Part shown: positions 1-64,000 of the stretch, piece by piece
Layout: each line of letters begins with the position of its first letter
Numbering within the stretch: the stretch's first letter is position 1
Assembly: GCA_043825735.1 (NCBI GenBank)
Contig: JBDRRP010000015.1
Span: forward strand, 1-64,000
Direction of reading: 5' to 3'
DNA: 64,000 nt
From: Pseudomonadota bacterium
GTDB lineage: Bacteria > Desulfobacterota > Desulfobacteria > Desulfobacterales > JBDRRP01
Translations under genes and position numbers: made by a program
Notes under the pieces: model-generated
Databases searched by the model: none
Seen by the model: the letters and a program-made list of their open reading frames with translations, nothing else
Told to the model about the DNA's origin: nothing

Positions 1-1
1 C

Positions 2-106
2 AAGGCCGACGGCGACACCCTGACGGTGCCCTTTACCATAGGCGACTTCGACCGCACCCTGGTGGAAGCCGGCGGATGGGTCAACTACGCGGATGCCAAC
101 TACTGA
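2..106 (+). CDS. 3' end of a gene entering the window, possibly 3-isopropylmalate dehydratase small subunit-like
   Basis: Frame 2 open from the window edge: KADGDTLTVPFTIGDFDRTLVEAGGWVNYADANY*. The 'LVEAGGW' ending resembles LeuD-type C-termini. Confidence 0.4.
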   Translation, partial: KADGDTLTVPFTIGDFDRTLVEAGGWVNYADANY

Positions 107-128
107 TAAAAACAAAGTGGTGGCGGCC

Positions 129-965
129 TCAGTCCGCCACCACTTTGTTTTTGATGCATCCGATGCCTTCAATGCAGCACTCCACCACATCACCGGCAGT
201 CAGAGTGATGGGCGGATTGCGGAAGATGCCTACCCCCGAGGGGGTCCCGGTGGAGATGATATCCCCGGACATGAGGGTAATGTCTTCGCTGATGTTTTCG
301 ATGATGGTGGGAACGTCGAAGATCATGTCTCGCGTGTTGCCATCCTGCATCAGCGCGCCATTGACACGGGCGGTGAGCGTCAGGTTTCTCAGATCGGTGA
401 TCTCATCGGGGGTCACCAGGACGGGTCCCATGGGGGCAAAGGTGTCAAAGGCCTTTCCGCGGAACCACTGGGAATCGGCAAACTGTGCCGCACGGCCCGA
501 GACGTCGTTCATCACCATATAACCCACGACAAAATCCATGGCCGCTTCTTTGCGGATAGCGCGCCCCGCCCTTCCCACCACCAGCGCCAACTCCACCTCC
601 CAGTCCACCTGGCCGCTGCTGGTGGGCAACCGGATGTCGTCGGAAGGCCCGCTCACCGTGTTGGGGCTTTTGCAGAATATCAGCGGCGCGGCCGGGTTGG
701 CGAAGCCCCCCTCCTTGGCGTGTTCGGCGTAGTTTTTCCCCAGGCAGATGATTTTCGAAGGCGCCGCCACCGGTGGCCCTAGCCGTTCGGTCAACGGACG
801 CCCGGTATCGCTGATGGCGGCCACTCGCGCCACCCACCCGTCGGCAAAGAAATCCGGGCCGATATCCGGCGCCTCTGGAAAATGTTTTCGGATGTCCACC
901 ACATTGCCGCCAACCAGCAACCCGGGACGCTCCTTGCCTGGATTTCCGTAACGGATCAGTCGCAT
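129..965 (-). CDS. Fumarylacetoacetate hydrolase family protein
   Basis: KIICLGKNYAEH, DWEVEL, NDVSGR, WFRGKAFDTF and GDIISTGTPSGVG motifs. Confidence 0.93.
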   Translation of the reverse strand: MRLIRYGNPGKERPGLLVGGNVVDIRKHFPEAPDIGPDFFADGWVARVAAISDTGRPLTERLGPPVAAPSKIICLGKNYAEHAKEGGFANPAAPLIFCKSPNTVSGPSDDIRLPTSSGQVDWEVELALVVGRAGRAIRKEAAMDFVVGYMVMNDVSGRAAQFADSQWFRGKAFDTFAPMGPVLVTPDEITDLRNLTLTARVNGALMQDGNTRDMIFDVPTIIENISEDITLMSGDIISTGTPSGVGIFRNPPITLTAGDVVECCIEGIGCIKNKVVAD

Positions 966-1013
966 GGGTTCATCCCTTTCTTTTTTGAGTCTTCTCCCAT
1001 TTAATTGAAGAAA

Positions 1014-1050
1014 AGGGTTCGAGGGTTCAAGGGGTCAAGGGGTCAAGTGA
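1014..1050. repeat. Octamer tandem repeat arm (AGGGTTCR/AGGGGTCA x4 + AGTGA), solo left arm
   Basis: agggttcg agggttca aggggtca aggggtca agtga; same family as 27773-27810 and 37848-37885. Confidence 0.85.
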
Positions 1051-1086
1051 GGGCATTAGGCGTTATTTGGTGCTCTTGCGCCCGGC

Positions 1087-1136
1087 ATCCGCGTCATCTG
1101 CGTTGCTGTTTAAGCCTTATAGGCGCAATCCGCGGC
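1087..1136. repeat. ATCYGCG tandem repeat interrupted by a 24-nt micro-insert (1103-1126)
   Basis: atccgcgtc atctgcg [ttgctgtttaagccttataggcgc] aatccgcggc. Confidence 0.7.
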
Positions 1137-1177
1137 AAATTATGCTGTTGCAGTTAGTTTTGCGACGAAGTCGCCCC

Positions 1178-1203
1178 ATCCCGTTGATCCTGTAAATCCT
1201 GTC
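1178..1203. repeat. 9-mer tandem repeat arm (ATCCYGT x3)
   Basis: atcccgttg atcctgtaa atcctgtc. Confidence 0.65.
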
Positions 1204-1256
1204 AAAATTTCTTCGTCTTTGCATTCCGGCCGAAGGCCGCCACTCCCTATCAGCGT

Positions 1257-2057
1257 TTATCTGCGTTCATCAGCGTCCCATTCGCCGGTGCCGGCGTTAC
1301 CGGATCGGCCGGCGACGATGCCGTCATCGTATTGTTTCTTGCCGTACCAGTTCACCTGGCGGATGATGCCTCGGATGATGCTCACTTCCTTGGCACGAAG
1401 CTCCAGCCGGGTGAAAAACTGCCGAAGCTTGTGCATCCAGTAGTCGGGGTTCTCCGGGTTGATATAGTTGATGCGAACAAGGACTTCTCTGAGTTGGTCA
1501 TACATGCCGTCCAACTCGTGACGCTCGGCCAGTCGGGGCGTGTGATCACTCGCCGGCCGCTGGGCTGCCGTGAACAGCGCGTAACTGACCACCATGACGG
1601 CCTGAGCCAAGTTGAGCGAAGAAAAATCGGCGGTAGGGATGTTGAGCAGGCAGTGGCAAAGCCGCAGATCCTCGTTGGTAAGTCCCCGGTCTTCCGGCCC
1701 AAACACTATGGCCACCCGGTTTGTCTGAGAGATGGGCACCAGGCGCGCAGCCAGAGATTCCGGCGTCATCAGGGAATCGCGCTGGCCGCCCTGGCGTGCC
1801 GTGGTCCCCACCACGAAACCAAAAGGGGAAACGGCGTCTCGCAGATCGGTAAAAAGGCGGATTTGATCCACGACAGGCCGGGCGGCATGGGTGGCCAGTG
1901 TGCGCACCCTTTCAAGGTTGTAGTTTTCCGGCGAGACGACCACGAGGTCGCTCATGCCCATATTGCAGATGGCCCTGGCCGCGGCCCCTATGTTTTCAGG
2001 GTATCGGGGCCGGTTCAGGACAATGGAGATGTTTTCCAGGCAAATCGCCGGGGTCAT
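1257..2057 (-). CDS. trmJ: TrmJ/LasT-family SPOUT tRNA/rRNA methyltransferase
   Basis: [32 protein letters not shown] motifs; overlaps the ndk stop. Confidence 0.9.
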
Positions 2058-2473
2058 GACCCGACGATTTCAAAGGCATTGAAAAAATAGCCAATCTCGA
2101 AAGCCGCCGTCTCAGGGGCATCTGAGCCATGAACGACGTTCTTCTCGATATCGGTGGCAAAATCGGCGCGAATGGTTCCCGGGGCGGCGTCCTTGTAGTT
2201 GGTGGCCCCCATGATCTCACGATATCTGGAAATGGCGTTTTCGCCTTCCAGAACCATCACCACGGCCGGGCCGGAGCACATGAAATCGGTGAGGCTCGCG
2301 AAAAATGGCCGCTCTCGGTGAACCGCATAAAATCCTTCGGCCTGGGCCTTCGTCATGTGGATGAGTTTCATCGCGACGATTTTAAGATCGTTGGCTTCAA
2401 AACGCTTGATGACATCGCCGATCACTTTGCGGGAGACGCCATCGGGTTTGATAATGGACAGAGTACGTTGCAT
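2054..2473 (-). CDS. ndk: Nucleoside diphosphate kinase
   Basis: [26 protein letters not shown] catalytic His motif. Confidence 0.98.
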
Positions 2474-2500
2474 GAGATTTCCTTTCTGGCTTTTATTTTG

Positions 2501-2632
2501 TGCGCTTATTCAGAAAGCTCCAGTTGGTCTTTTCCCAAAGAGAAGTTGAACCAGTCACGGAGGACACGGAGATTTTATTAACAAAATCAACCTCTTTTGG
2601 TTTTCTCCGTGCCCTCCGTGCCTCCGTGGTGA
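2501..2632 (-). repeat. ~135-bp dispersed hairpin element with 9-mer inverted arms (copy 1)
   Basis: cacggaggacacggaga ... tctccgtgccctccgtgcctccgtggtga; the reverse complement aligns end-to-end with 4533-4670. Confidence 0.85.
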
Positions 2633-3184
2633 TCCCAATGTCATCGGGGCCACCGGCCATTTACGCTAATCTGGGGCTTCATAGAGAAGCGGATTATTTT
2701 AAAGCCGGCGTTCGCGGGGCGAATCCCCTGCCCGCACGGTCACGGCGTCCATAGCAAACCCCCTGGGGCAAGTCAACAAAAGTGAAAAACGGCGTTTAGA
2801 GTCAAAATTTGATGAAAATCGACGATCATGTATCGATATCGCCATCCCCCTCACATACTGAGGCGCAACCTGTTGAAAGCACAATAAAAATACCAATCAT
2901 TTTTGCTTGAAAGTCGAGGGGTTGCAGGTCGTTATGAATTCCATATCATTCCAGAGTGTTACGTGTAGCCAGCGACAAACGGCACTCAGACGCCACCGGC
3001 ATCAGATCGCCTTGACGCCGGTGCGAATATCACCATAATAAAGCAACGTCATTTTGCTTCAGGCACCAAGGGGAAGGACGTGCTCCGCAACGGCCCTCCA
3101 ATCTGGTCACCAGCAGCATTCGGACGCCAATCACTATCACCATTTCAGCAGCCGCACCCGGTGCTGGAGGAAAGTGAATCACTC

Positions 3185-3577
3185 ATGGGATTTTTCTCGT
3201 CACCGCAGCCCCCCCCGCAGGTCTCTTTTCTGGATGTCAATGCCGAGTTCACCGGCCAACTAACGGACACGGGCGACCTGTGCATCAACAGCCGATTCAA
3301 CGGTGACATCACTACAAAAGGGGAGTTGACGATCGGCCGCGACGCCCAGTTGACGTCCACCATTTCAGCCGCTACCGCCGTCGTCGGCGGCACCGTCATC
3401 GGCAACTTGACAGCCACGGGGCGTATTGAGGTTTTAGGCACCGGCAAAGTGTTCGGAAACATCACCGCTCCGGCCGTAACGATCCATGAAGGCGCAGTCA
3501 TCGACGGCCAGTTGTCAATCGGTGTTCCCGGAAAGGTGACGCCGCTTCAGAAGGCCTCCAGTCGTCTCTCCGCCTGA
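3185..3577 (+). CDS. Bactofilin / polymer-forming cytoskeletal protein
   Basis: Beta-helical repeats (FTGQL..GDLCINSRFNGDI..GELTIG..VGGTVIGNL..GKVFGNI..IHEGAVIDGQL); ATG 3185 after GGAGGAAAG region. Confidence 0.88.
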   Translation: MGFFSSPQPPPQVSFLDVNAEFTGQLTDTGDLCINSRFNGDITTKGELTIGRDAQLTSTISAATAVVGGTVIGNLTATGRIEVLGTGKVFGNITAPAVTIHEGAVIDGQLSIGVPGKVTPLQKASSRLSA

Positions 3578-3820
3578 TCTCCTGCAAGTGAAGTCCGGCT
3601 CGTGCCCGGCGCCAGAGCTCCTGCGCGGGGCCCTGGCAATGAGAATTGACAAGACCTTCGCGAGCATTTAAATTCCCCTATCAAAACCATTTCAATCCGC
3701 AACGCCAGAATAGCACCCGCTTGCAGCGGAGAATGTTCAATTTGAAAAAAGCCGGTTTTTAGGTTCCTGTTGCCCCTGTCAGTGACAACGAGAATCCTTA
3801 TCAGGAGGGCCACTTAAGCG

Positions 3821-4315
3821 ATGCCGATCTACGAGTTCTACTGCATGGACTGCAACACCCTGTTCAACTTCTTCTCGCGATCCATCAATACGAAAAAAGT
3901 GCCCACTTGCCCTAAATGCGGAAAAGTCAAACTGTCCCGTCAGATGTCGGCATTTGCCATCACCGGCAGAGCCACCGAGTCCGGCGACATGGACGATTTG
4001 CCCATCGATGAAAGCCGCATGGAGAAAGCCATGACGATGCTGGCGGCCGAAGCGGACAAAATCGATGAAAACGACCCCAAGCAGGCAGCCAACCTGATGC
4101 GCCGGCTCACCGACATGACCGGCCTCGAGTTGGGCTCCGGCATGCAGGAGGCACTTTCTCGCCTTGAAAGCGGTGAAGACCCCGACGCCATCGAAGCGGA
4201 AATGGGCCACCTCCTTGAAAGCGAAGAACCTTTCGCAGTTGGCGATAAAAAAGGGGGCAAAGCCGGCCAGCGCCGGAAGGCGCCACTCAAAGACGAAACT
4301 CTGTACGATCTTTGA
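3821..4315 (+). CDS. FmdB-family zinc-ribbon protein
   Basis: MPIYEFYCMDC...CPKCG N-terminus; AGGAGG RBS. Confidence 0.88.
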   Translation: MPIYEFYCMDCNTLFNFFSRSINTKKVPTCPKCGKVKLSRQMSAFAITGRATESGDMDDLPIDESRMEKAMTMLAAEADKIDENDPKQAANLMRRLTDMTGLELGSGMQEALSRLESGEDPDAIEAEMGHLLESEEPFAVGDKKGGKAGQRRKAPLKDETLYDL

Positions 4316-4338
4316 CAAACGCGTAAAAAAGTCTGGAA

Positions 4339-4424
4339 TCACCACAGAGGACGCAGAGAGCGCAGAGATAACCTTTTAATTATTCATTATATTCTCTGCG
4401 GTCCTCTGCGGTCTCTGTGGTTCA
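4339..4424. repeat. Inverted 9-mer triple-repeat hairpin
   Basis: tcaccacagaggacgcagagagcgcagaga / tctctgcggtcctctgcggtctctgtggttca around an AT-rich loop. Confidence 0.85.
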
Positions 4425-4532
4425 AAATCACTTTTAACGGTTTCATCATTTTTAAAACGCTATCATAAGAATACGCCTAAACAGGAGGCTCAATTTACAT
4501 TTGGAAGCCGTTACAATCGGGAAAAAATGATA

Positions 4533-4670
4533 TCACCACGAGAACACTGAGAACTCTGAGAAAAACAAAAGCAGTTGCTTTTGGATATCAAATCTCCGTG
4601 CCCTCCGTGTACTCCGTGGTTCAACATCACTGCGGCAAGAGACCCACTGATACTATCTGAATAAGCGCAT
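4533..4670 (+). repeat. ~138-bp dispersed hairpin element (copy 2)
   Basis: Homologous to the reverse complement of 2501-2632, including the loop and the 3' tail ...tctgaataagcgca. Confidence 0.85.
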
Positions 4671-4684
4671 ATAGGAAAATCGCC

Positions 4685-5209
4685 GTGGCGGCTGCCGATC
4701 TGACAAAAATGGACGTGGTGCAGGGCGACATTACCCGGATGGCGGTCGATGCGATTGTCAATGCCGCCAACAACAGTCTTCTGGGCGGAGGCGGTGTGGA
4801 CGGTGCCATCCACCGGGCGGCCGGTCCCAGGCTGCTGGCTGAATGTAAAACCCTCGGCGGCTGCCCCACGGGCCAAGCGCGCATCACCGGAGGCTACGAT
4901 CTGCCCGCCCGATATGTGATTCACACGGTGGGGCCGGTGTTCGCCAACCGCCCGGAGGATCCCCGACTGCTGGCCTCGTGCTACCGCCAAAGCCTGATCC
5001 TGGCCACCGAAAAAGGGGCGACCACCATCGCTTTCCCGGCCATCAGTTGCGGTGTCTACGGGTATCCCGTTGTCGCGGCGTGCCAAGTGGCGGTGGCCGC
5101 CACCCGGGCCTTTCTTTCTGGGCATCCGTCGATTGAAAAAGTCACCTTTGTGCTGTTTTCAGAGGCCAATGCTCAGGTGTACCGAAAGCATCTGCAGGAG
5201 CTGGCGTAG
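4685..5209 (+). CDS. Macro-domain O-acetyl-ADP-ribose deacetylase (YmdB-like)
   Basis: GDIT, AIVNAANNSLLGGGGVDGAIHRAAG, IHTVGPV, FPAISCGVYGYP. Confidence 0.95.
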   Translation: MAAADLTKMDVVQGDITRMAVDAIVNAANNSLLGGGGVDGAIHRAAGPRLLAECKTLGGCPTGQARITGGYDLPARYVIHTVGPVFANRPEDPRLLASCYRQSLILATEKGATTIAFPAISCGVYGYPVVAACQVAVAATRAFLSGHPSIEKVTFVLFSEANAQVYRKHLQELA

Positions 5210-5274
5210 CCGGCGGCTAAAGCCCGTTTCCGGTTGCCGGCCATACAGGGTACCGATGACCCGTCGATTGCGTA

Positions 5275-5303
5275 TTGACAAACACGATCGGTATCCATAG
5301 ATT
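5275..5303 (+). promoter_or_regulatory. Putative sigma70 promoter for the HesB-like gene
   Basis: TTGACA-17 nt-TAGATT. Confidence 0.6.
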
Positions 5304-5378
5304 GGGTTGCTTTTTTAAACGGCAACTGGTGCACCCCCCGAAAACATCGGGCGGAGATAACGATCAAGGAGGATTGAC

Positions 5379-5702
5379 ATGGTTGAAGTCACAGAGGCAG
5401 CGACCAAGATGATCGCTGATTATTTCAAGGACAAGGATGTTCAGCCCATTCGCATTTTCCTGAACGAAGGCGGCTGAGGTGGCCCGTCTCTGGCGATGGC
5501 TCTGGATGAGCCACGGGATTCGGACAAAAGCTTTGACGTGAACGGTTTTACCTACGTTGTCAACGACGAGCTCCTGGGAAAGGCATCTCCCATTAAAGTC
5601 GATTTCGTCAACTATGGCTTCCGCCTGGATTGCGCCATTGACTTCAGTGCCGGCAAGGCCAGCAGCTGTGGTGGGTGCGGATCGTCAAGCAACTGCTGCT
5701 GA
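5379..5702 (+). CDS. HesB/IscA-like selenoprotein (Sec at codon 33, TGA 5475-5477)
   Basis: AAGGAGG RBS, ATG 5379; MVEVTEAATKMIADYFKDKDVQPIRIFLNEGG-U-GGPSLAMALDEP... in frame with the 5496 ORF; GG(C/U)GG motif of the HesB family; Cys-rich tail CGGC..CC. Confidence 0.88.
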
Positions 5703-5717
5703 TCGATCAAATACCTT

Positions 5718-5755
5718 AAAAGGCGACCCGCTGATGCGCGGGTCGCCTTTTTTTT
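5718..5755 (+). terminator. Rho-independent terminator
   Basis: aaaaggcgacccgc-tgatgc-gcgggtcgccttttttt: GC-rich stem followed by a T run. Confidence 0.9.
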
Positions 5756-5850
5756 GGAGACCGCATCGGAAGACACCGGCCTTTGACGCTAAACTTGAGT
5801 TTCATTGATCAGCGGACTCCTTAAAACGATTATACCAATGGAGGTATCAG

Positions 5851-6567
5851 ATGGCACTGCTGGATGTGGTGATCGATGAATCGGTGGCCATTGTCACCAT
5901 GAACGACGGCGAGAACCGTTTCAATCCCGACTTCCTCACTGCTTTTACAAAAGTGCTCGATGACATCGAAGCCGACACCGATGCGCGAACGCTGGTGGTG
6001 ACGTCAGCCCACGAGAAGATCTTCTCCAACGGCATCGATCTGGAGTGGCTGGTGCCGGTCATCCAGATGAAAGACATCGACGGGGCAAAGGCGTTTTTCT
6101 ACCAACTCAATGTTCTGTTCAAACGTCTGGTCACCTATCCCCTGATCACCATCGCCGCCATCAACGGACATGCCTTTGCCGGCGGGGCCATCATCAGCTG
6201 CGCCTATGATTTCCGTTTTATGAGAACCGGCAGAGGGTTTTTCTGTTTTCCCGAAGTGGATCTGGGAATCCCTTTCCTTCCGGGGATGAACGCACTGCTG
6301 GCCCGGGCGATCCCCCGTCAGTTGATGGAGGAAATGGAGTTGACGGGCTGCCGGCTCACCGCAGAAGCCTGCGAGGCCAACCGCATCGTTAAAAAGGCGC
6401 TGCCCATTGAGGCGTTGATGCCTGAGACCATTGCATTTGCCAAGGGCCTCAACAAGCAGCGCCCCATTGTAGCGGAGATGAAACGCCGTCTCACTGCGCC
6501 CATCGTCCACGCGATTGATGTGGCAGATGTACCCTATATCGAATCGGGGAAATTCAATATCGGATAG
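5851..6567 (+). CDS. Enoyl-CoA hydratase/isomerase family protein
   Basis: FSNGIDL, IAAINGHAFAGG, FCFPEVDLG. Confidence 0.92.
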   Translation: MALLDVVIDESVAIVTMNDGENRFNPDFLTAFTKVLDDIEADTDARTLVVTSAHEKIFSNGIDLEWLVPVIQMKDIDGAKAFFYQLNVLFKRLVTYPLITIAAINGHAFAGGAIISCAYDFRFMRTGRGFFCFPEVDLGIPFLPGMNALLARAIPRQLMEEMELTGCRLTAEACEANRIVKKALPIEALMPETIAFAKGLNKQRPIVAEMKRRLTAPIVHAIDVADVPYIESGKFNIG

Positions 6568-6635
6568 AAATGGCCTGAGCGCCATTTGTAAATGCCGCAC
6601 ATCATTGAGAAAGGTGCCGCGCCGGAAGGCATGCT

Positions 6636-7553
6636 ATGCAGATCTTCATCACCGGAGGCAGTGGATATGTCGGCACAGCGCTGAGCCGCCATTTCCTGGC
6701 GGGCGGCCACAGCGTGACCGCCGTCGGCACACGGCCGGTCCACGAGGTCATCAGCCCTGACGGTTTCAGGTACCTTCCTGCCGACACCAGCGTTCCCGGC
6801 GATTGGCAGGCCACGGCTGCCGAGGCCGACGTCATCGTCAATCTCGCCGGAAAGGGTATTTTCAAACGCTGGAGCCGCCGGTATAAAACGGCTATATATG
6901 ACAGCCGGGTCCTTACGACGCGCCTTATTGCAGATGCACTGCCCGACGACAGCTCCGGGGTGGTGCTTCTGAGCACTTCGGCGGTGGGCTATTACGGCAG
7001 CCGGGGAGAGGCGGCGCTTACCGAATCCGCCGCCCCGGGTGACGATTTTCTCGCACGGGTGGGCGTTGACTGGGAGGCCGCGACCACAGGCGCGGCCCAA
7101 AAAGGCGCCCGCGTTGTGCTGGCGCGCTTTGGCGTGGTATTGAGTGCCGGTGGCGGGGCCATGGCGCGAATGATGCCGGCCTTCCGCTCAGGCCTGGGCG
7201 GGCCTATCGGCTCCGGGAAACAATGGTTTCCATGGATCCATCTCACTGACCTGATCGCCGCGATAGGCTTTCTTCTGAGCCGTCCCGATGCCGAAGGCCC
7301 ATTCAATTTCTGCGCGCCGGAACCGGTTCGCCAGGGCGACTTTGCCCGGCGCCTGGGAAGCCGGCTCAATCGCCCGGCCATTCTGCCCGCCCCGGCGGCC
7401 ATGATGCGCCTGATACTCGGGGAATTTGCCGACACGCTGCTTTCCAGTCAAAGAGTCATTCCGGAGCGGCTCGACGAAATGGGGTTCTCGTTTCAATATC
7501 CGGACATCGATACAGCACTGGATGAAATCGCCGCGCAGGCAAAAGGAGAATAA
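6636..7553 (+). CDS. TIGR01777-type NAD-dependent epimerase (YfcH-like)
   Basis: ITGGSGYVG, VNLAG, SAVGYYG, GSGKQWFPWIH. Confidence 0.92.
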   Translation: MQIFITGGSGYVGTALSRHFLAGGHSVTAVGTRPVHEVISPDGFRYLPADTSVPGDWQATAAEADVIVNLAGKGIFKRWSRRYKTAIYDSRVLTTRLIADALPDDSSGVVLLSTSAVGYYGSRGEAALTESAAPGDDFLARVGVDWEAATTGAAQKGARVVLARFGVVLSAGGGAMARMMPAFRSGLGGPIGSGKQWFPWIHLTDLIAAIGFLLSRPDAEGPFNFCAPEPVRQGDFARRLGSRLNRPAILPAPAAMMRLILGEFADTLLSSQRVIPERLDEMGFSFQYPDIDTALDEIAAQAKGE

Positions 7554-7592
7554 CATTATGGAATCATTTGTTCACCGTGAGGTATTCGGGGG

Positions 7593-8306
7593 ATGAATCT
7601 GGATGCGGCATCCCTCGACGGCGGTTTCGCTGTAGTTTTCGGGTTCAGCTTTCTGGTGGCCCTGACCGGCGCCATGGCCCCGGGACCGCTGCTCACCTAC
7701 ACCATTATCAAGTCTGCTAAGACACGCCGCCGCGGATATCTCATGGGCGTGTGGATCATCGCCGGCCACGCCATACTGGAAATGGCCGTCATCATCGCCC
7801 TGCTCCTTGGGTTTTCCTTCGTCCTGCAAAACATCACTGTAGTGCGGGGAATCGGTGTGGTGGGGGGGGTCATTCTGGTTGCATTCGGCGGCGCCATCAT
7901 CAGGGATATCTTCCGCGGTCGTGTCCCCGTGAACCTGATGGCACCGGATGCCCCGGACGCAGCGCCGGCCGGGAATGAAAAGCATGTCATCGACAACCCC
8001 GTGCTGGGCGGTGTACTGATTTCAATGGCCAACCCCTACTGGTGGGTATGGTGGGCCACCATTGGCTTTGCTTTCATGGTGCAATTCGGCATTTCATTCA
8101 GCACCTGGCCGGCACTGTTGGCATTCTTCCTCGGCCACGAAGCCGGAGACCTGCTCTGGTACGTCATCGTCTCCACACTCGCCTACTTCGGGCTTCGCCG
8201 TCTGAACCGTCAAGTCTACTACGGTATTTTGTCTCTTTGCGGTCTTTTCATGATCGGATTCGGTGTCTATCTTGGCATATCGCCGTTTCTCAAAGGGACC
8301 GTGTAG
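7593..8306 (+). CDS. LysE-family translocator
   Basis: GAMAPGPL, GHAILE, ANPYWWVWW; hydrophobic segments. Confidence 0.88.
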   Translation: MNLDAASLDGGFAVVFGFSFLVALTGAMAPGPLLTYTIIKSAKTRRRGYLMGVWIIAGHAILEMAVIIALLLGFSFVLQNITVVRGIGVVGGVILVAFGGAIIRDIFRGRVPVNLMAPDAPDAAPAGNEKHVIDNPVLGGVLISMANPYWWVWWATIGFAFMVQFGISFSTWPALLAFFLGHEAGDLLWYVIVSTLAYFGLRRLNRQVYYGILSLCGLFMIGFGVYLGISPFLKGTV

Positions 8307-8307
8307 G

Positions 8308-8334
8308 GATTGTTGATTGTCGATTGGCGATTGG
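8308..8334. repeat. Heptamer tandem repeat (GATTGNY x4)
   Basis: gattgtt gattgtc gattggc gattgg between LysE and SagB-type genes. Confidence 0.65.
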
Positions 8335-8341
8335 ACTTGCC

Positions 8342-9973
8342 ATGCCGAATCCTGCATCACAGGTAGTTTTCGACTATCATGAACGCACCAAGCACCATCT
8401 GCAGCGCTATGCGCGCTCTCCGGGAACCATGGACTGGGCCAATCAGCCCAATCCGTTCCGGTTATTTTCCGGAACCCGCCGCACGGCCCTGCCCCTTCCG
8501 AACAAAGATTCGGACCGGGGCCATTTTGCGCTCTATGACCGCTCGCAGACGAAACTCCGGCCGCTTTGCCTGGAAACCGTCAGTACCCTAATGGCGCTGT
8601 CGATGGGGTTGTCGGCCTGGAAGTCCAGTGGCGAGAGTCGGTGGGCGCTACGCATGAATCCATCCAGCGGCAATCTGCACCCCACCGAAGCCTACCTCGT
8701 GTTCGCACCGGCGACCGATCTACCGCCCGGAGTGCATCATTACGCCCCGTTTCTGCATGCCCTTGAAACCCGCATCGTTCCCGGAAACGACGCCTGGAAA
8801 ATCCTTGAAGGGCACTTCCCCGACAACGGTTTTTTCGTGTCCCTGACCAGTATTTTTTGGCGCGAATCCTGGAAATACGGCGAGCGGGCACTGCGCTACT
8901 GCTACCTCGATACCGGCCATGCACTAGCGGCCGTCAGCGTGGCGGCCGGCCTTCTGGGTTGGCGCGTCAGCCTCTTGGAAGGTGTTGCCGCACCCGATAT
9001 CTGCAGGCTCCTGGGTCTGAACCGTACGCGGTTCCCAGAATGGGAATCCGAGCATCCGGATCTCCTGTGCCGTATCCACCCGGTGCACAGCGACGAGCCA
9101 CGCCACGATCTTCCGGAGGATTTCCTTGCCGCAGTGGACGCGGCCCCGGTCATAGGCACGCCGGAACCGCTCAGCCCGCATCACGTGAACTGGGAGATCA
9201 TTACGGATACGGCAGCGCGCATCGAAACCGCAGCCGCCATCGCCATGCCCCAGCCACTGCCGGAAGGCCGGCCGCAACATCGCAACCCGTCTTCCCTGTC
9301 GGCCGCCGCCATCATCCGTCGCCGGCGAAGCGCAACTGCCTTCAACCCTGACCACCGGCTGGAAAAACGCCGTTTTCTCGATATTCTGGATAAGACACTG
9401 CCCGTTTCCAAAAGTCCGGTATTTGATGTCCGCGCCGGACGTCCCAATGTGCACCTGCTGGTTTTTGTCCATCGGGTGGCGGATTTGCCCCCGGGGCTTT
9501 TTCTCCTGTGCCGATGGGCCGAAGACTTGCCTGCGCTTAAAAATGACATGGGCGCTGGTTTTCAATGGGCGCCCGCCGATGACCGCCTCCCCCTGTACCG
9601 CCTGTCAGAAGAGGACGTTCGGGCCGATGCGATCCAGGCTTCCTGCCATCAGGACATCGCCGGCTTCAGTACCTTTTCACTGGGGATGCTCGCGAATTTC
9701 AAGGACCCGGTGACGGCCAATCCCGCCGCCTACCGGCAGTTGTTCAGGGAATGCGGCATGATCGGGCAGGTGCTCTACCTGGAAGCCGAAGCCCAGGGCT
9801 TGCGCGGTACCGGCATCGGATGTTTTTTCGACAACGTGGTCCACGAACTGGCCGGTCTGAAGAGCAACCGGTTCCAGAGCCTGTACCACTTCACTATCGG
9901 CGCGCCGGTAACCGACAGCCGGATTGCCACATTACCGGCCTATCATCACCTGAAACCACCGGCGACGGGCTGA
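8342..9973 (+). CDS. SagB/ThcOx-type double nitroreductase-domain protein
   Basis: YHERTKH, LRMNPSSGNLHPTEAY, WKYGERALRYCYLDTGH, GTGIGCFFD; start taken at ATG 8342. Confidence 0.88.
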   Translation: MPNPASQVVFDYHERTKHHLQRYARSPGTMDWANQPNPFRLFSGTRRTALPLPNKDSDRGHFALYDRSQTKLRPLCLETVSTLMALSMGLSAWKSSGESRWALRMNPSSGNLHPTEAYLVFAPATDLPPGVHHYAPFLHALETRIVPGNDAWKILEGHFPDNGFFVSLTSIFWRESWKYGERALRYCYLDTGHALAAVSVAAGLLGWRVSLLEGVAAPDICRLLGLNRTRFPEWESEHPDLLCRIHPVHSDEPRHDLPEDFLAAVDAAPVIGTPEPLSPHHVNWEIITDTAARIETAAAIAMPQPLPEGRPQHRNPSSLSAAAIIRRRRSATAFNPDHRLEKRRFLDILDKTLPVSKSPVFDVRAGRPNVHLLVFVHRVADLPPGLFLLCRWAEDLPALKNDMGAGFQWAPADDRLPLYRLSEEDVRADAIQASCHQDIAGFSTFSLGMLANFKDPVTANPAAYRQLFRECGMIGQVLYLEAEAQGLRGTGIGCFFDNVVHELAGLKSNRFQSLYHFTIGAPVTDSRIATLPAYHHLKPPATG

Positions 9974-9990
9974 GATCAAAGGAGTTACCC

Positions 9991-10821
9991 ATGACCCAGG
10001 ACGACTTCAAACGATTTTTACCGGATGATCTTCGGACATACATGTCGCAGGAAAAGGAAAAGGATTATGTCCTGATCGATGTTCGCCAACCCGCTGAATA
10101 CCAGGACGGGCACATTCCCGGCGCCCTACTCATTCCCCTGGGAGAGATGGAGCGGCGCCTTTTCGAACTGCCATCGGACCGTGATCTCGTGTTTTACTGC
10201 CGCAGCGGAGGCCGCAGCGCCGCCGCGGCCACCCTGGCTGTGGATGCAGAGGTCACAGAAAAGTCAGTGGCTCATCTGGAAGGCGGCATGCTTGGTTGGG
10301 ACGGGCACACCCTGACCGGCTACCCCCGGATTCAAATTTTCGATCCTGCCGCCGCTCTGCCCGACCTGCTTAAGGCAGCCATTGATCTCGAAAAGGGTGC
10401 CTGGCGGTTTTATTCCGAAGTCGTCAGCAAGCACCCAAACGCCCCATTCACGCCGGTGTTCAAAGACCTTTCCTTTGCGGAGATCGGCCACGCCCGGGTC
10501 GTGTATCGATTCTGGAAGCATTCGGTGCCAGATGCCCCATCCTTTGAGGCCCTCTACGACGGACTTACCGGCGACGTGCTCGAAGGGGGTATCGATGTCT
10601 CGGCGGCCATCGCCAAGATCGAAACGCTGGACGATCCCCCCTGCATGGGGCTCCTGGAATGGGCGATGCACATCGAACAAAGCGCCTACGATCTCTACCG
10701 CAACACGGCAGAGCGCGCTGCCAACGCGGAAGCCAAGGAAGCGTTCCTCACCATTGCACAGGCGGAAAAGGCCCATATGCGCAGCCTGGTGAAGGCCCTC
10801 TCGGTATGCGGACCGCGCTGA
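9991..10821 (+). CDS. Rhodanese domain + ferritin/rubrerythrin-like domain protein
   Basis: LIDVRQPAEY..GHIPGA, YCRSGGRS; C-half has AIDLEK..FY, EIGH, IEQSAYDLY, EKAH; AAAGGAG RBS. Confidence 0.85.
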   Translation: MTQDDFKRFLPDDLRTYMSQEKEKDYVLIDVRQPAEYQDGHIPGALLIPLGEMERRLFELPSDRDLVFYCRSGGRSAAAATLAVDAEVTEKSVAHLEGGMLGWDGHTLTGYPRIQIFDPAAALPDLLKAAIDLEKGAWRFYSEVVSKHPNAPFTPVFKDLSFAEIGHARVVYRFWKHSVPDAPSFEALYDGLTGDVLEGGIDVSAAIAKIETLDDPPCMGLLEWAMHIEQSAYDLYRNTAERAANAEAKEAFLTIAQAEKAHMRSLVKALSVCGPR

Positions 10822-10927
10822 GCGCGCTCCGGGCGTGAACCATACGTCCGGTAAAATACAACGCGCATGGGTGATTCCGGCCCGACTTTCGTGTCCACAT
10901 CTCTTTTGAAAAATTCACAAAAAAATA

Positions 10928-10955
10928 TTGACAGAAAATTAGTGTTTCATATATT
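10928..10955 (+). promoter_or_regulatory. Putative sigma70 promoter of marR-tolC
   Basis: TTGACA-16 nt-TATATT with an upstream A-tract. Confidence 0.5.
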
Positions 10956-11014
10956 TAGCGCCACTACTATTTCGATAGACTAAGCATTTAACCGGCCCGC
11001 ATGACGGAGGCCAC

Positions 11015-11503
11015 ATGACCGACAGCATCACAATTGACCAGGCACGGTTCGTGTTCACCACCGGCAAAATGATCCATGACCGGGTGTTCCAGATCCAGGT
11101 CCGCCAGCTCGCCGGGATGAAAAAAAAGGAGCGCTTCGGCGACCTGTCCATGGCCCAGGTCAATGCGCTGATGATCATCCGTACCCGCGGGCCATTGTCG
11201 CTGACGCAGTTGGCCGGCCAGCTGGGAGTGTCCCCCCCGTCGGCATCGGCAATGGTTGAGCGGCTCGTGGAAAAGGCGCTGGTATCCCGCGAACAGAGTC
11301 CGGAAGACCGGCGCCGAGTGGTCATCGGAATATCCCCGGCGGCCCTCAAGGAAATCATGACCATCGAGGACGTCGTGTTTCAATCTTTCGTGGACCTGGT
11401 GGCGCGAATCGGGCCTGAAGCCGCCGCGCAGTGGTGTGCGGTGCTTGAAAAAGTTCGTACGGTACTGTCAGATGCGCCTCCCCCCCATCATGGCATGAGC
11501 TAA
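11015..11503 (+). CDS. MarR-family transcriptional regulator
   Basis: LSLTQLAGQLGVSPPSASAMVERLVEKALVSR..EDRR. Confidence 0.92.
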   Translation: MTDSITIDQARFVFTTGKMIHDRVFQIQVRQLAGMKKKERFGDLSMAQVNALMIIRTRGPLSLTQLAGQLGVSPPSASAMVERLVEKALVSREQSPEDRRRVVIGISPAALKEIMTIEDVVFQSFVDLVARIGPEAAAQWCAVLEKVRTVLSDAPPPHHGMS

Positions 11504-11659
11504 CCCATGGAACGGCCCATGAAGCAGCGAACTTGCCGCAGCATCGCTGACCCGGCGTCAGCACGCCGAGAAAAATTTTTGGAGGCTTCCGGGACATCGC
11601 CGCGCCCCCGATATCCAGTCACCAGTTCAACTATTGATGAATCCGTTGAAAGAGGAACT

Positions 11660-13096
11660 ATGGCAACACAGACACTGCGCGTCATCGGCAAATGGACCCT
11701 CACCGTTGCAGCGGCCGCCCTGCTCGCAGTACCCCGCGGCGCCGGCGCCTCTGAAACCATTGGACAAAAAGGCGCCGTCACCCCAGATATCAGTGCCATG
11801 AGCGTTCTCGATCTCAAAACGGCGATGGCGGTCGCCATTGGCGGCAGCCCCACCCTGGCCGCCGCAGCCGAGCGGGTGCAGCAAGCCACCGAACGGGTTA
11901 AGCAGGCCGCCGCTGCCTGGTGGCCCACGCTGGACGCCACGGCATCGGCCAGCCGGGTGGACCAATCCAACACCGATTTCGCCACCAACCTGGCCCTGAC
12001 CCGCGCCCTTGCCGGCAACCCGGCGGCCACCCTCAATGATCCGGAGAACTATTACACTGCCGGTCTGTCGGCCACCTGGGTTCTGTTTGACGGGTTCAAC
12101 CGCAAATTTTCGATCGCCGGCGCCCGTTACGGCGAAGCTCAGAGCCAGGCATCGCTCATGGAAGCACGGCGCCTGCTCCTTTCATCCGTGGCAGCCAGCT
12201 TTCACCAGGCCCAGCTGGCCCGCGAAGGCATCGCGATCTCCGAAGCGGCGGAAGCCTTCAACCTCCAGCAGCTCGACAACGCCAAGGCCCGCTACCGGGT
12301 AGGCACCGGCGCGCTCAGCGATACACTCAATTTTGAAATCCAGGCCAACTCGGCCCGCGCCGACCGGATCACTTCCGAGCGATCCTATGCCCTGGCCATC
12401 ACCGGGCTGGCAGCCATCATGGGACTGCCCACCGCCGCCCTTCCCGATGGGATGGAACTGACCCGGCTGCAGGAGGAAACGCCCGAGTACATGACCCTGC
12501 CGGCGGCCGAAACCGAACTGTCCTACGCCATGGACCACCGGCCGGACGTTCAGCAGATCGATTACGTCATCAAGCAGGCAGAGGCCACGGTCGAACGCGC
12601 GCGCGCGCGCTACTACCCGTCTATCGCCCTCTCGGGCAGCGTTGACGGAAAACGGGCGGGCGATGCCGGTCTTAAAAGCGACGACTTCGGCAACACCATC
12701 GGCGTCTATCTCAATTACAATCTCTTCTCCGGCGGCGCGGACGCCGCCCGGATCCGCGAAGCCCAGCGCGTAGTGGCCGAAGCCCAAAAGAACAGTGATG
12801 CCGTCGCCATCACCGTTGCCAATGACATCCGCCAGGCACTGGCCAGTCTGACGGCGGCCCAGCGCCAGCTCGAGCTCCAGGTCACTAACGCCGCCCTGGT
12901 GCAACAGAACAGAGATCTCGTTGAAAAAGAGTACAACGCCGGACAGGGGTCTTTGGTGCGATTGAACGAAGCCCAACGCGATCTCACTCAGGCCCAGGGC
13001 CGTCTTGCGCTGGCCCGTGTCGGCCTCCGAAATGCCTGGGTCAATCTGGAATCCGCCTCGGCCCGTATCTTAAATCGATTTGCGTCATCTGAATAA
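11660..13096 (+). CDS. TolC-family outer-membrane efflux protein
   Basis: Signal peptide; WWPTL/YYPSI strands, LFDG/LFSGG, helical repeats; AGAGG RBS before ATG 11660. Confidence 0.9.
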   Translation: MATQTLRVIGKWTLTVAAAALLAVPRGAGASETIGQKGAVTPDISAMSVLDLKTAMAVAIGGSPTLAAAAERVQQATERVKQAAAAWWPTLDATASASRVDQSNTDFATNLALTRALAGNPAATLNDPENYYTAGLSATWVLFDGFNRKFSIAGARYGEAQSQASLMEARRLLLSSVAASFHQAQLAREGIAISEAAEAFNLQQLDNAKARYRVGTGALSDTLNFEIQANSARADRITSERSYALAITGLAAIMGLPTAALPDGMELTRLQEETPEYMTLPAAETELSYAMDHRPDVQQIDYVIKQAEATVERARARYYPSIALSGSVDGKRAGDAGLKSDDFGNTIGVYLNYNLFSGGADAARIREAQRVVAEAQKNSDAVAITVANDIRQALASLTAAQRQLELQVTNAALVQQNRDLVEKEYNAGQGSLVRLNEAQRDLTQAQGRLALARVGLRNAWVNLESASARILNRFASSE

Positions 13097-13259
13097 AACA
13101 TCCGGACCTGAAAACGCCGATTACGCAAAAGCATCCTAATTGCAATTACAGTTCCTTTTCGCAGCTTCCCGGATTGAAAGGAAAAGATGAGGTCACCGAC
13201 AGCGCCGGTTAACCCTTGATGCGGATTTCACGTATTTCTTCCTCAATAGGATGTGAAAT

Positions 13260-14066
13260 ATGTTCTCAACAATGAAAATGATGGTGCTTGGGGATACCAA
13301 CGCACTGCGTATGGAACAAAATTGCCTTGTCGGCGTATCCATATTTGCCGCGTTGGCGCTGATCATCGGGAGCATATTCAACGCCGCGCTGGAAATGCCC
13401 TTCTTTGTAGTGGCCGGCACATTCCTTCTCGGGCTCCTTTTTGTCGTTTTTTATTATCTCACACGATTTAAAAAAATTTTCGACCCGCTCTTCTGGCCGA
13501 TGATTGGAGCCGGCAGTCTCATGCTGACATTCCTTTGGGTCTACAATGCCGGTCTACAGGGACCGGCACCGATTTGGGCTCCGATCGTTATCGGTTTTGC
13601 CGTGATCATCGGAAAAGGTCTGCAGCGCCTTTTAGGTACACTGATGTTCTTTTTCAACGTGTGTGCCCTCATGACCATAGAATACGCCGCCCCGGAAATT
13701 ATCATCGGATATTCAACCCGTCTGCAATGGTTCACCGACAGCGCGATCACCGCGTTTATTGCCGCACTGGTCACCTCTTTGTTCGTGCTGTTCATCCACA
13801 ACAGCTATACCCAGCAGCTCACGCGTGCGGAAGAAAACTACGCGCAGCTCAATGCGGCCAAAAACAAGCTCGAGAAGGCAATGCTGGATGTCAAGATCTT
13901 GAAAGGCCTCCTTCCGGTATGTGCCTCCTGCAAGAAGGTTCGAGACGACACGGGCTACTGGAACCAGATCGACGAATACATCCGTGAGCACTCCGAAGCC
14001 ACCGTGACCCACAGCATCTGCCCCGACTGCGCAAAAAGGCTTTACCCTGACATCGACCTCTCCTGA
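13260..14066 (+). CDS. Multi-TM membrane protein with C-terminal CxxCKKxRD...HSICPxC domain
   Basis: About 6 hydrophobic segments, a coiled coil, then LPVCASCKKVRDD...THSICPDC. Confidence 0.8.
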   Translation: MFSTMKMMVLGDTNALRMEQNCLVGVSIFAALALIIGSIFNAALEMPFFVVAGTFLLGLLFVVFYYLTRFKKIFDPLFWPMIGAGSLMLTFLWVYNAGLQGPAPIWAPIVIGFAVIIGKGLQRLLGTLMFFFNVCALMTIEYAAPEIIIGYSTRLQWFTDSAITAFIAALVTSLFVLFIHNSYTQQLTRAEENYAQLNAAKNKLEKAMLDVKILKGLLPVCASCKKVRDDTGYWNQIDEYIREHSEATVTHSICPDCAKRLYPDIDLS

Positions 14067-14240
14067 TCGTCCCACCACGGACAGTGCCCGCCCAGGGCTC
14101 ACATCGTGTCCGGCCCGGGCGCCGTCGTTGCGCCATCCCTTGCGCTGGGAGTCGGCAATGTATACATATTAAACCTATATGCCGTGAAGTCGGGCATCTA
14201 TTCAGAAGCCGCCGTCTCTCAGCGCATCCGGAGAACAGCT

Positions 14241-15182
14241 ATGACCCAATCGACAGCACCAGCTCAAAACGATTTTTTCCTGACCGATATCACTGCTGCG
14301 ACAGGAGCGATCGATGACATCGCGTTGTCAGTGGCAAGCGATTTCGATGCCCAGACATTCGGCCTTTTCCTTCAAGATGCGAAAGCCCTGTTTGCCGGTG
14401 ACTACCCGGGGTATCGTGCATCCAACACCATGTATCACGATTTTTCACACACCATCTCCGTCGTGCTGGCTACGGTCCGTCTGATCCACGGCTGCATGGT
14501 GGACGGGTTTCGATTCTCGGGCAGGGAAGTGCTGCTGACACTGACCGCCGCACTGTTTCATGATGTGGGACTGATTCAGAAATCCGAAGATACGCAGGGA
14601 TCAGGAGCCAAGTACACCGTTGGTCACGAAGAAAGAAGCATCGTGTTTTTGCGTGAATATTTCGCCCGCGGGGTATTTTCAGATGAAGAAATCGAAACGT
14701 GCGCCAATTTCATCCGCTGCACCATTCTCAGCTATCGACCACGCGAACTGACTTTCACCTCCGATTCGACAAAACGGCTGGGCTTCATCGTTGGCGCCGC
14801 CGATCTCATGGCACAAATGGCCGACCGGCTCTACCTGGAAAAGCTACTGCTGCTATACAAGGAATTCGAAGAGGCCCGGCTACCAGGATTCGACTCCGAA
14901 CTCCAGCTTCTTCAGAAGACCAAGGATTTTTATGAAATCGTCGCCAGAAAGCGTTTCGACGAAGATCTCGAATCCGTTCACGCCCACATGCGCTCTCATT
15001 TCAAAGGCTGGTTCGACAGTCCGGTGGACGGCTACACGGAAGCCATCGATGGCAATATCCGCTACCTCGAAGCCCTGATCGATCAGTGCCAGGATTGTTT
15101 CCGGTGCTATCTCGAAAACCTTAAGCGCGGCGGCATCGCCGAACCGCTGCTGGAGTCTCTGCCACCGCCGTCTGGATCGTAG
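14241..15182 (+). CDS. HD-domain metal-dependent phosphohydrolase
   Basis: YHDFSHT, LFHDVG, HEERS, GAADL motifs. Confidence 0.82.
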   Translation: MTQSTAPAQNDFFLTDITAATGAIDDIALSVASDFDAQTFGLFLQDAKALFAGDYPGYRASNTMYHDFSHTISVVLATVRLIHGCMVDGFRFSGREVLLTLTAALFHDVGLIQKSEDTQGSGAKYTVGHEERSIVFLREYFARGVFSDEEIETCANFIRCTILSYRPRELTFTSDSTKRLGFIVGAADLMAQMADRLYLEKLLLLYKEFEEARLPGFDSELQLLQKTKDFYEIVARKRFDEDLESVHAHMRSHFKGWFDSPVDGYTEAIDGNIRYLEALIDQCQDCFRCYLENLKRGGIAEPLLESLPPPSGS

Positions 15183-15353
15183 TGGCGGCGATATCTTCTC
15201 TCTCCGGCGATGAAAATCCGACTTGCCACGCTCGGTATCGCCTCATATTTGTGCATGACAGGAACGCGAGGGGGTGTTATCTCTATACGTGCGGCACTTC
15301 GGTTTTTCGCGCCACCCTCAGACCCCCGCAACCCCTTCCAGAGGTTATCAGCC

Positions 15354-16682
15354 ATGTGTGACACCTTCGTCGTTCTTCCTTCGAGCACCGCCGACGGCAG
15401 CCTCATTTTCGGGAAAAACAGCGACCGGGAACCCAACGAGGCCCAGAGCCTGGAATACCACCCCGCGGCCCGTCCCGGTGGCGATACGCTGCAGTGCACC
15501 TACCGCAGCGTGCCCCAGGTCAAGGAAACCCTGGCCGTGCTCATCAGCCGCCCCTTCTGGATGTGGGGCGCAGAAATGGGGGTCAACGAAAAAGGCGTGG
15601 TCATCGGCAACGAAGCGGTGTTCACCCGCATGCCCGTTTCGCGGGGCACGGAGCATCTCACCGGCATGGATATCCTTCGGCTTGCGCTTGAGCGGTCCGC
15701 TTCGGCTGAAGCGGCTGTGGAATGCATGGTGGGGCTCCTGGCCGACTACGGACAGGGGGGGATCTGCGGCTATCAGGACAAGCGCATGACCTACCACAAC
15801 AGTTTTCTTGTGGCCGATCCCGCGGATGCCTGGCTGTTTGAAACCGCAGGCCCCTACTGGGCCGCGCGCCGGATCACCGGGCACTGCAGCATCAGCAACG
15901 CTCTGAGCATCGGCGAAGACTACGATCGGATTCATCCGGATGCCAGCGCCTACGCTTCATCCAAATGGTGGCGAAAGCGCAGCGGCGCCTTTCACTTTGC
16001 CAATGCATTCAGCGACTGGTTCTTCACCACATTTTCGGCCAGCCGGACCCGCCAGGCACGATCCGCCGCCGTCATCGGCGCCGAAGCGGCATTCTCCCTG
16101 CCGACGGCATTTGCCACGCTGCGTGATCACGGCACAAATTCAGCGCGCCCGGATCAGGGGTTTTTGGGCAGCTCCATCTGCGCCCACGCCGCCAACCCCA
16201 TCGCCCGAAACGCCACCCAGACCACGGGCTCTTTGGTGGTCCACATGAAAGGCGGAGCGCTCACTGTCTGGGCCACCGGCACCGCGGCCCCGTGCACCAG
16301 CGTGTTCAAGCCCATCCGCTTCGAAGGCGCGGTGCTGCCCGATATCGGTCCGGCGCCCGGCGCACACTACGATTCCGAAACCCTCTGGTGGCGCCACGAA
16401 AGCTGTCACCGCACCCTCCTCAAGGATTGGCAGACACGAACAGAAGGTATCGCCGCAGAACGCGCCACATTGGAAAAAGAGCTGATGACGCGGGCCGCCG
16501 CTGCTGCCTCAGGATCGTTTAACGAGCTCACCACGGATGCTTTCCAGCGCGCGGGTACGTTGACTGAGCGCTGGCGGGAGCGGGCAGCATCCACACCGCT
16601 GCAGCACCCTCCCGGCCGGATCTATCGCCGGTACTGGGAAAAGCAGAATCGGGCGGCGGGCATTGAACTGCCACAGCGCTGA
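15354..16682 (+). CDS. C69-family (secernin-like) dipeptidase
   Basis: N-terminal MCDT nucleophile, FGKNSDREPNEAQ, WMWGAEMGVNEKGV, GMDILRLALER. Confidence 0.9.
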   Translation: MCDTFVVLPSSTADGSLIFGKNSDREPNEAQSLEYHPAARPGGDTLQCTYRSVPQVKETLAVLISRPFWMWGAEMGVNEKGVVIGNEAVFTRMPVSRGTEHLTGMDILRLALERSASAEAAVECMVGLLADYGQGGICGYQDKRMTYHNSFLVADPADAWLFETAGPYWAARRITGHCSISNALSIGEDYDRIHPDASAYASSKWWRKRSGAFHFANAFSDWFFTTFSASRTRQARSAAVIGAEAAFSLPTAFATLRDHGTNSARPDQGFLGSSICAHAANPIARNATQTTGSLVVHMKGGALTVWATGTAAPCTSVFKPIRFEGAVLPDIGPAPGAHYDSETLWWRHESCHRTLLKDWQTRTEGIAAERATLEKELMTRAAAAASGSFNELTTDAFQRAGTLTERWRERAASTPLQHPPGRIYRRYWEKQNRAAGIELPQR

Positions 16683-16717
16683 GGACGGCGCGCTGCAAAC
16701 AGGCAGATCCTCTCGCA

Positions 16718-16816
16718 AGCGTTCAACGTTCGATGTTGGAAGTTCATCTTTTAAATACCATCGCAATTCTTTGCGTGCTTGGCGTCTTGGCGAGAGAACC
16801 GGTTTTTGGAGTTGCA
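16718..16816. repeat. Composite of repeat-arm fragments upstream of the CODH operon
   Basis: 16718-16745 is identical (28 nt) to 45353-45380; 16762-16816 closely matches the reverse complement of 40984-41038. Confidence 0.8.
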
Positions 16817-17024
16817 GTTGACCTGCGTTGCATGCCGTTGCAGCATCGTACGAAAACGGAGGCCATTTCTCCCTTGACCTTCGCCCCCCAAATCGTTAAT
16901 GTTTTTCCCGCTCTCGCGCCTGTCCTGCTCCCACGACGCTAAGATATTCCATCTCCTGCTGAATCATGATGCGGTAACCGCTTTCCGGCCCCGACCCTTG
17001 GGGGCTTCAACCGGGAGGACGATC

Positions 17025-18251
17025 ATGAAATTCGTGATTATCGGCAACGGCATCGCCGGGGTGTGCGCCGCCGAAGCGATCCGGTCCGAGGACGCGAAAG
17101 GCGACATCACCATCATCGGTGACGAAACGTTTCCCCCATACAGCCGCCCCATGATCAGCCATGTGCTGGACGGCTCCCAACCCCACGGCAAACTCCCCGT
17201 ACGGTCTGAGCGTTTCTACGAGGACCTTGAGATCACGCCGCTGCTCGGCCAGAGGGCTACCGGCATCGATGTAGACAACCGACAGGTGTTTTTTGCCGAC
17301 GGCCGCCGCGTCGATTTCGACCGCCTGCTCATCGCCGCCGGCGCCGATCCACGGCCAGTGGCCGCGGAGGGGCTGGATCTGAAGCACATTTTCTACATGC
17401 GCACCCAGGATCACGTGAAGCAGCAGGTGGCGGCTTTGGACGGCGCCCGCCGGGCCGTGGTGCTTGGCGGCGGACTGGTGGGCTTCAAAGCCGCCTACGG
17501 CCTTCTCAAACGCGGCCTGTCGGTCACCATGCTGATAACCTCGGGCTATCCCCTCTCCATGCAGGTGGATCCGACGGCCGGAAAAATGATTCTGGACGAG
17601 CTGGTTAGGCACGGACTCACCGTGGAAGTGGGGGCCAGTGTCAGCGCCTTCGAGGGCAACGGCAGGGTCCAGGCCGCTGTCACCGACACCGGCAACCGGA
17701 TACCCTGCGATCTTGTCATCATCGGCAAAGGGGTGCTGCCGGTCCGGGACTTCATCCCCCGGGACAGGATCGAGGTCGATTTGGGCATCGTGGTGGACGA
17801 GCGCCTTCAGACGAGTGCCCCCGGCATCTATGCCGCCGGGGATGTGGCCGAGTCGGTGGACATCGCCAGGGGCTGCCGCTGGGTGAACGCGCTGTGGCCC
17901 GAAGCAGCCAATCAGGGGCGGGTGGCCGGTCTCAATATGGCCGGTCGCTCGGTGGCCTTTCCCGGCAGCCTCAGCCGCAATGTCATGCGCGTCTTCGGCC
18001 TGGATGTCCTCACCGTGGGCAATGCCAATCCCGCACCGGATTCGGGATGCCGAATCCTGGATACCACCGACAGCGGCCGCTACCGCCGCATGGTATTCAA
18101 GGATGATCTGCTGGTGGGTGCGGTGATGATCAATGGCATCGAACAGGGCGGCGTGCTGAGAGCCCTCATCGAAAACCGGATACCCATCCGTCTCCCGCCA
18201 CAGGCGCTCGTGCAGAACGGCTTCAATTTCGGCCGGATGCTGCCCGGTTGA
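17025..18251 (+). CDS. FAD/NAD(P)-dependent oxidoreductase (NirB/rubredoxin reductase-like, CODH-associated)
   Basis: IIGNGIAG, YSRP, VLGGGLVG, TSAPGIYAAGD; GGGAGG RBS. Confidence 0.9.
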   Translation: MKFVIIGNGIAGVCAAEAIRSEDAKGDITIIGDETFPPYSRPMISHVLDGSQPHGKLPVRSERFYEDLEITPLLGQRATGIDVDNRQVFFADGRRVDFDRLLIAAGADPRPVAAEGLDLKHIFYMRTQDHVKQQVAALDGARRAVVLGGGLVGFKAAYGLLKRGLSVTMLITSGYPLSMQVDPTAGKMILDELVRHGLTVEVGASVSAFEGNGRVQAAVTDTGNRIPCDLVIIGKGVLPVRDFIPRDRIEVDLGIVVDERLQTSAPGIYAAGDVAESVDIARGCRWVNALWPEAANQGRVAGLNMAGRSVAFPGSLSRNVMRVFGLDVLTVGNANPAPDSGCRILDTTDSGRYRRMVFKDDLLVGAVMINGIEQGGVLRALIENRIPIRLPPQALVQNGFNFGRMLPG

Positions 18252-18322
18252 CAACGATGCCCGATCGTAGGTGCTCTTTGATTCAGCAACCCAAGGGCAA
18301 CAAACCCGTAAAAAGGCATTTT

Positions 18323-18404
18323 TCTCGCAAAGACGCCAAGTACGCCAAGAAAAAATTATTTAATACCCTTTCTTTATCTTTGCGACCTTTGCGGCTTTGC
18401 GAGA
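18323..18404. repeat. Inverted 9-mer triple-repeat hairpin inside the CODH operon
   Basis: tctcgcaaagacgccaagtacgccaaga / tctttgcgacctttgcggctttgcgaga. Confidence 0.85.
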
Positions 18405-18447
18405 GATCGAGCCTTTTTACCGCTTCATCAAGTGAAAAGGAGGCGCC

Positions 18448-19047
18448 ATGAAACACGTCGTAGTTCACCCCGAACGCTGCGTGGGTTGCATGCAGTGCAT
18501 GCTGGCGTGTGCAACCGCCCACTCCCGCAGCCTGACGCTGTTTGCCGCCACGCTGGAAACCCCGCTGCCCAAGCCGCGTATCCACGTTGGCGCGGGCCGA
18601 TTCAATGAAGGCTTTCCCAACCGGTGTCGTCACTGCGACCCGGCGCCCTGCCAAATGGCGTGTCTGGCCGGCGCCATCTACCGGCGCGACAGTACGGCCA
18701 CCGTGATGATCAACCCGGATCGGTGCATTAACTGCGCCTCCTGCGCCATGGCCTGCCCTTACGGGGTGATCCGCTTTCATGAGGATCCCCTGGGACCGAC
18801 CGGTCACGCCATCGCCGTCAAATGCGACAATTGCAGCGCCCGGACAGCCAATGGCCAGATCCCCGCCTGTGTGGAGATCTGCAAGGCCGGTGCCCTCACC
18901 TACGAGGAAATGGACGACGCCATGCGGCGCAAGACCCGGGACGTGGCCCGAAGCATGTCAACAGGCGCCGACCAGCCGACCGTCCCCGCCGGCGTGGCCC
19001 TGCTGAAATCCATCAAACAATCCGAACTGCAGCTCAGCGGCCGCTGA
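18448..19047 (+). CDS. cooF: CooF-like 4x[4Fe-4S] ferredoxin subunit
   Basis: CVGCMQCMLAC, CRHCDPAPC..AC, CINCASCAMACPYG, KCDNC..PACVEIC; directly upstream of cooS. Confidence 0.9.
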   Translation: MKHVVVHPERCVGCMQCMLACATAHSRSLTLFAATLETPLPKPRIHVGAGRFNEGFPNRCRHCDPAPCQMACLAGAIYRRDSTATVMINPDRCINCASCAMACPYGVIRFHEDPLGPTGHAIAVKCDNCSARTANGQIPACVEICKAGALTYEEMDDAMRRKTRDVARSMSTGADQPTVPAGVALLKSIKQSELQLSGR

Positions 19048-19068
19048 AGCGCCATCAAGGAGGACGCC

Positions 19069-20952
19069 ATGTTTGATCCCAAAGAAAGCCATTCGGTCAC
19101 CCAGGATGGAGACCGACTCTACGCGAAGGCCCGCCAGGACGGGGTCGAAACCGTGTGGGAGCGCCACGAGGCGCAGCAGCCCCAGTGCGGATTCTGCGAC
19201 ATGGGGCTTTCGTGCCGCATCTGCATCATGGGGCCCTGCCGCGTCGATCCCTTCGGCGAGGGCCCCCAGACCGGCGTCTGCGGCGCCGATGCCGACATCA
19301 TCGTCGCCCGCAATCTGTGCCGGATGATCGCCGCCGGCGCCGCCTCGCACTCCGACCACGGCCGTGACCTGGTGGAAGTGCTGGCCGGTGTGGCCGACGG
19401 CAGTGCCATCGGTTACAAGATCCGCGACGAGGCCAAACTCAAGCGCCTCGCCGAGGAATACGGCGTGGCCATTGCGGACAAACCGGCGCTGGCCATCGCC
19501 GGCGAACTGGCCCAGGCCATGATGGAAGACTACGGCATGCGCCAAAAAACTATAAAAATGGTGGCCCGCGCCCCCAAGAAGCGTCGCGCGGTGTGGGAGA
19601 AGTTCAACCTCACCCCGCGGGGCATCGACCGCGAAACCTCGGAAATGATGCACCGCACCCACATGGGCGTGGACAACAACTGGCAGACCCTGCTGCTGCA
19701 AGGCATGCGAAACGCCCTCTCCGACGGCTGGGGCGGCTCCATGATCGCCACCGAAGTCTCTGACATCCTCTTCGGCGTTCCCACGCCGCGCCCGACCATG
19801 GTCAATTCGGGCGTTTTAAAGGAAGACCAGGTGAACATCGTGGTTCACGGCCACAACCCGGTGGTCTCTGATATGGTTTCCCAGGCCTGCATGTCGCCGG
19901 AATTGCTGGAACTGGCCAAAACCAAAGGCGCGGCCGGCATCAACCTGGTGGGTGTCTGCTGTACGGGCAACGAGCTGCTCATGCGCCGCGGCATCGCCAT
20001 GGCGGGCAACCATCTCATGACCGAGCTGATTCTCTCCACCGGCGCCGTAGACATGATGATCGTGGACTACCAGTGCATCATGCCGTCGCTGGGAAAAGTG
20101 GCCGGCAGCTACCACACCCGCCTGATCAGCACCAGTGACAAGGCCCGGTTCCCCGGCATGGAGCACCAGGAATTCCACCCGCACAATGCAGAGAAAAAGG
20201 GCGTGGCGGTGGTCCGCGCGGCGGTCGAGAACTTTGTGAACCGGGGCAAGGTAATGATACCGGTAGCGCCCCAGGAGGCTGTCGGCGGCTTCTCGGTGGA
20301 AACCATCGTGGGTGCTTTGGGCGGCACGCCGGCGCCCCTCATCGATGCCATCAAGGCCGGCAAAATCCGCGGCGCAGTGGGCATTGTGGGATGCAACAAC
20401 CCCAAAATCAAGCACGACTACGGACATGTGACGCTCACCCGGCGGCTCATCGAAAACGACATCCTGGTGGTGGATACCGGCTGCGTGGCCATCGCCAATG
20501 CCAAGGCCGGTTTCAAGGTACCCTCGGCCGCCGACATGGCCGGTCCGGGGTTGAAGGAGATCTGCAATGCCCTGGGCATCCCCCCGGTGCTGCACATGGG
20601 AAGCTGCGTGGACAATGTGCGCATCCTGGTGCTGGTGTCCGCTCTGGCCGACGCCCTGGGCGTGGATATCAGCGATCTTCCCGTGGCCGGTTCGGCGCCG
20701 GAGTGGTATTCGGAAAAGGCGGTGACCATCGCCACCTATTTCGTGGCCTCGGGCGTCACCACCCATCTGGGCCCCATGCCGCCCATCACCGGCAGCATGA
20801 ACGTGGTCGGTCTGCTCACATCGGGCCTCAAGGATGTGGTGGGCGCCACGTTCGCCGTGGAACCCGACCCGGAAAAGGCGGCCGTCTTACTGCGCCGGAC
20901 CATCGAGGACAAAAGAAAAGCGCTGGGGCTGGATGCGCGCACCGTGGCTTAG
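19069..20952 (+). CDS. cooS: Anaerobic Ni-Fe carbon monoxide dehydrogenase catalytic subunit
   Basis: CRICIMGPC, GVCGA, HSDH, VHGHNP, GVCCTGNE, DYQCIMP, VGCNN, TGC, HMGSCVDN, SEKA. Confidence 0.97.
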   Translation: MFDPKESHSVTQDGDRLYAKARQDGVETVWERHEAQQPQCGFCDMGLSCRICIMGPCRVDPFGEGPQTGVCGADADIIVARNLCRMIAAGAASHSDHGRDLVEVLAGVADGSAIGYKIRDEAKLKRLAEEYGVAIADKPALAIAGELAQAMMEDYGMRQKTIKMVARAPKKRRAVWEKFNLTPRGIDRETSEMMHRTHMGVDNNWQTLLLQGMRNALSDGWGGSMIATEVSDILFGVPTPRPTMVNSGVLKEDQVNIVVHGHNPVVSDMVSQACMSPELLELAKTKGAAGINLVGVCCTGNELLMRRGIAMAGNHLMTELILSTGAVDMMIVDYQCIMPSLGKVAGSYHTRLISTSDKARFPGMEHQEFHPHNAEKKGVAVVRAAVENFVNRGKVMIPVAPQEAVGGFSVETIVGALGGTPAPLIDAIKAGKIRGAVGIVGCNNPKIKHDYGHVTLTRRLIENDILVVDTGCVAIANAKAGFKVPSAADMAGPGLKEICNALGIPPVLHMGSCVDNVRILVLVSALADALGVDISDLPVAGSAPEWYSEKAVTIATYFVASGVTTHLGPMPPITGSMNVVGLLTSGLKDVVGATFAVEPDPEKAAVLLRRTIEDKRKALGLDARTVA

Positions 20953-21022
20953 TGCATTTGTCAGAATATCGTTCCGATTGCCGCCGTGGCGCGTGCGCCT
21001 TTGGTGCACCGTGGCACAAGAA

Positions 21023-21125
21023 AAAGTCCCCCTTTGGAAAAGGGGGATTTTGGGGGATTTCCTGGCGCGCTGATGCCGGTCGGTATTGTCTGTGTTTGGC
21101 GGCACACCGGAAATCCCCCCGACCC
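21023..21125. repeat. REP-like palindromic element after cooS
   Basis: aaagtccccctttggaaaagggggattt hairpin, plus gggggatttc ... gaaatccccc outer inverted pair. Confidence 0.6.
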
Positions 21126-21513
21126 TTAACTCCAAAACGGTCAAGCCTATTTTGGAATTAACTCCAAAACAGCCCTAACCTCTTTCCGGGTACCGATGCC
21201 GCAGACCAGCCGGCCGACTGACTATTTCAGCGGTGCGGCAGTTCGGCAACCGCCGTGTAATTTCCTTTGACAGGCCGTCTCGGCGGGTAACTGCGCGGCC
21301 ATAAAATCAGTCACTACCGGAATGAATCAGATATTCCATAGTGAAAGTGCCACCGCGAACACCGGCCAATGATAGGCGCTATAGGGTGGTTTATTGGTGC
21401 GAGATTTTAGACAACTCGACCGAAGGAATGATGGTCTTAGTACTCGCAATAAGATATCTTTAAGATATTACAAAATTCTCGTTTTCCAGATATTTGGTGG
21501 ATCATAAATAACT

Positions 21514-22980
21514 TTATTCGTATATATCCAAATCCGGGTATAACTTTCTCGCACACTCCTGGCAAATACTATGGCTAAATTCCGCTTCGGAATGATCACC
21601 AATGTAAGATTCAAGCTGGTTCCAATACCCTTGATCATCGCGTATTTTTTTACAATGGGCACATATGGGGAGCAATCCAGAAAGCTGTTTCACATTCGAC
21701 AGCGCCTTTTCCAGTTCCGCAATCAGCTTTTCTTTTTCCGATTCAGCCTTCCTCCTTTTTAGCACGTTCCTTTTAAAGATATTCAGTGCCCTTGCCATGT
21801 CTCCAATTTCATTCTGTGACAATAGAAACGGCACTTCGGTTTTCAATTCTTCTCTTGCAAGGCTATCGACTGATTCGGTTAGCCGTCGGATCGGTCTGAT
21901 GACCTTAAAATTGAGGTAGAAAATGATAAGAATGACGGCGACCAGGGAGCCCACGCTGGCAAGTGTGTGTAAAATGATTTGTTTCCTGCTCTGATGGTAT
22001 CTTTGGGTTGCATATCCTTTTGTTTCCGAAACAACGACCCGCATAAAATTTGCAATTTCCTTCAGCGCCTTTACACCATGATTAAGAAACTCCACTTGAG
22101 AAACCGGGTAAGGTCCGCCAGTTTGTGCTAACGGAAATATCTTTTCTCTATAGGGAATGTACTCGGTAAAATATACTTGTTTTAGCTTTTCCAATGCCTC
22201 AGGAATGGTTTTAGATGAAAACCCCTGGCATAAATATGAAATCTTTTGAAAGTGGTGCTTTGAGATCACGCGCAGCGATTCAATCTTATCAGACAAATTG
22301 GGCTTGATCGGCTCTCTGGACAGTATCGTTGCAGAAAGGATCGACATTTCAGGGCCTGCTGTGTTGCGCAAAGCCAATGTTTCGTGTTTCAGTGAAGAGT
22401 AGCGACTGATAACGCCATCGGCGTCGCTGATCTCCATAGAAATGGTAACCAACAGCGATTCAATACTTTCAATGTAGTCAGTCATGGCCGTGAACCATCT
22501 CTCTGCAAGGCCGACCTCTCTCGCGTTCTTCGGGACGACAAGATTTTTAGCTGTTCGGTTACGAAGTTCGGCAATCGCTTTTTGTATCACAATCAATCCA
22601 GCCACCTTTTCCCGGATAACCTCAGATTGCGATTTATTCAACTTTGTCAACACGTTAGATAGTGCCAGATCGCCTTCATTTCGACGGTCGAGAATAAACC
22701 TACGATTAGATTCCATCTTTTCTACTGGTCCGGCATCATTCAAAACAACATTTACCCGGCCTCTTTCAAAGCCATAATTACCCACCGCAGTAAACAAATC
22801 ATCGCTAATATCGTTAAGAAAAAAGATGTGGTTAGCTTGTTGGAAGCTTTCATAGGAACGATACAATCCAGGTAGGGATGCAAGGAGGTGTAACAGTATA
22901 ATGGCAACCATCCCAAAAAGTACGATCGATTTGATATTGAATCTTTTTTTTCTTGTCTTAGACGAAGCGATTTTTTTCAT
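21514..22980 (-). CDS. Two-TM sensor with HAMP domain and C-terminal CxxC...HxxC domain (low GC)
   Basis: TM-periplasmic-TM, IRPIRRL..NEIGDMARAL (HAMP), LPICAHCKKIRDD...HSICQEC. Confidence 0.85.
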   Translation of the reverse strand: MKKIASSKTRKKRFNIKSIVLFGMVAIILLHLLASLPGLYRSYESFQQANHIFFLNDISDDLFTAVGNYGFERGRVNVVLNDAGPVEKMESNRRFILDRRNEGDLALSNVLTKLNKSQSEVIREKVAGLIVIQKAIAELRNRTAKNLVVPKNAREVGLAERWFTAMTDYIESIESLLVTISMEISDADGVISRYSSLKHETLALRNTAGPEMSILSATILSREPIKPNLSDKIESLRVISKHHFQKISYLCQGFSSKTIPEALEKLKQVYFTEYIPYREKIFPLAQTGGPYPVSQVEFLNHGVKALKEIANFMRVVVSETKGYATQRYHQSRKQIILHTLASVGSLVAVILIIFYLNFKVIRPIRRLTESVDSLAREELKTEVPFLLSQNEIGDMARALNIFKRNVLKRRKAESEKEKLIAELEKALSNVKQLSGLLPICAHCKKIRDDQGYWNQLESYIGDHSEAEFSHSICQECARKLYPDLDIYE

Positions 22981-23518
22981 ATTTGAAACCCAGCTTATTT
23001 ACCCTGCCATTCTTGACTGTTGCACTAAATTAAAGGTTAGCGCTCTTAGACAATCACAAATCTTCACATCTTTCTCTCTGGATTTCTTACATTACAACCT
23101 AACTTAAATGAATGGTGGATTTCTCAAGGGTTTCTCCCGCTCAAAAATTCTTGCATTATGGTTAACACACCCTAAAACAAAGATAGTTAGGGTATTAATG
23201 AATCAGGGCTGCTAAGAATTTACTGTCTATTTCCGACTGAAGGCTTTCATCATATCAGAAACCGATTAAACCACAAAATGTAGCCGTCTCCCAGCGATCA
23301 ATAGAATTGCGATTTCTTGCCAATATCGCAACTTTACCCAAATTGCATGTATGTTTATGATATCTGGCCCAAGCACTATTGCCAACCTAAATTGATCGAT
23401 TCTGGTTTTTAACAGAGCTATGCCCGGCAAACGAAGCCTTGCAATAGAAATTTGCTGGCCAGTTTCGCAAATTCCCCAGAAAATTATGGGCAAACAGTAA
23501 TTTCGAGTGCCGGTTGTT

Positions 23519-25191
23519 CCTGGATTCTTGTGATTTGGACGCACCTCGCCGGTGATTTCAGGATCGTACTTTGATTTTGAGCAGACCAGTTATAAAATCT
23601 GTGGCGCTGATTGACATCGAGCAAACAGCTCCGGCAGCCGCAGGCTGTCAAAACAGACCTGGGTGACTTTCAAGACGATCTGGCCACTATGGCAGACAAT
23701 TTTACCGGCTATGTCGATCAATCGCCGGCGAACAGTGTTCGCGTAGGCACCGAGCGCAAGTACCGGCGCACTGACATCTTGCTTGAAGGCCTCTAAAAGA
23801 AAGTGACCCAGCAGCATCGTATAGTACCAGGCAGCATTGGCCTCAAACTGCTTAAATGGCAGCTGCTCATGGCCAAAATCTTTTAACGCCCGGTTGGCCA
23901 ACTCGTCACTGCCGCGTTCATGGTAGCAGGCCACAAGCCCATTGGCCGTCAGATAATGGCCAGCGCCGGCCTTTTCAAGCATCCAATCGATCGTCTGACC
24001 TTGGCCGATATTGGTAATGATAACCGTATCGGGGCGAAAGCCGGGAAGCAAATATTGATCGCCATCATGAACCAAACGGCAATAAATCGCTCGCCTGAAC
24101 CGGTTCCAGCTACCACGGCGGCATCCAAATTCTATATACTGCCATACGTCTTTTTTGCCGGACTCAAAACGCCTCCAGGCGGCCTGATCATAGTGATCGG
24201 CTATCTGCTTGGTGTCTTTGTAAATTTTGCCACCGCAGATAAATCCGATTTGCAGTGTCTCGCAGAGCCTGAAAATTTTCTGATCGAAAAATCCGCTGTC
24301 CATACGGATGACGATGGGAACATCCCATCGGTAGTTCTTCCGGATTTTTACGATCATATGCCGGATCATATTGAGCACCGTGTCACCGTGGTTGGAATGC
24401 TTGTGCCCGCTACGAAAGACCGCATCGACAATCATGCGGTTCCAGTTCATCTGCAAGGGCTGGAAGCCTTTCTTCTTTTTGTAGGTTGGCCGAACCCCTT
24501 CACGACAGTGGGCATCGTCATTATCCAAAACCATCGTATCTATGCCCAACTCGATAATCTCGGGCCGGGTGACCTGAAGGCGCCAGATGAACAGTCGCTG
24601 CAACAGGCGTCGAAACAAAAAACAACGCGCCCACGAAAAGGATTTGAAAAACCGCTTCATCTGATGGGAAGAGGCCATATGCTCGGGCGCGCTCTCAATG
24701 CTGCCGGCATAACCCTCATCGTGGCGAAGCTGATCAAAATAGGTCAGATGGCGACTACTGCCGTCGAGCATAAAGCACAGCATCTGCTTGAACAGTTCCG
24801 TGATGTCCAATCCCTTTCGGCTTTTGCGAATCGTGCCGAACCACCGGTCGAGCCAGCCAAAGAGTTCGATCTGGTGCAGGTAGGCCACAAACAACGACAA
24901 CCCCGCGCGTCCGGTCAATCGGTCGGCTGTCACTTCGATGCGCTGGATTTTCAGTTCCCTTTTACGGCTATCTTTGTTATGAACCTTCATAAAGTCCTCC
25001 ACCTTTTGGGTGCCGTGTTGCTTGTTAGCTTCTTGGCGGAATTTAGCAAGCATTATAACACGTTACCTGCAGGTGTGGGACTTTTTTTTGTTAAGAATCG
25101 CTCAGATTAGGGCCAATATTCTGCGGTTGGAGAGAATGCTTGGCTGGACAGCGTATAGTTTGCCACTATCGGTAATATTCCTGAATCACGG
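23519..25191 (-). mobile_element. IS1380-family insertion sequence
   Basis: Transposase inside; candidate imperfect ends CCGTGATTC (minus strand from 25191) and CCTGGATTC (plus strand from 23519); no matching TSD at these ends. Confidence 0.65.
23590..24990 (-). CDS. IS1380-family DDE transposase
   Basis: LTGRAGL, LGIDT, GFQPL, IRMDSGF, YHERGSDE..ALK, FEANAAW, RRRLIDIAGKIV; GGAGG RBS. Confidence 0.92.
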   Translation of the reverse strand: MKVHNKDSRKRELKIQRIEVTADRLTGRAGLSLFVAYLHQIELFGWLDRWFGTIRKSRKGLDITELFKQMLCFMLDGSSRHLTYFDQLRHDEGYAGSIESAPEHMASSHQMKRFFKSFSWARCFLFRRLLQRLFIWRLQVTRPEIIELGIDTMVLDNDDAHCREGVRPTYKKKKGFQPLQMNWNRMIVDAVFRSGHKHSNHGDTVLNMIRHMIVKIRKNYRWDVPIVIRMDSGFFDQKIFRLCETLQIGFICGGKIYKDTKQIADHYDQAAWRRFESGKKDVWQYIEFGCRRGSWNRFRRAIYCRLVHDGDQYLLPGFRPDTVIITNIGQGQTIDWMLEKAGAGHYLTANGLVACYHERGSDELANRALKDFGHEQLPFKQFEANAAWYYTMLLGHFLLEAFKQDVSAPVLALGAYANTVRRRLIDIAGKIVCHSGQIVLKVTQVCFDSLRLPELFARCQSAPQIL

Positions 25192-25251
25192 ATAAAATAA
25201 TGGGCGGTTTCTCCCCCATTTTTAAATCTGACAAACGCTCTAATATCTACT

Positions 25252-25869
25252 TCAAGGCTGCGGCAGATCGGCAATCGCCTGGTAAATTTCCCCGGCCAGA
25301 TCCGAGATCAGGCCGCTCATGGCTGCGGCCACCTGCCCGTAGTCGCTCCCGGAGGCCCGGGTAATTTCGGTTCGCCGCTCAACAAGGCGCCCGCCGTCGC
25401 CATCCAGAAGCTGCCAGCGCGCGCGGAGCGTGACGGCGCCGGTGTCATCGGCTTCAAAACCCGACACGGCCACGGCCACCCGGACAGTCACCTGCTGCGA
25501 TCGTTTCCAGGGAAACGCGAGCACGCGCCCATCGCCGGCCATCAGCGACATGTTGTCCACGAGCGCCCGCGTCACGGCATCCCCCAGGGGCTCGCCCCAG
25601 CGATTGAACTCATCGACCCGGATCATGTTGTCACGCATCCGGGTGACGATTTGAGGCCTGTCCAGGTAGGAGGCTAAGGTCACGGGTCCGAGACCGATCA
25701 CCGTATCGGCGGAAAGCGCCGGCGGCGTTTGGGGTCCATCCGTCGCGGACACAGGCTCAAGCAGGTAATAGCGGGTATCCTGTGAAGCCGTCGGCCCCAG
25801 ATTCATGCATCCGGCGGCGGTGACCGTGACCAGTACGGCAATGACGCAGCGCTGTATCAAACGGCTCAT
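25252..25869 (-). CDS. PqiC-like ABC transport auxiliary lipoprotein
   Basis: Lipobox AAGC, YYLL, YLDRPQIV, RWGEPL. Confidence 0.88.
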   Translation of the reverse strand: MSRLIQRCVIAVLVTVTAAGCMNLGPTASQDTRYYLLEPVSATDGPQTPPALSADTVIGLGPVTLASYLDRPQIVTRMRDNMIRVDEFNRWGEPLGDAVTRALVDNMSLMAGDGRVLAFPWKRSQQVTVRVAVAVSGFEADDTGAVTLRARWQLLDGDGGRLVERRTEITRASGSDYGQVAAAMSGLISDLAGEIYQAIADLPQP

Positions 25870-26948
25870 TGGTTTCCCTTCCTTTCAGGTGCGTCCCCTT
25901 TTCCTTTCAGTAATGCTTCGGGGTGGCGCCCCAGATAATCGGTCAGCACGGCCATCGCGCCGGCGGCCTTTTTTACCTCTGCAAGCGTCTCGTCGATTTG
26001 GTAGACAAGGGCCGAATCCTCGTCCGAAAGGTAGGACAAGTTGGTCAGCATCGATTCCGCCTGCTGGATGGCGCTGCGCGCAGCCGCCGCAGTCTCTCCG
26101 ATGTTCGCCAGCACCGGCGTCAGTCGGCTGTCCAGGCTGGCGACGGTTTTCCTGATCTCAGCGGCCGTATCATTGATTCCGGCTGCCATCGGGGGAATCT
26201 GTCCGTCTGTTGTCTTTACCAGGTGCCGGACATCGGCCAGTGCCGCCTCGAGCTCGCCCGACAAGCGCGCCACATGCTGGTCCAGGTTGACGGCCAGTTT
26301 CCGGTAGTCTTTCAGGGTGTCGTTGACGGTGGCCACCGCCGCGTGCAGACCGGGGTCATTGGCCAGTTTGTCGATGCCGTTGGCGGCATTTTTAATGGAA
26401 TCGATGATGCTCTGGAAATCGATCCCGTCAAGGGTCTTGGCCAGCGCGTCCATGTCCGACGGCAGCGTCGGCACTTCCTCGATATCGTCTTCAAGGGCCA
26501 TCAGCTTGACCGGTGTATCCGGGTAGAAGTCAAATGCAACCAGCAGTTGCCCGGTGACAAAACTCTGCAGTTCAAGTTTGGCGCGAAGGCCTTTGGCGAT
26601 CATGCCGTCGACGGCGTCATCTGTTGAGAGCTCTTTTTTGCGGGCGCCGGTATGCCCGCTGATTTTCAGCGAGCCCTCCGGCACGTCGATCATCACCTGC
26701 GTGAAAAACGATTTGTCTTTTTCACTATAAACCAGGTTGATCTGGGTGACCTTGCCCACCGGCACCCCTTTGACCTGAACCGGAGCCCCCACACTCAGAC
26801 CTTTCACCGAACCGGTAAAATACATGACATAACGATTCGACGCTTGAAACAGACCGGCGCCCCCGAAGGCCAGAATACCGATGACCACCAGTGCAATGGC
26901 GCCGACGATGAAGGCGCCGATCAAGGTTTTGTTAGTCTCTTTTTTCAT
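25866..26948 (-). CDS. MlaD/MCE-domain protein
   Basis: IGAFIV TM, SVKGLSVGAPVQVKGVPVGKV, long helical tail, PEALLKG. Confidence 0.9.
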   Translation of the reverse strand: MKKETNKTLIGAFIVGAIALVVIGILAFGGAGLFQASNRYVMYFTGSVKGLSVGAPVQVKGVPVGKVTQINLVYSEKDKSFFTQVMIDVPEGSLKISGHTGARKKELSTDDAVDGMIAKGLRAKLELQSFVTGQLLVAFDFYPDTPVKLMALEDDIEEVPTLPSDMDALAKTLDGIDFQSIIDSIKNAANGIDKLANDPGLHAAVATVNDTLKDYRKLAVNLDQHVARLSGELEAALADVRHLVKTTDGQIPPMAAGINDTAAEIRKTVASLDSRLTPVLANIGETAAAARSAIQQAESMLTNLSYLSDEDSALVYQIDETLAEVKKAAGAMAVLTDYLGRHPEALLKGKGDAPERKGNQ

Positions 26949-27742
26949 AAGCTCACATTTTCGGCACGTGGTTTGGCAGTATGCTCACCACGGGTCAGAA
27001 ATCGAATCACATTGTCATTGTCCGAGGTGGCCAGCATCACTTTCGGATCTCCGATGGCCGCCGCCGTGCGGGTGGTGTTGTCCAGAAAAACGGCATTGTT
27101 GGCAACGGCGAAAATGCTGGGGAGCTCGTGGGTGACGATCATCACGGTCGCCCCCAGGCTCCGGTTGATCTCGATGATCAGATCGTCCAGATTCCGGGCG
27201 CTCACCGGGTCCAGCCCGGCCGACGGTTCGTCGAAAAAAAGCACTTCGGGATCCAGGGCGATGGCCCGGGCCAGACCTGCGCGTTTTCTCATACCCCCGG
27301 AGATCTCGGACGGGTAGTAGCTCTCAAAGCCGCCCAGTCCCACCAGCGACAGTTTGAAGCGCACCATTTCGCGGATCTCGCTTTTTCCGAGATCGGTGTG
27401 CAGCGCCAGCGGAAGGCCGATGTTTTCCGCCAGGGTCAGTGAACTCCACAGGGCGCCGCTCTGGTACAACACCCCGAAACGCTGCATCATGCGCTCGCGC
27501 CCAGTGCCTCCCAGCGCCCAGAAATCGGTGTCGCCGTAATGAACGCTACCGGCCATGGGCGCCTTCAGGCCCACCAGAATCCGCATCAGGGTGCTTTTCC
27601 CACACCCGCTGCCGCCCATGATGGCAAAAACGTCTCCCCGCTGCACGGTGAAATCGAGATCGCGCATGAGGATATTATCGCCGTAACCCATGGTGAGGTT
27701 GGTAACTGTTATATGGGGGGGCTTAAGGTCTGCCTGGGTCAT
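26945..27742 (-). CDS. MlaF/Mkl-type ABC ATPase
   Basis: GGSGCGKST, ISGGMRKRAGLARA, FFDEPSAGLDP, VTH. Confidence 0.93.
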   Translation of the reverse strand: MTQADLKPPHITVTNLTMGYGDNILMRDLDFTVQRGDVFAIMGGSGCGKSTLMRILVGLKAPMAGSVHYGDTDFWALGGTGRERMMQRFGVLYQSGALWSSLTLAENIGLPLALHTDLGKSEIREMVRFKLSLVGLGGFESYYPSEISGGMRKRAGLARAIALDPEVLFFDEPSAGLDPVSARNLDDLIIEINRSLGATVMIVTHELPSIFAVANNAVFLDNTTRTAAAIGDPKVMLATSDNDNVIRFLTRGEHTAKPRAENVSL

Positions 27743-27772
27743 GTTTAAAGCCTGTGATGATACAAGTGCAAA

Positions 27773-28332
27773 AGGATTCAAGGATTCGAGGGGTCAAGGG
27801 TTCAAGTGAACACCTAAGAGCAACTCCAGCTTTCGCGGGTACCGGTCAGAATTGACTTACCTCTTGTTTTCAAGAGATTGGATTAATGCTTTGAGCATCC
27901 TTTCGACCTCCGCTAACGCATCTTTGCTGCCGGTCGAACTGTTTTCATCGATAAAGCCCAGATCGCCGGATAACATTAGCTGGGTTTCCAGCTCACACAG
28001 AGATCCATAGGCAATGTAAAGAGATCGGACGTAATCGGCTGTTGTCCGTCGCCCATAGCCTTCAGCAATGTTGGAAGGAATTGACACGGCAGATCTCCTG
28101 ATCTGCGAGGTCAAACCGTATTGTTCTTCCTTAGGAAAAGTCGCAGTTACTTTGTACACGGACACACAAAAGTCATAGGATTTCTGCCAGACTTTGAGTT
28201 CTTTGTAATTCTTAAGCATTTCCGTATCTCCCCAGATTCCTTATACCTTATCGCTTTTATCTTTTGCCCTTCCCCTTGAATCCTCGAATCCTTGTCGCTG
28301 TTAAGCCGTATAGGCGCAATCCTCGAATCCTT
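27773..28332 (-). mobile_element. Four-helix-bundle gene cassette bracketed by inverted octamer repeat arms
   Basis: Left arm aggattca aggattcg aggggtca agggttca agtgaa (27773-27810); right arm ttgaatcc tcgaatcc ttg[insert]aatcc tcgaatcc (28276-28330); interrupts the mlaE-mlaF junction. Confidence 0.65.
27857..28219 (-). CDS. Four helix bundle protein (23S rRNA IVP / bAvd-like family)
   Basis: YKELKVWQKS, FPKEEQYGLTSQIRRSAVSIPSNIAEG, IAYGSLCELETQL; lower GC than its neighbours. Confidence 0.95.
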   Translation of the reverse strand: MLKNYKELKVWQKSYDFCVSVYKVTATFPKEEQYGLTSQIRRSAVSIPSNIAEGYGRRTTADYVRSLYIAYGSLCELETQLMLSGDLGFIDENSSTGSKDALAEVERMLKALIQSLENKR

Positions 28333-28339
28333 TTTTGGG

Positions 28340-29473
28340 TCATATTCCCAAAATATTCGTCAATACGGCAAAAATCCCATCGGCCACCACGATGTAGACG
28401 ATGGCGATCACCACAGCCGATGTGGTGGCCTTGCCGACATCGGCCGCGCTGCGCCCGCAGCGCATCCCCTGCATGCAGCCGCAGACGGCCACGATGAGCC
28501 CGAAGAAAACGCTTTTGACCAGCCCCACATTGAAATGGGCCATCGTCAACGCCCCGCGGGTCTGATTGAGGTATTGCACGATCGAAATGTCAAAGGCCCC
28601 CACACCCACCACCATACCGCCCAGGAGCCCCATAAAATCGGCGTAGACGGTTAGCAGCGGCATCATCAGCACCAGGGCCACAACGCGGGGAAGCACCAGG
28701 TAGTCCATCGGCGACACCCCCAGGGTCTTCAAGGCATCGACTTCTTCGCTGACCTGCATCGTGCCGATGTTGGCGGCAAACGCCGCGCCGGTGCGCCCGG
28801 CCATAATGACGCCGGCCATCACGACACCCATCTCCCGGGCCATGCCGATACCCACCAAATCGGCGATGTAGATCTGGGCGCCGAACATCTTGAGTTGCAC
28901 GGCCCCCATAAAGGCCAGAATCAGCCCCACCAGCAGGCTGATGAGCGATACGATGGGCAGCGCCTGCCATCCACACTCCTGGATCACCGCCAGCACATCC
29001 GAGGCCCTAAACCGCGCCCGGCCTGTCATCAACCTCAAAAGAGACAGCGCCAGTTCACCGATGAAATCCAGGGTGTCTTTGACCGTGACAGCGGCGACAA
29101 TTCCGGCGCCACCCACGCGGGCCAGCACCGACGCACGGGTTGAATCGGCGGCGGTATTCTTCTTGCCTGGAACGGCACTGGCCAAAGACAATAGCACACT
29201 CACCCCGTCGGGGAGTCCTGCCGTATCCACGACAATCCCTCTGGCCGCGCAACCGGCGGCCACCTGGGAAACGAAGACCGCCAGAGCGCTGTCCCAACCG
29301 GCCACCTGGCGGCTGTCAAATTCTAAACGCCCGACGCCCGGATCGGCCAGCAGCGCCGCCGCCTGGGTCCGTGAAGGCACGGCGCGGCCGATCTGCCACT
29401 GTCCACCCAGCACGATCCTTAGAGTGGCGTCATCCGGGCGCTGCGTGCTGATTGTCGGATCCGGCATCGGCAA
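28340..29473 (-). CDS. MlaE-family permease with N-terminal STAS-like domain
   Basis: WDSA STAS motif, REMG, AGRTGAAFAA.IGTMQVSEEVDAL, VGKATTSAVV. Confidence 0.92.
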   Translation of the reverse strand: MPMPDPTISTQRPDDATLRIVLGGQWQIGRAVPSRTQAAALLADPGVGRLEFDSRQVAGWDSALAVFVSQVAAGCAARGIVVDTAGLPDGVSVLLSLASAVPGKKNTAADSTRASVLARVGGAGIVAAVTVKDTLDFIGELALSLLRLMTGRARFRASDVLAVIQECGWQALPIVSLISLLVGLILAFMGAVQLKMFGAQIYIADLVGIGMAREMGVVMAGVIMAGRTGAAFAANIGTMQVSEEVDALKTLGVSPMDYLVLPRVVALVLMMPLLTVYADFMGLLGGMVVGVGAFDISIVQYLNQTRGALTMAHFNVGLVKSVFFGLIVAVCGCMQGMRCGRSAADVGKATTSAVVIAIVYIVVADGIFAVLTNILGI

Positions 29474-29632
29474 TATCCATCAACAAACGGTTTGATTTTG
29501 GTTTCTGGCCAGATGGGTTCTATTCAATCGGTACCGCGGTGTCTCCCACCCGAAGCGCCCTGATGCCATCGCGCGGCACGAGCACCATCGACAGCGTTAT
29601 ACCAGTTGCGGCAATTATTGTCAGTCCGTGCC

Positions 29633-30595
29633 CTATCGCACGCCGGCTTTTCTCATGCCGATGGTGGCCACCACGGCAAGATGATCCGACAGACGCTCCG
29701 GCATCACCGCATACCGAATAAACGTGAGCTCGCTGGAGATCAGAATCCAGTCAAGCCGGTGACGGCCGTCGCCGTAAGTGCCAAGGTCGGCGGCCGCGGG
29801 CCGGTAGACTTCCAACCCGGCTTGATTGGAGAGCGCTTTGACCACTGAATCACCGGCAAGCCAGTCACTGTTGAAGTCCCCGAGAATGATCGTCGGATTG
29901 TCCCGTCCGGCGAGGTATTGTGCCATTTCCGCAATCTGCTCGGCCCTGACCGATGTACGCGAGAAATCCAGGTGAACGGAAATCACATCGATTTTGATGA
30001 CGCCGCCCGCTTCCGGATCCGGCTGCCAGTCGAAGCATCCCAGCAAAAACCCCTTGTTCAAGGTTGGCGGCGACGGCTGAAAAGTGTGGCCGGCGGCTTG
30101 CACAAACGGTCGGCGCGATAACAGGGCGGTCCCGTAGGTGGCCATCCATCCGGAAACATGCGCCGCACGGGCATGCCAGGAAAATCCGGCGTTGTCGGCC
30201 ATCAGTGCCACGTGGTCGATACTGCCGCTCCAAAGAGACGGTCCGTCGGCTTCCTGCAGCGCCACGATGTCGACGTCTTTTTTTTTCAAAAACGCCGCAA
30301 TATTCATCAGATTGTCACGGGTGGTCGTCCCCCGCTGGAACACCTGGCTGAAAGCGGTGCCCCGGCCGTGGGCGACGTTCAGGGTGAGCACCGTGAGCGG
30401 GCCGCTGAAATGCGGGTCGGCTCCGGATGCGGTCTCCCCTGCCGGATGAAAGCGACCGCGCACCAGTTCCGAAGGCGGGACAACCGCACACGCGTTGATG
30501 GCCATCAGCAAAACTGCAGTGGCTAAAAACCGCGTGGAAATCCAACGGATCACAGGTGCGGGCAGCGCCGGATTCAGCTTGTCAGATAGCCGCAT
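29633..30595 (-). CDS. Endonuclease/exonuclease/phosphatase-family protein (probable lipoprotein)
   Basis: TLNVAHG, ALQEAD, SVHL, ILGDFN, LDWI, SDHL; INAC lipobox. Confidence 0.88.
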   Translation of the reverse strand: MRLSDKLNPALPAPVIRWISTRFLATAVLLMAINACAVVPPSELVRGRFHPAGETASGADPHFSGPLTVLTLNVAHGRGTAFSQVFQRGTTTRDNLMNIAAFLKKKDVDIVALQEADGPSLWSGSIDHVALMADNAGFSWHARAAHVSGWMATYGTALLSRRPFVQAAGHTFQPSPPTLNKGFLLGCFDWQPDPEAGGVIKIDVISVHLDFSRTSVRAEQIAEMAQYLAGRDNPTIILGDFNSDWLAGDSVVKALSNQAGLEVYRPAAADLGTYGDGRHRLDWILISSELTFIRYAVMPERLSDHLAVVATIGMRKAGVR

Positions 30596-30900
30596 TATTT
30601 TTTGAAATGCGAACTCGCCTTATCGAAGGACTTGCTCAGGGCCTTCCATGCGTTTTCCACGCCGACCTTGACATCGTCCCAGGCGTTTTCGCTGGCCACT
30701 TCCAGATCGATGATCTTCTCCTTCATCTCCTTTCGGAACTTGAGCAAATCGTCCCTGTCGGCTTCAAGTTTCTTTTTTGCGCCGGCACTTTCGTGCTGGA
30801 TCCTGGCCTCGAACTTGTTGCGCTCGATGTTCCACCGGTAGTTCAACTCATCGAGCTTTTTCTTCATCTGTTCCAAAAATTCATCTTTATTCAGTGCCAT
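30595..30900 (-). CDS. Small coiled-coil protein (sll1863-like)
   Basis: KDEFLEQMKKKLDE...ASENAWDDVKVGVENAW; AGGAGG RBS. Confidence 0.75.
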   Translation of the reverse strand: MALNKDEFLEQMKKKLDELNYRWNIERNKFEARIQHESAGAKKKLEADRDDLLKFRKEMKEKIIDLEVASENAWDDVKVGVENAWKALSKSFDKASSHFKK

Positions 30901-30966
30901 GGTGCCTCCTACGGAAAAAGGGTTACCAGCATGAATCTGTAAACGAAGGGCAAGATTGTCCGAATG

Positions 30967-31344
30967 TCAGCGACTTTCACGGTATCGTTTCAATTCGGCA
31001 TCAAACCACGCTGCACTGGGAACTGGCGCCGCATTCGCGCATTTTACCATGTATGGGTCGCCTGATATACTGCTTTTGGTGGCCGCTCTGTCGATGAATT
31101 TTTCGGCGGTATCCGCCAAGCCTCTTTTCTCCAGGTACCCATACTTGGTATTGAGGTGCGCTACCGCCTCACCGGCACTGTGCCAGGATCCATTTCTATA
31201 AAAGGAACAGCCGGAATCCTTCAGGTATGCCAGAAGATGCGCGATCTCTTCTCCGGGGCCACTGCCAATGGCGGGCAATGGATGGGCACTCAGGACGAAG
31301 GCAATCAGGATCAGTGTCATCTTGAGGTATCGTGATGTTTTCAT
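30967..31344 (-). CDS. DUF5329 (YfeK-like) secreted protein
   Basis: Signal peptide; EIAHLL..SGCSFYRNG..AVAHL..K..TAEKFID..ATKSSISG.PY.V.C. Confidence 0.8.
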   Translation of the reverse strand: MKTSRYLKMTLILIAFVLSAHPLPAIGSGPGEEIAHLLAYLKDSGCSFYRNGSWHSAGEAVAHLNTKYGYLEKRGLADTAEKFIDRAATKSSISGDPYMVKCANAAPVPSAAWFDAELKRYRESR

Positions 31345-31559
31345 GGTCAAGTCCTTTGGCAACCCATCTCAAACAGGCTCGAATTGTATCTTAACAGTTC
31401 CTGATGGATCATGAAAAGGGGTGTTTCACGCCAGCCTTACCGGGGGCGGTCCCATCATGATTGCTGAAGCCACCAATCAGTGATTGTTATTGGATTGCCG
31501 GACCCATTCGAATTATCCTTCGGCAACTTGAACCCGTTCTTGCCGAAAGGAGCGCAGAA

Positions 31560-31895
31560 ATGGATGCAAAATTGTATTTCGACACGGTGGCCCCGGCATG
31601 GGATGACATGCGAAAAGCGTTTTTCGCCCCGGCTGTCCGAGAAAAGGCCATTGCCACCGCAGGTCTCACGTCACCGGCAACAGTTGCCGACATCGGCGCC
31701 GGATCCGGATTTGTCACTGAAGCCCTGGCGAGTGGCGGATTTTCAGTGGTGGCCGTGGACCGTTCGAACAAAATGGCGATCGAGCTGGCGCATCGGTTTC
31801 CCGGCGTGGACTGTCGCCAGGGGGAGGCTCAGGCGCTGCCGCTGGAGACCGCCGCGGTGGATGCGGCCTTTGCCAACATGTACATTCATCATTGA
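31560..31895 (+). pseudogene. C-terminally truncated class I SAM-dependent methyltransferase
   Basis: ADIGAGSG, AVDRS, LPL..VDAAFANMYIHH then TGA; the expected 'RVLKPGG' half is absent. Confidence 0.7.
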
Positions 31896-31918
31896 GCACC
31901 ATCAGAAAGGAAATCAAC

Positions 31919-32410
31919 ATGAACGATCTTGCTCACATCATCGGCGCCTTGGAGTGTTCTGCCCCCATTCTCGAGGCTTTCGTGGTCTCCATCCCGGAAA
32001 ACGCCCTCACCCGCCGTCGCGGCGAGGGTTTTTGGACCATCGCCGAGCACGCCAATCACCTGGCCGCTGTCCAGCCAATGCTGGCCGATCGCATCCAGCG
32101 CTTTCTGGATGAAGACGCCCCGGAATTCGTGCCTTTCATTCCGGCGGATAATGAAGCCGAAGCGGCACCACCTGTGTTGAACATGCCGGCAGCCACGGCA
32201 GCCTTCGCTGCTGGGCGTGAAGCGCAGGTCGCGTTGCTAAACACCGCCACACCGTCGGATTGGAAAAAGGGCGGTCGGCATCCGGAATACACGCAATACA
32301 CCCTTTACATTTTGGCACGGCACATTCTCATGCACGATCACTGGCATATGTACCGGATGGAGGAGCTGTGGCTTGCGCGCGATGAATATCTCACGATTTT
32401 AGCAGGTTAA
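31919..32410 (+). CDS. DinB-family protein
   Basis: WTIAEHANHL, HILMHDHWH; AAAGGA RBS. Confidence 0.85.
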   Translation: MNDLAHIIGALECSAPILEAFVVSIPENALTRRRGEGFWTIAEHANHLAAVQPMLADRIQRFLDEDAPEFVPFIPADNEAEAAPPVLNMPAATAAFAAGREAQVALLNTATPSDWKKGGRHPEYTQYTLYILARHILMHDHWHMYRMEELWLARDEYLTILAG

Positions 32411-32470
32411 CACGGATAGCTATTCCAGATCATTGACCGGAAAAAGCAGTGGCAGGGCCGGTCAGAAGGG

Positions 32471-33361
32471 TCAATTCACCAGGTTCATTTTACTGACGAT
32501 GTTGATAAATTCTTTTTGAAATCCGGGGGGATTGCTGTCAGCAAACAGGGCCGCATGCCATGTCACCGGCAATCCCCTGGGAGTAATGGGACGGGCCGTG
32601 ATACTCCCGTTTTCAAGCGATGAACGGATCGCCCAATTGGGAAAAATACTGACGCCAAACCCTGCAGCCACCATTTCAATAATCGCCTGGGGATGCCCCA
32701 CTGTCATATATTTTACAGGCTCTATATCCAGAGGCTTCAATGCGGCCAGGTAAAATTTGTTCCTGGCCTTTTCCGAATGAGAAATTAAATTCACACTTTT
32801 GAAATCTTCCAGCTGGACATGGGGCCTGGCTTTTAACGGATGGTCAATGGGCAGGATGCAGACCAGATGGTCTTCAAACAGCGGCAGATATGTAAAATTA
32901 TCATCATTGTCAGGAGCGCCTGTTATGATGAGGTCATATTTTTTTGATTCCAGGTCCTCCTGAAGATGCATGGAATTTCCGATTTCGACCTCTACATTGG
33001 GAAATTTTTCCTGAAACATGCCCATCACTTTCGGTAGCCATTTATAGCAGAAGATACACTGGGTCCCCACCTTAAGCGAACCTCTTGCGCCTTTAACCAT
33101 CCTGGCAATCTCAAGCTCGGTATCCTCAAGAGCGTCAATGACACGCTCGGCGGTTTTCAGCACTTTTTTCCCGGTTGATGTCAGGATCATTTTTTTGTGA
33201 GTTCTGAAAAAGAGACTTGCATTCAGCTTGTTCTCGATGTCTTTAAGCTGCTGACTCAAGGCGGACTGGGTAATGAACAGTTTCTGGGCCGCCCGTGTCA
33301 TGTTCCCGGTATCGGCGATGGAACGGATCATCCGCAAATGTTTTATTTCAAGATGGTTCAT
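32471..33361 (-). CDS. LysR-family transcriptional regulator
   Basis: NMTRAAQKLFITQSALSQQLKDIE..LFFR. Confidence 0.95.
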   Translation of the reverse strand: MNHLEIKHLRMIRSIADTGNMTRAAQKLFITQSALSQQLKDIENKLNASLFFRTHKKMILTSTGKKVLKTAERVIDALEDTELEIARMVKGARGSLKVGTQCIFCYKWLPKVMGMFQEKFPNVEVEIGNSMHLQEDLESKKYDLIITGAPDNDDNFTYLPLFEDHLVCILPIDHPLKARPHVQLEDFKSVNLISHSEKARNKFYLAALKPLDIEPVKYMTVGHPQAIIEMVAAGFGVSIFPNWAIRSSLENGSITARPITPRGLPVTWHAALFADSNPPGFQKEFINIVSKMNLVN

Positions 33362-33475
33362 GCCTAAAGAATTAGCCTCTCTAATAGAAATCATTATTTC
33401 TTTTAATTTTATTTATAAATTAGATAATTGTATTTTCCAAATACTTTTTCAACTTTCTACATAAAGGAGAGATCG

Positions 33476-34015
33476 ATGGCGCTGATTCAAACTGTAAAAC
33501 CTGAAAATGCAAACGGAGTCATCAAACAAGGGTATGACCTGTTTATGAAGAATATTGGGATCATCCCCAAGCCAATGGAGATGATGAGCGCAAGCCCGGC
33601 ACTTTTTGAACTCCAGTTAAAACGGATTGGTTATTTTTCAACCCATCCCAACCTGAGCTTTTCCCTGCTTGCCCACATCCGTTATCTTGTGGCCCATAAC
33701 CTGAGCTATGGGTTCTGTATGGACTTTAACAAGAGCGTGTTGAAAAAACAGGGCCTTACTGAAGAAGATATTCAGACCATGGCGGCAGATCCCTCAAAAT
33801 CGCTTTTGGAGGAGAAGGAGAGCGCAATGCTCGCTTTTGTGATCAATGCCGTCAAGGTGCCTGGATCAGTGACTCAAGATGATATTGACAGGCTCAAGGC
33901 GCTTGGGTGGGAAGAAAAGGATATGGTGGACGCGCTGGCCCAGGGCGTCAGCATGATTGACCATGCCATTATGATGCAGGCGTTTCAGATGGATCAGCAC
34001 TGCCTGGTAAGCTGA
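33476..34015 (+). CDS. AhpD/carboxymuconolactone decarboxylase-like protein
   Basis: LIQTVKPE, helical AhpD-like layout, DIDRLKALGW; only one Cys at the usual CxxC site (YGFC); AAGGAG RBS. Confidence 0.72.
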   Translation: MALIQTVKPENANGVIKQGYDLFMKNIGIIPKPMEMMSASPALFELQLKRIGYFSTHPNLSFSLLAHIRYLVAHNLSYGFCMDFNKSVLKKQGLTEEDIQTMAADPSKSLLEEKESAMLAFVINAVKVPGSVTQDDIDRLKALGWEEKDMVDALAQGVSMIDHAIMMQAFQMDQHCLVS

Positions 34016-34037
34016 TCAATACTTTTCTGGACCAACC

Positions 34038-34193
34038 ATCGAAATCGGGATCGCTATCGAAATCGAAACGCCATTGGACGGAAAAAGGCCAAGTTAACAC
34101 TTTCCGAGTCTCGTCAGGCACCCTAAAATTGCCTCACGAAACGGCCAGCGGCCGGACTGTAGAAATCGATTTCGATATCGATTTCGATCCCGA
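34038..34193. repeat. Inverted hexamer repeat arms (ATCGAA/ATCGGG vs TTCGAT/TCCCGA)
   Basis: atcgaaatcgggatcgctatcgaaatcgaa ... atcgatttcgatatcgatttcgatcccga. Confidence 0.8.
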
Positions 34194-34373
34194 AACAACC
34201 AACCCCCACCATATCGCACCCGACTGCGCCTTCAACCAGCAATAAATTCATTGATGACCTGCAACCGTTCTGGTCAAAGGCAGCAAGAATCGGGTTGCCG
34301 CCCGGGTACACATGAGCATATTGCGTCTTCACATCACCGGGTAGTTATGGTCATAAGAAAACCGAGGCAGAAA

Positions 34374-34648
34374 ATGAATACAGCGGGGACCAAAAGCGCA
34401 GCTCGATCGATGGGAGCGGTGGAATGGGCATTGATCGGCATTCTCTCGGTGCTCTGGTGACTTTTCTCATACCCGTCAGTGCGTTGATCCTCGGCGTGTT
34501 TATTCTGGGAGAAACCCCGGGCTGGAATACCCTTGCGGGGATGGCGCTGATATTAAGCGGGCTGGCGGTCATCGACGGCCGTTTGCCCATGGCCATCCGG
34601 TCCCAGTGGCACGCCCCGGCGCCCGTCGTTGTCGGCGGCAAGCATTAG
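34374..34648 (+). pseudogene. EamA/DMT transporter remnant with large internal deletion
   Basis: MNT...MGAVEWALIGILSVLW* (DMT N-terminus) fused out of frame to LVTFLIPVSALILGVFILGE..GMALILSGL (DMT C-terminus). Confidence 0.75.
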
Positions 34649-34676
34649 TTAGTGTCCATCCATTTCTGGATGAACA

Positions 34677-35345
34677 CTAGTTAGCTCCCCTCAGGGCGGC
34701 CCGCATCATATCCAGAAAGTGAACAAAGAGCGTTTCCTGGGAAATGCCGAAAGCGGCATCGAACCCGACCTGGCGCATGCGCAGGATGTGCATGACCCCA
34801 TAGATCTGCCCCCAGAGCACCAGCATCAACTGCCGTGGGACCAGTGGCGACACGATGGTGCCCGCGGCCATGCCCTCGGTGATCACCGAAAGGACCACTT
34901 CGGCATTGGCATCTGTCAGCCGCTGACAGCCGGCCCGCAGCGCATCGGGCAGCAGGTCCACGGCGCTATCCTGCGCCGCGCCGTACACCGCGTAGCGCCC
35001 TTCATAACGCATGACCATGTCAGCGTCGTTGGGGTAATCCAGAGAAAACCGGAAAAAGGCTCGGCCGAGCGCTTCAAGGCGCGCATCGCTGCCGCAAGCT
35101 CCGGCGACGGCGACGGTCAGCATGTCGTTGAGCCGCGACAGGCCTCTGGCGGCAACGGAAAGAAACAGCGCTTCCTTGTCCTTGAAATAGATGTACAGGG
35201 TGCGTTTGGTATAGCCAGCCGCCACGGCAATCCGATCCATGGTCGTGGCATCGAAGCCGTTTTTGAAAAACTCGGCCTCGGCAATGTCGACGATCCGAGT
35301 CTGACGCTGTTCCCGCGCCCACGCCTTGCGGTCTTCTCCACCCAT
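34677..35345 (-). CDS. TetR/AcrR-family regulator
   Basis: GFDATTMDRIAVAAGYTKRTLYIYFKDKEAL. Confidence 0.93.
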   Translation of the reverse strand: MGGEDRKAWAREQRQTRIVDIAEAEFFKNGFDATTMDRIAVAAGYTKRTLYIYFKDKEALFLSVAARGLSRLNDMLTVAVAGACGSDARLEALGRAFFRFSLDYPNDADMVMRYEGRYAVYGAAQDSAVDLLPDALRAGCQRLTDANAEVVLSVITEGMAAGTIVSPLVPRQLMLVLWGQIYGVMHILRMRQVGFDAAFGISQETLFVHFLDMMRAALRGAN

Positions 35346-35404
35346 TGCCCATTCCTCATCGGTTTCAGCTGGCTGCGACACACCGGCATGCCGCTATTTT
35401 CCCG

Positions 35405-35447
35405 TTGACAGAACACTGCGATGCACTTTATTACACCATGGTGCAAT
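35405..35447. promoter_or_regulatory. Putative -35 box and TetR operator
   Basis: TTGACA at 35405; near-perfect palindrome ATTACACCATGGTGCAAT at 35430-35447 between divergent tetR and tauE. Confidence 0.55.
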
Positions 35448-35502
35448 TCATAACACCTGGCTGAAATCTACGCCACTTTGCTACAAGGAGTCAAGCGCGC
35501 CC

Positions 35503-36252
35503 ATGCCGATACCGTCCTCCCCCATTCTGGCCGCCTGCGTCCTGCTCGCATTTGTGGCAGGACTCGTCAGGGGCTACGGCGGCTTCGGCTATTCAATGAC
35601 CGCAGTGACCGGCATGTCCCTGGTACTCGAACCGGTCGCGTTGGTTCCGGCTGTGATTCTGCTGGAAATCGCGGCCAGCGGCCTGCTCATCGTAAGGGTG
35701 TGGCGCCAGGTGGACTGGAAGGCGCTGGGCCGGTTGTCGGCCGGCATGATAGTGACTACGCCGGCCGGGGCCTTCCTTCTGGCAACGGTCCCGGCAGCGC
35801 CCATGACCATCGCCATCGCCGTGGCCGTCATGGCACTGGCCGCGATGATGCGCATGGGATTCGCTCTCAAGCGCCGGCCGGGGGCGGCCGCCACGGTTGG
35901 CGTCGGCATGCTCAGCGGTCTGCTCAACGGCGGCGGGGCCATCGGCGGGCCGCCGGTGGTGCTGTTTTTCTTCTCGTCACCGGCCGGCGCCGCCATCTCC
36001 AGGGCCTCGCTCATCGCTTATTTTCTCGGCACCGATCTCATTGCCGCCGGGGTCTTGACCGGGATGGGCGTTATGACCCGGGAGGCGCTGCGGCTTGCCG
36101 CCGTAATGCTGATTCCCACAACCGCCGGAGTCCTTTGCGGCGCAAGAATGTTTCAAAACGCTTCGGAGCAAAACTTCCGCCGGCGCGTCCTGTCGGTGCT
36201 GATTGTGCTTTCGGCAGTGGCGGTTATCAAAGCGACAGTCACCGCTCATTAA
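35503..36252 (+). CDS. TauE/SafE-family membrane exporter
   Basis: AGLVRGYGGFG, SGLLNGGGAIGGPP, multi-TM. Confidence 0.88.
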   Translation: MPIPSSPILAACVLLAFVAGLVRGYGGFGYSMTAVTGMSLVLEPVALVPAVILLEIAASGLLIVRVWRQVDWKALGRLSAGMIVTTPAGAFLLATVPAAPMTIAIAVAVMALAAMMRMGFALKRRPGAAATVGVGMLSGLLNGGGAIGGPPVVLFFFSSPAGAAISRASLIAYFLGTDLIAAGVLTGMGVMTREALRLAAVMLIPTTAGVLCGARMFQNASEQNFRRRVLSVLIVLSAVAVIKATVTAH

Positions 36253-36356
36253 AAGTCGCGCAGCATTCGAATCGATGCTTGAAGTCTCTGGATCCTGGAT
36301 CTCGCTTCACTCGTACTGTTTCCTTTTTCACCAAATCACAACTATTGGAGTGAACC

Positions 36357-37790
36357 ATGCAATTACCCAAAACCGGAAAATCCAAAGATGAGGTCTTCGC
36401 CGCCCTGGCCGACATCCGAAAAGGCGACCTGAAATGGCAGGAGGGGCGCGCTTTCGGCTACGTGTTCGACCCCGGCGAAGAAATCATGGACATTGGAAAA
36501 AAAGCCTACATGATGTTTTTATCCGAAAACGGCCTCGACTTTACCGTATTCAAAAGCCTCCAGATCTTCGAAAAGCAATTGGCCCGGTTTGCCGCCAGCC
36601 ACCTGGGCGGCGACGCCGATGTGGTGGGCAATTTCTCCTCCGGCGGCACCGAAAGCATCATTCTGGCGGTGAAAACCGCAAGGGACTACGCCCGCGCCAC
36701 ACGCCCGGAGATCACCGCCCCGGAGATGATTCTGCCCACCACCGGCCACTCGGCATTCCACAAGGCCGCCCACTATCTGGACGTGCACGTGGTGCCGGTA
36801 TCGGTTGCCCCGGACACCTTCACCGCCGACCCGGAGGCCATGCGCCGCGCCATTACCCCCAACACGATCATGATGGTGGGATCGGCGCCGTCCTATGCCC
36901 ACGGCGTCGTGGACCCCATAGCGGCGTTAAGCGATATCGCGGTTGAACACGGCATCTGGCTGCACACCGACGCCTGCATGGGCGGGTTTCTTTTGCCCTA
37001 TTTCAAGCGCCTGGGTGAGCCGGTGCCGGACTTCGACTTTTCGCTGCCCGGTGTCTCATCCATGTCGGTGGACCTGCACAAGTACGCCTACTGCCCCAAG
37101 GGCGCATCCATTGTACTCTACCGCAATAAACAGCTGCGGCAGCACCAGCTCTTTGCCTGCTCGAGCTGGGTCGGCTACACCATGATCAACAACGCGATCC
37201 AGAGCAGCAAGTCGGGCGGCCCCATGGCGGCGGCCTGGGCCGTGCTCAACACTGTCGGCGATGACGGCTTTATGGAAATCGCCCGGAAAAAACTGGCTGC
37301 CACGAAAAAAATCATTGCCGGCATCAAAAATATTCCGGGGCTGCGGTCTTTGGCCAAACCGGACATGTGCCTAGTCTCCTTCACCGCCGACGACGCCAAC
37401 ATTTTTCACATCATCGACGAGATGAACGCCCGCGGGTGGTACATCCAGCCGGCACTTTCCTTTGACAACTCGCCGGCGCATATCCACCTGTCCATCAGCG
37501 CCTCAAACGTGGGAAAAGAAGATGCATTGCTGGCGGATCTGGCCGAATGTGTGGTCATCGCCAGAACGCTTCCTGACGGAGACCTGGTAAAACTGGTGCG
37601 TGAGGGGGCGGCCGGCATCGATTTTGCTAACATGAGCCCGCAAGACGTCTCCGGCGTGCTGGCCCTTGCCGGCCTCGGCGGCGACGGTCTGCCCGCGCGC
37701 ACCGCCGACATCAACGGCGTTCTGGACATGCTGCCACCGAATGTGCGCGAAATGCTGTTGACGGCGTATGTGAATGATCTTTTTACGTAG
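36357..37790 (+). CDS. PLP-dependent group II decarboxylase / sphingosine-1-phosphate lyase-like
   Basis: SGGTESI, HSAFHKAAHY, GSAPSYAHGVVDPI, HTDACMGGF, SVDLHKY. Confidence 0.9.
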   Translation: MQLPKTGKSKDEVFAALADIRKGDLKWQEGRAFGYVFDPGEEIMDIGKKAYMMFLSENGLDFTVFKSLQIFEKQLARFAASHLGGDADVVGNFSSGGTESIILAVKTARDYARATRPEITAPEMILPTTGHSAFHKAAHYLDVHVVPVSVAPDTFTADPEAMRRAITPNTIMMVGSAPSYAHGVVDPIAALSDIAVEHGIWLHTDACMGGFLLPYFKRLGEPVPDFDFSLPGVSSMSVDLHKYAYCPKGASIVLYRNKQLRQHQLFACSSWVGYTMINNAIQSSKSGGPMAAAWAVLNTVGDDGFMEIARKKLAATKKIIAGIKNIPGLRSLAKPDMCLVSFTADDANIFHIIDEMNARGWYIQPALSFDNSPAHIHLSISASNVGKEDALLADLAECVVIARTLPDGDLVKLVREGAAGIDFANMSPQDVSGVLALAGLGGDGLPARTADINGVLDMLPPNVREMLLTAYVNDLFT

Positions 37791-37847
37791 CGATTCGTCC
37801 GTAATGGATGGATTTTGTTTATGGAATGATTGTGTCCCATCGGAGCA

Positions 37848-38062
37848 AGGGTTCAAGGGTCCAAGGGGTCGAGGGGTCGAGGGTAAAAACCGCAACGGCT
37901 AAAAACCCTTGCAGTGGGACAGCCTTCTGTCGTTAAGTGGTAAAAAGGGCGATGGCTTCGAATAGCTGGACCGACTGCAAGGAATATTTCGCGGTGTTGT
38001 TTCACTTGGCACCTTGGCCCCTCGAACCCTTGTCGCTGTTAAGCCGTATAGGCGCAACCCTT
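37848..38062. repeat. Gene-less octamer inverted-arm element with 23-nt micro-insert (38033-38055)
   Basis: agggttca agggtcca aggggtcg aggggtcg ... cacttggcaccttggcccctcgaacccttg[insert]aaccc; internal ccttgcagt/actgcaagg stem. Confidence 0.8.
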
Positions 38063-38137
38063 TGCCTCAAGTGCATAAACCGGTTCCAGAGGCATTGGTC
38101 ATCGGTCTCTATCACTCGACATCAAAAGGACCTCACC

Positions 38138-39499
38138 ATGTCCACCCCGTTCCCCTTCGACGCCATGTTGATCTTTGCCTTCTTCTCGGCCCTGCTGCTG
38201 GCCGGGGTGGCACTCCGGGCAAAAGTGCCGCTGCTGCAAAAGTACCTCTTTCCCAGCTGTCTGGTGGGCGGCGTGCTGGGCCTCGTCGCCATTCATACGG
38301 GGATTTTCGGTTTCGACATCAGCAGCATCGAGGCGTTTGCCTACCACTTTTTCAACATCTCGTTCATCTCCGTCGGCCTCACCCGAGACGACAATACCGG
38401 CGAAACGGCACGGCGCAAACTGCTGCGAGGGCCGGCATGGATGGCCCTCATGCAGGGGCTCACCTTCCCCATGCAGGCAATGCTGGGCGGCGCCCTGGTG
38501 ATCCTTTTCGGGTTTCTCGGCATGAAGCTATTTCCCACCTTCGGTTTTCTGGTGCCGCTGGGCTTCAACGAGGGACCGGGGCAGGCGCTATCGATCGGCA
38601 AGGCCTGGGAGGGCGTGGGGTTCGCCAATGCAGCCACCATCGGCCTCACCTTTGCCGCCGTGGGATACTTTTTCGCCTTCTTTGTCGGGGTTCCGCTGGT
38701 AAACCGTGGCATCCGGCGGGGAGAAGCCACCTTCGGCCCGCGCACGCTTCCCAGGGACTTTATCACCGGCCTGATGCCCGCCAATGGGCAGACGGAATCC
38801 GCCGGCCGGCTGACCTTGCACACGGGAAACGCCGAAACCCTCGCCTTCCAGAGCGCCCTGGTGGGAATCGTCTACGGCGTCACCTATCTCATTGTCTACG
38901 GACTGGGGCGCGTGCTTCCGGCCGATGTGGCCACTATCCTGTGGGGTTTCTTCTTTTTCTTCGGTCTTTCCGTCGCCCTCGCCGTGAAAAAAATCATGCA
39001 GATCACGGGCGTCGTCCACCTGGCCGATCCGGGTATCCAGCGCCGGATCACCGGCTGGTCCGTGGACTATCTGATCATCGCCACCGTGGCGGCCATCCAG
39101 ATGCAGGTGGTGTGGGACTACATCGTGCCCATCAGCGTCATGTCGCTCGTCAACGGCATTGCCACCACCGCCCTGGTCGTCTGGTTCGGCCGGCGGCTCG
39201 ACGGTTACAACCTGGAGCGCACAGCCGCCATTTACGGCACGGTTACCGGCACGGTCTCCTGCGGCCTGCTCCTGCTCAGAATCGTAGATCCGGACTTCAA
39301 GTCCCCCGTGGCCTTTGAAATTGCGATCATGAATGTCCTCGTACTGCCCATCGTGGGCGGCGGCACCGTGCTGGTGAACGGCCCGCTGTGGTGGAACTGG
39401 AGCGTCGGGTTTACCGTTCTGGTCTTTGCTGGAATCGCCGCCGTTTGCCTGACGCTTCTGCGCGTGATGAAGTTTTGGGGCGTGCCGAAAACACGGTAG
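38138..39499 (+). CDS. GltS-like sodium:glutamate symporter family protein
   Basis: LQKYLFPSCLVGG, PLGFNEGPGQA, YGTVTGT..GLLLLRIVDP; multi-TM. Confidence 0.85.
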   Translation: MSTPFPFDAMLIFAFFSALLLAGVALRAKVPLLQKYLFPSCLVGGVLGLVAIHTGIFGFDISSIEAFAYHFFNISFISVGLTRDDNTGETARRKLLRGPAWMALMQGLTFPMQAMLGGALVILFGFLGMKLFPTFGFLVPLGFNEGPGQALSIGKAWEGVGFANAATIGLTFAAVGYFFAFFVGVPLVNRGIRRGEATFGPRTLPRDFITGLMPANGQTESAGRLTLHTGNAETLAFQSALVGIVYGVTYLIVYGLGRVLPADVATILWGFFFFFGLSVALAVKKIMQITGVVHLADPGIQRRITGWSVDYLIIATVAAIQMQVVWDYIVPISVMSLVNGIATTALVVWFGRRLDGYNLERTAAIYGTVTGTVSCGLLLLRIVDPDFKSPVAFEIAIMNVLVLPIVGGGTVLVNGPLWWNWSVGFTVLVFAGIAAVCLTLLRVMKFWGVPKTR

Positions 39500-39581
39500 C
39501 GGCGTCCCGTTGTCGAACCGCCCCTAACCGGAGTGGGGCGCTCTGCCCCCGAACCCTTACCCGTGACGAAACGGAGGCCCC

Positions 39582-40058
39582 TTGATGACTGCCGACAAAT
39601 CCCTGTCCGCCCCCTGTGGCCTGTATTGCGGCGTGTGCGGCGTCCTTTATGCCACACGGGACGATAACCACCGGTTTCTGGAAAAGTTGCTGGCCTTCTA
39701 CCAGGGGGCCGTCCCAGATCTCGACCAACTCACCATCGAAGATCTCAAATGCGACGGGTGCGGCTCCGAGCGGGTGTCTTTTTTCTGTCGGGTCTGCGCC
39801 ATCAAGGAGTGCTGCCGCGGAAAGGATATCACCGGCTGCCACCACTGCGAGGATTTCCCCTGCCGCCATATCGACGCGTTTCCCGTTCCGGTGGGAAAAA
39901 AAGTGATCCTGCGGGCCGTCCCCTTCCGAAAGGCCCACGGCACCGACGCGTGGATAGCTGCGGAAACGGCCCGCTACCAGTGCCCCGGCTGCGCCCACAC
40001 GGTCTTTCGCGGCGCCAGGCGCTGCAATGGGTGCCACGCGCCGGTGGATCTCGATTGA
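39582..40058 (+). CDS. DUF3795 Cys-rich protein
   Basis: APCGLYCGVC, CDGC, CAIKECC..CHHCEDFPC, CPGC..CNGC. Confidence 0.85.
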   Translation: MMTADKSLSAPCGLYCGVCGVLYATRDDNHRFLEKLLAFYQGAVPDLDQLTIEDLKCDGCGSERVSFFCRVCAIKECCRGKDITGCHHCEDFPCRHIDAFPVPVGKKVILRAVPFRKAHGTDAWIAAETARYQCPGCAHTVFRGARRCNGCHAPVDLD

Positions 40059-40121
40059 CCCTCCGGGGAGCCTGCGCTATGTTGCGCGCAGCGCCGCCGA
40101 ACCCATCATCGGAGAAGTGAC

Positions 40122-40940
40122 GTGCCAGCACCCAAAAACGCCATGGAGATTTTCCAGGTTCTCGACAAATCCAACTGCCGCGATTGCGGTGAACAGACGT
40201 GCCTGGCCTTTGCCGGCGCCGTGTTCAAAGGCCAGCGCAGCATCGGCGAATGCCCCCGGCTGGATGCCGACACCGTGCGGCGGTTTTCAGATGATGGCGC
40301 TTCAACCGCCACCATAGAAGCAAATCGCGACGACTTTCTGGCCGGCCTGAAGGCGGAGATCGCCGCCGTGGATCTGGCCGAAGCGGCCCGCCGGGTCGGC
40401 GGCCGATACGCCGGCGGCCGCCTGACCCTCAAGGTTCTGGGCAAGGATTTCAGTGTGGACAGCGCCGGCAAACTCTACGCCGACATTCACATCAACCCAT
40501 GGGTGGCGATCCCCTTTTTGCATTATGTGCTTTACGGAAAAGGCCTTGAACCCACCGGAGACTGGGTCGCCTTCAGGGAACTCAAGGAAGGAAAAGAACG
40601 CTATCCGTTGTTCCAGAAGCGCTGCGAAGAACCCCTGAAGCGGGTGGCCGACGTCTACACCGACCTTTTCGACGACATGGTGCATCTGTTCAACGGCCGC
40701 CAGGTGGCCGAGCAGTTCGCCTCGGATATATCAGTGGTGCTGCACCCCCTGCCCCGTGTTCCTATCATGGTCTGCTACTGGCGACCGGATGACGGTCTGG
40801 CCTCCGATCTGAACATCTTCTTCGATCGCACGGCCGATAAAAACCTGGACAACGGTGCCATTTTCAGTCTCGGCGCAGGCTTGGCCACCATGTTCGAAAA
40901 ACTCGCCCTGCGTCACGGATTCGTGCCGTCGTCTGAGTAG
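40122..40940 (+). CDS. Fe-S domain + DUF3786 protein
   Basis: LDKSNCRDCGEQTCLAFA..CP N-terminus; WVAFREL, LPRVP. Confidence 0.85.
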   Translation: MPAPKNAMEIFQVLDKSNCRDCGEQTCLAFAGAVFKGQRSIGECPRLDADTVRRFSDDGASTATIEANRDDFLAGLKAEIAAVDLAEAARRVGGRYAGGRLTLKVLGKDFSVDSAGKLYADIHINPWVAIPFLHYVLYGKGLEPTGDWVAFRELKEGKERYPLFQKRCEEPLKRVADVYTDLFDDMVHLFNGRQVAEQFASDISVVLHPLPRVPIMVCYWRPDDGLASDLNIFFDRTADKNLDNGAIFSLGAGLATMFEKLALRHGFVPSSE

Positions 40941-40983
40941 CGGCAGGCCCCCGTGCCCGGCACGCAAAGAACTGCACTTTGTT

Positions 40984-41165
40984 TGCAACACCAAACACCA
41001 ATTCTCGCGCCAAGACGCCAAGAGCGCAAAGAACTGCGTTTAGTTTACAACCCCAAATTTCAACGTCCTGATTTATCATCAGATTCCGCCGTCGTTTCGG
41101 TTGTTAAATTTTTATCTGGTTTTCTTGGCGATCTTGGCGTCTTTGCGTGAGATATTTGGTGTTGC
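40984..41165. repeat. Long inverted-repeat element with 9-mer triple arms between convergent genes
   Basis: gcaacaccaaa..ctcgcgccaagacgccaagagcgcaaagaa / ttcttggcgatcttggcgtctttgcgtgag..tttggtgttgc. Confidence 0.85.
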
Positions 41166-41189
41166 CCGTGTAATGCTCTGCCGACAGCC

Positions 41190-42917
41190 TTACACCTTCA
41201 GCCTGTTTTCAATTTCCGCCGCGGCGACGCTGTTGCCCAATTGCCGGTGGCATTCGGCCATGTAGCCCAAGGCCTGGGACGAGCCGGGAAATTTTTCCAG
41301 ATAGCGCATCGCCCGTGAAAACCGCCCGGTGTTCATGTGGCTGATGGCCAGGCACAAGTGCAGCGGCTCGTGCTTCGGGAACCGTTCCACTGCGTCTCCC
41401 AATAGACGGACCGTGTCGTTGTGCCGGCCGTTTTTCTGGTGGTGAATACCCAGCCCCAGATAGGCCCGGGGGTTGGGGTGATAGTCCAGGGACCGACGAT
41501 AGAGTTTTTCTGCCAGTTCCCGCTTGCCGGAGATGGCATCGATGGCGGCATAGTCGCCATGATCAAGCGTCATGGCCAGTCTCGAGCAAAAGTCGGCGTG
41601 GCAGGCATAAAGCTCCGGATCATCGGTGAGCGACAGTGCTGCGATGTACTCCGGTAGTTGGCGGTAGAAATGGTTCCGAAGCGTTTTACCGAAAGAGAGC
41701 ACCTGCTGCTGGGAAATCTCCGGATCGGTCTGGAAATACAGGATGTCCTCCACGGGCTCCAGCCAGAGCGCGTCCTCGTCGAGGCCGCTGCGGTCGACAT
41801 AGTCGCGGTACAGCCGGGTGCCGGGAAACAGTGACAGGATGTAAAAAATGGTGCTCAGCGGCTTGATGCGATCCATGAGCACCAGGGTCTGAGCGATGGT
41901 GTCGTCATTTTCGCCGGGGCAGCCGTAGATGAAATAGGCACGCGTAAGAATCCCCGTTCGCGCGGTCATCTCGAAGGCATCCTGGATCTGCGCATCCGTG
42001 ACGGGCTTACCCAGAAGCCGACGAATCTGCGGGCTGCCACTTTCCACGCCAAAGCTGATCTGTGTGCAACCGGCCAGCCGCATGGCCCGAAGCAGTTCTT
42101 CGTCGACACGGTCCACCCTCGAAATGGCCGCCCACTGGATATCGAGTTTTCGGCTGCGGATCTCCCGGCAGACGTCCATGACGCGTCGTCGCTGAAGGGT
42201 GAAAGTGTCATCCGAGAAATAAAAAAATCGCTGCCCCCGGCCGACCAGGCGCTCGAGTTGGTCCACAAACCAGCGGGCGGAATGAAAGCGCACCCGCCGC
42301 CCCCAGAAATCCGGCGATCCGCAGAACGAACAGTTGCCTGGGCAGCCGCGCCCCAGCAAGACGTGGTTGTAGGTGAAATACCGTGACGGGTCCGCAAGTG
42401 CGTCCAGGTCCGCTATCTGCGCCGCGGGGGGCGGTTGCACCGCGATGCCGTCCTGGCGAAAGGCCACGGCCGGGATACCCGCCGGCGGTGTATCGGTTTC
42501 GGCGCGCTCATAGAACTGCACCAGTTTGAGAAATGCATGTTCACCCTCGCCCAGCACAACGGCGTCCACTTCCGGAAAATGCCGTAAAAAGTGCTTCCAC
42601 AACGTGGTGGCGCCAATGCCGCCAAACACCACCTTGACATCCGGGTTCAGGGTCTTGGCCATCCGGGCGATGTCTATGGCGCCCCATCTGTTGGCCTGGA
42701 GCACACTGAAACCGATGACGTCCGGCTTGGCCTGCGCGAGGGTCTGCCGAACGGCCGTCTGTTGGTCTTTCATGTTTCCCCAGTTGAGCACCGTGGCATC
42801 GATGCCGTTCTCCTTGAGGACAGCGCCAATGAAATAGAGCCCGATGGGCGGGACATGGACGTCTTCCTGGTGGATGCGTGCCTCCAGGCAATAGGGATAG
42901 ATCAACAGTACGTTCAT
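41190..42917 (-). CDS. B12-binding radical SAM protein with C-terminal TPRs
   Basis: PPIGLYFIGA, GEGE, GRGCPGNCSFC, DDTFT, FGVESGS, TPR-like tail. Confidence 0.92.
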   Translation of the reverse strand: MNVLLIYPYCLEARIHQEDVHVPPIGLYFIGAVLKENGIDATVLNWGNMKDQQTAVRQTLAQAKPDVIGFSVLQANRWGAIDIARMAKTLNPDVKVVFGGIGATTLWKHFLRHFPEVDAVVLGEGEHAFLKLVQFYERAETDTPPAGIPAVAFRQDGIAVQPPPAAQIADLDALADPSRYFTYNHVLLGRGCPGNCSFCGSPDFWGRRVRFHSARWFVDQLERLVGRGQRFFYFSDDTFTLQRRRVMDVCREIRSRKLDIQWAAISRVDRVDEELLRAMRLAGCTQISFGVESGSPQIRRLLGKPVTDAQIQDAFEMTARTGILTRAYFIYGCPGENDDTIAQTLVLMDRIKPLSTIFYILSLFPGTRLYRDYVDRSGLDEDALWLEPVEDILYFQTDPEISQQQVLSFGKTLRNHFYRQLPEYIAALSLTDDPELYACHADFCSRLAMTLDHGDYAAIDAISGKRELAEKLYRRSLDYHPNPRAYLGLGIHHQKNGRHNDTVRLLGDAVERFPKHEPLHLCLAISHMNTGRFSRAMRYLEKFPGSSQALGYMAECHRQLGNSVAAAEIENRLKV

Positions 42918-43022
42918 AACGCAGTCTCCTGCCGGCGCGGCGCCGGAATGTGATGTCCGGGCAATGTAGCACAGAGCCATTGTCATAAAAATGTTCCATT
43001 TACGCAACGCTTCCTGTTGGCC

Positions 43023-43103
43023 ATCGAAATCGATACCGGTATCGCTATCGGTATCGACCGCGGAAGACATCCATTTGGATCCCGATTTCGATCCCGACCC
43101 CGA
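43023..43103. repeat. Inverted hexamer repeat arms
   Basis: atcgaaatcgataccggtatcgctatcggtatcga / gatcccgatttcgatcccgaccccga; same family as 34038-34193. Confidence 0.8.
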
Positions 43104-43276
43104 GCGGTCTTTGTGGATGAAACGTAACCCTTTTCTGAAAAGCACTATAAGCGGCCGGCACCTCAAGCTCTGAGCGGAACCGACATAGCATCAAGAATCC
43201 GGGCCAATTTGCGTATTATATTCTTGACACAGGCAATAGTTATGAATATTTGTCTTAATTATTGGAGAATTTACGC

Positions 43277-43735
43277 ATGATTGACGAAATCAGTCTGAGC
43301 ATTCTGAAAATCCTTCAGGAAAAAGCACGCATTCCCAATGTGGAAGTGGCCCGCCAGGTCGGCATGGCGCCCTCCGCTGTCCTGGAACGTATCCGCAAAC
43401 TGGAGCAACAGGGATACATCGACGGCTACGAGGTCCGATTGAACCCGGACCGGTTCGGTCGGCCCTTGGTGGCCTTCGTCCATGTGGCAGTGGAGGCCCA
43501 GGATTGCAGCGGGACGGTGGGCAAGGCCTTGACCGAACTGGCCGAGGCCCAGGAAGTGCATTTCATTTCCGGAGAAGACGGATATCTGGTCAAGCTGCGG
43601 ATCGCCGATCATCTCGCCCTGGGAGAACTGGTGCGCCGCCAGATCGCCGGCATCCCGGGAGTGCGGGGCACGCGCACCAGTATCTCCATGGCAACCATGA
43701 AAGAGACCTGGCGCATTCCGGTGGATGCCCCGTGA
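43277..43735 (+). CDS. Lrp/AsnC-family regulator
   Basis: ILKILQEKARIPNVEVARQVGMAPSAVLERIRKLE..G.I.GY; divergent from the radical SAM gene, upstream of lysA. Confidence 0.93.
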   Translation: MIDEISLSILKILQEKARIPNVEVARQVGMAPSAVLERIRKLEQQGYIDGYEVRLNPDRFGRPLVAFVHVAVEAQDCSGTVGKALTELAEAQEVHFISGEDGYLVKLRIADHLALGELVRRQIAGIPGVRGTRTSISMATMKETWRIPVDAP

Positions 43736-43915
43736 GATCAGAACTGTTTCATAGCATTCGAGGCCCAAGGTTATGGGTTTTCAAACACTGGGGCCCTTGA
43801 GCCGCCGAATCTTCGAGCCCTTTTCTCTTGTCTTGAAGATGCCTTATTGATTATGACAGACGCACATTTTTGGCCAATGGATATTGTTTCGCGACTTTAA
43901 GAGGAGATCGACCCC

Positions 43916-45187
43916 ATGCCCATGTCTGACGCGTTCGCCAAGCGCCTAACCCCTGTGCTGCCGGGCATTGCCGCGCACTACGGCACGCCATTTCATATCT
44001 ACGACGAAACCGGAATACGGGAAACCGCTGACCGGTTGAAGAAGGCCTTCTCCGGATTGCCGGGCTTTCAGGAGTTCTTCGCCGTCAAGGCGCTGCCCAA
44101 CCCGGCGATTATGGAGATCATGCGCGATGAAGGTTTCGGCAGCGACTGCAGTTCGCTGACCGAATTGATGCTGAGCCGCCGCTCCGGTATTGCCGGCCAG
44201 CGCATCATGTTCACGTCCAACAATACCAGCCCTGCGGAGTTTGAACTGGCAATGGCCGAGGGCGGCAGCATCATCAACTTGGACGATATCAGCCTGCTGG
44301 ATAAGCTCCCGGCCATGCCGGAGCTCATCTGCTTTCGCTACAACCCCGGACCGCGGCGAACCGGCAACAGCATCATCGGCAACCCCGTGGAAGCCAAATA
44401 CGGCATCAGCCACGATCAGGTCATCGACGCATACCGGCGTGCTCGCGAGATGGGCGCCAAACGCTTTGGGGTTCACACCATGCTGGCCTCAAACGAACGC
44501 GACCACTCGTACATGGTGGCGACGGCCAAAATGCTTCTGGAAATCGCCGAATGGCTGAATGCCGAACTTGACATCCAGGTCGCCTTTCTGAATATCGGCG
44601 GCGGACTGGGGATTCCGTACACACCCGATGCTGCGCCCCTGGACTTGGAGGCCATGGCCTCGGAGATCACGGGGCTGTGGCGGAATTTTGAGTGTAAAAA
44701 CGGATATATGCCGGCCCTGTTCATGGAAAGCGGTCGATTCATGACGGGACCCCACGGCGTGCTTGCGGTGACGGCCATCAACCGCAAAGACACTTACCGG
44801 CATTACGTGGGCGTGGATGCCTGCATGTCGTCTCTGATGCGGCCGGGCATGTACGGTGCCTACCATCACATAACGGTGATCGGCAAAGACGGACGATCAC
44901 CGCGTCAGGTGGTGGACGTGGTGGGTGCGCTGTGCGAAAACAACGATAAGTTCGCCATTCAGCGTGACCTGCCGGAAATTATCACCGGTGATCTTCTTCT
45001 GATTCATGACACCGGCGCCCACGGGCAGTCCATGGGCTTCAACTACAACGGCAAACTGCGCCCAAAGGAGCTGCTGCTCGGCAACGACGGTTCGGTTGAG
45101 TTGATTCGCCGGGCGGAGACGCCGGAGGACTATTTCGCCACCCTCTCATTTGAACCGGATACATGGCGCCCTAAACCTGAGTCCTGA
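43916..45187 (+). CDS. lysA: Diaminopimelate decarboxylase
   Basis: YGTPFHIYDE, FAVKALPN, AKYG, NIGGGLG, ESGR, GALCENND, HDTGAHG.SMGFNYN. Confidence 0.92.
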   Translation: MPMSDAFAKRLTPVLPGIAAHYGTPFHIYDETGIRETADRLKKAFSGLPGFQEFFAVKALPNPAIMEIMRDEGFGSDCSSLTELMLSRRSGIAGQRIMFTSNNTSPAEFELAMAEGGSIINLDDISLLDKLPAMPELICFRYNPGPRRTGNSIIGNPVEAKYGISHDQVIDAYRRAREMGAKRFGVHTMLASNERDHSYMVATAKMLLEIAEWLNAELDIQVAFLNIGGGLGIPYTPDAAPLDLEAMASEITGLWRNFECKNGYMPALFMESGRFMTGPHGVLAVTAINRKDTYRHYVGVDACMSSLMRPGMYGAYHHITVIGKDGRSPRQVVDVVGALCENNDKFAIQRDLPEIITGDLLLIHDTGAHGQSMGFNYNGKLRPKELLLGNDGSVELIRRAETPEDYFATLSFEPDTWRPKPES

Positions 45188-45252
45188 GCGAGTCAATTCA
45201 TCCCCGAATATACAAATCGATGGACGCCCGACAAGGAGACGCAAAGAAAAGC

Positions 45253-45380
45253 GAACGTCGAACATCGAACATCCAACGTCGAATGATGAATGAAAAAACG
45301 AACTGCGAAGCGCTAAGTCGGTGGCAGTCGATTTGTTTTATATTCGATGTTCAGCGTTCAACGTTCGATGTTGGAAGTTC
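45253..45380. repeat. Inverted heptamer repeat arms (AACRTCS / SGAYGTT)
   Basis: gaacgtcgaacatcgaacatccaacgtcgaat / attcgatgttcagcgttcaacgttcgatgttggaagttc. Confidence 0.85.
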
Positions 45381-45556
45381 GGCAATTTGTTTTTTGGGTT
45401 TCCAAGACAATCCAGCGTCGCCGCCGACCGAGGCCGATTTGAACAAATCAAGGGACTTCGAAGTTTCATAAGAGATCTTACGGAGTGCTATTTTGAATCT
45501 GCGCAAGTGAACCGGCAGGCCATTGGATGACCCCAAATTTTCGGAGCTTTTGTACC

Positions 45557-47164
45557 ATGCGTGTATCCTATCGAATAGACGCCGTTCTTTTCGACTTCGA
45601 CGGCACGCTGACTCAGCCGGGAAGCCTTGACTTCTCGGTCATAAAATCCCGAGTGGGCTGCCCACCGCACATGCCGGTGCTCGAATTCATCAGTGCCATT
45701 GCGGATACCGGTGACCGCACCGCGGCCATGAGAGCCCTCGACGATTTTGAAACCGACGGGGCCCGGCGCTCGACGCCGCGGCAGGGCGCCGAAGCGCTTA
45801 TCGACTGTCTGCGAAAGCGCGCTCTGAAGGTGGGTATCATCACCCGAAATAGCGCCCGGGCTGTCCACTGCGCATTGGAAAATTTCCCGATACTCGATGC
45901 CGATCATTTTGATCTCATCATTTCCAGGGATAACGAGGTTGCGCCTAAACCTTCACCGGAAGGCGTTCTATTGGCCGCCCGGCAACTCGGCGTACTCCCG
46001 GCCAATCTTCTCGTGGTGGGTGATTTTCACTTCGACGTGGACGCGGGCAAGGCTGCCGGAGCCCTCACCGCCCTGATCGACGGTACGATTGCTGCCGGGG
46101 TGAGAGGCATTGCGGCAGATTTTCACATTACAAACTTGACCCAGCTTATCGCCATCGTCGAAATGGGCCGGCCGCTGGAAACCGGAAAACTACCGAACCC
46201 TTTGCTGGAAACACTGCTCGCCGATTTTGCCATCACCGATCCGTCGGTGATTCTCGCTTCGGGTATCGGCGAAGACACCGCTGCGGTCGATATCGCCGGC
46301 AACGACACCCTGATCCTCAAGTCGGATCCCATCACATTCGCGACCGACGCCATCGGCCGCTACGCCGTTGTCGTCAACGCCAACGACATCGCCACATCAG
46401 GAGCCAAACCCCGCTGGATGCTGTCGACACTGCTGTTTCCTCCGGGGGTGACCGGCGCCGACATCGGTCAGGTGATGGCCGACCTTCAATCTGCCTGCGC
46501 TCAATGGGACATCACTCTGTGCGGCGGACATACGGAGATTACCGATGCAGTAAGCCGCCCGGTGGTCATCGGAATGATGGCCGGCACAGTGGGACGCTCG
46601 CGCCTCATCGACAAAAAGCGGATGCGGGAAGGCGACAAAATTCTCATGACCAAAGCCGTAGCGGTTGAAGGCACGGCCATCATTGCCAGAGAATTTCACG
46701 ACGCGCTGATTCAAAAAGGCCTGTCCCGGGAAGAGGTCAGCCGATGCCGCGGCTTTTTGCAGCAGATCAGCATTTTACCTGAAGCCGCCATCGCCGCAGC
46801 CCACCTCGGAGTGTCGGCCATGCACGATGTCACTGAAGGAGGGCTTGCCACGGCTGTGCGGGAACTGGGCATCGCCGGTGGGCACCACCTGACCATCGCT
46901 GCGGATCAAGTCCCCGTTTTTCCGGAAACCCGACGAATTGCCGATGCCATGGGAATCGCCCCTCTGGGGCTCATCGGTTCGGGAAGCCTTCTGATCTGCT
47001 GTCGACCTGAAACGGCCGAGGCGTTGATCGCCCTATTGACCCAGGCAGGCATTCAGGCCACCGATATCGGCGCGGTAGGTATGGCAGGAAGAACGGTTTC
47101 AACGCGCGACGGCTCTGAATGGCCGGAGTTTCCAGTAGATGAAATCACCCGCCTGTTTAACTGA
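45557..47164 (+). CDS. HAD phosphatase fused to AIR-synthase-related (PurM/HypE/ThiL-like) domain
   Basis: FDFDGTL, ITRN, KPSPEG, VGD..FD; then GKLP, GIGED, NANDIATSGA, GGHTE, MHDVTEGG. Confidence 0.88.
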   Translation: MRVSYRIDAVLFDFDGTLTQPGSLDFSVIKSRVGCPPHMPVLEFISAIADTGDRTAAMRALDDFETDGARRSTPRQGAEALIDCLRKRALKVGIITRNSARAVHCALENFPILDADHFDLIISRDNEVAPKPSPEGVLLAARQLGVLPANLLVVGDFHFDVDAGKAAGALTALIDGTIAAGVRGIAADFHITNLTQLIAIVEMGRPLETGKLPNPLLETLLADFAITDPSVILASGIGEDTAAVDIAGNDTLILKSDPITFATDAIGRYAVVVNANDIATSGAKPRWMLSTLLFPPGVTGADIGQVMADLQSACAQWDITLCGGHTEITDAVSRPVVIGMMAGTVGRSRLIDKKRMREGDKILMTKAVAVEGTAIIAREFHDALIQKGLSREEVSRCRGFLQQISILPEAAIAAAHLGVSAMHDVTEGGLATAVRELGIAGGHHLTIAADQVPVFPETRRIADAMGIAPLGLIGSGSLLICCRPETAEALIALLTQAGIQATDIGAVGMAGRTVSTRDGSEWPEFPVDEITRLFN

Positions 47165-47786
47165 CTTTCAAGCCCCGGGCAAACATCTCGAAGGCAATCT
47201 TGAGGGTTTCCTTCAGGTAGTCTTTTTCTTCATTGATGATTTTTTTGCTGGTCGTCCAGAGGATAACCCCCGAAAACAGGGCCCAGAAAATATCAGCAAG
47301 GGCCACCGGGTGCCGATCGATGAAGACACCTTCCCGGATACCGGCTTCGAAAATATTGGCAATCGCCCCGATGGATTTTCGCGACAGTTCTTCGATTTCA
47401 CCCATGAGTTTTTCAGAAAGGTTTTTCAGGGTCTCGCTGGACTGAAGGTGAAACATGTTGATGAGGATCAACGGGTCAAAGGCATATACATCGTACATGG
47501 CTTCGATGAGGGCGTCCAACTTCTGCTCCGGATTCAGGTATTCTTTGTTGACGTGCTCAACGCGGATGTGGAGATATTGGAGAATTCTCAATGACAGGGA
47601 GGCGTAAAGTTCTTCTTTGTTCTTGAAATACAGATAAAGCGTACCAGGACTCAGCTCTGCCTCATGGGCGATGTCCTCCATGGTGGCCTTGTTGAAGCCC
47701 TTCTCGGAGAAAACGCGCTTGGCCGCCACGATAATCTGTTGCCGCCGTCGCTCCTTTTCCCGCTCCTTTCGTTCCTGTATACCCAT
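47157..47786 (-). CDS. TetR/AcrR-family regulator
   Basis: GFNKATMEDIAHEAELSPGTLYLYFKNKEEL. Confidence 0.95.
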   Translation of the reverse strand: MGIQERKEREKERRRQQIIVAAKRVFSEKGFNKATMEDIAHEAELSPGTLYLYFKNKEELYASLSLRILQYLHIRVEHVNKEYLNPEQKLDALIEAMYDVYAFDPLILINMFHLQSSETLKNLSEKLMGEIEELSRKSIGAIANIFEAGIREGVFIDRHPVALADIFWALFSGVILWTTSKKIINEEKDYLKETLKIAFEMFARGLKVS

Positions 47787-48467
47787 TTGAGTTGCGTCCT
47801 GAATATTATTTATTTGAAAAATGGGGCTCTAAATTATTTTTACAATATAATTAATGGAACGAATTTGGTCAAGCGAAATGTTCAGTGGGAATCACTGGAA
47901 TCGCAGGCTGGGTTTGGAAGGGCGCCTATATATGGATGCCGGGTACCGTCGTGTATTTTAATCAACAGATAAGAAATGTCAATACACGCGATTGAATCAT
48001 ATTCAGCCAATCGACAGGATTCACTGAGATCACTTGATCCTTTACCGGCCCGAGTTATTAAGGCACCGCCTGACGATTGTCTGCAAGTGCGAAAAAACCT
48101 TGCAATGAAGCACAGGAAACCGCAATTGTCATTGCACAAAGGAAACGCCGCCAGAGGTCGGAGACCGACAGCAGGGGACTATTTCCGGCAGTTTTAGTTA
48201 TAATAATCTTATAGTTATATTTCCTGCCGTTGACCATGCTCATAATGGCACACCGGTTGCTCATACCGACAAACGTCTGCTTTTCTCCAGGAACCTCCAG
48301 GTTCCTTTCGCCATTGGCCTTGCCCCGGCGCGCTTGCCGGGGCAAGCGTCAATGACGGCGTGGGTGCTGGGCAGTGGCGTCGGCGCATCGGGCAGGGTGT
48401 GGAACTCATCGCAAAACCAGAACAGCACATGCATCCCGCCGCCTTTCAACCGTGTCGCCGTTGCCGA

Positions 48468-49148
48468 CTAAATAGTGTCCGACTGCGGTGCAATACAGGC
48501 GATCGTATTGTTGCGGACCGTGTTGATCACCGTTGAAACGCGGTATCGGGTCAGGGCTGCCTCGGCGTGGTGGCTTATGAGATCGGCCAGTAAATGCGGC
48601 GACATGGCAACGTCCCCCAACCACTGATCATGCCCCCCCTGACCGAGGATAATCGGCATGCGGTCGTGAATTTCCGCGATGCATCCGGTGGCAGCAGTGG
48701 TCAATATCGTGAAGGTTCGCCACTCCGGCCCGCCATCGGCCGGCTGCCAGCGCTCCCAAAGTCCGGCAAAGGACAGTAGCTGCCAGGAGCGGCCATGCAC
48801 GAACCATGGCTGCCGGTGACCCTTTTCGCCGCTCCACTCAAAAAACCCGTCAGCGGGGATGAGGCATCGTCGCTGCTGCAGGGCCCGCCGGAAACTGGTT
48901 TTTTCAGCCACCGTTTCGATCCGTGCGTTGATCATACGGGCGCCAATGCGGGGATCCGTCGCCCACGACGGCACCAACCCCCAGCGCATCTCGGCAATTC
49001 GACGTTTCCCGCCAGATTCGACAACCACCCCGGCGTTCATTCCGGGCGCCAAATTATACACCGGCGGTCTTGCCAGAATTTCTGCAACGGCGTGAAACCG
49101 ACCGGCAAGCGTTTCGATATCGCTGAACTGCGAAAACCGTCCGCACAT
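48468..49148 (-). CDS. SOS response-associated peptidase (SRAP/YedK/HMCES)
   Basis: MCGRF N-terminus, WGLVP, INARIET, RRCLIPADGFFEW, IHDRMP. Confidence 0.95.
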   Translation of the reverse strand: MCGRFSQFSDIETLAGRFHAVAEILARPPVYNLAPGMNAGVVVESGGKRRIAEMRWGLVPSWATDPRIGARMINARIETVAEKTSFRRALQQRRCLIPADGFFEWSGEKGHRQPWFVHGRSWQLLSFAGLWERWQPADGGPEWRTFTILTTAATGCIAEIHDRMPIILGQGGHDQWLGDVAMSPHLLADLISHHAEAALTRYRVSTVINTVRNNTIACIAPQSDTI

Positions 49149-49271
49149 GGTTGAGCATGTCCTGTCGCAATGCGCCGGGGAAGACCGCCGCAGGGTAAAC
49201 ATTCCTGACCCTGAGGGCCAGGCTTTAGGTTGCCCATGAAAGGGGCTTCATTGCTAAAACACAAAGGCAGA

Positions 49272-50741
49272 TTAAAAGTGCTTGGAGGCGCCGGTCATGA
49301 CCACTTTGACTTCCTCGCCAATGGCCGCGGCGTCTTCGCCGGTAATGGCCAAACGCACGAGTGCATCATTGTCTGCAATATCTTCGATGTGTTCATTTCC
49401 GAAAATGGTAAACCCGGCGGCCTCCACTATTCGGTTGGCCAGCCGTAGCACCAACAGCATCTGGTCGGCATCCTCGGGCATGTCGATTTGCTCCTGCTTC
49501 GTCACTGCCCGCAGGATCTCGGGTGGATAGTTCCATCGTCTCAACATGAGCCGCGAAACACTGGTATGGTAGATATCGATGTCTCCCTGGATTTCATCTG
49601 TTTTCACCGAAGGCCGCTTCGGCATCTCATCGGAAAGTGATTTCAACAGCACCACCTTGCCGATGTCATGGGAAAGACCCACGAAAAAAAACGTTTCCAC
49701 ATCCTTCAGTTCCAGTCTTTTGGCAATGCCCGCAGCGGCGTAACCACAGGCCAGAGAATGGAGCCAGAGATTTTCCATCAGTTGCTTGAACCGCACGTGA
49801 TTGGTCTCGAAAAGGCTTTTATTGGCGATGGCGGCCACCAGATTCTGGGTCTCACTGTGCCCCAACCGGGAAATGGCCGTCCGGACGCTAGTGATTTGCT
49901 CCAATCCGCGGTAGTATGGAGAATTGGCAACGGAGATCAAACGGATCGATATGACGGCATCGCACTCGATGACTTTCGCCAGGTCTTCACCGGTGGAATG
50001 CGGATTTTTCAAAACTTCTTCGACATCTTGAACGATACGCGGAAGCACCGGCAAATCGATTTTGCCGGATTTCATCTTCTCAACCACCCCCTCTAAGATC
50101 TCCCGCACCGCCAGGGTGTCGTCTCCTTCAGCGGGCCGACTGCGCTCGCTGCTCTCCTCCAGTTGAAGGAACCTGACGAACTGGTTGAGCAGCATCCGAT
50201 CGTATTGCTTCCCCGCTTGATCGTTGAGGGCGGCAATGGCCTCCTCTGAGCTGAGGGCCTTTCGATGCGGACGATCGGAGGTCATTGCGTCAAAGCTGTC
50301 GACAATCCCGATAATACGGGCGCCCAGTGGAATGGCGTGTCCCTTTATCCCATCCGGATATCCGCTGCCATCGAATGCTTCATGGTGGTGGCGGATCATC
50401 GGGAGGATGCCCCGCAAGATCGTCAGGTTGGCAAGGATGTTTTCGGCGATGACCGGATGCTGGCGGACGATGGCCATTTCATCTTCAGTCAGGGAACCCG
50501 GGGACTGGGTGATCTCCTTTGGGATGTACACCATACCGACATCGTAAAGGAGCCCGGCGAAATAGATTTTATCTGTTTCAGCCTGTTGGGAGAGCTTCAG
50601 TGTTCTCGAGAAGGCCGCACAGGTCCCTGCAACCCGTTCGGCATGCCCCCGCATGTAAGGGTCTTTTTGCTCGATGACCGATACGAGGGTAGATACCAAC
50701 TCGGTAAAAAACTTGTTGATCTGTTTGTCGACGCCGGACAT
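49272..50741 (-). CDS. HD-GYP (degenerate HD) + HDOD domain protein
   Basis: DPY.RGHAERV, LLYDVG, HHE..DGSGYP; LPVLP, SVANSPY, AISRLG, HDIGK. Confidence 0.88.
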   Translation of the reverse strand: MSGVDKQINKFFTELVSTLVSVIEQKDPYMRGHAERVAGTCAAFSRTLKLSQQAETDKIYFAGLLYDVGMVYIPKEITQSPGSLTEDEMAIVRQHPVIAENILANLTILRGILPMIRHHHEAFDGSGYPDGIKGHAIPLGARIIGIVDSFDAMTSDRPHRKALSSEEAIAALNDQAGKQYDRMLLNQFVRFLQLEESSERSRPAEGDDTLAVREILEGVVEKMKSGKIDLPVLPRIVQDVEEVLKNPHSTGEDLAKVIECDAVISIRLISVANSPYYRGLEQITSVRTAISRLGHSETQNLVAAIANKSLFETNHVRFKQLMENLWLHSLACGYAAAGIAKRLELKDVETFFFVGLSHDIGKVVLLKSLSDEMPKRPSVKTDEIQGDIDIYHTSVSRLMLRRWNYPPEILRAVTKQEQIDMPEDADQMLLVLRLANRIVEAAGFTIFGNEHIEDIADNDALVRLAITGEDAAAIGEEVKVVMTGASKHF

Positions 50742-50956
50742 GATCACCCCGTCTGATTCTGGCAACCGTTCCGATAAACGATCATTCAGCGCAATCGCAA
50801 TTTCGTATATAACCCCTGTGAACGCCCGCGTCAATTAGGGCCGGAAGATTAGAGGACATGGAAATCGCAGCGGATACGCTCGCGCAAAATAGTCTTAAAT
50901 CTTCCTTGATCACGCCCGCAAAGGAATTTTATAGTCACTGCATGGAGGACACTGCG

Positions 50957-51457
50957 ATGAAAATAAAAATCTACACCGTCGGCGGTACCATCGATAAAGT
51001 CTACTTTGATAGAAAGGGCACCTTCGAGATCGGCGAACCCAAAATCGGGGAGATCCTCGAGGAAGCCGGCGTTGTCTTCGACTTCGAGCTGGACGCCGTA
51101 CTTTACAAAGACAGTCTCGATATGACCGATGAAGACCGTCAGTTGATATTCGACCGGGTGGCGGCCGACAGCGTCAAACACATCGTTTTGACGCATGGCA
51201 CCGACAGTATGGCTGAAACGGCGGAAAAAATTTCTACCATTGCCGGCAAGACCATGGTGCTGACCGGCGCCATGCAACCGGCGCGGTTTAAGACCAGCGA
51301 TGCCGCGTTCAATATCGGTTGTGCGGTGGCTGCCGTTCAGCTGCTTCCCCCGGGTGCGTATATCGCCATGAACGGGTGTATTTTTACCGCCGGGCAGGTC
51401 AGAAAAAATGTCGAAAAAGGTCGGTTCGAGGCAATACCGACCTCAGCGGGGCCGTGA
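50957..51457 (+). CDS. Short single-domain asparaginase-family protein
   Basis: TVGGTIDK, KDSLDM, LTHGTDSM, VLTGAMQP, DAAFN. Confidence 0.88.
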   Translation: MKIKIYTVGGTIDKVYFDRKGTFEIGEPKIGEILEEAGVVFDFELDAVLYKDSLDMTDEDRQLIFDRVAADSVKHIVLTHGTDSMAETAEKISTIAGKTMVLTGAMQPARFKTSDAAFNIGCAVAAVQLLPPGAYIAMNGCIFTAGQVRKNVEKGRFEAIPTSAGP

Positions 51458-51524
51458 CGGCGACGCTGTTCAGGAGCGCGCAGCAGTCGCCCTCGAAAGA
51501 GCGGTATCCATCGCGTGGGCCGGA

Positions 51525-52514
51525 TCAGGCCGGCGCGTCGGAGCGCCGCGGCTCGGCCGTCATCCTGGCGATGCGCTGGTCCTTTTTCTCCCACAACGTA
51601 TTGAAGTGGGACTGAATCCGCTTACGAAAATCCTGGTCCGCCACATAATCGCCCACCAGTCCATCGGCAACCGGCAGCATTTCGATATCGACCCGGACCA
51701 TGGCGACACGGCCACAGACAAGATCCCAGTACGTGGGCGGCCCCTGAGGATAAACGATGGTTACATCCAGTATGGCGCTCAGATGTGTGTGCATCGCATT
51801 GAAGACGATGGCAGCCCCCCCGCACTTGGGTCGCAACAAATACCGGTATGGTGATTTCTGGCGGTGCTGCTTTTCGGGCGTGCAGCGCGTTCCCTCCACA
51901 AAATTCATCACGGTGACCGGCAGCCGTTTGAATTTCTCGCAGGCCTTCATGGCGACGTCCAGATCGCCGGTGGCATTCCGCCGCTTTCCGCGGGCCGAGC
52001 GTTTCATGAAAGGAAAATCCAGTATCCACCAGGCGAATCCCAGCAGCGGCATCCACAGCAGTTCCTGCTTGATGAAAAACTTGAGCATGGGCACGCGGCG
52101 GTTAAACACTTTTTGCAATACGAGGATGTCCACCCAGGATTGATGGTTGGCCACCAGCATATACCAGTTCCCATGGGATAGCCCCTCACGACCGGTGATC
52201 TCCCAGCAAGTAGGCGTCAATCGGTCAAGGATCCAGTTGTTGATAGCAATCCAGGTTTCGGCGATACGGTTGAGGAAACGGTCGCAACCGTTGCGAAGCC
52301 GCCCCCATCCGGAGAGGAGCTTAATCGGCGCAATCAATGCCATGAGCGTAACGCACGCGGCGGTGTTCACCGCCATCCCGATAAAAACCGCCGCGCCAAT
52401 AATTCGAACCGCCAGCCACCTCAGGGGACCGACCCCTAGCGTGGACAATGATTCAGCGGCAGGCACCGTTTCCGGCATTGCCCCAACCGATGCTTTAGCA
52501 ATATCTGACTTCAT
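51525..52514 (-). CDS. PlsC/YihG-like acyltransferase (start uncertain)
   Basis: NHQSWVD, KFFIKQEL, FPFMKR, NFVEGTR, LDVTIVY. Confidence 0.88.
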   Translation of the reverse strand: MKSDIAKASVGAMPETVPAAESLSTLGVGPLRWLAVRIIGAAVFIGMAVNTAACVTLMALIAPIKLLSGWGRLRNGCDRFLNRIAETWIAINNWILDRLTPTCWEITGREGLSHGNWYMLVANHQSWVDILVLQKVFNRRVPMLKFFIKQELLWMPLLGFAWWILDFPFMKRSARGKRRNATGDLDVAMKACEKFKRLPVTVMNFVEGTRCTPEKQHRQKSPYRYLLRPKCGGAAIVFNAMHTHLSAILDVTIVYPQGPPTYWDLVCGRVAMVRVDIEMLPVADGLVGDYVADQDFRKRIQSHFNTLWEKKDQRIARMTAEPRRSDAPA

Positions 52515-52726
52515 GCCGAAAGAATCCTCCGTACGTATAGTCGCCACCGGCTGTGACCGGGTACCGGGGAAACTGTCTTCCCGAGCGATTTTGGTAAGAT
52601 ACCGAAAACCGATGACAAGGAACAGGGCGGAGGCATCAGCCTGCAGGGTTTTACAGAATTTTTACAAACCAGCCCACAGCGCTGCACCGTTGACTTGTTC
52701 TCCCGGGATAAGGTAACTGGAATGCT

Positions 52727-53701
52727 ATGAAACGCGCCCCGTGGTTTATGCACCCCATCAGCATGTTTGTCTTTTCCACCCTGGCCCTGGGGCTATCTCT
52801 TTTTCTGTACATCCACTGGTACATGGCCGCCAGCGCCAACCTGCGGTCTCTGGCGCAGCGGTTCAATCTTAATCCGAACCAGCTTTTAGCACCGCAGACC
52901 TGGGTAGTCATCGTTGTGCTCTCGGTCCTGGTGGGAATCATTCTGATGGGCATTTTCACCATCTTTGTCTACCAGCAGAAGACCCTCCAGCTTTTCACCC
53001 TGCAACATACCTTTATCAACAATTTCACCCATGAGCTGAAAACGCCGGTCACCTCTCTGCGGCTGTTTCTGCAAACCTTTTTAAAACACGACCTGAGCCG
53101 CAAGGACCAGGAAAAATACATCCACTATATGTTGGCCGACATTGCCCGGCTGACAGCCACCATCAACTGCATCCTCAATCTGGCCCACCTGGAAAGCAAA
53201 AGTTACCAGGCCAGTTTCGAAGACCACGACTTGATGGCTGTGATCGAAAAGGTCATCGCAGACAACGCCATCATCCTCGTCGGATGCAGCGTCAAAATCT
53301 GCCAGCGCCCGCCAGAGCCCCTGATCATCGCCATCGACCGCACCCTGATGGAGATGCTGGTGATCAACCTGGTCACCAACGCCATAAAGCACAACGCCTC
53401 AGAAACCCCCTCCGTAGAGATCGGGGTTTACATTCAGGGGCGCCAGGTCCATGTTGATTTCAAAGACAACGGGATCGGATTGAGCGCCAAGGAAATCAAA
53501 AAAATATTTAGAAAGTTTTACCAGGCTCGAAGTACGACGGGCAAAGTGCTGACACGCGGCAGTGGACTGGGGCTGCATCTGGCGCAAAGCATCGCCCGCC
53601 TGCACCGGGGCCGGATCACGGCCATCAGCGACGGACCTGACCTGGGCGCCGTCTTCAGACTTATGCTGCCCTACGGACAGCGGCCGCGCATCGGAGGGTA
53701 A
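52727..53701 (+). CDS. Sensor histidine kinase
   Basis: Two TMs, THELKTP, NLVTNAIKH, DNGIG, GSGLGL. Confidence 0.94.
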   Translation: MKRAPWFMHPISMFVFSTLALGLSLFLYIHWYMAASANLRSLAQRFNLNPNQLLAPQTWVVIVVLSVLVGIILMGIFTIFVYQQKTLQLFTLQHTFINNFTHELKTPVTSLRLFLQTFLKHDLSRKDQEKYIHYMLADIARLTATINCILNLAHLESKSYQASFEDHDLMAVIEKVIADNAIILVGCSVKICQRPPEPLIIAIDRTLMEMLVINLVTNAIKHNASETPSVEIGVYIQGRQVHVDFKDNGIGLSAKEIKKIFRKFYQARSTTGKVLTRGSGLGLHLAQSIARLHRGRITAISDGPDLGAVFRLMLPYGQRPRIGG

Positions 53702-53705
53702 AATC

Positions 53706-54437
53706 ATGAAAGCAAACGATAGGCAAAGGGTCCTCATCATAGAGGACGATCCGCATATCGCCGAGGGGCTGAAATTGAACCTGGAGATGCAGGGATATAC
53801 AGTCATCATTTCCGGAGACGGTGTCAGCGGTCTCGCATCATGGAAACACTGGCAGCCGCATCTGATCGTTCTCGACATCATGCTGCCGGGCATCGACGGT
53901 CTTTCCGTCCTTCAGAGCATTCGTCTTGAAGACGAGCGGCTGCCCATCCTGATTCTTTCGGCCAGAGCCACTGTAGACGACAAGGTCAAAGGGCTCAGCT
54001 ACGGCGTGGACGACTATCTGTCCAAGCCTTTCAATCTGGAAGAATTCATGCTGCGGGTTGAAAGGTTGCTCAAGCGCGCCTATTGGGAAAAGCAGATGCC
54101 CCCATCCGGTATCGCCGAACTGCCGGATATCCCGGACCAGCTAACCTTTGGTGAAAACCGGATCGACATGCAAACCGGCATGGCCCAGTGCCAGACCGGC
54201 AGCGTTCAGCTCACCGAGCAGGAACTCAAACTGCTGAAACTCTTTGTCCGTCATCGGGGGAAACCACTGCGCAGAAGCAAGATACTGGAAATCGGCTGGG
54301 GGTACACCGGCGGGATGACCACCCGAACGGTGGACAACTTCATCGTGCGGTTTAGAAAATACTTTGAAAACGATCCAAAAAATCCGGAATTTTTCAAAAG
54401 CATCCGTGGCGTGGGCTACGTCTTTGACAACCGTTGA
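53706..54437 (+). CDS. OmpR-family response regulator
   Basis: IEDD, LDIMLPG, DDYLSKPF, RTVDNFI, IRGVGY. Confidence 0.95.
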   Translation: MKANDRQRVLIIEDDPHIAEGLKLNLEMQGYTVIISGDGVSGLASWKHWQPHLIVLDIMLPGIDGLSVLQSIRLEDERLPILILSARATVDDKVKGLSYGVDDYLSKPFNLEEFMLRVERLLKRAYWEKQMPPSGIAELPDIPDQLTFGENRIDMQTGMAQCQTGSVQLTEQELKLLKLFVRHRGKPLRRSKILEIGWGYTGGMTTRTVDNFIVRFRKYFENDPKNPEFFKSIRGVGYVFDNR

Positions 54438-54582
54438 TGAAGCCTTTCCCGGAGCGTAACCATTGATTTTCGCGCCCCTTATCGGGGGTGATATCAGGGC
54501 ACAAGATAGTGTCCGCCCAGAAATGGTAGATTCTGGTTCAGAGCAAGGCTTGAGCATTTTCGAAACCGCAGGAATAGCGGAG

Positions 54583-55032
54583 CTATTTGTCTTGATCCGG
54601 AAACAGCAGCCTGTCGACAATCAATGCATGAAAATCGGCAGCACCCGCGGAGGTAAACCGCCAGCCCAAATGGACCTGACAGCGGCCACACACGGCGATA
54701 CGCCATCTGAAGCCTTTAAACCACGTGAACTCATCGGTTTCCTGCCCCACATAGACAATGGCGCGCACTTGACTGAAGCAGTCAATCTCGAAGACCGCCC
54801 CCATGGGATTGGCAAAAGTGTGCCGGTGGGCCCCCTGAACGGAAATCCGGTACGGCAGGGCAGTGATGTTCTCACGGCACTGGCGGCACAGGATGCTTCG
54901 CGGGTCCTCATCGTCCAACGCGGGCGATTGCCTGGGCATCGGCAGCGACCCGCCGCCCGGGGGCTCGCAAGGCGGCGACTTTGCCACCATACCGGGCAAT
55001 ACGCCCCATGGCGCATCGCTGGAGGACACCAT
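54583..55032 (-). CDS. Bacterial cereblon-family (CULT/thalidomide-binding domain) protein; start uncertain
   Basis: CRQC, HTFANPMG, EFTWFKGFRWRIAVCGRCQVHLGW. Confidence 0.88.
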   Translation of the reverse strand: MVSSSDAPWGVLPGMVAKSPPCEPPGGGSLPMPRQSPALDDEDPRSILCRQCRENITALPYRISVQGAHRHTFANPMGAVFEIDCFSQVRAIVYVGQETDEFTWFKGFRWRIAVCGRCQVHLGWRFTSAGAADFHALIVDRLLFPDQDK

Positions 55033-55631
55033 CCATTGCCGTACCCCGCACCGTGACACGATCCGCTCCCCCATCCGTCGGCTTGCCGGACCCGGCATCG
55101 CTCGGTATTCCTTGGGCCAGCGCCGGGCAGTGGTCGGCCGCCCACAAGGCCCTTGCCTTTGTGAAATGTCGCCAGGAGGACCGCCTGCGGCCGGTGTCTC
55201 ACAGTGCCACGGCCACGGGCGTCGCCATCCGGGCGTTCCACGACCTTGCCGCGGAACTGGCCCTGTCCAGTTGCCGTTTCTGTCCGGCCCCTTGCTGCGC
55301 TGCAGCGGCCCCATGGTACGACTTTACAGACCTGTTGATGATCCATTTTGGCGGCATGCCCACGCCACCGGGGCAGCCCATCATCGACTACGGCGACCGC
55401 TGCCGGTACCTGGGACCTGCGGGCTGTCGCCTGCCCCGTCCGCAGCGGCCATGGATCTGCGCGTGGTACACCTGCCCAGTGCAGCGGGCCGCGCTTTCCC
55501 GTATCCCCGCCACAGCCCGCGAATACGCCAACCTGGCAGCACAGATCCAACGCCGACGGCGTCAGCTGGAACAGTCCTTTATCGAAATAACCGCCGGTCG
55601 AGCCATGGCGCCGCCGGAGCTATTTTTATAG
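54981..55631 (+). CDS. Cys-cluster protein (YkgJ/CxxCxxCC-like); start uncertain
   Basis: CRFCPAPCC, CRYLGPAGCRL..RPWICAWYTC. Confidence 0.65.
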   Translation: MPPYRAIRPMAHRWRTPSIAVPRTVTRSAPPSVGLPDPASLGIPWASAGQWSAAHKALAFVKCRQEDRLRPVSHSATATGVAIRAFHDLAAELALSSCRFCPAPCCAAAAPWYDFTDLLMIHFGGMPTPPGQPIIDYGDRCRYLGPAGCRLPRPQRPWICAWYTCPVQRAALSRIPATAREYANLAAQIQRRRRQLEQSFIEITAGRAMAPPELFL

Positions 55632-55806
55632 CACATCTCTGCGGCAGGCACCATCGAAGCCTTCCGCCGGCATGGCCCTTCCGGCCGGCAGTGATTGTCC
55701 TGCCCGGCAGTGCTGTGGTATGACGGGGCGTGACGCCGGCCATGATCAATATCTGCCGGAATGATATACATGTTATGCATTCCGAACGGAAAAGGACGGT
55801 TTTCCC

Positions 55807-57324
55807 ATGAACGGGCTCAAACGGTTGACCACTGAAGAGCGGGATTTTTTCGCAATGGTATACAATGCCGGCATCGCCAACCCTTTCGGTAGCGAACGGG
55901 TGGCACTTGATTTGAAAATAGCCGGCCTTTTTCCGGACGCGTCACGCTCGGAGCGCATTGAAAAGACGGTCTACGAAGTGGGACGCCGGATTAAAGGGCT
56001 CGAAGCCGACCGCCGGGGGGCCCTTCACCACTATGTCGAAAGCGACCGCAGCTTGGTGAAGGCCGCCTTTCTGTTTGAGTTTTTTTACACCTTCCGCAAG
56101 CGGTTCGATCAAATCATCCTTGAGCAGATGGCTGCCGGCGACACCCCCATCACGGTTTCTTTTGCCGGGGAAGCCTTTTCTCTGCTGCAGCGACGGGGGT
56201 TCCTCGAAGCGGACATTCCCCGTTATTTTGCTCTCAGCTACCAGCTCAGGCGGGCTTTTTTCTTCATCTTCCGCAGCCTCATCGGCAACAGCACGGCCAT
56301 GAAACGGCTGCGTCGCAGCCTGTGGCAGAATATTTTCACTCACAACCTCGATTTCTATGACCGATACCTCTGGAACCGGATGGAGGATTTTTCCACCCTG
56401 ATCCTGGGCGAAACCGGCACCGGAAAGGGGACCGCGGCCCTGGCCATCGGCCGCTCCGGATTCATTCCGTTCGAACCCCGCACCCAGACCTTTGTCGAAA
56501 GCTTCACCCGTTCCTTCGTATCACTGAACCTGTCACAGTTTCCGGAAACACTGATTGAATCAGAGCTTTTCGGCCACAAAAAGGGCGCTTTCACGGGCGC
56601 GGTCAAGGATCACCGGGGCGCATTCGCCCGCTGCAGCCCCTATGGCGCCATCCTGCTGGATGAAATTGGAGAAGTCCCTGAGCCCATCCAGATCAAACTG
56701 CTGGAAGTCCTTCAGGAACGCACCTTCTCACCGGTGGGCAGCCACGAACATGGCCGCTTTCAAGGGCGGGTCATCGCCGCCACCAACCGCACCCTGAAGG
56801 ACATCCGTGAAAAACGCATATTCCGGGACGACTTCTATTACCGATTGACTTCCGACATTATCACCGTTCCGCCGCTAAGACAGAGACTGGCCGAAAATCC
56901 CGCCGAACTGGAAGATTTGCTCACGCACACTGTTGAACGCATGGTGGGAAAGCCTTATCCCGAGTTGGTGGCCATGGTTCGCGATGTCATCGACCAGCAC
57001 CTGGGCGCCCAGTACCCTTGGCAGGGCAATGTGAGAGAACTCGAGCAGTGTGTCCGGAGGGTATTGCTAAAACGGGACTACGGCGGTGACAGAGGACAGG
57101 GCGATGCGGATCTGGGTGACGTCTTAAGCGCAGGACTCTCGGGCGGGCTGCTGGACGGCCGGCAGCTGCTTTCCGGGTACTGCTATCTGCTCTATCAGCG
57201 CCACGGGACCTACGAGGAAGTGGCTCGCCGCACATTGCTGGATCGCCGAACGGTGAAAAAATATATCACCGAATGGGCCACGCGCCGCCCTGAGGCCGAG
57301 AAGGGAAAACCGCGCCATGACTGA
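55807..57324 (+). CDS. Sigma54-dependent transcriptional activator
   Basis: GETGTGK, ESELFGHKKGAFTGA, LLDEIGE, IAATN, FRDDFYYRL, WQGNVREL, C-terminal HTH. Confidence 0.92.
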   Translation: MNGLKRLTTEERDFFAMVYNAGIANPFGSERVALDLKIAGLFPDASRSERIEKTVYEVGRRIKGLEADRRGALHHYVESDRSLVKAAFLFEFFYTFRKRFDQIILEQMAAGDTPITVSFAGEAFSLLQRRGFLEADIPRYFALSYQLRRAFFFIFRSLIGNSTAMKRLRRSLWQNIFTHNLDFYDRYLWNRMEDFSTLILGETGTGKGTAALAIGRSGFIPFEPRTQTFVESFTRSFVSLNLSQFPETLIESELFGHKKGAFTGAVKDHRGAFARCSPYGAILLDEIGEVPEPIQIKLLEVLQERTFSPVGSHEHGRFQGRVIAATNRTLKDIREKRIFRDDFYYRLTSDIITVPPLRQRLAENPAELEDLLTHTVERMVGKPYPELVAMVRDVIDQHLGAQYPWQGNVRELEQCVRRVLLKRDYGGDRGQGDADLGDVLSAGLSGGLLDGRQLLSGYCYLLYQRHGTYEEVARRTLLDRRTVKKYITEWATRRPEAEKGKPRHD

Positions 57325-57985
57325 AGGCAAAACCGCCGCAATTGTCGCCAACGGCAGTGATGACGGGCTCCCCGGCATTTTAGCAAATCTGTCCACTGTG
57401 GACATGATCATTGCCGCAGACGGCGGCGCCGACGCCTGCTGGCACATCGGGGTGACCCCGACCCTGATCGTCGGGGATCTGGATTCCATCACCGATGCGG
57501 CGCGGCAAGCATTCGAGGCTGCCCGAGTTCCGTTTATTACGCACCCGGCAGACAAGGACAGCAGTGATCTCGAACTTGCCATTACCGAAGCCGTGTCCCG
57601 GGGTGCCGAGCGAATTGCCATCTACTGCGCCATGGGCGGGCGCTGGGACATGACAGCCGCCAACATGTTTCTGCTGATGGCACCCTGCCTGAAAAACACC
57701 ACCACGATCATCACCGACGGCCGCCAGCATATCCGTCTGCTGCGCGCCGGCGATCGGATCCGCCTCAAGGGGCGGCGTGGCGATACCTTGTCTTTGATCC
57801 CGGTGGGGGCGCCGGCCCTGGGGGTCAACGCCACAGGCGTGGTGTGGCCGCTGAAAGACGACGTTTTATACCCCTGGCAGACCCGCGGTGTCAGCAACCG
57901 ATTTGCCGGAACCGCCGCGGACATCGCCCTTGCCGGCGGATGCCTCCTGTGCATTCACACCGAAAATACAATGCCTCAAGGATGA
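57317..57985 (+). CDS. thiN: Thiamine diphosphokinase
   Basis: IAADGG, VGDLDS, KDSSDLE, GGRWD, RGVSN. Confidence 0.9.
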   Translation: MTEGKTAAIVANGSDDGLPGILANLSTVDMIIAADGGADACWHIGVTPTLIVGDLDSITDAARQAFEAARVPFITHPADKDSSDLELAITEAVSRGAERIAIYCAMGGRWDMTAANMFLLMAPCLKNTTTIITDGRQHIRLLRAGDRIRLKGRRGDTLSLIPVGAPALGVNATGVVWPLKDDVLYPWQTRGVSNRFAGTAADIALAGGCLLCIHTENTMPQG

Positions 57986-57992
57986 CTTGTGG

Positions 57993-58202
57993 AACCACGA
58001 AACACACGAAATACACGAAAATAAAACAATTGATCTCGTGGTTTTTATTCTTTAGTTTTAATATGTTGCTCTGTTGCGGCAGCTGCAGGCAAGGCGCGCT
58101 CACTTTGGGCTGCGGCGACGCTTCATAGAAACGGCAGCAATCTTACTTGGGTATTGTGTATAACCGGATTGTTTTTTCGTGTGTTTCGTGTGCTCCATGG
58201 TT
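57993..58202. repeat. Inverted 9-mer triple-repeat arms between convergent genes
   Basis: aaccacgaaacacacgaaatacacgaaa / ttttcgtgtgtttcgtgtgctccatggtt. Confidence 0.8.
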
Positions 58203-58267
58203 AAAAAATGCAGTTGTCCTTTTCATTGCCGCGTAGGCTTGATAAAGCCGCAAATAGACAGGGAGCG

Positions 58268-60268
58268 TTATGATTTGACAGGCACTACCAAGGGGCTGGC
58301 GACGCTGCCACTATCGGAAGGGTCGCTCTCGAGGCCGTCAGCATCGACCGCCACAACGCGGTAGCGATATTGCGTCTCGGGCTTTAAATCCGCATCCGCC
58401 ATCCGGGTCTGATCGCCCGGGATTGTCGAATACTTCGACCAGGATCCCTGGTCTTTGCTGCGGTAGACAACGTACGCGGCGATATCCTTCTCAGGGTTGG
58501 GCTGCCACGAGACCACGATCTCGGTAGCCGCTGCATTAGCAGACAACCCCGCTACGGCCAGGGGCCGGGGTTTGGTGGTGGCCAGAATCGGCGGCGAGAT
58601 ACCGCCCAAGGCCTTGTACTGGTTGTAGCTTTCCACTGAATAGTAGTAGTCGGTGCCGTCGGCGAGACTCTTAAACCCGCTGCCTTTGTCCATATAGGTC
58701 GATTTGGTGTTGCCACGCACCGTGTCGATCCGCTCGAGACGCTGCGGTTGGGTGCCACGGTAAATGTTGTATCCACCGACGTCGGGATCGGCGATGGGCT
58801 GCCAGGACAATGCTACGCTCTTTACCATCCCGCTTTTACCGGCAACCCCTGCCGGCGGTTGGGGAAGATCCTTGGTCCTTGCAAGAATGACGTTGGACGG
58901 TGACGACTCGCCTTTGTCGTCAAAAGCGGTCACCTGATACCGATAGTCCCTGCCGTCTTCCAATCCGTTCTTATCCGTGTGACGCGCCTTGTCCTGACCG
59001 TTATTGGAGGTGATGCGCTCCCAGGACAGTCCGTCAAGGCTGCGGTAGATATGGTAGCCGGACACTTTTTCCACTGGCTGCCACCGGATCTGAATCTGTC
59101 GCAGCAGGCCGTCCTTTTCGAGTTCAAGGACCGGTTTGGCCAGCACGGTGATGGCAACCGCGTCAGAGAGATCACTTTCCTGCCCTTTCTTCTCGACGCT
59201 GCTGACGGCAAATTGGTATACGCGGCCGTCGGCCAGTGGACCGGCATCTTCCACCGTCATGGACAATTCGCTCTGGCTCTGCCGCTTGATATCCACCGTC
59301 ACGGCCACCTGCCAGTCCGTATCTCCGTCACTGCGCCGGTAGACCTTGTACCCGGTAATGGTAAATCCTTCCTGATCGTTCAATAATGAGGGGACCAGTT
59401 GGATACTCGCCCGCCGGACGTGGCCGCTGGAGGACATGATCAGGGGCGGATGCGGCATGCGCTCACCGGTAAAGGCGATCTTGGCGGTTATCTCGCTCTT
59501 GCGCTCACCACCGGCGTCTTCCAGAATTCCGACCTGATAGTAATAGGTCATTCCCTTGCGAACGTTTTCGTCAACAAAGCGCAGGTCCGTGGTCCCTCCG
59601 AGAAACTGGTACGGGCCCTGTGGGCTGCTGGAGCGATAGACGTGAAACCCGCTGGGTGTCAGATTGTCGTCATGGCTCCAGGCGACAATAATCTGGTTGC
59701 CCTCGCTCCTGGCCTTGACGGCGGTAAGGCTGATCCCCGCCATCGGCCCGGCCGCCTCGGCAACACTCACCTGCGAGACCGCGGCGCCCCCCCCGACGGC
59801 GCTGGCCAGTTCACTGGCGAAACCACCCATACGGGCCGCGATGGCTTCCCTGCCGGAAAAAGATTCCGCCCAGGAGCGGGCGATTTTCTGCTGACGGATA
59901 TCCATCAGGTGAAGATCGGCCTTAATGACCGGTCCGGTTTTGGTCACCTGACCATAGAGGATGTATTGAATGGCAAGCGCCTTGCCCGCATGGATGACCT
60001 GTTCGGGGATATCGCTTTGAACGAGCCCTTCCTGAAACAGGATCTCTTCCATCTTGCGGCGGGGCATGAGCTCGAGCCGCTTATCCTTTTCCAGGGCCGA
60101 TATCACCGAAAACAGGATATCCCCGCTGTAGGCCATGGCATCCATGTTGGTGGGGCGCAGATTGAATATGGCCAGTGCATTTTCTTTAGCAAACGCCGTG
60201 GTGGCGGTGATGGCGGCGATCACCACCGCCGCCATCATCACTTTCGTGCAGCCAATACCCTGCTTCAT
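58268..60268 (-). CDS. Secreted protein: CsgG/TolB-N-like domain plus about 5 fibronectin type III repeats
   Basis: Signal peptide; repeated W..GY.(V/I)YR...D...Y.Y.V.A....ES..S FN3 pattern. Confidence 0.85.
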   Translation of the reverse strand: MKQGIGCTKVMMAAVVIAAITATTAFAKENALAIFNLRPTNMDAMAYSGDILFSVISALEKDKRLELMPRRKMEEILFQEGLVQSDIPEQVIHAGKALAIQYILYGQVTKTGPVIKADLHLMDIRQQKIARSWAESFSGREAIAARMGGFASELASAVGGGAAVSQVSVAEAAGPMAGISLTAVKARSEGNQIIVAWSHDDNLTPSGFHVYRSSSPQGPYQFLGGTTDLRFVDENVRKGMTYYYQVGILEDAGGERKSEITAKIAFTGERMPHPPLIMSSSGHVRRASIQLVPSLLNDQEGFTITGYKVYRRSDGDTDWQVAVTVDIKRQSQSELSMTVEDAGPLADGRVYQFAVSSVEKKGQESDLSDAVAITVLAKPVLELEKDGLLRQIQIRWQPVEKVSGYHIYRSLDGLSWERITSNNGQDKARHTDKNGLEDGRDYRYQVTAFDDKGESSPSNVILARTKDLPQPPAGVAGKSGMVKSVALSWQPIADPDVGGYNIYRGTQPQRLERIDTVRGNTKSTYMDKGSGFKSLADGTDYYYSVESYNQYKALGGISPPILATTKPRPLAVAGLSANAAATEIVVSWQPNPEKDIAAYVVYRSKDQGSWSKYSTIPGDQTRMADADLKPETQYRYRVVAVDADGLESDPSDSGSVASPLVVPVKS

Positions 60269-60273
60269 CGACG

Positions 60274-62283
60274 TTACCCCTCGAGAGAGACCTGGTATTG
60301 CATAAAGATCTCATTCAGGTTTTCCATCGCCTTGGTGGACAACGGAGAGCCCTGGATGCGCTTGAGCTGTTCGTTGAACAGCGTATTGACGAACTGCTCG
60401 GCAGCGTTGAGGTTGTCACGCCGGCGAAGGAATTTATCACCCTCCCGGAAATAATTCTGCTCAAGATTCTGCAGGGGCCGCAGGGCCTCGAGGCCAAGTT
60501 CGGCGACCACTTCATCGGTGAGTTTCTGGAGCAGTTCCGTGTTTGTCGGGATCTCCAGGGGGTCGAACTTGACGCCCGCCTCGGCCAGACCAGCGCTGGA
60601 ATCATCTTCTACGACTTCCTTGCGCTCGACGGTCTTGACCTGAATGTTTTCCCCGGTGGTTACATCGACGATCCGGAACGAGAGCTGGATAAAGCCGATC
60701 TTCTTGTGCTGCTCGACCTGATAGTCCTTTTCCGTCAACACCGGCACGGTGATTTTTGCCTGCGGCGCCGCGGCGATCTGCTCATCCGAGGGCTTCGGGT
60801 TTTTGGCCAGCCAGTTGAGGTACTCGATATTGTCCTCGATCTTGGTGCCGGTCTGATAGCGTACCGTCTTGGTCCCCTTGGCAGAGGAGCTGTCCACTTT
60901 GAACAGCAGCACGCTGCCCATGATGGCCACATCGATGCCATAGACACGGCCCATTTCCTTGGCGGAATTGGAGGAAACCACGCCGATCTGTCCCAGTTTC
61001 ATTTCTTCAAGAATCGATTTGAGATTCTCACGCTCCAGAATCTTGATATCGCCGCTGGCGTTCTTGAACAGGTAGGTGATCAGGTTGTTGGCCACGATGA
61101 TTCCGGCATCGACGCTGTCGGAGGGGCTGTTGAAGTCAAAAACGGCGATCGACTTTCTGACCCGCTCCTTGATGCGGTCCTCCATGGCCTGGGTGAGATA
61201 GAAAATGTCAGGAAATGAAGGGCTGATGGCCCGAATCTTCTGAAACCAGAACCATGCCGCCCCAAAACGTTCCTGCTCCTGGAAACGGTTCGCTAGAAAG
61301 GCCGCGCGGGCTGTTAGATCCTGCCTCAGGCTGGAGATTTGATGGTCATCGGGGCTGCCCGCATACTTAAGTGCCAGGTGGTAGGTGTCGAACGCCTTTA
61401 GCAGCCACCCGGTGTCCATCTGCTGCCGGGAGTTCTGGATGTAAAACTGTCCGGCGCGCAGATTGACCTGTACGATAAGTTCCTGGAGCTTTTTGTCACT
61501 AGGGTCATAGGTCAGGGCCCGCTCATAGTAGCCTACCGCGTCGTCCCACTTCTTTTCCATGACCGACTTGCTGGCCCGCTTGACAAAGTAATCTTTATTG
61601 TTGCGCTCTTCTGCCGTTGCCAGCATCTTTCTGGCGTCGAGGTGATCGGCCTTTATGGCCAGCGCTTTCCGGAGCTCTTCGATGGCCGGCGCAAAGTCGT
61701 CCTTTTCAAAGTAGCCCTGGGCCGCCTCGTAATATACCTGGGAACCTTCGGTGACCACCTGGTTCATCAGCTTGAAGCTGTCCTCGTAATTGGGAAACTT
61801 GGCTTGAATCTGCTGGAGTGCAAAATAGGCTTTGACCCAGGCCTTTTCCTGGACGAGTTTGACGGTGGCGTCATAGAGAAACTTCACATCGGAAACGAGG
61901 TTCTTTTCCGTGGTTGCGAGCTTGCTGGAGAACTGCTGCACATCCGGGTCTGCGGGGTTGACCTCGCTGGCCATGTTCAACTTGGCCTTGGCTTTGTTGA
62001 TATGGGTCATTGTGATCTGGTCCTTAGGACCGAGGGCTTGATCCGCATCTGCCAAATACTGGGTCACCAGTTGTTTTTTCGCATTATCCAGGGCGTCCTG
62101 GTATTTTTTATTGCCCGGTTCTTTGGCCAGAGCCTGCTCCAGATAGGTAATGGCATCCTTGTATTTGCCGGCAGTGCTGAGTTGCATGCCGACGTCGAAC
62201 TGCTTTTGCCCTTCGGCGCACGCCGACACCATCACAACCAGCATAAAGCCCATTAAGACTCGAAAAATCGCCCTGCTTTTCAT
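60274..62283 (-). CDS. TPR lipoprotein with CsgG/HfaB-like domain
   Basis: Lipobox VSAC, TPR helices, IAVFDF..ILERENLKSILEEMKL..AKEMG..G.D..IMGSV..RIVDVTTGE. Confidence 0.85.
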   Translation of the reverse strand: MKSRAIFRVLMGFMLVVMVSACAEGQKQFDVGMQLSTAGKYKDAITYLEQALAKEPGNKKYQDALDNAKKQLVTQYLADADQALGPKDQITMTHINKAKAKLNMASEVNPADPDVQQFSSKLATTEKNLVSDVKFLYDATVKLVQEKAWVKAYFALQQIQAKFPNYEDSFKLMNQVVTEGSQVYYEAAQGYFEKDDFAPAIEELRKALAIKADHLDARKMLATAEERNNKDYFVKRASKSVMEKKWDDAVGYYERALTYDPSDKKLQELIVQVNLRAGQFYIQNSRQQMDTGWLLKAFDTYHLALKYAGSPDDHQISSLRQDLTARAAFLANRFQEQERFGAAWFWFQKIRAISPSFPDIFYLTQAMEDRIKERVRKSIAVFDFNSPSDSVDAGIIVANNLITYLFKNASGDIKILERENLKSILEEMKLGQIGVVSSNSAKEMGRVYGIDVAIMGSVLLFKVDSSSAKGTKTVRYQTGTKIEDNIEYLNWLAKNPKPSDEQIAAAPQAKITVPVLTEKDYQVEQHKKIGFIQLSFRIVDVTTGENIQVKTVERKEVVEDDSSAGLAEAGVKFDPLEIPTNTELLQKLTDEVVAELGLEALRPLQNLEQNYFREGDKFLRRRDNLNAAEQFVNTLFNEQLKRIQGSPLSTKAMENLNEIFMQYQVSLEG

Positions 62284-62455
62284 GTTCGCCCTCCAGAATG
62301 GTTGGATTCGATATCAATGACCCGTATTTTTCCGTCGACAGCCGATGGATCGAAAAATCGACCACCGGCGTCAACAGGATTGTCCCGCGAACCGCCCCCC
62401 CCTCACGCCCACCGGAGCGCCCGACCTCTCAGAGTGCGCTATCGGACTAATGGCC

Positions 62456-62484
62456 AGAATAAATTGTTGGCCGGAGGGTGTCAA
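62456..62484 (-). promoter_or_regulatory. Putative sigma70 promoter for the TPR-CsgG/FN3 operon
   Basis: Minus strand TTGACA-17 nt-TATTCT. Confidence 0.6.
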
Positions 62485-62603
62485 GAAACAACACACAAGT
62501 GATGAGGGCCGGTGTCTTGCCGGAGCCTCTGATGGCTGCAGGTTCCGGCCGCACCCCCGACAGGGCATCATTGTGAGGACACCGGCCGGCCGCCGCGAAC
62601 CGA

Positions 62604-62789
62604 TCACCCGTTGTCTTCCGCGGGGGGGGGCACCTCGCTGGTAGACCCACCCGTCACGGTATCGTGGACAGTGCGATAGACGGATTCAAAGGTATCGGCA
62701 AATCCAGTTGGCGATACCCGCCCGGTTTCTATGAACTTGACCACGATTTCTTTGGCTGTCCGGAGGATTTGCTCATCAACCGACTTCAT
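62604..62789 (-). CDS. Small hypothetical protein
   Basis: GGAG RBS; MKSVDEQILRTAKEIVVKFIETGRVSP..F..VYRTV amphipathic helices. Confidence 0.75.
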   Translation of the reverse strand: MKSVDEQILRTAKEIVVKFIETGRVSPTGFADTFESVYRTVHDTVTGGSTSEVPPPAEDNG

Positions 62790-62996
62790 TGGCCAGTCTC
62801 CGCAGGTTAAATGATTTTTCTAACAAAATTGGATCGTTAACAGTATTTTTGGCACCTGTCAATCCTTCATTGCCGCGCCCGCACGGTGCGATCATCCCGA
62901 GGGGTGACGTATTTGACATCGCGGGTATAATTCTCTATGAACGGAGCGTCTCAAAGTTTGTGTCGTGTCCCGATTCACTTCGAATGAGGACGTTCA

Positions 62997-63962
62997 ATGA
63001 CGAACCGTGTGCGCTCGCTGTTTCATCCTTGGATAATGACACCCTTGTATCTTGGGGTGATCATCGTAACAATGGCGGTGCTCACCACAGGTTGCGGCAT
63101 GTTTTCCGACAAGCGGGCCAACAGGCAGGTCATCAAAGCAACGCTGCCCGACTTTGATCGCGGCAAACTGACCAACACAGCGCTGTTCTTCCCTTATGAA
63201 AATGCCACTCAGCGCGTCGGCGGTATGAATCTGCAGGCGTTTCACCAGAAAATCGTCACCATCCTCAGAAATGACTGCAAGAAACTGAAACTGATTACCT
63301 CCGATGATCCAAAGGCCGCAGCGCTGATGGCGCGTCTGGCCGGCTTCCTGCGCGCTGGAGACAGTATCGGTTTTTCGGAAGCCGCACGGGCTTCAGGGAT
63401 TGCGGCCATGATCACCGGCCGGATCGCTGACGTGGCCACAGAAGAGCGCTCCTGGGGCATCTGGTGGTTCACCAGCAACAACTATTATTTGAACGTCCAG
63501 GTTGATACCAGTGTCTACGATGTGGAAACCGGCGCCAAGACCGTGGATGTTTCCCTGACCGAGGAGCTCAAGATCGACGGTCTTGAATACGATGCCATGA
63601 CCATGGGGCAAAGCAGTGATCTCACCGAAGTGGACAAGCTTCTCGACGAACTGGCAAAGGAATCGGCCCAGCGGGCGTGCCAGGCACTGAACAAACAGCC
63701 ATGGATCGGCTTCGTCACGGCCGTGGACAAGGACAGGGTGACCCTTGTGCCCGGATCCGCCGCCGGGCTTACCACCGGCATGAAACTTCACATCTATGGC
63801 AGCGGCACCCTTCTGGATGGCAACATGGGGCAACCCTATTTTGTGCCGGGTCTGCAAAGGGCCGCCATCGAGGTGGTCTCAGTGGAACCGGACCGGGCCT
63901 TTGCCCGCATCCTGAGCGGATCGATGGTGGCGCTGGGGGACTCTGTGCGGCGCTTGCGGTGA
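62997..63962 (+). CDS. Lipoprotein with CsgG/FlgT-like architecture
   Basis: Lipobox TTGC, ITGRI, VYDVETG, C-terminal G..AGL..GMKLHIY..IEVVSV (FlgT C-terminal-like). Confidence 0.72.
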   Translation: MTNRVRSLFHPWIMTPLYLGVIIVTMAVLTTGCGMFSDKRANRQVIKATLPDFDRGKLTNTALFFPYENATQRVGGMNLQAFHQKIVTILRNDCKKLKLITSDDPKAAALMARLAGFLRAGDSIGFSEAARASGIAAMITGRIADVATEERSWGIWWFTSNNYYLNVQVDTSVYDVETGAKTVDVSLTEELKIDGLEYDAMTMGQSSDLTEVDKLLDELAKESAQRACQALNKQPWIGFVTAVDKDRVTLVPGSAAGLTTGMKLHIYGSGTLLDGNMGQPYFVPGLQRAAIEVVSVEPDRAFARILSGSMVALGDSVRRLR

Positions 63963-64000
63963 TACCTGCCGGAAAATAAGCTCCAAACACCAAAACAACA

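Follow-up and report, generated by a model that had tools for sequence, protein, structure and literature searches.

Small dispersed repeats (SDRs) are units of about 20–27 nt that are embedded in short tandem repeats, with heptamers as hosts. Some nest in their own copies, and the secondary structure of SDR4-6 is backed by compensatory changes. Those of the Nostocaceae, SDR1-8, were reportedly described by Elhai et al. in 2008 (Genome Res 18:1484). According to three papers, SDRs are about 20 bp long and might be mobile (PMC2884548), SDR5 is inserted precisely inside HIP1 (PMC4390886), and no SDR-like repeat is recorded outside the Nostocaceae among HIP1-rich cyanobacteria (PMC5861425). REP and REPIN sequences are short, extragenic, non-autonomous and hairpin-bearing, and one study puts forward the proposal that a Y1 enzyme (RAYT) acts on them in trans, with no target duplication (PMC3116915).

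Here, we describe a 23-nt micro-element with three copies in a 64,000-nt stretch of DNA (the window, meaning the whole stretch analysed). Copy 1 (28295..28317, + strand) has an 8-nt 5' part followed by the core AAGCC-GTATA-GGCGC and breaks an arm of YYGAATCC octamers (28272..28330, +), the 5' arm of a four-helix-bundle cassette. The cassette gene (27857..28219, −) encodes a four-helix-bundle / 23S rRNA IVS protein (TIGR02436, E 9e-40; PF05635) and sits between mlaE-like and mlaF-like genes, in an mlaE-mlaF-like operon. It is bracketed by the array at 28272-28330 and a complementary, empty octamer array at 27772-27809 (+), which pairs with the former in the predicted RNA fold. Copy 2 (38033..38055, +) lies in a gene-less arm pair, within an arm of YYGAACCC-type units (38002..38063, +) whose partner (37846..37884, +) is empty. 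Copy 3 is a variant (1103..1126, +) in a nonamer arm of MATCYGYG-N units (1086..1134, +); it measures 24 nt as drawn and 23 nt net (1104-1126) if its first T is the host's.

All three copies were re-found where the first-pass annotation had placed them, with the same 23-mer at 28295-28317 and at 38033-38055 and a 24-nt variant at 1103-1126. Rechecking the sequence also bore out its statements that the octamers of the first two sites are back in register once the insert is removed, that target duplication is absent and that each copy in the window contains GCC-N5-GGC. Exact 21-mer matches in the window number two, against 0.01 expected from shuffling. Long stems are predicted by RNA folding in both octamer arm pairs (z −3.7 for the copy 1 cassette, −3.45 for the copy 2 pair), and in the copy 2 pair the micro-element is a side branch on the long predicted arm duplex. 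Rfam returned no matches at gathering score across the window.

A genome-wide search for the motif, which had been suggested as a check, was carried out on the 6.8-Mb draft genome to which the window belongs (G000). We found 13 exact copies, 48 within three edits and 57 by a looser pattern; five further copies are degenerate or 5'-truncated, and the total is about 60. All 56 mapped copies are intergenic as judged with a simple gene caller. They all point the same way with respect to the host repeat and either way with respect to the flanking genes (20 copies opposite/opposite, 15 same/same, 14 mixed and 7 at contig ends). The hosts are three unrelated arm families: YYGAACCC octamers (25 copies), AATCYGYG nonamers or decamers (23, two of them assigned by default) and AATYCCTG octamers (8). 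Array patterns in G000 define 265 arms of these families, and 38 of them have the element nearby on the same strand; seven other families are more abundant (1,083 arms), and none of their arms has it. Copies are found almost exclusively in arms, even though the genome contains the word AAYCY 43,408 times.

G000 holds more than 1,000 tandem-repeat arms, mostly with no gene between them. Other arm families with 6-9-nt units crowd the intergenic gaps of the window, for example at 2605, 4393, 16768, 18378, 34038-34188, 41007-41148, 43029-43097, 45252 and 57996-58192. Copies of the element are clustered in two regions of G000, with seven to eight on contig C25 and six to seven on C151. At C25:74800-76200, filled arms lie on either side of a small module of two genes, which resemble an antitoxin and a PIN toxin by reading of the sequence (no profile scan). 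Mini-hairpins of the form GGCCGNAGGCC, of which G000 has 207 (e.g., 1230-1240 in the window), lie beside nonamer and AATYCCTG arms; near these arms they share the element's strand 77 to 1, and they are possibly a second module of 11-14 nt. A double-hairpin repeat of about 30 nt, with about 25 copies as counted by 16-mers, is often found ahead of the same arms, as on C25 near 34990 and on C113 near 8460.

The micro-element resembles the SDRs, as these are described, in its size, its dispersal, its precise site inside a short repeat and its non-coding nature. It differs from them in that its carriers are Desulfobacterales-type organisms, of a different phylum from the Nostocaceae, and in that the repeats it enters come as complementary arm pairs around four-helix-bundle genes; it also has a single 3-bp hairpin without compensatory changes. 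Self-nested copies are absent among those listed, the nearest case being an internal 8-nt duplication in another genome, G797. Unlike REPINs, it occurs mostly as singlets (few arm pairs have both arms filled), has a weak hairpin and is nested in tandem-repeat arms, and no RAYT gene recurs beside its copies as in REP/RAYT systems. It is non-autonomous, dispersed and intergenic like MITEs of the Correia type, but lacks terminal inverted repeats and target duplication. Its length is a quarter of the usual MITE minimum. The likeness to ORF-bearing intervening sequences (IVSs; four-helix-bundle / S23 proteins, PF05635, TIGR02436, Avd-related) concerns the host arms and not the element. Unlike rRNA IVSs, these arms are tandem repeats in mRNA spacers and mostly gene-less, and the element is a second-level passenger within them. 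A literature search of main texts, with most subscription papers outside its scope, returned no description of the element or of SDR-like inserts in Desulfobacterota.

Insertion follows a simple junction rule. The 23-nt insert enters octamer hosts at G^AA; the common G^AA junction initially proposed for all three window copies thus applies to both octamer sites and not to the site at 1103, where T^AA is most likely. Copy 3 does lie in a different repeat family, as had been noted, although this host is a 9-nt repeat and the insert is likely 23 nt net instead of 24. More generally, the insert is usually drawn as 24 nt in nonamer hosts. The net gain there is mostly 23 nt at T^AA, since the junction base is T in 119 of 159 nonamer junctions across G000 and one extra base appears at the junction in all six nonamer or decamer sites with an empty paralogue. 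Other lineages have exact insertions of 24 nt (G^AA) and 26 nt (A^AA) relative to empty sites. In a search that set no condition on the flanks, 45 of 48 copies are followed by AA, and the background frequency of AA at that place is 223 in 549 octamer units. In general, the element enters 5' of AA(Y)C (N^AA), with or without a preceding G. Junctions carry no target duplication, with one base of ambiguity in nonamer hosts.

Comparison of filled and empty sites reveals how the element comes and goes. Under strict thresholds, 13 of 56 filled sites in G000 have empty paralogues, the best of which match at 38/40 + 29/30 and 39/40 + 30/30 flank bases. Related organisms provide four orthologous pairs in which one site has exactly 23 nt more than the other, and the filled site is not always in the same organism. 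The window arm filled at 38033 has an empty orthologue in the relative G001 that lacks exactly these 23 nt and has the same number of repeat units. Equal unit counts indicate gain, since a slippage deletion would take the insert and one unit. Conversely, a site on G001:C1 is filled and its counterpart on G000:C45 is empty, again by exactly 23 nt. One arm pair is filled on the left and empty on the right in G000:C50 and shows the reverse at metagenome locus L169, with a collinear spacer; the empty right arm in this comparison reads AC, not AA. All four clearly orthologous arms differ in filled state between related organisms. Further orthologue checks gave no pair (G000:C155, where the arm is absent in G001; C25:90299 against G002; L193 against C136), and L177 has the core in a gap similar to one on C25 but in a different host arm. 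The organism is covered by a single sequencing run, which may be the source and in which the site is filled; no RNA data set with the sequence was listed, which has no bearing on expression.

The first-pass annotation had also reasoned that its reading would fall if every copy shared the same long flanks and no empty alleles existed. Neither held: tabulated as it had advised, the flanks of the 56 mapped copies are diverse, giving 51 clusters when both flanks must match and 24 when either may (the largest of the latter with 20 members), and orthologous empty sites occur in both directions. The copies could instead be passengers co-duplicated inside larger mobile arms, with empty sites arising by deletion, and four small clusters that share long flanks on both sides agree with this. 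The 51 both-flank clusters, the several unrelated hosts and the equal unit count at the 38033 orthologue make it extremely improbable, and the exact orthologous filled/empty pairs rule out co-duplication as the sole cause. The element is gained and lost as an exact unit, in one orientation and only in arm families that carry AA(Y)C. Taking all mobile readings jointly, we regard it as very probably real and mobile.

Several loci show rearrangements that involve the element. At G000 C32:25843-26070, a single rare variant occupies both arms of an inverted pair, a hint of arm-to-arm copying. The element lies at junctions between two arm families or at deletion joints at L303 and L328 (G797) and at G000 C4:12264 and C96:11879, which suggests recombination at or through the element. 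At L309:820-890, its 3' half and the target flank are inverted just upstream, in a template-switch-like arrangement.

Exact matches among 41 relatives are confined to G000 and G001. A 17-mer with one mismatch is matched in 25 of 401 genomes of the class, and among the matches listed from this search arm-type contexts occur only in G001, G167, G271 and G326. Among 100 matches listed from species-representative genomes, at least 17 are family members by reading, from at least eight assemblies; among these, the assemblies are titled Desulfobacterales, Desulfobacter, Delta 4 endosymbiont or 'Proteobacteria'. Metagenomes contributed 45 loci, 44 of them family-like, with loci retrieved twice merged by sequence before counting. 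Viral contigs and phage and plasmid collections gave no match; carriage by phages or plasmids is thus not supported. Pattern searches returned 22 matches in G167 and 43 in G797 (against 2 in the control), most of the latter in a fourth host, a heptamer. Relatives in other Desulfobacterales-type genomes are 23-26 nt long, and there is also a 32-nt form. The 5' part varies by lineage, from 8 to 11 nt, and the 3' core is constant. The 32-nt form has an internal 8-nt duplication of the core start and is seen at L252, L299, L301, L303, L330 and L334 (G797).

For an estimate of conservation free of bias from the element consensus, G797 was searched by host words only (34 matches, 4 in the control). 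This returned 23 family inserts, 21 of them distinct and all exactly 24 nt. Deviation from consensus was 5/138 in the stem (3.6%), 2/46 in the AA and 1/46 in the terminal GC. Within the loop it was 1/23 at the first G, 5/23 at the last base and 23/69 (33%) in the middle, and in the 5' part it was 44/207. What is held is the length and the 15-nt 3' core, AAGCC-G-NNN-A/C-GGCGC, and what drifts is the loop middle and the 5' part. This pattern is typical of a replicator that has many active sources and a requirement in cis.

These data bear on a passive mode of spread, in which ordinary gene conversion and slippage among similar arms would move the insert with no demand on its sequence. Coupling of element subtypes to hosts, the shared rare variant in both arms at C32 and chimeric junctions between arm families at the element are all compatible with such exchange. 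It predicts, however, even drift and changes in T-run length, whereas we observe a 3.6% deviation in the stem against 33% in the loop middle and a fixed length of 24 nt in G797. It also leaves unexplained the AA rule and the entry into four unrelated host families, and we judge it very unlikely.

The mini-hairpin noted at first is present as GCC-N5-GGC. In the covariation check proposed for it, none of the stem pairs changed in a compensatory way across 137 cores, which came in three sets, two of them gathered with consensus-biased patterns. In the same cores, with the same bias, the closing pair is G.A in 118, G-C in 14 and another in 5. Folded in isolation, the element hairpin is no better than shuffles (z −0.2 to −0.7). 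The conservation pattern fits a mini-hairpin without proving it, and what is recognised in the core may be its sequence instead of a structure.

Three ideas about the origin or role of the core were tried and rejected. The first, that the element is a captured piece of the CGCAAAG arm family, arose from four look-alikes with two units that are core-like (L256, L270, L312 and L318) and was unsupported by an unbiased profile test in G000, where 7 and 32 of 60 shuffled profiles performed equally well. Secondly, GCC-N5-GGC was considered as a restriction site; it shows no marked avoidance (7,720 occurrences against 8,660 for the codon-equivalent spacing). Thirdly, a derivation from group II intron domain V was considered, and the one intron domain found has only a short word in common with the element.

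The element might alternatively be a functional tag kept by host selection, either a putative protein site (GCCG-N3-(A/C)GGC is near-palindromic) or an RNA-processing bulge in paired arms. A conserved core with free spacer positions would suit such a role, as would the intergenic location of all mapped copies and the predicted side branch on the arm duplex. But the filled state is not shared between related organisms at any of the four clearly orthologous arms, copies lie in either orientation to transcription, and the element is absent from nearly all of the 400 class genomes searched. The protein-binding tag that the first-pass annotation had offered as an alternative is weakened by this fast turnover at orthologous sites and free orientation, and we find a tag of either kind quite unlikely.

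We then considered candidate movers. G000 encodes three group II intron reverse transcriptases, which would be candidates for mobilisation of the DGR kind or by a group II intron in trans, and has five PF05635, seven GxxExxY-type and eight Y1_Tnp matches. In nine other carriers, RVT_1 was found in five, PF05635 in eight and Y1_Tnp in all nine; RVT_1 was not found in G167, which is 96% complete and has 22 pattern matches to the element. No nuclease-like or transposase-like ORF (among ORFs of 45-230 aa) recurs within 250 nt of 173 distinct copies, whose only recurring neighbours are a four-helix-bundle protein and a winged-helix protein, by reading of the sequence, at three loci. The Y1_Tnp positions in G000 are kilobases away from the mapped copies. 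With skew inferred on a draft genome, replication-strand bias is absent: 27 of 61 copies are on the G-rich strand, compared with 118 of 214 empty arms, and plain skew gives 20 of 53.

A dedicated nuclease or recombinase acting in trans, such as a Y1 (HUH) transposase of the IS200/IS605-RAYT type, could bind the hairpin, cut at fixed distances and paste the bare element at AA(Y)C. No flank pairing would be involved, and coupling to hosts would come from bursts and arm duplication. Such an enzyme would account for the lack of target duplication, the single orientation, the constant length in G797 and insertions with a non-repeat 5' flank, and Y1_Tnp is present in G000 and in 9/9 element-bearing genomes searched; it is also present in 6 of 14 control genomes. 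Transposition of the IS200/IS605 type proceeds through single strands and is biased to the lagging-strand template, whereas the element has no replication-strand bias (27/61). Its copies are almost only in arms despite 43,408 occurrences of AA(Y)C(Y) in the genome, no nuclease gene recurs beside the 173 copies, and the 5' end varies in sequence and length among lineages. Overall, we consider an enzyme of this sort unlikely to be the mover.

Instead, we lean towards a non-autonomous, SDR-like micro-element that spreads by flank-guided, core-dependent copy-in between repeat arms. The G-type subtype accounts for 25 of 25 copies in YYGAACCC hosts and 5 of 31 elsewhere, and a GTGTA loop occurs in 12 of 23 nonamer copies and none of 33 others, the copies not being independent in either comparison. 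From this coupling we infer donors that bring flank with them and pair with their target, because a bare enzyme-pasted element should not remember its host. Arm duplication with the element inside can partly produce the same coupling. The first-pass annotation had envisaged an independently mobile, very small element that targets arms; mobility and arm targeting hold up, and full independence does not, given that subtype is coupled to host family.

Under the copy-in reading, the element would be copied into the pyrimidine-rich strand of tandem-repeat arms, the target being DNA and not mRNA. A short donor strand, made up of the element and a few flanking repeat bases, would pair with another arm, easily within an arm family and rarely across families through the common AA(Y)C word. 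The element would then be looped out as a small hairpin closed by G.A or G-C, and synthesis or repair would fix it in place. While the donor is made or integrated, the conserved core may be recognised by a factor in trans, which is probably the machinery responsible for building and moving the arms. Neither a donor molecule nor an enzyme was found in these searches, and the flank next to filled sites is diverse, with no sign of co-converted flank. The comparison of L167 with L282/L283 gives an insertion without a repeat unit on its 5' side, and 5'-non-repeat insertions of this type are not predicted by two-sided pairing. A broader proposal is doubtful but worth stating: a flank-guided homing pathway of arm / four-helix-bundle (Avd-like) cassettes would write scarless hairpin modules of 20-30 nt at a two-base-defined site, its machinery would also have produced the cyanobacterial SDRs and comparable inserts of other phyla, and the enzyme would be no known transposase or reverse transcriptase.

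The micro-element is among the smallest mobile DNA units known, and it represents SDR-like behaviour in a new phylum. Its natural variation maps the cis-requirements: a 15-nt 3' core, a free loop middle and 5' part, a lineage-fixed length, N^AA(Y)C and one strand. It ties to repeat-bracketed four-helix-bundle cassettes. The mechanism by which elements of 20-30 nt move becomes testable with short oligos, and the enzyme, if found, would be a scarless writer of small inserts.

Follow-up and report, generated by a model that had tools for sequence, protein, structure and literature searches.

A PF05635 gene between inverted octamer arrays: an apparently undescribed intervening-sequence-like cassette at an mlaE-mlaF junction

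The cassette and its host operon

The locus described here lies in an MCE (mla/pqi-like) operon, with an MlaE permease, an MlaF-like ATPase, an MlaD/PqiB-type protein and a PqiC-type lipoprotein, within a window of 64,000 nucleotides, i.e. the whole stretch of DNA that was analysed (Table 1). The names mlaE and mlaF are given to genes whose scores fall under the NCBIfam equivalog cut-offs. Between the two lies an intact ORF which belongs to the S23p/IVP family, with matches to PF05635 (137 bits, cut-off 33.8) and TIGR02436 (135 bits, cut-off 24). In agreement with an earlier, sequence-only reading of this DNA, the 120-aa gene is of lower GC content (45.2%) than mlaE (62.5%), mlaF (59.5%) and the genome as a whole (57.5%). 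The PF05635 family is very large and has members of solved structure, but we know of no function for it.

The gene is bracketed by two arms, described before as four octamers on one side and their reverse complements on the other, which was confirmed with the addition that one unit is split. On the mRNA, the 5' arm starts 9 nt past the mlaE stop codon and comprises two units at 28277-28292, one interrupted by an insert at 28295-28317 and a last one at 28324-28331, whereas the complementary octamers of the 3' arm occupy 27773-27804. The 23-nt insert, which resembles cyanobacterial small dispersed repeats, has variants in the arm of another family gene of the genome, on contig C151, whose repeat unit differs. 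From arm to arm the cassette measures 559 nt, and the best ungapped match between its arms is 22 nt long at 91%. In the predicted MFE fold of the junction RNA, the arms are paired through a core stem of ~20 bp with further pairs (z -4.13; none of 20 shuffles was equally good). The stem of ~30 bp proposed earlier therefore stands as regards the pairing of the arms, but the clean core is ~20-22 bp, so that ~30 bp requires bulges and the looping out of the insert. No Rfam match was obtained across the 64-kb window. The window also encodes an IS1380-family transposase (23590-25053), with no link to the arms, and the catalytic subunit of an anaerobic CO dehydrogenase (19069-20952).

Table 1. Features of the cassette, of its host junction and of related elements. 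Coordinates are those of the window unless a locus is named.
Feature	Position	Strand	Basis
PF05635/TIGR02436 (S23p/IVP family) four-helix-bundle gene, intact, 120 aa	27857..28219	-	ORF, profile search, model
MlaE-family permease, host gene upstream	28340..29473	-	profile search
MlaF-like ABC ATPase, host gene downstream	26945..27742	-	profile search
mRNA 5' arm: four AGGRKTCR octamers, a 23-nt insert interrupting one of them	28277..28331	-	octamer pattern, arm alignment
mRNA 3' arm: four complementary octamers and an inner TTCACT motif shared across the family	27773..27810	-	octamer pattern
23-nt mini-insert within an octamer unit	28295..28317	.	31 genome copies, 26 of them at most 25 nt from a unit
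8-bp repeat ATGACCCA, copy that includes the stop of mlaE (A-TGA), a candidate for a target duplication	28336..28343	-	junction comparison
8-bp repeat ATGACCCA, copy with the mlaF start codon	27735..27742	-	junction comparison
Entire insert as inferred (593 bp), lacking terminal repeats of the ISL3 type	27743..28335	-	8-mer copies and relatives' junctions
Gene-less octamer arm pair without ISL3 ends	37848..38030	.	octamer pattern, relatives' junctions
Truncated gene-less MITE copy: ISL3-type end (989-1007) and four-unit single arm (1014-1045)	989..1045	.	end motif, octamer pattern
Intact ISL3-family element, 424-aa transposase	L172:169-1521 (G012:C602)		profile search, end match

Insertion at the mlaE-mlaF junction

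Twenty-four loci were fetched from relatives, and both mlaE and mlaF were present in 16; the cassette gene was found between them in none of these 16, so that it is not a gene fixed in mla operons without arms. Among the eight closest mlaE-mlaF junctions, four are tight (L088, L090, L092 and L100) and four hold other repeats. At L092, the ortholog from relative G003, the mlaE stop and mlaF start overlap as ATGA, as a single copy of ATGACCCA would give, and at L094 the stop of mlaE is followed by another member of the family (43% identical), which has a heptamer array. Judged by this comparison, the cassette is a discrete unit inserted at the mlaE-mlaF junction, as had been proposed.

The two copies of ATGACCCA, at the mlaE stop and at the mlaF start, set the boundaries of a 593-bp insert. 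As a target duplication this repeat is suggestive only, since 1.4-1.7% of control junctions have one by chance and the pattern was noticed post hoc; its AT content is 50%, against a mean of 74% for the flanks of the ISL3-type elements described below. A general target duplication for cassettes without ISL3-type ends (hereafter end-less) was considered and rejected, repeats of at least 8 nt having been found at 4 of 21 against a null of 4.3% and, in an anchored test from which the mlaE-mlaF cassette was left out, at just 2 of 52 junctions. Five loci (L041, L045, L085, L135 and L140) were excluded from the duplication count as tandem duplications of the gene or flank; the family genes at L041, L045 and L085 have long direct repeats resembling tandem cassette duplications. 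Direct repeats of 10-30 nt flank the end-less cassettes at L026, L046, L050 and L021, and those at L026 and L021 begin at the ATG of the next gene.

One and the same junction may hold different repeat families in different genomes (L087, L089, L091, L093, L094, L107 and L109; L248-L253). The junctions hosting different families are mlaE-mlaF and two on contig C155, which suggests that shared junctions are hot spots, or that hairpins are selected there.

Octamer arrays and gene-less arm pairs

Arrays of at least two octamer units number 138 in the genome, whereas local mononucleotide shuffling, done three times, gave 11, 4 and 10, and array pairs within 3 kb are in the F..R order in 45 cases against five in the R..F order. 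With genes and their orientation taken from a home-made gene finder, which called 5487 genes and missed the low-GC cassette gene, none of the 45 arm pairs overlaps a predicted gene, and 39 of the 43 that have neighbours lie between co-directional genes, four between convergent and none between divergent ones, whereas 542 of 2366 gaps are divergent in the background. The excess of arrays over the 4-11 of the shuffles and the same layout in independent genomes have already refuted a chance repeat pattern or an assembly artefact at the level of the family. Contigs of a possible source run do break at both arms of the mlaE-mlaF cassette, with no spanning piece among those listed, but the pieces 26500-27802 and 27781-28318 overlap and join the gene to mlaF, and chance or artefact is hardly credible as an explanation.

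Forty-four of the arm pairs are gene-less, with loops of 24-270 nt; 21 have a common interior and 23 are unique. A first by-eye impression that the interiors are gene remnants was contradicted by nhmmer, which detected a remnant in 0 of 44. The unique pairs start a median of 11 nt past a stop codon and end 68 nt ahead of the next start, and a flank duplication of at least 8 nt was seen in 0 of 21 of them. Some arm pairs are old, judging from their persistence at the same junction across genomes: at one junction a pair is present in the source genome, G001 and G060 and not in G050, and another junction is empty in G060. At the 37848-38030 junction, G001 has a shorter-loop pair and G002 and G060 have no pair. 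Degenerate arm pairs missed by the strict pattern are also found in G001. Near single arms, the intergenic DNA of the genome is a mosaic of other tandem and palindromic families with units of 7-12 nt.

By the strict pattern, octamer arrays are present in 15 of 60 relatives. In a test that is partly circular, a cognate gene or fragment was found, among the matches listed, in 12 of these 15 and in one of the 45 others, and four array-rich genomes (G018, G006, G013 and G037) are without an intact cognate gene. In G018 the arrays are very long, with dozens of units and 236 pattern matches, and neither a close cognate gene nor a strict end motif was found there. In IMG/VR, nine viral-contig loci (L272-L280) match the arm pattern, without the gene and without ISL3 ends.

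The placement of the unique pairs between stop and start codons, the retention of pairs at the same junction in the source genome, G001 and sometimes G060 (different family), and the recruitment of other repeat families to the same junctions in other genomes would be consistent with a domesticated host regulator, whereby one intact gene acts in trans on ~45 junction arm pairs and tunes mRNA processing or stability in a REP-like manner. We consider this very improbable, in view of the patchy distribution of the arrays among relatives, the array-rich genomes without an intact cognate gene, and the frequent stops in the family gene (four of seven copies in G042 and three of three in G020).

The layout across the family

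Eighty related loci were gathered, of which 75 had sufficient flank, and inverted arms (inverted-repeat score of at least 12) were found at 60 of these 75 compared with 3 of 154 control ORFs of the same loci; the enrichment of flanking repeats which the sequence-only reading proposed to look for is thus present in the family. The genome carries five family genes, all of them flanked, as seen by eye, by inverted tandem arrays of their own unit, and the arm units of the other four differ from the AGGRKTCR octamer. A gene plus inverted tandem arms is therefore the usual build of the family, and the inserted IVS-type cassette is real, above chance and widespread. Proteins at least 58% identical to the cassette protein nearly all come with the same octamer, spanning several phyla, and the repeat unit tracks the protein clade; since unit and protein travel together, however, clustering on a tree is no proof of recognition.

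Synonymous sites compared with the cassette gene are near saturation (pS 0.70-0.96). Omega is 0.04-0.13 in six of eight between-genome pairs, the remaining two being saturated, and is ~0.1 in copies bearing ISL3-type ends too. On these ratios, the family ORF is under purifying selection. The neighbour ORFs that were scanned (44 of 138, co-directional, L006-L040) reflect diverse contexts, with one phage integrase and none of MlaE, transposase or RT among the 44. By a crude longest-frame rule, the neighbours of family genes are co-directional in 50 of 68 cases upstream and 59 of 70 downstream. In end-less gene-bearing cassettes, the 5' arm lies a median of 3 nt after the stop codon, and between -15 and +25 nt in 30 of 36, some of these stops coming from the arm itself.

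ISL3-type ends and sister copies

Seven full cassette copies, 92-98% identical to one another, are present in the relative G042, with sharp common ends outside the arms, and five have a perfect 8-bp duplication, compared with 2 of 5000 random pairs. The ends of this cassette family match those of the intact ISL3 element of G012, whose transposase scores 233 bits with PF01610 and 326 bits with NF033550 (cut-off 180) and whose flanks are not a perfect duplication; G042 has a frameshifted ISL3 element with the same ends and a perfect 8-bp duplication. Going by their ends and flanks, the sister copies are mobile at the DNA level, bounded by ISL3-type ends and flanked by 8-bp duplications, with no transposase encoded inside. 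One stop codon is common to three of the G042 copies, which occupy different sites and have a separate duplication at each; ISL3 moves thus do not seem to require the ORF in cis. IS1 and IS1595 were also considered as donors of the ends and rejected, as no IS1 match was found in five genomes and the IS1595 loci are without the motif. Minimal elements of 31-32 bp, consisting of two fused ISL3-type ends only, were observed at L168:1490-1521 and L175:853-883.

The end motif was detected in 17 of the 60 relatives, and 14 of these are among the 15 that bear arrays. Of the gene-less pairs in the source genome, those with a common interior form a 154-nt family of 21 members, 20 of which have at least one end-like motif and 11 have both, against a background of 9% per end. 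Thirteen candidate end pairs were recognized in this family, four of which look spurious; in the nine credible pairs the flanks match at 8, 8, 7, 7, 6, 6, 5, 4 and 1 of 8 positions, whereas 1 of 156 cross-pairs reaches 7 or more. One ISL3-ended gene-less site of the source genome is empty in G001. By these ends, the 21 pairs are an ISL3-ended MITE family and not simple deletion copies of the cassette. The earlier suggestion that gene-less arm pairs are its non-autonomous copies was thus right in that such pairs exist, 44 in number, but neither their interiors nor the ends of the 21 bear out that descent.

At the mlaE-mlaF cassette, the 21-nt end motif is absent from both sides at up to 4 mismatches, and a looser hit, which extends over the start of mlaF, is no more than the background (9%) would give. 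No ISL3 element with the cassette-family ends was found in the 160 contigs of the source genome, where the sole ISL3 element found is broken, 36% identical and without these ends. Across the family, where this end motif was the only IS-type end looked for, 82 of 96 loci are without it, which, together with the end-less mlaE-mlaF copy, means that ISL3 explains a sub-lineage and not the family. The cassette had been called transposase-free; this holds only in part, as it does not fit the sister copies with their ISL3-type ends and 8-bp duplications.

A plain ISL3 passenger would be the core of a non-autonomous ISL3 derivative (a MITE or insertion cassette), whose ends were lost here and whose arms and protein are passive. 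Cargo-bearing non-autonomous IS derivatives are known as MIC or tIS. The duplications of the sister copies, the spread of one stop codon to three duplicated sites, the end motif of the array-bearing relatives and the 8-bp length of the repeat at mlaE-mlaF would all agree with such an origin, as would the nearest relatives of the cassette gene, which bear ends. However, in the careful tree of 29 rows (that of 79 rows being a quick one), the cassette gene is only sister to the end-bearing clade, with support 84/84 and a placement that is not firm, and the 5' arm is just 4-5 nt from the 8-bp repeat, so that a clean deletion of both ends would have been needed. The many family loci without this end motif, the other arm units of the four remaining family genes of the genome and an omega of ~0.1 even in end-bearing copies also argue against the passenger, which we regard as unlikely. 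Overall, one real route of spread is shown by the sister copies, and a second, end-independent route is possible. The mlaE-mlaF copy may have been delivered by ISL3 and have lost both ends later, or it may have inserted independently of such ends, with a duplication of the overlapped stop/start, and the data favour neither route.

Protein fold and relation to Avd

A model of the cassette protein, built on a 63-sequence alignment, has four helices and a pLDDT of 93. It superposes on Xcc0516 (2GSC), to which the protein is 42% identical, with a Z of 20.6 and an rmsd of 1.4 over 113 aligned residues, on BT_0352 with a Z of 17.2, and on Avd with Z scores of 15.9 (8UB7, rmsd 1.8) and 15.1, unrelated bundles reaching at most 12.9. 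Both sequence relatives with structures are five-chain entries. The protein scores below the cut-offs of both Avd models, NF033474 (32.6 bits, below 80) and PF22296 (30.7 bits, below 40). In the relation to Avd that had been pointed out before, it is thus the predicted fold that is shared, the cassette protein not being an Avd itself. No DGR reverse transcriptase lies beside the cassette, all seven PF00078 matches of the genome being on other contigs, and in our reading the RTs of the genome resemble those of group II introns.

The cassette protein is near neutral (pI 7.7, with 16 K+R and 15 D+E). In the DGR structure as described in bioRxiv 10.1101/2023.10.23.563531, a single stem-loop is in contact with each of the five protomers of Avd, and the bases flipped out of it lie between them. 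We infer that a pentameric ring would be well matched by arrays of some four units and part of a fifth and, by this analogy, that the Avd-fold cassette protein probably binds its own arms. The mlaE-mlaF locus and the genome may in this way tie a PF05635 protein to a definite nucleic-acid partner, and the five family genes with five units in one genome offer a ready 5 x 5 recognition matrix. Were sequence-specific recognition to hold, the family would be one of small repeat-reading RNA-binding rings, with a hint to the origin of the DGR Avd.

Behaviour at the RNA level

We favour, at a probability of about 0.55, the explanation that the cassette is a selfish or commensal element, built like the ORF-bearing IVSs of 23S rRNA and living at mRNA cistron junctions. 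The arms would pair in the operon transcript and return the mlaE stop next to the mlaF start, and the paired arms would offer a stem to RNase III, as shown for the Coxiella IVS; RNase III is encoded in the genome. Pairing of this kind would make insertion cheap, so that units could survive just past stop codons. The protein would be a pentamer of the Xcc0516/Avd type that binds its own arm RNA with about one unit per subunit, and such binding may control or protect the cassette message, which would explain the conserved unit despite saturated synonymous sites.

The arm duplex of the mRNA strand is the more stable one in just 43 of 75 loci (p 0.25), and the arms of the mlaE-mlaF cassette pair better antisense (-57.6 vs -51.1 kcal/mol). 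A G.U asymmetry reached p 0.049 in one of 16 uncorrected tests and is not significant. In the one RNA run searched, only short pieces from the arms of other organisms were found. In DNA run X1, joints that skip 457-466 nt were considered as excision and rejected: their sides are 20-23 nt long, and unrelated sequence lies between them wherever the letters are given, so that we read them as other arm pairs.

It is conceivable, albeit improbable, that the cassette is an RNA-mediated element, in which the hairpin-bounded RNA, once cut out, would be taken up by the Avd-like pentamer and copied into new junctions by a borrowed RT, producing duplications of variable length. The Avd fold (Z 15-16), the sense orientation and stop-codon proximity of the cassettes and the RT genes of the genome are compatible with this, as are the flanks of L050, L046 and L026, which are duplicated over 12, 14 and 30 nt, respectively, given that 1 of 1500 random pairs reaches 12 nt. 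It is made less likely by the absence of strand asymmetry, by the lack of RTs among the 44 scanned neighbours, with those of the genome on other contigs, and by duplications that are not enriched in the anchored test once the mlaE-mlaF cassette is left out, nor at the unique gene-less pairs.

More tentatively, and with more doubt than belief, a selfish cassette of the preferred kind may belong to a distinct transcript-level mobile class, in which the pentamer of each clade reads its own 7-8-nt tandem repeat, the cassette is taken out of the host mRNA or concealed there by its arms, and insertion takes place past stop codons without transposase ends, possibly via RNA and a borrowed RT, Avd being a domesticated offshoot. 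If so, rRNA IVSs, ISL3-borne copies and many unexplained short tandem repeats of bacteria would represent side lines or remnants of it.

Comparison with known systems

No description of arms around this gene family outside rRNA was found in the open-access literature, supplements aside, and the cassette is apparently of a kind not previously described. The closest likeness is to the IVSs of 23S rRNA, the origin and spread of which are presented as an old open question in PMC4990558. The IVS of Coxiella burnetii, in helix 45, is described there as a 444-nt element that has an S23p ORF preceded by heptamers and a 28-bp stem at which RNase III cuts (PMC4990558). The cassette has in common with it the protein family, an ORF in the loop of a stem, short tandem repeats ahead of the ORF and a similar size. 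It differs in lying between protein-coding cistrons and not in an rRNA gene, in its intact ORF with purifying selection across the family, in having tandem arrays in both arms and in the dozens of gene-less pairs. Excision of 23S rRNA IVSs is by RNase III, for which the stem of the cassette is a putative substrate.

A 187-nt ISL3-derived MITE with 8-nt repeats has been described in Microcystis (PMC11448079). The sister cassettes and the 21-member gene-less family are similar in their ISL3-matching ends and 8-bp duplications in AT-rich DNA; in contrast, the mlaE-mlaF copy and most family loci have no such ends, and the arms, which sit inside the ends, also exist alone. The REPIN-RAYT system, as outlined in PMC8049555, consists of paired inverted repeats of varying spacer length, which are scattered over extragenic DNA and persist across relatives, together with a cognate RAYT gene. 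The arm pairs likewise form inverted doublet hairpins in extragenic DNA with an associated cognate gene, but this gene encodes a non-enzymatic-looking helical bundle and not a Y1 transposase, and the units are tandem non-palindromic octamers. A RAYT was rejected as mobiliser, the eight Y1 matches of the genome lying at least 9.9 kb from arrays or on array-free contigs. Lastly, the cassette protein is predicted to share its fold with Avd (4DWL, 8UB7) and Xcc0516 (2GSC), at Z scores of 15-21, and is set apart from Avd by scores under the Avd cut-offs and by a locus with neither an RT nor a template/variable repeat adjoining.
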